Positions 1 to 13,412 of a stretch of DNA of 13,412 nt are shown piece by piece. Under the pieces are notes generated by a model. The model did not search any database, was not told the DNA's origin, and worked only from the letters and a program-made list of their open reading frames with translations. Both the position numbers and the translations under genes were made by a program. Within the stretch, counting starts at the first letter, position 1, and every line of letters starts with the position of its first letter. Source of the DNA: Thermodesulfobacteriota bacterium (lineage in GTDB: Bacteria; Desulfobacterota_D; UBA1144; Nemesobacterales; N074bin48); contig JBFFSH010000070.1 of NCBI GenBank assembly GCA_041572575.1, positions 1-13,412 on the forward strand. Reading direction: 5' to 3'.

Positions 1-53
1 CTACAAACCCCCTGCTCCACGAGCTGTTATATCAGATAATAAATCCAAAAACT

Positions 54-1262
54 ATGAGCAAACATGTACTTCAACTCAATGACAAAATATCAGCAAATTC
101 TAACTCTAAAGGTGGACCTGAATTCTGGGGCTTGACAAAAATTGACTCATTAAACAGGCTTGCAGGGGGTATAGCGCACGACTTTAATAACCTGCTTACA
201 GGAATACTTGGAAATATTTCGCTGATCAAAACAAATTTAAATTTAGATGACTCTTATTATGAAAAATTTGTAGAGATTGAAAATATATCTATAAGGGCAA
301 AAGAACTAACAGAAAAACTTTCAGTATTTTCATCAGGCGGACAGCCCTACAGGTCAGTACAGTCCGTTTATGATCTGCTCGAGCAGTCCCTCGAGTCTGT
401 ACTGAAAGGAAGCCAGGTGACTTATGATATTAAAAGAGAGGATGAAATAAACACCGTAAGTGCTGACCCTGAACAAATAAAGCAGGTATTTAGTAATATA
501 ATATTAAATTCCAAACAAGCTGTGTTGGGTACAGGACAGCTGGAAATCCACTTAAAAAATACTGTTATAAATGATAAAACTATTATGCCTCTTACAGAGG
601 GTGATTATATAGAAATCAGCATTAAAGATAAAGGCTATGGAATTGCATCACAGGATTTACCAAAGGTTTTTGACCCTTATTTTACAACCAGGCCGGATAG
701 TGCAGGGCTTGGTCTTTCTATAGCTCGTACCATTATAAGCACCCATGACGGACATATACAAATAGATTCAGAAGAGGGTATACAAACTACAGTTAATATA
801 TATCTGCCAGTAATTAAAGAAAAAGAGAAACCAGCAGAGCCTCAAACAACCCCAGAAATTGAGTCTGATGGCAAACTGCTTTCAGGTAAAAGGGTTTTGG
901 TGATGGATGATGAGGAATTTATAAGAAAAGTCGCCGGCAATATATTGGAGCATCTTGGATGCCAGGTGGAGTTTGCAAGAGAAGGTGGGGAGGCTATAGA
1001 AAAATACAGAAGCCATGTAGAATCTGATAGTAGGATTGATTTTGTGATTCTGGATTTAACTGTTCCAGAGGGCCTGGGTGCCGAAGACACAATAAAAAGG
1101 CTAAAAGAAATTGACCCGGATGTTAAAGCAATAATATCTAGTGGTTATTCTCACGATCCTGTTATGTCTAATTATAAAGATTATGGTTTTATTGCAATGA
1201 TTAGAAAACCCTATGAGATTGAAGATTTTATTAAATCATTTTGCGAGCTTGTAGAAATCTAA
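54..1262 (+). CDS. Hybrid sensor histidine kinase/response regulator (HisKA + HATPase_c + REC, CckA-like); may extend upstream of the window
   Basis: H-box LAGGIAHDFNNLL, N-box QVFSNIILNS, G1/F/G2 boxes DKGYGI..FDPYFTT..GLGLS, and a C-terminal receiver (VLVMDDE..ILDLTVP..KPY). The frame is open from position 3 to ATG 54 (TNPLLHELLYQIINPKT), so the true start may lie outside the window. Confidence 0.93.
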   Translation: MSKHVLQLNDKISANSNSKGGPEFWGLTKIDSLNRLAGGIAHDFNNLLTGILGNISLIKTNLNLDDSYYEKFVEIENISIRAKELTEKLSVFSSGGQPYRSVQSVYDLLEQSLESVLKGSQVTYDIKREDEINTVSADPEQIKQVFSNIILNSKQAVLGTGQLEIHLKNTVINDKTIMPLTEGDYIEISIKDKGYGIASQDLPKVFDPYFTTRPDSAGLGLSIARTIISTHDGHIQIDSEEGIQTTVNIYLPVIKEKEKPAEPQTTPEIESDGKLLSGKRVLVMDDEEFIRKVAGNILEHLGCQVEFAREGGEAIEKYRSHVESDSRIDFVILDLTVPEGLGAEDTIKRLKEIDPDVKAIISSGYSHDPVMSNYKDYGFIAMIRKPYEIEDFIKSFCELVEI

Positions 1263-1267
1263 ATCGG

Positions 1268-1948
1268 CTAATAGTCCTTTAGCCGGAATTTTACTGGTAC
1301 CTTAACCCAGCTTGCAAATTGAACCCCATTTTGTTTGCCGGGTATAAAATTCCACTTGTTAACAGCATTTATTGCTGCTAAATCCAATACTCTAAATGCT
1401 GAGCTTTTTTCTATATCGACTTTGCCTACTTTTCCGTCTTCAAGTACCAGCACTTTTAACAACACCGTCCCTTCATATCCCCTTCTTCTGGCAATTAGAG
1501 GGTAAGGAGGTTTTGGATTAGCACTATAATCCGGGTATGCATCTTCATTTATACTCTCTATATTTACTTGCTGATAGTTGTTCTCTTTGGAACTACTTTT
1601 TATTTTTTTTGCAATTTTATTATCTGCTTCGCTTGTCTGCTCAATTCGTACTTCTGTAGGAGATGCCTTTATTTGGTTAGTTTCTTTCTTTGTCCTGGAT
1701 TTGTTCTTGATTGAAATTGGTTTTTTCGTAATGCTAGTTTTAGCTCTACTGGTAACCGGTTTCCTGGATTCAGTGTTATTTTGGGTATTACTGCTCTTTG
1801 ATGCAACTTTTACAGTGCTTACTTCAAAAAAGCTGGATATAGCAACTTTTGCTTCACTTCTAAAGATTAAAGCTAAAACAGATAGTAAAACAAAGTGTGC
1901 TAGCACTGATATTACAACAAATTTATTAATATTTTTTTGTTTAAGCAT
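1268..1948 (-). CDS. tonB: TonB family energy transducer
   Basis: N-terminal TM helix with S-x3-H (SVLAHFVLL), a Lys/Ser/Thr-rich linker, and a TonB_C domain PPYPLIARRRGYEGTVLLKVLV..G.V..V.IEKSS...LDLAAINAVNKWNFIPG. Confidence 0.9.
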   Translation of the reverse strand: MLKQKNINKFVVISVLAHFVLLSVLALIFRSEAKVAISSFFEVSTVKVASKSSNTQNNTESRKPVTSRAKTSITKKPISIKNKSRTKKETNQIKASPTEVRIEQTSEADNKIAKKIKSSSKENNYQQVNIESINEDAYPDYSANPKPPYPLIARRRGYEGTVLLKVLVLEDGKVGKVDIEKSSAFRVLDLAAINAVNKWNFIPGKQNGVQFASWVKVPVKFRLKDY

Positions 1949-1983
1949 AGATGCCGACTGGAATTTATAAATATATTAACCTA

Positions 1984-2015
1984 TTCTTCGTCTTAATAAA
2001 ACCTGTTTGGTTGAT
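1984..2015 (-). promoter_or_regulatory. Possible degenerate ECF-type promoter upstream of tonB (aTCAaCCAA-N16-CGaAgA)
   Basis: Minus strand ATCAACCAA ACAGGTTTTATTAAGA CGAAGAA, about 35 nt upstream of the tonB ATG. It resembles the triple motif but has mismatches and a spacer 1 nt longer. Confidence 0.3.
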
Positions 2016-2151
2016 CGGATTATCTATGCGTAAGTATTAAAAAACTTTGTTAAAAGCGTTACTATTATAAGAGTGTATAGTGAGGCTCTAACAAAGTAGA
2101 GCAAGTAAACTTCCATGATATTTACCTCCAACGGGATTTATGAAATTGCCG

Positions 2152-3462
2152 TTAAACTGCATTTGATTGTTCTATTTGTCTGATTAGGTTTCTTACCTCA
2201 TCGGCTGAGCTCATATCAAAATATGGATTTGTTTTAAGGCAAAGATCAAAATATTTTTTCGCATCAGATAAATTACCTGCACTGTAATTTATCATTCCTG
2301 CATGGAAATAAATCCCGGCATCTTTAGTGCCGTGCTCAAGCGATTTCTTGGAGTACTTAAGGGCCTGTTTGAAATTGCCAAGTTTATAATAAACCCAGGC
2401 CAGAGTGTCATATGTAAAAACATCCTGTTTCATCTCCAGGTCTTTGTGCGCAAGTTCCAATGCATTATCAAGCTTTATTTCATTATCAGCATAAAAAGCG
2501 GCATGATGTTCCAGGTATCCTAAATAACCTGAATCCAGATAATTTTCATATTTATCCTTTGCTATTTTTAAATGTTCCTCTGCTTTTTCTTTATTGCCCA
2601 TCTTGTCATAAACTCCTGAAATAGCAGCATGAAAATCAGGGCTTGGGTTTATCTCTAGCACGACTTGATAAATCTTTATAGCTTTTTCATAATCTCCTTT
2701 AACAGCATTTATCTCTGCTAAGTGTTCTAGGGCCAAATAATAATTGTTTAGATGTGATAGGGATTTCAGGTAATGAACCTCTGCGTTTTTTAAATCACCT
2801 TTATTAAAGTAGAGTGAACCTAGTATTACTTCTGCCCATGCCATGTTTTCTTTTGGCAGTCTGTGTCTAAATCCGTATCTAATCGATTTCTTCATTTCCA
2901 AAATTGCTCCGTCTGTGTCTCCGGTTATATCTTTTATATGTGATAGGCGGCTAAGTGAATATAGACTTGATTTTAGGCTTACCATCTTTTCATAGGCCCT
3001 TTGAGCTTGTTTATATTGCCCAAGCTCTATATATGCATCACCCATAATTCCATATGCTGATGCTTCTTTATTATCTATCTCCATAGCTTTTTTAGCGTAT
3101 TTAAGAGTCTTATTAAAATCGTGTCTTGATGATGCAACCTGTCCTAGGAATATATAAGAATTATAATTATTGCTGTTTAGTTCTAATGATTTTTTGAGAA
3201 ACTGCTCAGCTTTATCGTACAGAGAAAGGTCACCGGTTTCCCTTGCTTTTCTGATATGCAATTGTCCTAATTTGTCATAATTATAGTAATCCGATGGAGA
3301 TTTCTGTATTTGTAAATGATAGTATTCAATCAAATGGTCAGTACAATTTGTAGTGGTTTGGTTATTTAGATTTAAGCTGCTTAGTGTTATATTTTCTGAA
3401 CTATAGGATGTATTTACCCCAATTATAGTAAAGATAATTAGTAGTAACAGTAATCTTTTCAT
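2152..3462 (-). CDS. Exported tetratricopeptide repeat (TPR) protein
   Basis: Signal peptide MKRLLLLLIIFTIIGVNTSYS; multiple TPR units (e.g. AYGIMGDAYIELGQYKQAQRAYEK, TYDTLAWVYYKLGNFKQALKYSKK); RBS GGAGGA upstream. Confidence 0.9.
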   Translation of the reverse strand: MKRLLLLLIIFTIIGVNTSYSSENITLSSLNLNNQTTTNCTDHLIEYYHLQIQKSPSDYYNYDKLGQLHIRKARETGDLSLYDKAEQFLKKSLELNSNNYNSYIFLGQVASSRHDFNKTLKYAKKAMEIDNKEASAYGIMGDAYIELGQYKQAQRAYEKMVSLKSSLYSLSRLSHIKDITGDTDGAILEMKKSIRYGFRHRLPKENMAWAEVILGSLYFNKGDLKNAEVHYLKSLSHLNNYYLALEHLAEINAVKGDYEKAIKIYQVVLEINPSPDFHAAISGVYDKMGNKEKAEEHLKIAKDKYENYLDSGYLGYLEHHAAFYADNEIKLDNALELAHKDLEMKQDVFTYDTLAWVYYKLGNFKQALKYSKKSLEHGTKDAGIYFHAGMINYSAGNLSDAKKYFDLCLKTNPYFDMSSADEVRNLIRQIEQSNAV

Positions 3463-3509
3463 TCGTTTCCTCCAAGATATAGATATTTAAAATTAGTAAT
3501 TATAGTCAG

Positions 3510-3535
3510 GGGACAGGAGATAATACTCCTGTCCC
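3510..3535. other. Intergenic 10-bp perfect stem-loop between the DUF4331 and TPR genes
   Basis: GGGACAGGAG (3510-3519), loop ATAATA, CTCCTGTCCC (3526-3535). No U-tract follows on the coding (minus) strand. Confidence 0.7.
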
Positions 3536-3552
3536 GATTTAAGATAAGCTAT

Positions 3553-5214
3553 TTAATCAACAGGACATTCACCCGTAGGTGTTCCTTCACAACCAAGGTC
3601 ACCCGGATCTATATGTCTTGAATCTCTTCCACTATGAGCATCATTTAGATATGGGAAGGATGTTCTGTATGGCTGAACATCATTTACGTTTACACCGTCA
3701 CCAATTCTGTTGTGTGGAAAAATATTAAACTCCGGATTAAGCACACCTACTGCTGCTCTTGAAACAATATCGATCACATCATCAACAACTCTGCGTCCGT
3801 TTGGAAAGCCTGCAGGGTCGTCATTAGTTTCATCTTCGTCAAGTAGTGTTAAAAAACCAAGCCTGCTCTGATTTTCTGGTGCTGTAGGTGCGATACCAGT
3901 GTTCAGACGAAGAAGATCGGCTATTGGTCCCGGGTCAGTACCTTCGGCTGCTACTGGGCCTACATACTGTACGAGAGGAGCAAGGTCTGTTCTTGGAACA
4001 TCGGGTATTGGAAGTATATCCGGTCCGTATAGTGCTTCATATACTGAGTTCAATACACGTGCAATAACTGGGTCAAAAAAGAAGTCTGAAAACTGTGCGT
4101 CATCTCTTGGCTCGCTCATGCTGAATTTATCTTTAGAGCCAATACCTATTATAAGCTCATTTATTAAAGGAGCTCCCATTCTCTGTATCTGTGTATAGCT
4201 GCCTGATAGAACAGGTTTCTGGCCTGGATTTCTGAAAAGCTTGAATGTTGGTCTTGAAGAAGTTCCCCAAACACCTATTGTAGCTTCAGGGACAGTAGAA
4301 GCGTGTTTTGCTCCATCGCTTGTTAGAAGTTTAATTGGAACCTCTATTGCGATTGCATTTACGTTATAGCCTGAAAACTCATCAGAAGCAAAATTCTTAG
4401 TATCATCAGCTTCCTGTTCTTCTGTGAGTACTCCCTGAACAACAAAGCCCTGCGACCTGAAGTTGAATGAATCAAAAGCTGCACCAAGATCGAGCCAGAA
4501 TGGATCATCGACTGTACCTGCAAATGATTTTATGCCTCTGGGTAGTTGGTATATGCCCTGTTCAACAAGAGATGAGTAGTCTGGCATAGTTCTAGGACCA
4601 GCGTTTGTAGGTACTTTAAATAGAGGTCCGCCATTAATGTTGTTAAGAATCGTTCTCTTTCCATTTTTTACCATTGTGACTGTATAAGACTGTCTCAATC
4701 CCAGTCCCTCTGAACCCGGACCGTCAAGAGCAGTAATAGCAGGAGGTACGACGGGGTTTCCGACTGTTGGAACACCATCGAGGTCTGCCGGGGCATTTGC
4801 GGGAGCGTTTATTCCATCCAGTGCGCCCACATAAGCTGTGAACACATTTGGTAACCTGATTTCATTTTTAAATTTGAATTCAAAAATTATATCTTCTTTA
4901 GCATCATGGTCATTGTCAATCCTTATTGCATAAAGAATCTCTTCATCAAAAGGGAAATACGTAGGGCCATTGCCTGGCTCTAGAAACGGATCATAGGTTA
5001 CAATCATGGTAACCTTATCTGAAGCCTTTGGATCATTTGGGTCATAACTAACAAATGCAAATACATCTGGTATATCAGCTTCATCATCGATTGCTGATAT
5101 AGGTGATTCTCTATGGTTTGCGCCATAGGTGTTTATATTTAGTCCCATTGTGAGGGATAAAACAAAGAAAAGAATGAGAATAAAACTTGATTTTGTTGCT
5201 TGAAAAGTTCTCAT
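3553..5214 (-). CDS. Exported DUF4331-family protein
   Basis: Signal peptide followed by ANHRESP (family-type S.HREAP), DIPDVFAF, FAGTVDDPFWLDLG, QIQRMGAPLINE, DLLRLN, GFPNGRRVVDDVID. Start moved from 5247 to ATG 5214 because AAAGGAGGT precedes it and ATG 5247 overlaps the -10 element. Confidence 0.85.
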   Translation of the reverse strand: MRTFQATKSSFILILFFVLSLTMGLNINTYGANHRESPISAIDDEADIPDVFAFVSYDPNDPKASDKVTMIVTYDPFLEPGNGPTYFPFDEEILYAIRIDNDHDAKEDIIFEFKFKNEIRLPNVFTAYVGALDGINAPANAPADLDGVPTVGNPVVPPAITALDGPGSEGLGLRQSYTVTMVKNGKRTILNNINGGPLFKVPTNAGPRTMPDYSSLVEQGIYQLPRGIKSFAGTVDDPFWLDLGAAFDSFNFRSQGFVVQGVLTEEQEADDTKNFASDEFSGYNVNAIAIEVPIKLLTSDGAKHASTVPEATIGVWGTSSRPTFKLFRNPGQKPVLSGSYTQIQRMGAPLINELIIGIGSKDKFSMSEPRDDAQFSDFFFDPVIARVLNSVYEALYGPDILPIPDVPRTDLAPLVQYVGPVAAEGTDPGPIADLLRLNTGIAPTAPENQSRLGFLTLLDEDETNDDPAGFPNGRRVVDDVIDIVSRAAVGVLNPEFNIFPHNRIGDGVNVNDVQPYRTSFPYLNDAHSGRDSRHIDPGDLGCEGTPTGECPVD

Positions 5215-5245
5215 ATCTTTACCTCCTTTAATAAATTTTATATAC

Positions 5246-5276
5246 ATATACGGAGGTACTAAGCTTATTGGATGAA
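5246..5276 (-). promoter_or_regulatory. ECF sigma promoter copy 1 (TTCATCCAA-N15-CGTATAT), upstream of DUF4331-TPR
   Basis: Plus strand ATATACG 5246-5252, 15-nt spacer, TTGGATGAA 5268-5276; both boxes identical to the copies at 6510-6540 and 7939-7969. Confidence 0.85.
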
Positions 5277-5380
5277 TAATTTATAAAATATTTTATATAT
5301 CATTAAAATTATTGTTAATATAGTCATATGCAGGGACAGTTAGATTAATAACATATAAATATGAAGAGGTAATAATAGAA

Positions 5381-5421
5381 AATAAAAAAGCCCTTTACAG
5401 TGCAGTAAAGGGCTTTTCTTT
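5381..5421 (-). terminator. Rho-independent terminator after the 88-aa secreted protein gene (could work in both directions)
   Basis: AAAAGCCCTTTAC (5386-5398), 6-nt loop, GTAAAGGGCTTTT (5405-5417); T-tracts on both strands (minus: TTTTTTATTTT). Confidence 0.9.
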
Positions 5422-5456
5422 TAGGAGGATGGGGTTGGGGGTTTAGTTTTTATGAT

Positions 5457-5723
5457 TTATATTTTTACACCAAATACTGATAGATCGGAGCTGCTGATAT
5501 TATCTCTTGCCTGAGCATCCTGATCTATTACAACATCCTTTTGATCCTGATTCTGCAGATAAAAGCTTATATGGTCTTGTTCTACCTTGCCACCTTTAAT
5601 CTGATCACTTACATGCTGCTTTTCTATTGGAGTGTCCACTCCAAATATATTGGTATCAGCAGAACCTACCACTGGCATACTTAGTGCTAATCCAATTGCT
5701 GCTACTGTTAATAATTTTTTCAT
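5457..5723 (-). CDS. Small secreted hypothetical protein (88 aa)
   Basis: RBS GGAGG, Sec signal peptide MKKLLTVAAIGLALSMPVVGSA, followed by a terminator. Confidence 0.8.
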   Translation of the reverse strand: MKKLLTVAAIGLALSMPVVGSADTNIFGVDTPIEKQHVSDQIKGGKVEQDHISFYLQNQDQKDVVIDQDAQARDNISSSDLSVFGVKI

Positions 5724-5753
5724 TTTACTGCCTCCAATTATGTATTTATCTAT

Positions 5754-5781
5754 TTAGACATATAACTAATAATAACGATTC
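5754..5781 (-). promoter_or_regulatory. Possible RpoE-like ECF promoter (GAATC-N17-GTCTAA) for the 88-aa gene
   Basis: Minus strand TGAATC GTTATTATTAGTTATAT GTCTAA in the 61-nt gap after the sigma-2 stop. It resembles GAAC..GTC/TCTAA ECF promoters but occurs only once. Confidence 0.35.
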
Positions 5782-5784
5782 ATA

Positions 5785-6468
5785 TTATTTTAAAATAGTA
5801 GATAATTTTTCAAAAAGCATGTTTCTGGCTCTTAGGAGTCTTGATTTAAATGCGGTTAAAGTGATATCCGTAATGTCTGCTGCTTCCTGGTTGCTAAGGC
5901 CTTCAATATCTCTCAGTTCTATGACAATCCTATATTTCTCCGGCAATGAATCAATTGAGCTTCGTACAATATCAAGGATTTCTTTATTAATATTGGTTTC
6001 ATCGGGAATAGTACTATGATCCTCATGATCTATTGTAGTGCCATGCTCAGTATTACTGTCACTCTCCATGCTTGCTTTGTCTCTGTTCTTTTTTCTTAGA
6101 AACGAATAGGTAGCATTAATGCTTACCCTGTAAATCCACGTTGAGAATTTGGAATCGCCTCTATAATAGTGAATCTTTTCCAGTAGCGTAAGGAATATAT
6201 TTTGCAATACGTCTTCTGCATCCACGCTGTTCTTTGTAATAGATAAAGTAAGTCTATAAATTTTATCTATATAACGAAAGGCAATCTCATTTATTGCTTC
6301 ATCATCTTTATTCTCAATGTATAATTTTGTGAGGTGCTCATCAGTATATTCTTTGTAGTTATGCTTTTGCTCTTTATAGAATATATTTAGTAGATGCTGC
6401 ACGCTATTAGTGCCGGGTGTTGATATGCTGTTTGATTTATCAACATTTAATGAATTATAAGTAAGCAT
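5785..6468 (-). CDS. ECF sigma-70 family factor (RpoE/SigW-like), 'sigma-2'
   Basis: Region 2 DAEDVLQNIFL..YRGDSKFSTWIYRVSIN; region 4 LPEKYRIVIELRDIEGLSNQEAA..AFKSRLLRAR; RBS AAGGAGG. Confidence 0.93.
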   Translation of the reverse strand: MLTYNSLNVDKSNSISTPGTNSVQHLLNIFYKEQKHNYKEYTDEHLTKLYIENKDDEAINEIAFRYIDKIYRLTLSITKNSVDAEDVLQNIFLTLLEKIHYYRGDSKFSTWIYRVSINATYSFLRKKNRDKASMESDSNTEHGTTIDHEDHSTIPDETNINKEILDIVRSSIDSLPEKYRIVIELRDIEGLSNQEAADITDITLTAFKSRLLRARNMLFEKLSTILK

Positions 6469-6509
6469 GTTTATATCCTCCTTAGCTTAACTTTATGTAT
6501 TTGTTATAG

Positions 6510-6540
6510 ATATACGCAGGAGGATATGTGATTGGATGAA
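6510..6540 (-). promoter_or_regulatory. ECF sigma promoter copy 2 (TTCATCCAA-N15-CGTATAT), upstream of sigma-2
   Basis: Plus strand ATATACG 6510-6516, 15-nt spacer, TTGGATGAA 6532-6540. Confidence 0.85.
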
Positions 6541-6644
6541 CTTATTTGAAAATAGTCTGATTAATAAGGATAGTTTAATCTTGAGTAGAAAAAATTAGGA
6601 TAAAATAAAACTGGTTGATTATAAAGCTCTGGGATGCAAGCAGA

Positions 6645-6971
6645 TTAAACGTGGTGCTCAATCATCTCGTTTTTAGCCGAAGCCATAACTAAGAGAGTAC
6701 AGCCGTTTTCTGAATATATTGAGTGATGTGTACTATCTGCATCGGCTCTTATATAATCACCTGAGGTAAACTTATGCCCTCCCATATTCAGGTCGCCTTC
6801 GATAATATAACACTCCTCATCTTCTGCATGCTTATGATCGGGAAAAGCTGCGCCTGGCTCCATCTTTACAAGCACTGTAGAATATTGTCTGTCCTGGTCT
6901 GTGTATAAATTTTTTACTTGTACGCCTTTAACAACCTCTACCCAGGAGCCTTCATTTTCTCTTACATACAA
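6645..6971 (-). CDS. ChrR-like cupin domain; probably the C-terminal half of a frameshifted anti-sigma factor
   Basis: Cupin metal motif PDHKHAEDEECYIIEG...GDYIRADADSTHH..SENGC. Only a TTG start with a closely spaced AAAGGA; the frame is open upstream to the A8 run at 7005-7012. Confidence 0.85.
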   Translation of the reverse strand: MYVRENEGSWVEVVKGVQVKNLYTDQDRQYSTVLVKMEPGAAFPDHKHAEDEECYIIEGDLNMGGHKFTSGDYIRADADSTHHSIYSENGCTLLVMASAKNEMIEHHV

Positions 6972-7231
6972 AAATCCTTTGTCGTGAGAAGTTTTATCAG
7001 TGGGTTTTTTTTAATTTTTGAAAGTATACTGTTTTTGAGCTCAGCTCGCGGACTTTCAGGAGTAAAATTATAGAGTAGCGCTTCTTTTGCTTTATAAAGC
7101 GTGTCTAATTCAGATTCCAATAAAGCGGTGTCTTCAGAAGATAATGAGTCTATTGCCATATTATCTTCATCTTCCAACAGCTCCAGTGTTTTAAGTGCCG
7201 CTAATTCTTCAATCTTACCGTTGTCTGACAT
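6962..7231 (-). CDS. Anti-sigma domain (RskA/ChrR N-terminal-like); N-terminal half of a frameshifted anti-sigma factor
   Basis: IEELAALKTLELL...PESPRAELKNSILSKI fits the ASD pattern (ELAA.YALG.L ... P.P...LK..IL..I); coupled to the sigma-1 stop via TAATG at 7233-7229. Confidence 0.75.
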   Translation of the reverse strand: MSDNGKIEELAALKTLELLEDEDNMAIDSLSSEDTALLESELDTLYKAKEALLYNFTPESPRAELKNSILSKIKKNPLIKLLTTKDFCM

Positions 7232-7830
7232 TAATTAAGTTCCTCTTTAAATATCTCCATCTGTTCTCTGAGTTTGTTCATGCCAAGCCTTATCCAGCTC
7301 TTTACCGTTCCCAGAGGCTCATTCATTTCATTTGCTATCTCACTTTGACTGAGTCCATAAAAATATGCAAGCTCAATTGCCTTCCTTTGCTTGTCTCCTA
7401 GCATTGAAAGTGCCTTATTAACAATATTTTTTCTCTCATTTACATATTTTTCATCTTCCGGTGTTAAACCAAACTCGACAATCTCTTCTTCTGAGCTGAT
7501 TTCCAGTGTATTTCTCTTTGATCCTGCTCTTAACTTATCTATTGACCTTGTTCTGGTAATCATAAGAAGCCATGTCATGGGACCGGCTTTTGACGAATCA
7601 TACTGTGAAGCTTTTTCCCATACCTGCATATATACTTCCATCATTACTTCCTCTGAATCTTCAACATCAAACAGTATTTTTTTTGCAAGACCATAAACCA
7701 TGCTGCTTGTCTGGTCATAAAAACTACTAAACGCAGCTTCATCCCCTGTGGATATTGCTGCCAGTAAACCTTCAAGGTCTTCCCTACCCCTGGGGATACT
7801 AGCCGTATCGTGTGTTTGAATCTGTGTCAT
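7231..7830 (-). CDS. ECF sigma-70 family factor, SigK-like, 'sigma-1'
   Basis: GDEAAFSSFYD..VYGLA..DSEEVMMEVYMQVWEKASQYDSSKAGPMTWLLMITRTRSIDKLR; region 4 IELAYFYGLSQSEIA..PLGTVKSWIRLGM. The ORF-track start 7938 abuts the -10 box, so ATG 7830 is preferred, although it lacks a clear SD (start uncertain). Confidence 0.92.
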   Translation of the reverse strand: MTQIQTHDTASIPRGREDLEGLLAAISTGDEAAFSSFYDQTSSMVYGLAKKILFDVEDSEEVMMEVYMQVWEKASQYDSSKAGPMTWLLMITRTRSIDKLRAGSKRNTLEISSEEEIVEFGLTPEDEKYVNERKNIVNKALSMLGDKQRKAIELAYFYGLSQSEIANEMNEPLGTVKSWIRLGMNKLREQMEIFKEELN

Positions 7831-7866
7831 AGCACAATTGCATAAATAATTACTGTACGGATTAAC

Positions 7867-7895
7867 ATTATATAATATTCCGCTGTATTTGGAAA
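7867..7895 (-). promoter_or_regulatory. Possible sigma70-type basal promoter for sigma-1 (TTTCCA-N17-TATAAT)
   Basis: Minus-strand TATAAT at 7872-7867 and TTTCCA at 7895-7890 with a 17-nt spacer. AT-rich context makes a chance match possible. Confidence 0.3.
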
Positions 7896-7938
7896 TACCA
7901 TCTGTCAATATTGATACGGCGTAACTGTTCACGTACAT

Positions 7939-7969
7939 ATATACGTAAACTATTACCGTTTTGGATGAA
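7939..7969 (-). promoter_or_regulatory. ECF sigma promoter copy 3 (TTCATCCAA-N15-CGTATAT), autoregulatory position upstream of sigma-1
   Basis: Plus strand ATATACG 7939-7945, 15-nt spacer, TTGGATGAA 7961-7969. Confidence 0.85.
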
Positions 7970-7983
7970 AATAATGATAAAAT

Positions 7984-8397
7984 TTATTCCAATACAGGCT
8001 CAACACCAATAATTCTAATGTTTTTTGCAATATATCCCATCGATCCAGCACCGAGTGTGGTACCGCCTTTAACATAAATATCACTCGAATTTGCAGGTAC
8101 TGTTATTGGAAGTACTCCGCTTGTGCTGCTTAAATATCTATTGTATTTGGGGTAGTTTGAATAATAATCCACCTTAACCCTGATATTCTTATAATCTATA
8201 CTAGCCGTATTTTCTATTTCTACATGGTGGATAATAGCAACCCTTGCGGCAACATAGAACTGCCAATCGGTTATTTTTAGGTAGTTTTGAGGGTTTTCTA
8301 CCATATCGTTCTTTGTTTGTTCAGAAGCTGTGGCACTGTATAATCCTGTAAAAATTAGTATAGATACTAATATTAAAGCAGAGGTTATCTTGATCAT
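7984..8397 (-). CDS. Exported or membrane-anchored hypothetical protein, beta-rich (possibly FxLYD/Ig-like)
   Basis: ATG 8397 after a GGGGGG RBS-like run (ORF track starts at TTG 8421); signal peptide MIKITSALILVSILIFTGLYSATA; alternating beta pattern HVEIENTASIDYKNIRVKVDYY. Confidence 0.7.
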   Translation of the reverse strand: MIKITSALILVSILIFTGLYSATASEQTKNDMVENPQNYLKITDWQFYVAARVAIIHHVEIENTASIDYKNIRVKVDYYSNYPKYNRYLSSTSGVLPITVPANSSDIYVKGGTTLGAGSMGYIAKNIRIIGVEPVLE

Positions 8398-8659
8398 TAT
8401 AGGGCCCCCCAGAGGATTCAATCTAGATTCAATATAGATATTGTAGCAGAAAAATAATCAAATGGGGGCGATTATAGTGTTACGGAGCTAAAAAGTACTT
8501 TAAATATAAGAAAATATCAGTATAATCTATAGGCTCGGCTGAATACTGCCAGTAACGGTGTTTCTTTAGGATTCATTTCCTGGGTAGAAAATGTAAAAAG
8601 TAGTAATAATTTATTTACTAAGGTATTCAGAATTATATTCTTTATAGGTGATTTGTTAT

Positions 8660-11600
8660 ATGAGTAAAGTCGGATATCCGAAAAAACAGGGTTTATATGA
8701 TCCACAGTTTGAACATGACTCATGCGGAATGGGTTTTGTTGTAAACATCAAGGGCAAAAAATCTCATACAATTGTAAGACAGGCAATTGAAGTGCTGGTA
8801 AATCTACAGCACAGGGGAGCGTGTGGCTGTGAAGCTAACACTGGTGATGGAGCAGGAATATTAATCCAAATGCCTGACAAATTTATACGAAAAGCGGCTT
8901 TAAAGGAAAACATAGACCTTCCGGAGTATAAAAATTATGGCGTAGCTATGATATTTATGCCTTCTGACAGCAAGCAAAGAGGCAAAATTGAAAAAGTATT
9001 TGAAAAAATCGTAGAGGATGAAGGACAGAAATTCTTAGGCTGGAGAACTGTTCCAACTGACAACTCTGATCTTGGAAATACAGCAAAATCCTGCGAGCCG
9101 GTTATAAGGCAGGCTTTTATCGGAAGAAACCCGAAAATAAAGGAAGATATAGATTTTGAAAGAATACTATACGTAATAAGAAGTGTATCCGACACTAAAA
9201 TTAGATATGCAGGTATGAAAGGCGGAGAGAGCTACTATTTATGCAGCATCTCCTATAAAACGATAGTTTATAAAGGAATGCTCACTACAAATCAGCTCGA
9301 TCCCTACTATGCAGACTTAAGCGATACGGATATGCAAACCGCTATTGCTCTTGTGCATTCAAGGTTCAGCACCAACACATTCCCAAGCTGGGACAGGGCT
9401 CATCCATACAGGTATGTAATTCATAATGGTGAAATTAATACCCTCAGGGGAAATATAAACTGGATGAATGCAAGGCAGGCAATGCTTCAGTCTGATTTGT
9501 ATGGCGATGACATTACAAAGATATTCCCCATAATTAATCCCGAGGGCAGCGACTCATCGGCATTTGGAAATTGCCTTGAGTTTCTTACACTTTCAGGAAG
9601 ACCAATTGAACATGCGGTAATGATGATGATTCCCGAGCCCTGGTCAAGGCATGAAAGTATGTCGGAAGATAGAAAGGCATTTTATAAATATCACAGCACA
9701 ATGATGGAGCCATGGGACGGGCCTGCATCAATCGGGTTTACAGATGGAGAGAAAGTTGGGGCGGTGCTCGATAGAAACGGTCTCAGGCCATCAAGATATT
9801 ACGTGACAAAAGACAATCTTGTTATTTTGAGCTCCGAGGTTGGGGTTTTAGAAGTGCCGGCTGAAAATGTAAAATATAAAGGACGCCTTCAGCCCGGAAG
9901 AATGCTCCTTATTGATACCAAACAGGGCAAGATTGTAGAAGATGAAGAGCTAAAGAGTACACTTGAATCAGAGAAGCCTTATGCTCGGTGGCTCTCCGAG
10001 TATATGGTTAACATTAATGACATCGATGAACCTGATAAAGAACCAGAAACATCGGATTATGAACATTCTGAACTCCTTATAAGGCAGAGGGTTTTTGGAT
10101 ATACATTTGAAGAGCTAAGGGTGCTTATTGGTCCAATGGCACAAAATGCGGTTGAACCTGTAGGGGCCATGGGGGTAGACACACCGATTGCAGTATTATC
10201 GGATAAACCAAAACTACTTTACAGCTATTTTAAACAGCTATTTGCCCAGGTTACAAACCCTGCAATAGATGCATACAGAGAAGAACTTATTACCGATACA
10301 AGGGCACATCTTGGCGCAGAAAAAGACCTTATAAATCCTGAGCCTGAAAGCTGTAGAAGAATTGAGCTTGATGATCCCTTTTTGACAAACAAAGCGCTAA
10401 ATAAGATAAAGTACATAGACAGTGAACATTTCAAGTCTCAGACTTTTCCAATACTGTTTGATCCTAAAAAAGGCGGAAAGGGCTTGGGTAAGGCGCTTGA
10501 TAAGGTGTTTAAAGATGTAGACAAAGCTATATCGAACGGCATTAACATTGTGATATTGTCCGACAGGGGATTTAATAAAAAGAAATGCCCTATCCCTGCA
10601 CTTTTAGCAGTTGCTGGTCTTAACCACCATTTAATCAAAAACGGAAACAGGATGAAAGTTTCCATTGTACTCGAATCAGGTGAGCCAAGGGAAGTACATC
10701 ATTTTGGTCTGCTGATCGGATACGGCGCAAATGCTATTAATCCATATATGGCATACGAAACACTAAACGGCATGATAAAGCAAAACCTTTATCTCGAAAA
10801 TATAGATTTTGATAAAGCCGAGGCTAATTACAACAAGAGTCTTGTAAAAGGTGTTATTAAGATAATGTCCAAGATGGGCATTTCTACGGTACAGAGCTAT
10901 CACGGCGCCCAGATATTTGAGGCCCTTGGGCTTGACCAGGACTTTATAGATAAATATTTCACATGGACTCCATCACGTATAAACGGGGCAGACATTGATG
11001 TGATTGCTGAGGAAGCTGTAAAGAGACACTCAAATGCTTATCCGGATAGAGAAATAAAAGAAGATACACTTGATGAAGGTGGCATCTATCAGTGGAGGCA
11101 CGATGGCGAGCGTCATATGTGGAACCCCAGAACAGTTCACAAACTACAGCATGCCACAAGAAGTAACAGCTATGAACTTTATAAAGAGTTTGCTGAACTA
11201 TCCAATAATGAAGAAAAGGAACATTTTACGCTTAGAGGATTATTAGATTTTAGAACCGATAACGACCCCGTTCCAATCGACGAAGTTGAGTCAGTCGAAG
11301 AGATATGCAAGAGGTTTAAAACAGGCGCCATGTCATACGGTGCTATCAGCAAAGAAGCTCACGAAGGGCTTGCGATAGCCATGAATCGTATTGGAGCAAA
11401 GAGCAACACAGGCGAGGGCGGAGAGGATACAGACAGGTTTACCCCCGACGACAATGGTGACCTTAGAAGAAGCGCAATCAAGCAGGTGGCATCGGGTAGG
11501 TTTGGAGTAACAAGTGAATACCTCGTAAATTCAGACGAGATACAGATAAAGATTGCCCAGGGAGCAAAACCAGGCGAAGGCGGGCAGCTTCCCGGAAGAA

Positions 11601-13267
11601 AAGTTTACCCATGGATTGCCAAGGTAAGACTATCAACCCCTGGTGTAGGGTTAATCTCACCTCCACCTCATCACGACATATATTCAATCGAAGATTTGGC
11701 AGAACTTATCTACGATCTTAAAAACTCAAATAAATACGCCAGGATTAATGTAAAACTTGTATCAGAAGTAGGTGTTGGAACCATTGCTGCAGGTGTGGCC
11801 AAGGGCCATGCTGATGTGATCCTTATAAGCGGTACATCTGGTGGTACAGGCGCATCACCTCTGAGCAGTATCCAGCACGCGGGGCTTCCCTGGGAGCTTG
11901 GCATTGCCGAAACTCATCAGACACTTCTTCTTAATAATCTTAGAAGCAGGGTCACGCTCGAAACAGACGGACAGATGAAAACAGGAAGGGATATTGCGAT
12001 AGCTGCTCTTCTTGGAGCAGAGGAATTTGGACTCTCTACTGCCCCACTAATAGTTCTTGGCTGTATTATGATGAGAGTCTGTCATCTGGATACCTGCCCC
12101 GTGGGAGTAGCAACTCAGAATCCTGAACTTAGAAAAAAATATACAGGCGACCCCGGCCATGTGGTTAACTATATGAAATTTATCGCTGCTGAAATGAGAG
12201 AATACATGGCAAAGCTTGGGTTTAGAACCATAAACGAGATGGTAGGTAGAACAGATAGGCTTGAGATGACAAAGGCTCTTGATCACTGGAAAGCCAAGGG
12301 ACTCGATCTGTCAAAGGTATTCACTAAACCTGATGTTCCCCAGGATTTTGGAACATACAAGCAGATGGAACAGGATCATGGTATTCAGGACTCTTTGGAT
12401 GAAACGGTTCTTATGGACATATGTAAACCCACAATAGAAAAAGGTGAGCCTGTAGAAGCCATTGTTCCAATAAAAAATATTAACAGAACAGTAGGCACAA
12501 TCATAGGAAGTGAGCTTACAAGAAGATATGGCCTGGACGGCCTGCCGGAAAACACTCTCAAGCTGCATTTTAACGGCTCAGCCGGGCAGAGCTTTGGTGC
12601 GTTTGTGCCAAAGAGTATGACATTAATTCTCGAAGGCGATTCAAATGACTATATAGGTAAAGGTCTTTCAGGCGGCAAAATTATCGTTTATCCGCCAAAG
12701 AAATCCACATTTAAGGCCGAAGAAAACATTATTATTGGAAACGTCGCATTTTATGGAGCCACTGCGGGAGAGGCTTATATTAGAGGCATGGCAGGGGAGA
12801 GGTTTTGCGTAAGAAACAGCGGGGTACATGCAGTGGTAGAGTCTGTTGGTGATCATGGATGCGAATACATGACAGGCGGAAGCGTGGTGATTCTTGGATC
12901 TGCCGGAAGGAACTTTGCAGCCGGTATGTCTGGTGGAATTGCGTATATATTTGATAAAGATAAGGACTTTGAAACAAAGCTAAATACCGAGATGGTGTCG
13001 CTTGAAGCAATAAATGACAACGATCAGAACACTCTTAAAGACAGAATAGAACAACACCTGGAGCACACGGGTAGTGCAGTTGCAAAGGAAATATTGAATA
13101 CATGGTCTGAAAGTATTAAGAAATTTAAAAAAGTCGTGCCGAATGATTATAAGCGTATGATAGCTCACATTAAAGCTGCTGAGCAGAAGGGTCTGGGAGG
13201 AGAGGATGCGCTTATGGCCGCATTTGAGGAAAACAAGAGAGACCTTGCCAGAGTAAGCGGGAATTAA
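8660..13267 (+). CDS. gltB: Glutamate synthase large subunit
   Basis: Ntn amidotransferase start [31 protein letters not shown] domain [32 protein letters not shown]; [3Fe-4S] motif [17 protein letters not shown] beta-helix. ATG 8660 follows AGGTG (ORF track start is GTG 8648). Confidence 0.98.
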
Positions 13268-13301
13268 TTTGATATCAAGATGATTTTGGAGGTTTTGTTG
13301 T

Positions 13302-13412
13302 ATGGGTAATCCCTCGGGATTTATGGAGCACAAAAGGGAGCTTGGCAAAGACAGGTCGCCCAAAAAAAGGATAAATGACTGGAATGAGTTTCACGGACAT
13401 TTGCCTGAAAAC
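13302..13412 (+). CDS. gltD: Glutamate synthase small subunit, 5' fragment (runs off the window)
   Basis: RBS GGAGG 13288-13292; translation MGNPSGFMEHKRELGKDRSPKKRINDWNEFHGHLPEN fits the GltD N-terminus (MG.PTGF.E..R......R..DW.E); lies directly after gltB; absent from the ORF track. Confidence 0.9.
   Translation, partial: MGNPSGFMEHKRELGKDRSPKKRINDWNEFHGHLPEN

Follow-up and report, generated by a model that had tools for sequence, protein, structure and literature searches.

The closest described systems belong to the ECF sigma factors. In the parts of the published classification on which we drew (PMC7826278), the promoter signatures are GTGATC/CGTA for ECF11, TGCATCTT/CGTA for ECF18 and ATC/CG for ECF19, and the reverse complement of the ECF214 motif reads CATCC...CGTATATA. 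The same parts list DUF4331, fasciclin and SelR as neighbours and give ECF19s19 a soluble ChrR-like cupin anti-sigma factor (Casas-Pastor et al. 2021, PMC7826278). In Shewanella, TGATCC-N16-CGTA promoters have been mapped (PMC4336711). ChrR85 inhibits without a response to singlet oxygen (PMC6852236), RskA remnants of about 80 aa still inhibit a cysteine-less SigK (PMC7509140) and in mycobacteria a second ECF, sigC, is likewise under SigK control (PMC4821874). Promoter class, gene context and ECF-to-ECF control are already published, and the surprise of the present locus is therefore modest. It would tie DUF4331-TPR, not named in any main text of the literature searched, to a stress response under a SigK-clade sigma throughout an order, and as far as that literature shows it would give this uncultured group its first candidate ECF regulons.

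We analysed a stretch of 13,412 nucleotides (the window), whose features are collected in Table 1. Its minus strand carries three exact copies of TTCATCCAA-N15-CGTATAT, all of them intergenic and located upstream of sigma-1, sigma-2 and DUF4331. This agrees with the preliminary description, which had reported 16 identical bases with a 15-nt spacer, each time just upstream of a gene. The pattern had 0 matches in 200 dinucleotide shuffles of the window. As it was picked post hoc we applied a second test and searched for any 9+15+7 word occurring three times within 3 kb. The reported motif is the sole such triple with unrelated spacers on both strands of the 2.6-Mb genome, and no triple of any kind was found in 100 block-shuffled windows. 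The spacers of the sites are identical at only 3-7 of 15 positions and thus speak against a recent duplication. The earlier claim that the sites are no simple duplication holds to that extent; given that their AT-rich flanks share 7-17 of 30 bases, the sites may still have an old common origin. The proposed genome-wide scan returned the three window sites and a fourth exact copy on a different contig (C27:5370-5400), so that the 'local regulon' has three local copies and is not purely local. Relaxed sites at C25:4876, C45:13760, C13:36358 and C61:6165 lie within or antisense to genes and were treated as chance.

Table 1. Features of the window, with predicted functions where the description says so.
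Feature	Position	Strand	Description
Motif copy 1	7939-7969	-	-35 TTCATCCAA 7969-7961, -10 CGTATAT 7945-7939; predicted autoregulatory promoter of sigma-1/anti-sigma
Sigma-1, SigK-clade ECF	7231-7830	-	199 aa from ATG 7830; in-frame GTG 7932 as alternative start
Anti-sigma 5' half	6962-7231	-	89 aa; RskA-type domain at about residues 1-75, then 14 residues out of frame
A8 run (A9 in L038)	7005-7012	-	one-base loss shifting the frame; pairwise alignment
Anti-sigma 3' half	6645-7004	-	ChrR-type cupin, H-x-H-x3-E...H, frame open; possible weak TTG start 6971
Motif copy 2	6510-6540	-	predicted sigma-1 promoter of sigma-2; then SD AGGAGG, ATG 6468
Sigma-2, RpoE/SigW-like ECF	5785-6468	-	best NCBIfam match PRK11922
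GAATC-N17-GTCTAAA motif	5753-5781	-	before small secreted gene; kept in L038
88-aa protein	5457-5723	-	N-terminus resembles a signal peptide; no Pfam family; genome has two paralogues at other loci
Terminator-like hairpin (intrinsic)	5384-5419	-	consensus scan only; between sigma-2/small gene and DUF4331
Motif copy 3	5246-5276	-	predicted sigma-1 promoter of DUF4331-TPR; then SD AGGAGG, ATG 5214
DUF4331 protein	3553-5214	-	553 aa from ATG 5214; PF14224, 333 bits
TPR-repeat protein	2152-3462	-	follows DUF4331, as in relatives

At 7938 and 5247, the starts of the longest ORFs touch the -10 box or overlap with it, and ATG 7938 reads ATT in the sister genome L038. These are therefore probably not the true starts, and ATG 7830 and ATG 5214 are likelier. 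In the sister (87% identical) 0 of 48 box positions changed compared to 14 of 45 spacer positions (Fisher p 1e-5), and the boxes of copy 1 are identical. This footprint backs the reading of the sites as putative promoters. We also examined the upstream regions of relatives, as had been suggested, and detected a TCC-N16/17-CGTA core before 16 of 20 DUF4331 genes and in 0 of 40 control stretches. The spacer described as invariant is so at all sites here and is 14 or 15 in the relatives. With a matrix trained on 18 sites from relatives only, the four sites of this genome, all intergenic, rank first in 2.6 Mb (25.6, 25.6, 24.9 and 23.1), copy 1 at the top; of three shuffled genomes one held a site at 22.1, near the weakest real site. 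For sigma-1 orthologues with a cupin partner the TCC-core motif was found upstream in only 4 of 14 cases (5 of 14 with a looser core), hence autoregulation is not general. A sigma70-like site at 7895-7867 was not taken as evidence because such sites are fewer than in shuffles.

Among the sigmas of the genome, sigma-1 alone belongs to the SigK clade. Its best NCBIfam match is PRK09646 SigK (157 bits, below the cut-off of 226) and its best PDB matches are SigK 4nqw (E 4e-32) and R. sphaeroides RpoE 2q1z (E 3e-20), the two ECFs to which it is closest. Its profile has one match in the genome, none of the seven other full-length ECFs scanned matches SigK at E<1e-22, and a tree places sigma-1 and sigma-2 in separate clades. 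Sigma-2 is one of 5-6 paralogues, with E. coli RpoE, SigW and AlgU-type proteins as its best structural relatives, and of 28 sigma-2-family genes only the one in the window has the motif upstream. Sigma-1 is thus the likely reader of the TTCATCC/CGTA sites, judged by sequence, and sigma-2 probably a target. That sigma-1 recognises the motif had been proposed before, and family, uniqueness in the genome and co-occurrence argue for it. A SigK-clade sigma is present in 20 of 22 DUF4331 genomes and in 42 of 120 genomes overall, a co-occurrence that tracks phylogeny and is not independent. One genome (G048) is the only one of 37 in its family with DUF4331 and a SigK-clade sigma, and there sigma, motif and DUF4331 are adjacent; it also carries a sigma-2-family gene and so does not exclude sigma-2. 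The sigma4 residues vary with the promoter (TVKSW with C/AATCC, SVKST with GA/GCTCC), which tracks family lines and was therefore given no weight of its own.

In the anti-sigma gene the break falls between the anti-sigma domain and the ChrR-type cupin, as delimited by alignment to 23 full-length homologues. The N-terminal profile matches the RskA fragment 4nqw_B at positions 4-75 (E 0.019) and a relative's RskA-like protein (probability 96%). In a genus-level change YALG reads TLEL, and with this loss of conserved residues the domain may bind weakly. A single-chain model of the 89-aa protein is helical but has a pLDDT of 58 and was set aside. The cupin half matches Pfam Cupin_7 with 83 bits and TIGR02451 with 35.8 (cut-off 124.5). 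Its H, H, E, H ligands are nearly invariant in the 23 homologues and present in the window. Compared to L038 it has no stops and a dN/dS of 0.15; this lack of decay fits a recent mutation and also continued expression. The A8 run shows no indel in 4 of 4 DNA runs (four studies, all flagged as possible assembly sources) or in the only RNA-library contig that bridges it. Contigs with the split form number 150 and 139, and none of 15 matches is a full-length form from this lineage. As all four DNA runs and the 150 contigs carry A8, assembly error was rejected as the cause of the split. The A9-to-A8 loss is predicted to cut sigma-1's inhibitor off from its putative sensor domain.

The locus resembles ECF19s19 in its SigK-like sigma, in the soluble ChrR-like cupin anti-sigma at +1 without a membrane span (intact in the sister and relatives) and in ATC at -35 and CG at -10. 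It differs in the split and in the host, Candidatus Dadabacteria-like by the sister's protein record and not mentioned in the part of the supplement available to us. With SigK-RskA, ECF18 and ECF214 it shares 4nqw as the best solved relative of sigma-1, the RskA-type N-terminal domain, the fasciclin, SelR/MsrB and DUF4331 neighbours, the CATC/CGTA promoter, the predicted drive of a second ECF, and the parallel of natural anti-sigma remnants of about 80 aa with a cysteine-less SigK. The SigK-clade boxes (C/G)ATC and CGTA are present at -35 and -10, a match of sequence only. Unlike those systems, sigma-1 has no cysteines at all and thus, by alignment to SigK, no sigma4 cysteine pair. The genome encodes no membrane-anchored RskA; the +1 gene combines an anti-sigma domain with a cupin in place of the single-pass membrane RskA of ECF18. 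The fasciclin and msrB genes are encoded elsewhere in the genome and were rejected as targets, as neither has the motif upstream. RpoE-ChrR of R. sphaeroides and Shewanella RpoE2 (ECF11) share the C-terminal cupin ligands His, His, Glu and His (H-x-H-x3-E...H). Their TGATCC-N16-CGTA promoter is one base and one spacer position away from the motif and matches the relatives' GTGATCC sites, and ChrR85 mimics the truncated product. In contrast to ECF11 the anti-sigma domain lacks a His/Cys zinc site, with no conserved His/Cys among the 23 homologues, and sigma-1 is nearer SigK. In this genome of 137 contigs and 96% completeness the four top sites precede genes other than the ECF11 core targets (photolyase, cyclopropane/furan fatty acid genes).

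One genus displays three stages: intact in L038, anti-sigma frameshifted in this genome, and both sigmas deleted in G001. In G001 (74% complete) both sigmas are gone at the locus and one deletion runs between two motif copies; the repeated promoter was apparently the end point. It retains a good motif in front of DUF4331 as well as sigma-2-family genes, but no sigma-1 was found in it.

From the sequence we consider a model likely in which sigma-1 reads these promoters and the frameshift has produced a sensor-less inhibitor. RNA polymerase with sigma-1 would transcribe sigma-1 with its anti-sigma, sigma-2 as a second-tier ECF, DUF4331-TPR, and the C27 genes for a secreted helical protein and a cupredoxin. 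In the intact form, the soluble anti-sigma would hold sigma-1 via the RskA-type N-terminal domain, and the ChrR-type metal-binding cupin would sense redox or metal stress and release it. The product of the frameshifted gene would be an 89-aa protein in which the N-terminal domain is complete and the cupin is missing. Since ChrR85 and Nocardia RskA inhibit, this protein most likely still inhibits, and the regulon is probably mostly off and beginning to decay. Our analysis puts the mostly-off state at slightly better than even; with inhibitor and sensor split, the small regulon is likely to be poorly inducible.

It is extremely improbable that the motif repeats are non-functional relics of duplication or chance. 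The flanks of the DUF4331, sigma-2 and C27 sites do share 10-17 of 30 bases, and single exact matches are common by chance. Among the first 119 matches to the exact 16-base pattern listed for GTDB genomes, 97 lie inside ORFs and none lies beside an ECF gene, hence no wider reach of the motif is shown. Such relics would not explain boxes conserved over spacers, a fixed spot before Shine-Dalgarno sites and conservation across an order. Very unlikely, too, is a reading in which sigma-2 or its paralogues recognise TTCATCC/CGTA, with sigma-1 among the targets. In this genome as in L038 the motif lies immediately before sigma-2, and G001 has the motif and sigma-2-family genes with sigma-1 undetected. 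However, the G001 locus is a deletion derivative, the motif precedes a single sigma-2-family gene, and the structural relatives of sigma-2 form the class with GAACTT/GTCT promoters, a motif of which lies directly behind sigma-2. In a further genome (G030) sigma-2 lies behind a sigma54-type site.

With sigma-1 as the reader, the frameshift may have destroyed anti-sigma function through an 89-aa product that is unstable or does not bind, leaving the regulon constitutively on with positive feedback and feeding sigma-2. Outside the genus, homologues share only 21-34% identity with the N-terminal domain, the domain has no YALG signature, the 89-aa protein ends in 14 foreign residues, and RskA loss or mutation raises SigK activity in other bacteria (PMC7509140). 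The divergent residues already stand, however, in the intact protein of the sister (80% identical) and are thus older than the frameshift. The RskA-matching domain ends just before the frameshift and both published truncations inhibit (PMC6852236, PMC7509140), so that we regard a constitutive state as a minor but real possibility. It is unlikely that the switch still works at an altered threshold because transcriptional slippage on A8, a -1 ribosomal frameshift at A AAA AAC or translation restarting from TTG 6971 provides full-length anti-sigma or a free cupin. In favour of this, the cupin frame is open with low dN/dS, the split form recurs across contigs, and another genome (G100) has, behind the motif and next to a full-length copy, a clean gene of 77 aa for the anti-sigma domain only. 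Slippery sites follow the rule X XXY YYZ, and the A8 run contains such a heptamer. Against this, no stimulatory RNA structure lies downstream (z -0.4), the run consists of plain Lys codons, 14 of 14 other genomes have it in frame and the gene intact, the low dN/dS mostly reflects the time before the mutation, and outright deletion is seen in the same genus. The AAAGGA before TTG 6971, 3 nt from the codon, is coding sequence in the intact sister too.

The GAATC-N17-GTCTAAA motif also precedes eight other genes. For GAATC-N16-18-GTCTAA we counted 10 matches in the genome, nine of them intergenic, versus 2-5 in five shuffles. Its reader may be the sigma-2 family or another RpoE-like ECF. An assignment to sigma-2 is not established, as class-wide exact matches are mostly chance or before other genes; matches also occur in genomes without a strong sigma-2-family match. 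We consider quite unlikely, for this uncultured sediment bacterium, a two-tier cascade from sigma-1 via sigma-2 to a GAATC/GTCTAAA regulon with thioredoxin and a DUF2721-BolA-glutaredoxin operon, its top switch tuned by a slippery A8 run that yields both sensor-less inhibitor and full-length sensor. An atlas search with the C27 secreted protein, itself uncharacterised, returned only unnamed clusters.

The RNA runs are assembled contigs, from which starts, strand and level are not readable. X15 covers everything evenly and therefore looks like DNA. X17, X18 and X20 cover sigma-1/anti-sigma and the small gene in short pieces and leave most of sigma-2 without any. Of the pieces, two that come from a single study have their ends at 7826-7828, and in X18 one piece runs across the DUF4331 promoter and another across the terminator.

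The motif TTCATCCAA-N15-CGTATAT occurs three times in the window, always on the minus strand and where the preliminary description had placed it, and had no match in 200 shuffles. Along that strand the order is motif, sigma-1, split anti-sigma gene, motif, sigma-2, a second type of motif, a gene for an 88-aa secreted protein, a terminator-like hairpin, motif, DUF4331 and a TPR protein gene. The spacers had been called unrelated, and indeed any two share only 3-7 of 15 bases. In a test that presupposed no word, this was the only 9+15+7 word tripled within 3 kb with unrelated spacers in the 2.6-Mb genome, and 100 shuffled windows held no such triple. The proposed local regulon stands as a three-site cluster but is not purely local, since a fourth exact copy lies on contig C27, 58 bases 5' of a gene for a 219-aa secreted helical protein without Pfam or named family; a cupredoxin gene is next.

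Coordinates of the features discussed (G000, the window's own genome; G001, a same-genus genome)
Feature	Position	Strand
Unnamed secreted-type gene	window 7984-8421	-
Motif 5' of sigma-1	window 7939-7969	-
Sigma-1 leader	window 7831-7932	-
Sigma-1	window 7830-7231	-
Anti-sigma, two frames	window 7231-6962 and 7004-6645	-
A8 run	window 7012-7005	
Motif 5' of sigma-2	window 6510-6540	-
Sigma-2	window 6468-5785	-
Second motif type, GAATC-N17/18-GTCTAA(A)	window 5781-5753	-
Same, elsewhere in G000	C4:1891, C8:36280, C13:17077, C22:22610, C25:2701, C35:13555, C35:20329, C75:7493	
Motif 5' of DUF4331	window 5246-5276	-
TonB C-terminal-domain gene	window 1268-1948	-
Fourth motif copy	G000 C27:5370-5400	
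Fourth copy with following genes	G000:C27:5370-6563	
Deletion locus L099	G001:C70 2500-2760	
77-aa gene, locus L117	G100:C1:2702777-2703007	

The longest reading frames start at 7938 and 5247, touching the -10 boxes, and codon 7938 is ATT in the sister-lineage locus L038, so that the downstream ATGs are the likelier true starts. In the sigma-1 leader the frame is open from GTG 7932 both here and in L038 (dN/dS about 0.5), and the ATG at 7830 has no clear Shine-Dalgarno site. A TonB C-terminal-domain gene comes after the TPR gene, and the conserved unnamed gene 5' of sigma-1 (137-145 aa) is kept in L038 and G001.

L038, one metagenome locus, is syntenic with the window at 87% identity; between the two, none of the 48 box positions had changed, as against 14 of the 45 in the spacers (p 1e-5). 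Of 120 genomes of the class, 22 had a DUF4331 match. A shared TCC-N16/17-CGTA core precedes 16 of 20 relatives' DUF4331 genes at a similar distance, compared with 0 of 40 control stretches; the 20 are those with upstream DNA, excluding G000, a weak match in G006 and two fragments, duplicated or cut, that cover the 3' part only. When a matrix was built from 18 sites, all of them in relatives, the four G000 sites took the top ranks and everything below was at shuffle level, one shuffle scoring up to 22.1. The four sites thus behave like promoters, as far as sequence can predict. Other genes preceded by the motif in relatives are fasciclin-msrB, a ferritin-like gene, the gene of the C27-type protein and the small secreted gene. 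Homologues of the C27 protein have the motif in G018 and G023, and one lies 5' of a DUF4331 gene in G030. Several relatives carry two SigK-clade systems side by side (L103, L104, L105/L117, L113, L115), one with a membrane RskA and one with a soluble cupin anti-sigma, the motif being common to both.

The earlier proposal that sigma-1 recognises the motif gained support and is, from these comparisons, very probably correct. Sigma-1 scores best against the SigK family (157 bits, short of the cut-off), and among solved structures SigK and R. sphaeroides RpoE are nearest to it. None of seven further full-length ECFs scanned, drawn from 17 sigma70 region-2 matches in the genome, listed SigK at E<1e-22, and the sigma-1 profile has a single match in G000. 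Sigma-2 is nearest to E. coli RpoE, SigW and AlgU-type proteins, has 4-5 paralogues in G000, and belongs to a family that the tree sets apart from that of sigma-1; the motif precedes only 1 of 28 sigma-2-family genes. A SigK-clade sigma factor occurs in 20 of 22 DUF4331-bearing genomes, which are related, so that the counts are not independent. Two observations count against sigma-1: in G001 (74% complete) the motif is present but no sigma-1 was detected, and an autoregulatory motif was found at just 4-5 of 14 orthologous sigma-1 loci.

In G001, DUF4331 comes immediately after the same upstream gene. The intergenic DNA between them aligns in three successive segments. The first matches the sigma-1 promoter but lacks the -10 box (weak alone, 10 of 500 shuffles), the second matches the extreme 3' end of the anti-sigma gene and the sigma-2 promoter flank (score 89.5, 0 of 500 shuffles as high), and the third matches the DUF4331 leader. 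We infer that two deletions took place, the second of which ran from one motif copy to another. On this reading L099 probably lost both sigmas, the anti-sigma and the small gene through a double deletion, which left a hybrid promoter before DUF4331.

The motif is, by sequence comparison, of the same class as those given for the SigK-related clade in PMC7826278: GTGATC/CGTA for ECF11, TGCATCTT/CGTA for ECF18, ATC/CG for ECF19 and, as reverse complement, CATCC...CGTATATA for ECF214. There too, the anti-sigma of ECF19s19 is soluble with a ChrR-like cupin, and the neighbours listed for ECF18s13 and ECF214s1 include DUF4331. According to PMC4336711, Shewanella RpoE2 uses TGATCC-N16-CGTA promoters with mapped starts, whereas the RpoE of Shewanella uses GAACTT/TC(C/T)A. 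SigK control of another ECF gene is reported in PMC4821874. The predicted four-promoter regulon is real, its promoter class and gene context are already published, and the group is poorly studied. Searches found no main text on DUF4331 and, judged by the listing, nothing on topic for Dadabacteria with sigma factors or on this system for frameshifted anti-sigma with homopolymer tracts.

The anti-sigma gene reads as broken in the window's lineage, and the frameshift is lineage-specific. L038 encodes a single 195-aa protein with an A9 run where the window has A8, and all 14 other genomes in which a match was found have the full-length gene unbroken. All 4 DNA runs, which come from four studies and are each flagged as a possible source, show the A8 state and no indel; contig counts were 150 for the 89-aa half, 139 for the 108-aa half and 148 for sigma-1. 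Among the 15 proteins listed for the sister's protein as query, none was a full-length form of the window's lineage. Profile positions 4-75 match the RskA fragment of known crystal structure (E 0.019), and the shift point lies just 3' of that region.

ChrR without its cupin still inhibits, loses the singlet oxygen response and can respond to organic peroxide (PMC6852236), and RskA remnants of about 80 aa inhibit cysteine-less SigK (PMC7509140). As sigma-1 likewise has zero cysteines, our best guess by analogy, slightly favoured, is that the regulon would be mostly off; a constitutively active regulon, at odds with such inhibition by remnants, appears unlikely. Slippage restoring anti-sigma function would suit the undecayed cupin half (dN/dS 0.15), but no stimulatory hairpin was found downstream of the A8 run, and we consider it quite improbable. 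At L117 a clean 77-aa gene encoding only the anti-sigma domain stands directly 3' of the motif and 5' of a sigma-1 orthologue that has a full-length anti-sigma.

The second motif, GAATC-N16-18-GTCTAA, has 10 matches in G000 (2-5 in five shuffles). Of these, 9 lie between genes, for the most part with a start codon 58-60 bases away. Targets include three small-secreted-protein paralogues, thioredoxin and a DUF2721-BolA-glutaredoxin operon. Its resemblance to the ECF02/ECF111 class fits reading by sigma-2's family, with other RpoE-like ECFs in G000 as equal candidates, between which a class-wide scan gave no decision. Wiring varies between lineages, since G030 has sigma-2 and sigma-1 in one operon behind a sigma54-type site. 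Together with STAS and NtrC-like neighbours this makes a sigma54-to-ECF link possible. Sigma-2-family genes often lie 3' of a short STAS-domain gene and an NtrC-like activator gene (L097, G030:C19; L121, G000:C5). In G015 and G020 (L137, L138, L140) GAATC/GTCTAAA stands directly 5' of a sigma70-family gene of 372-374 aa.
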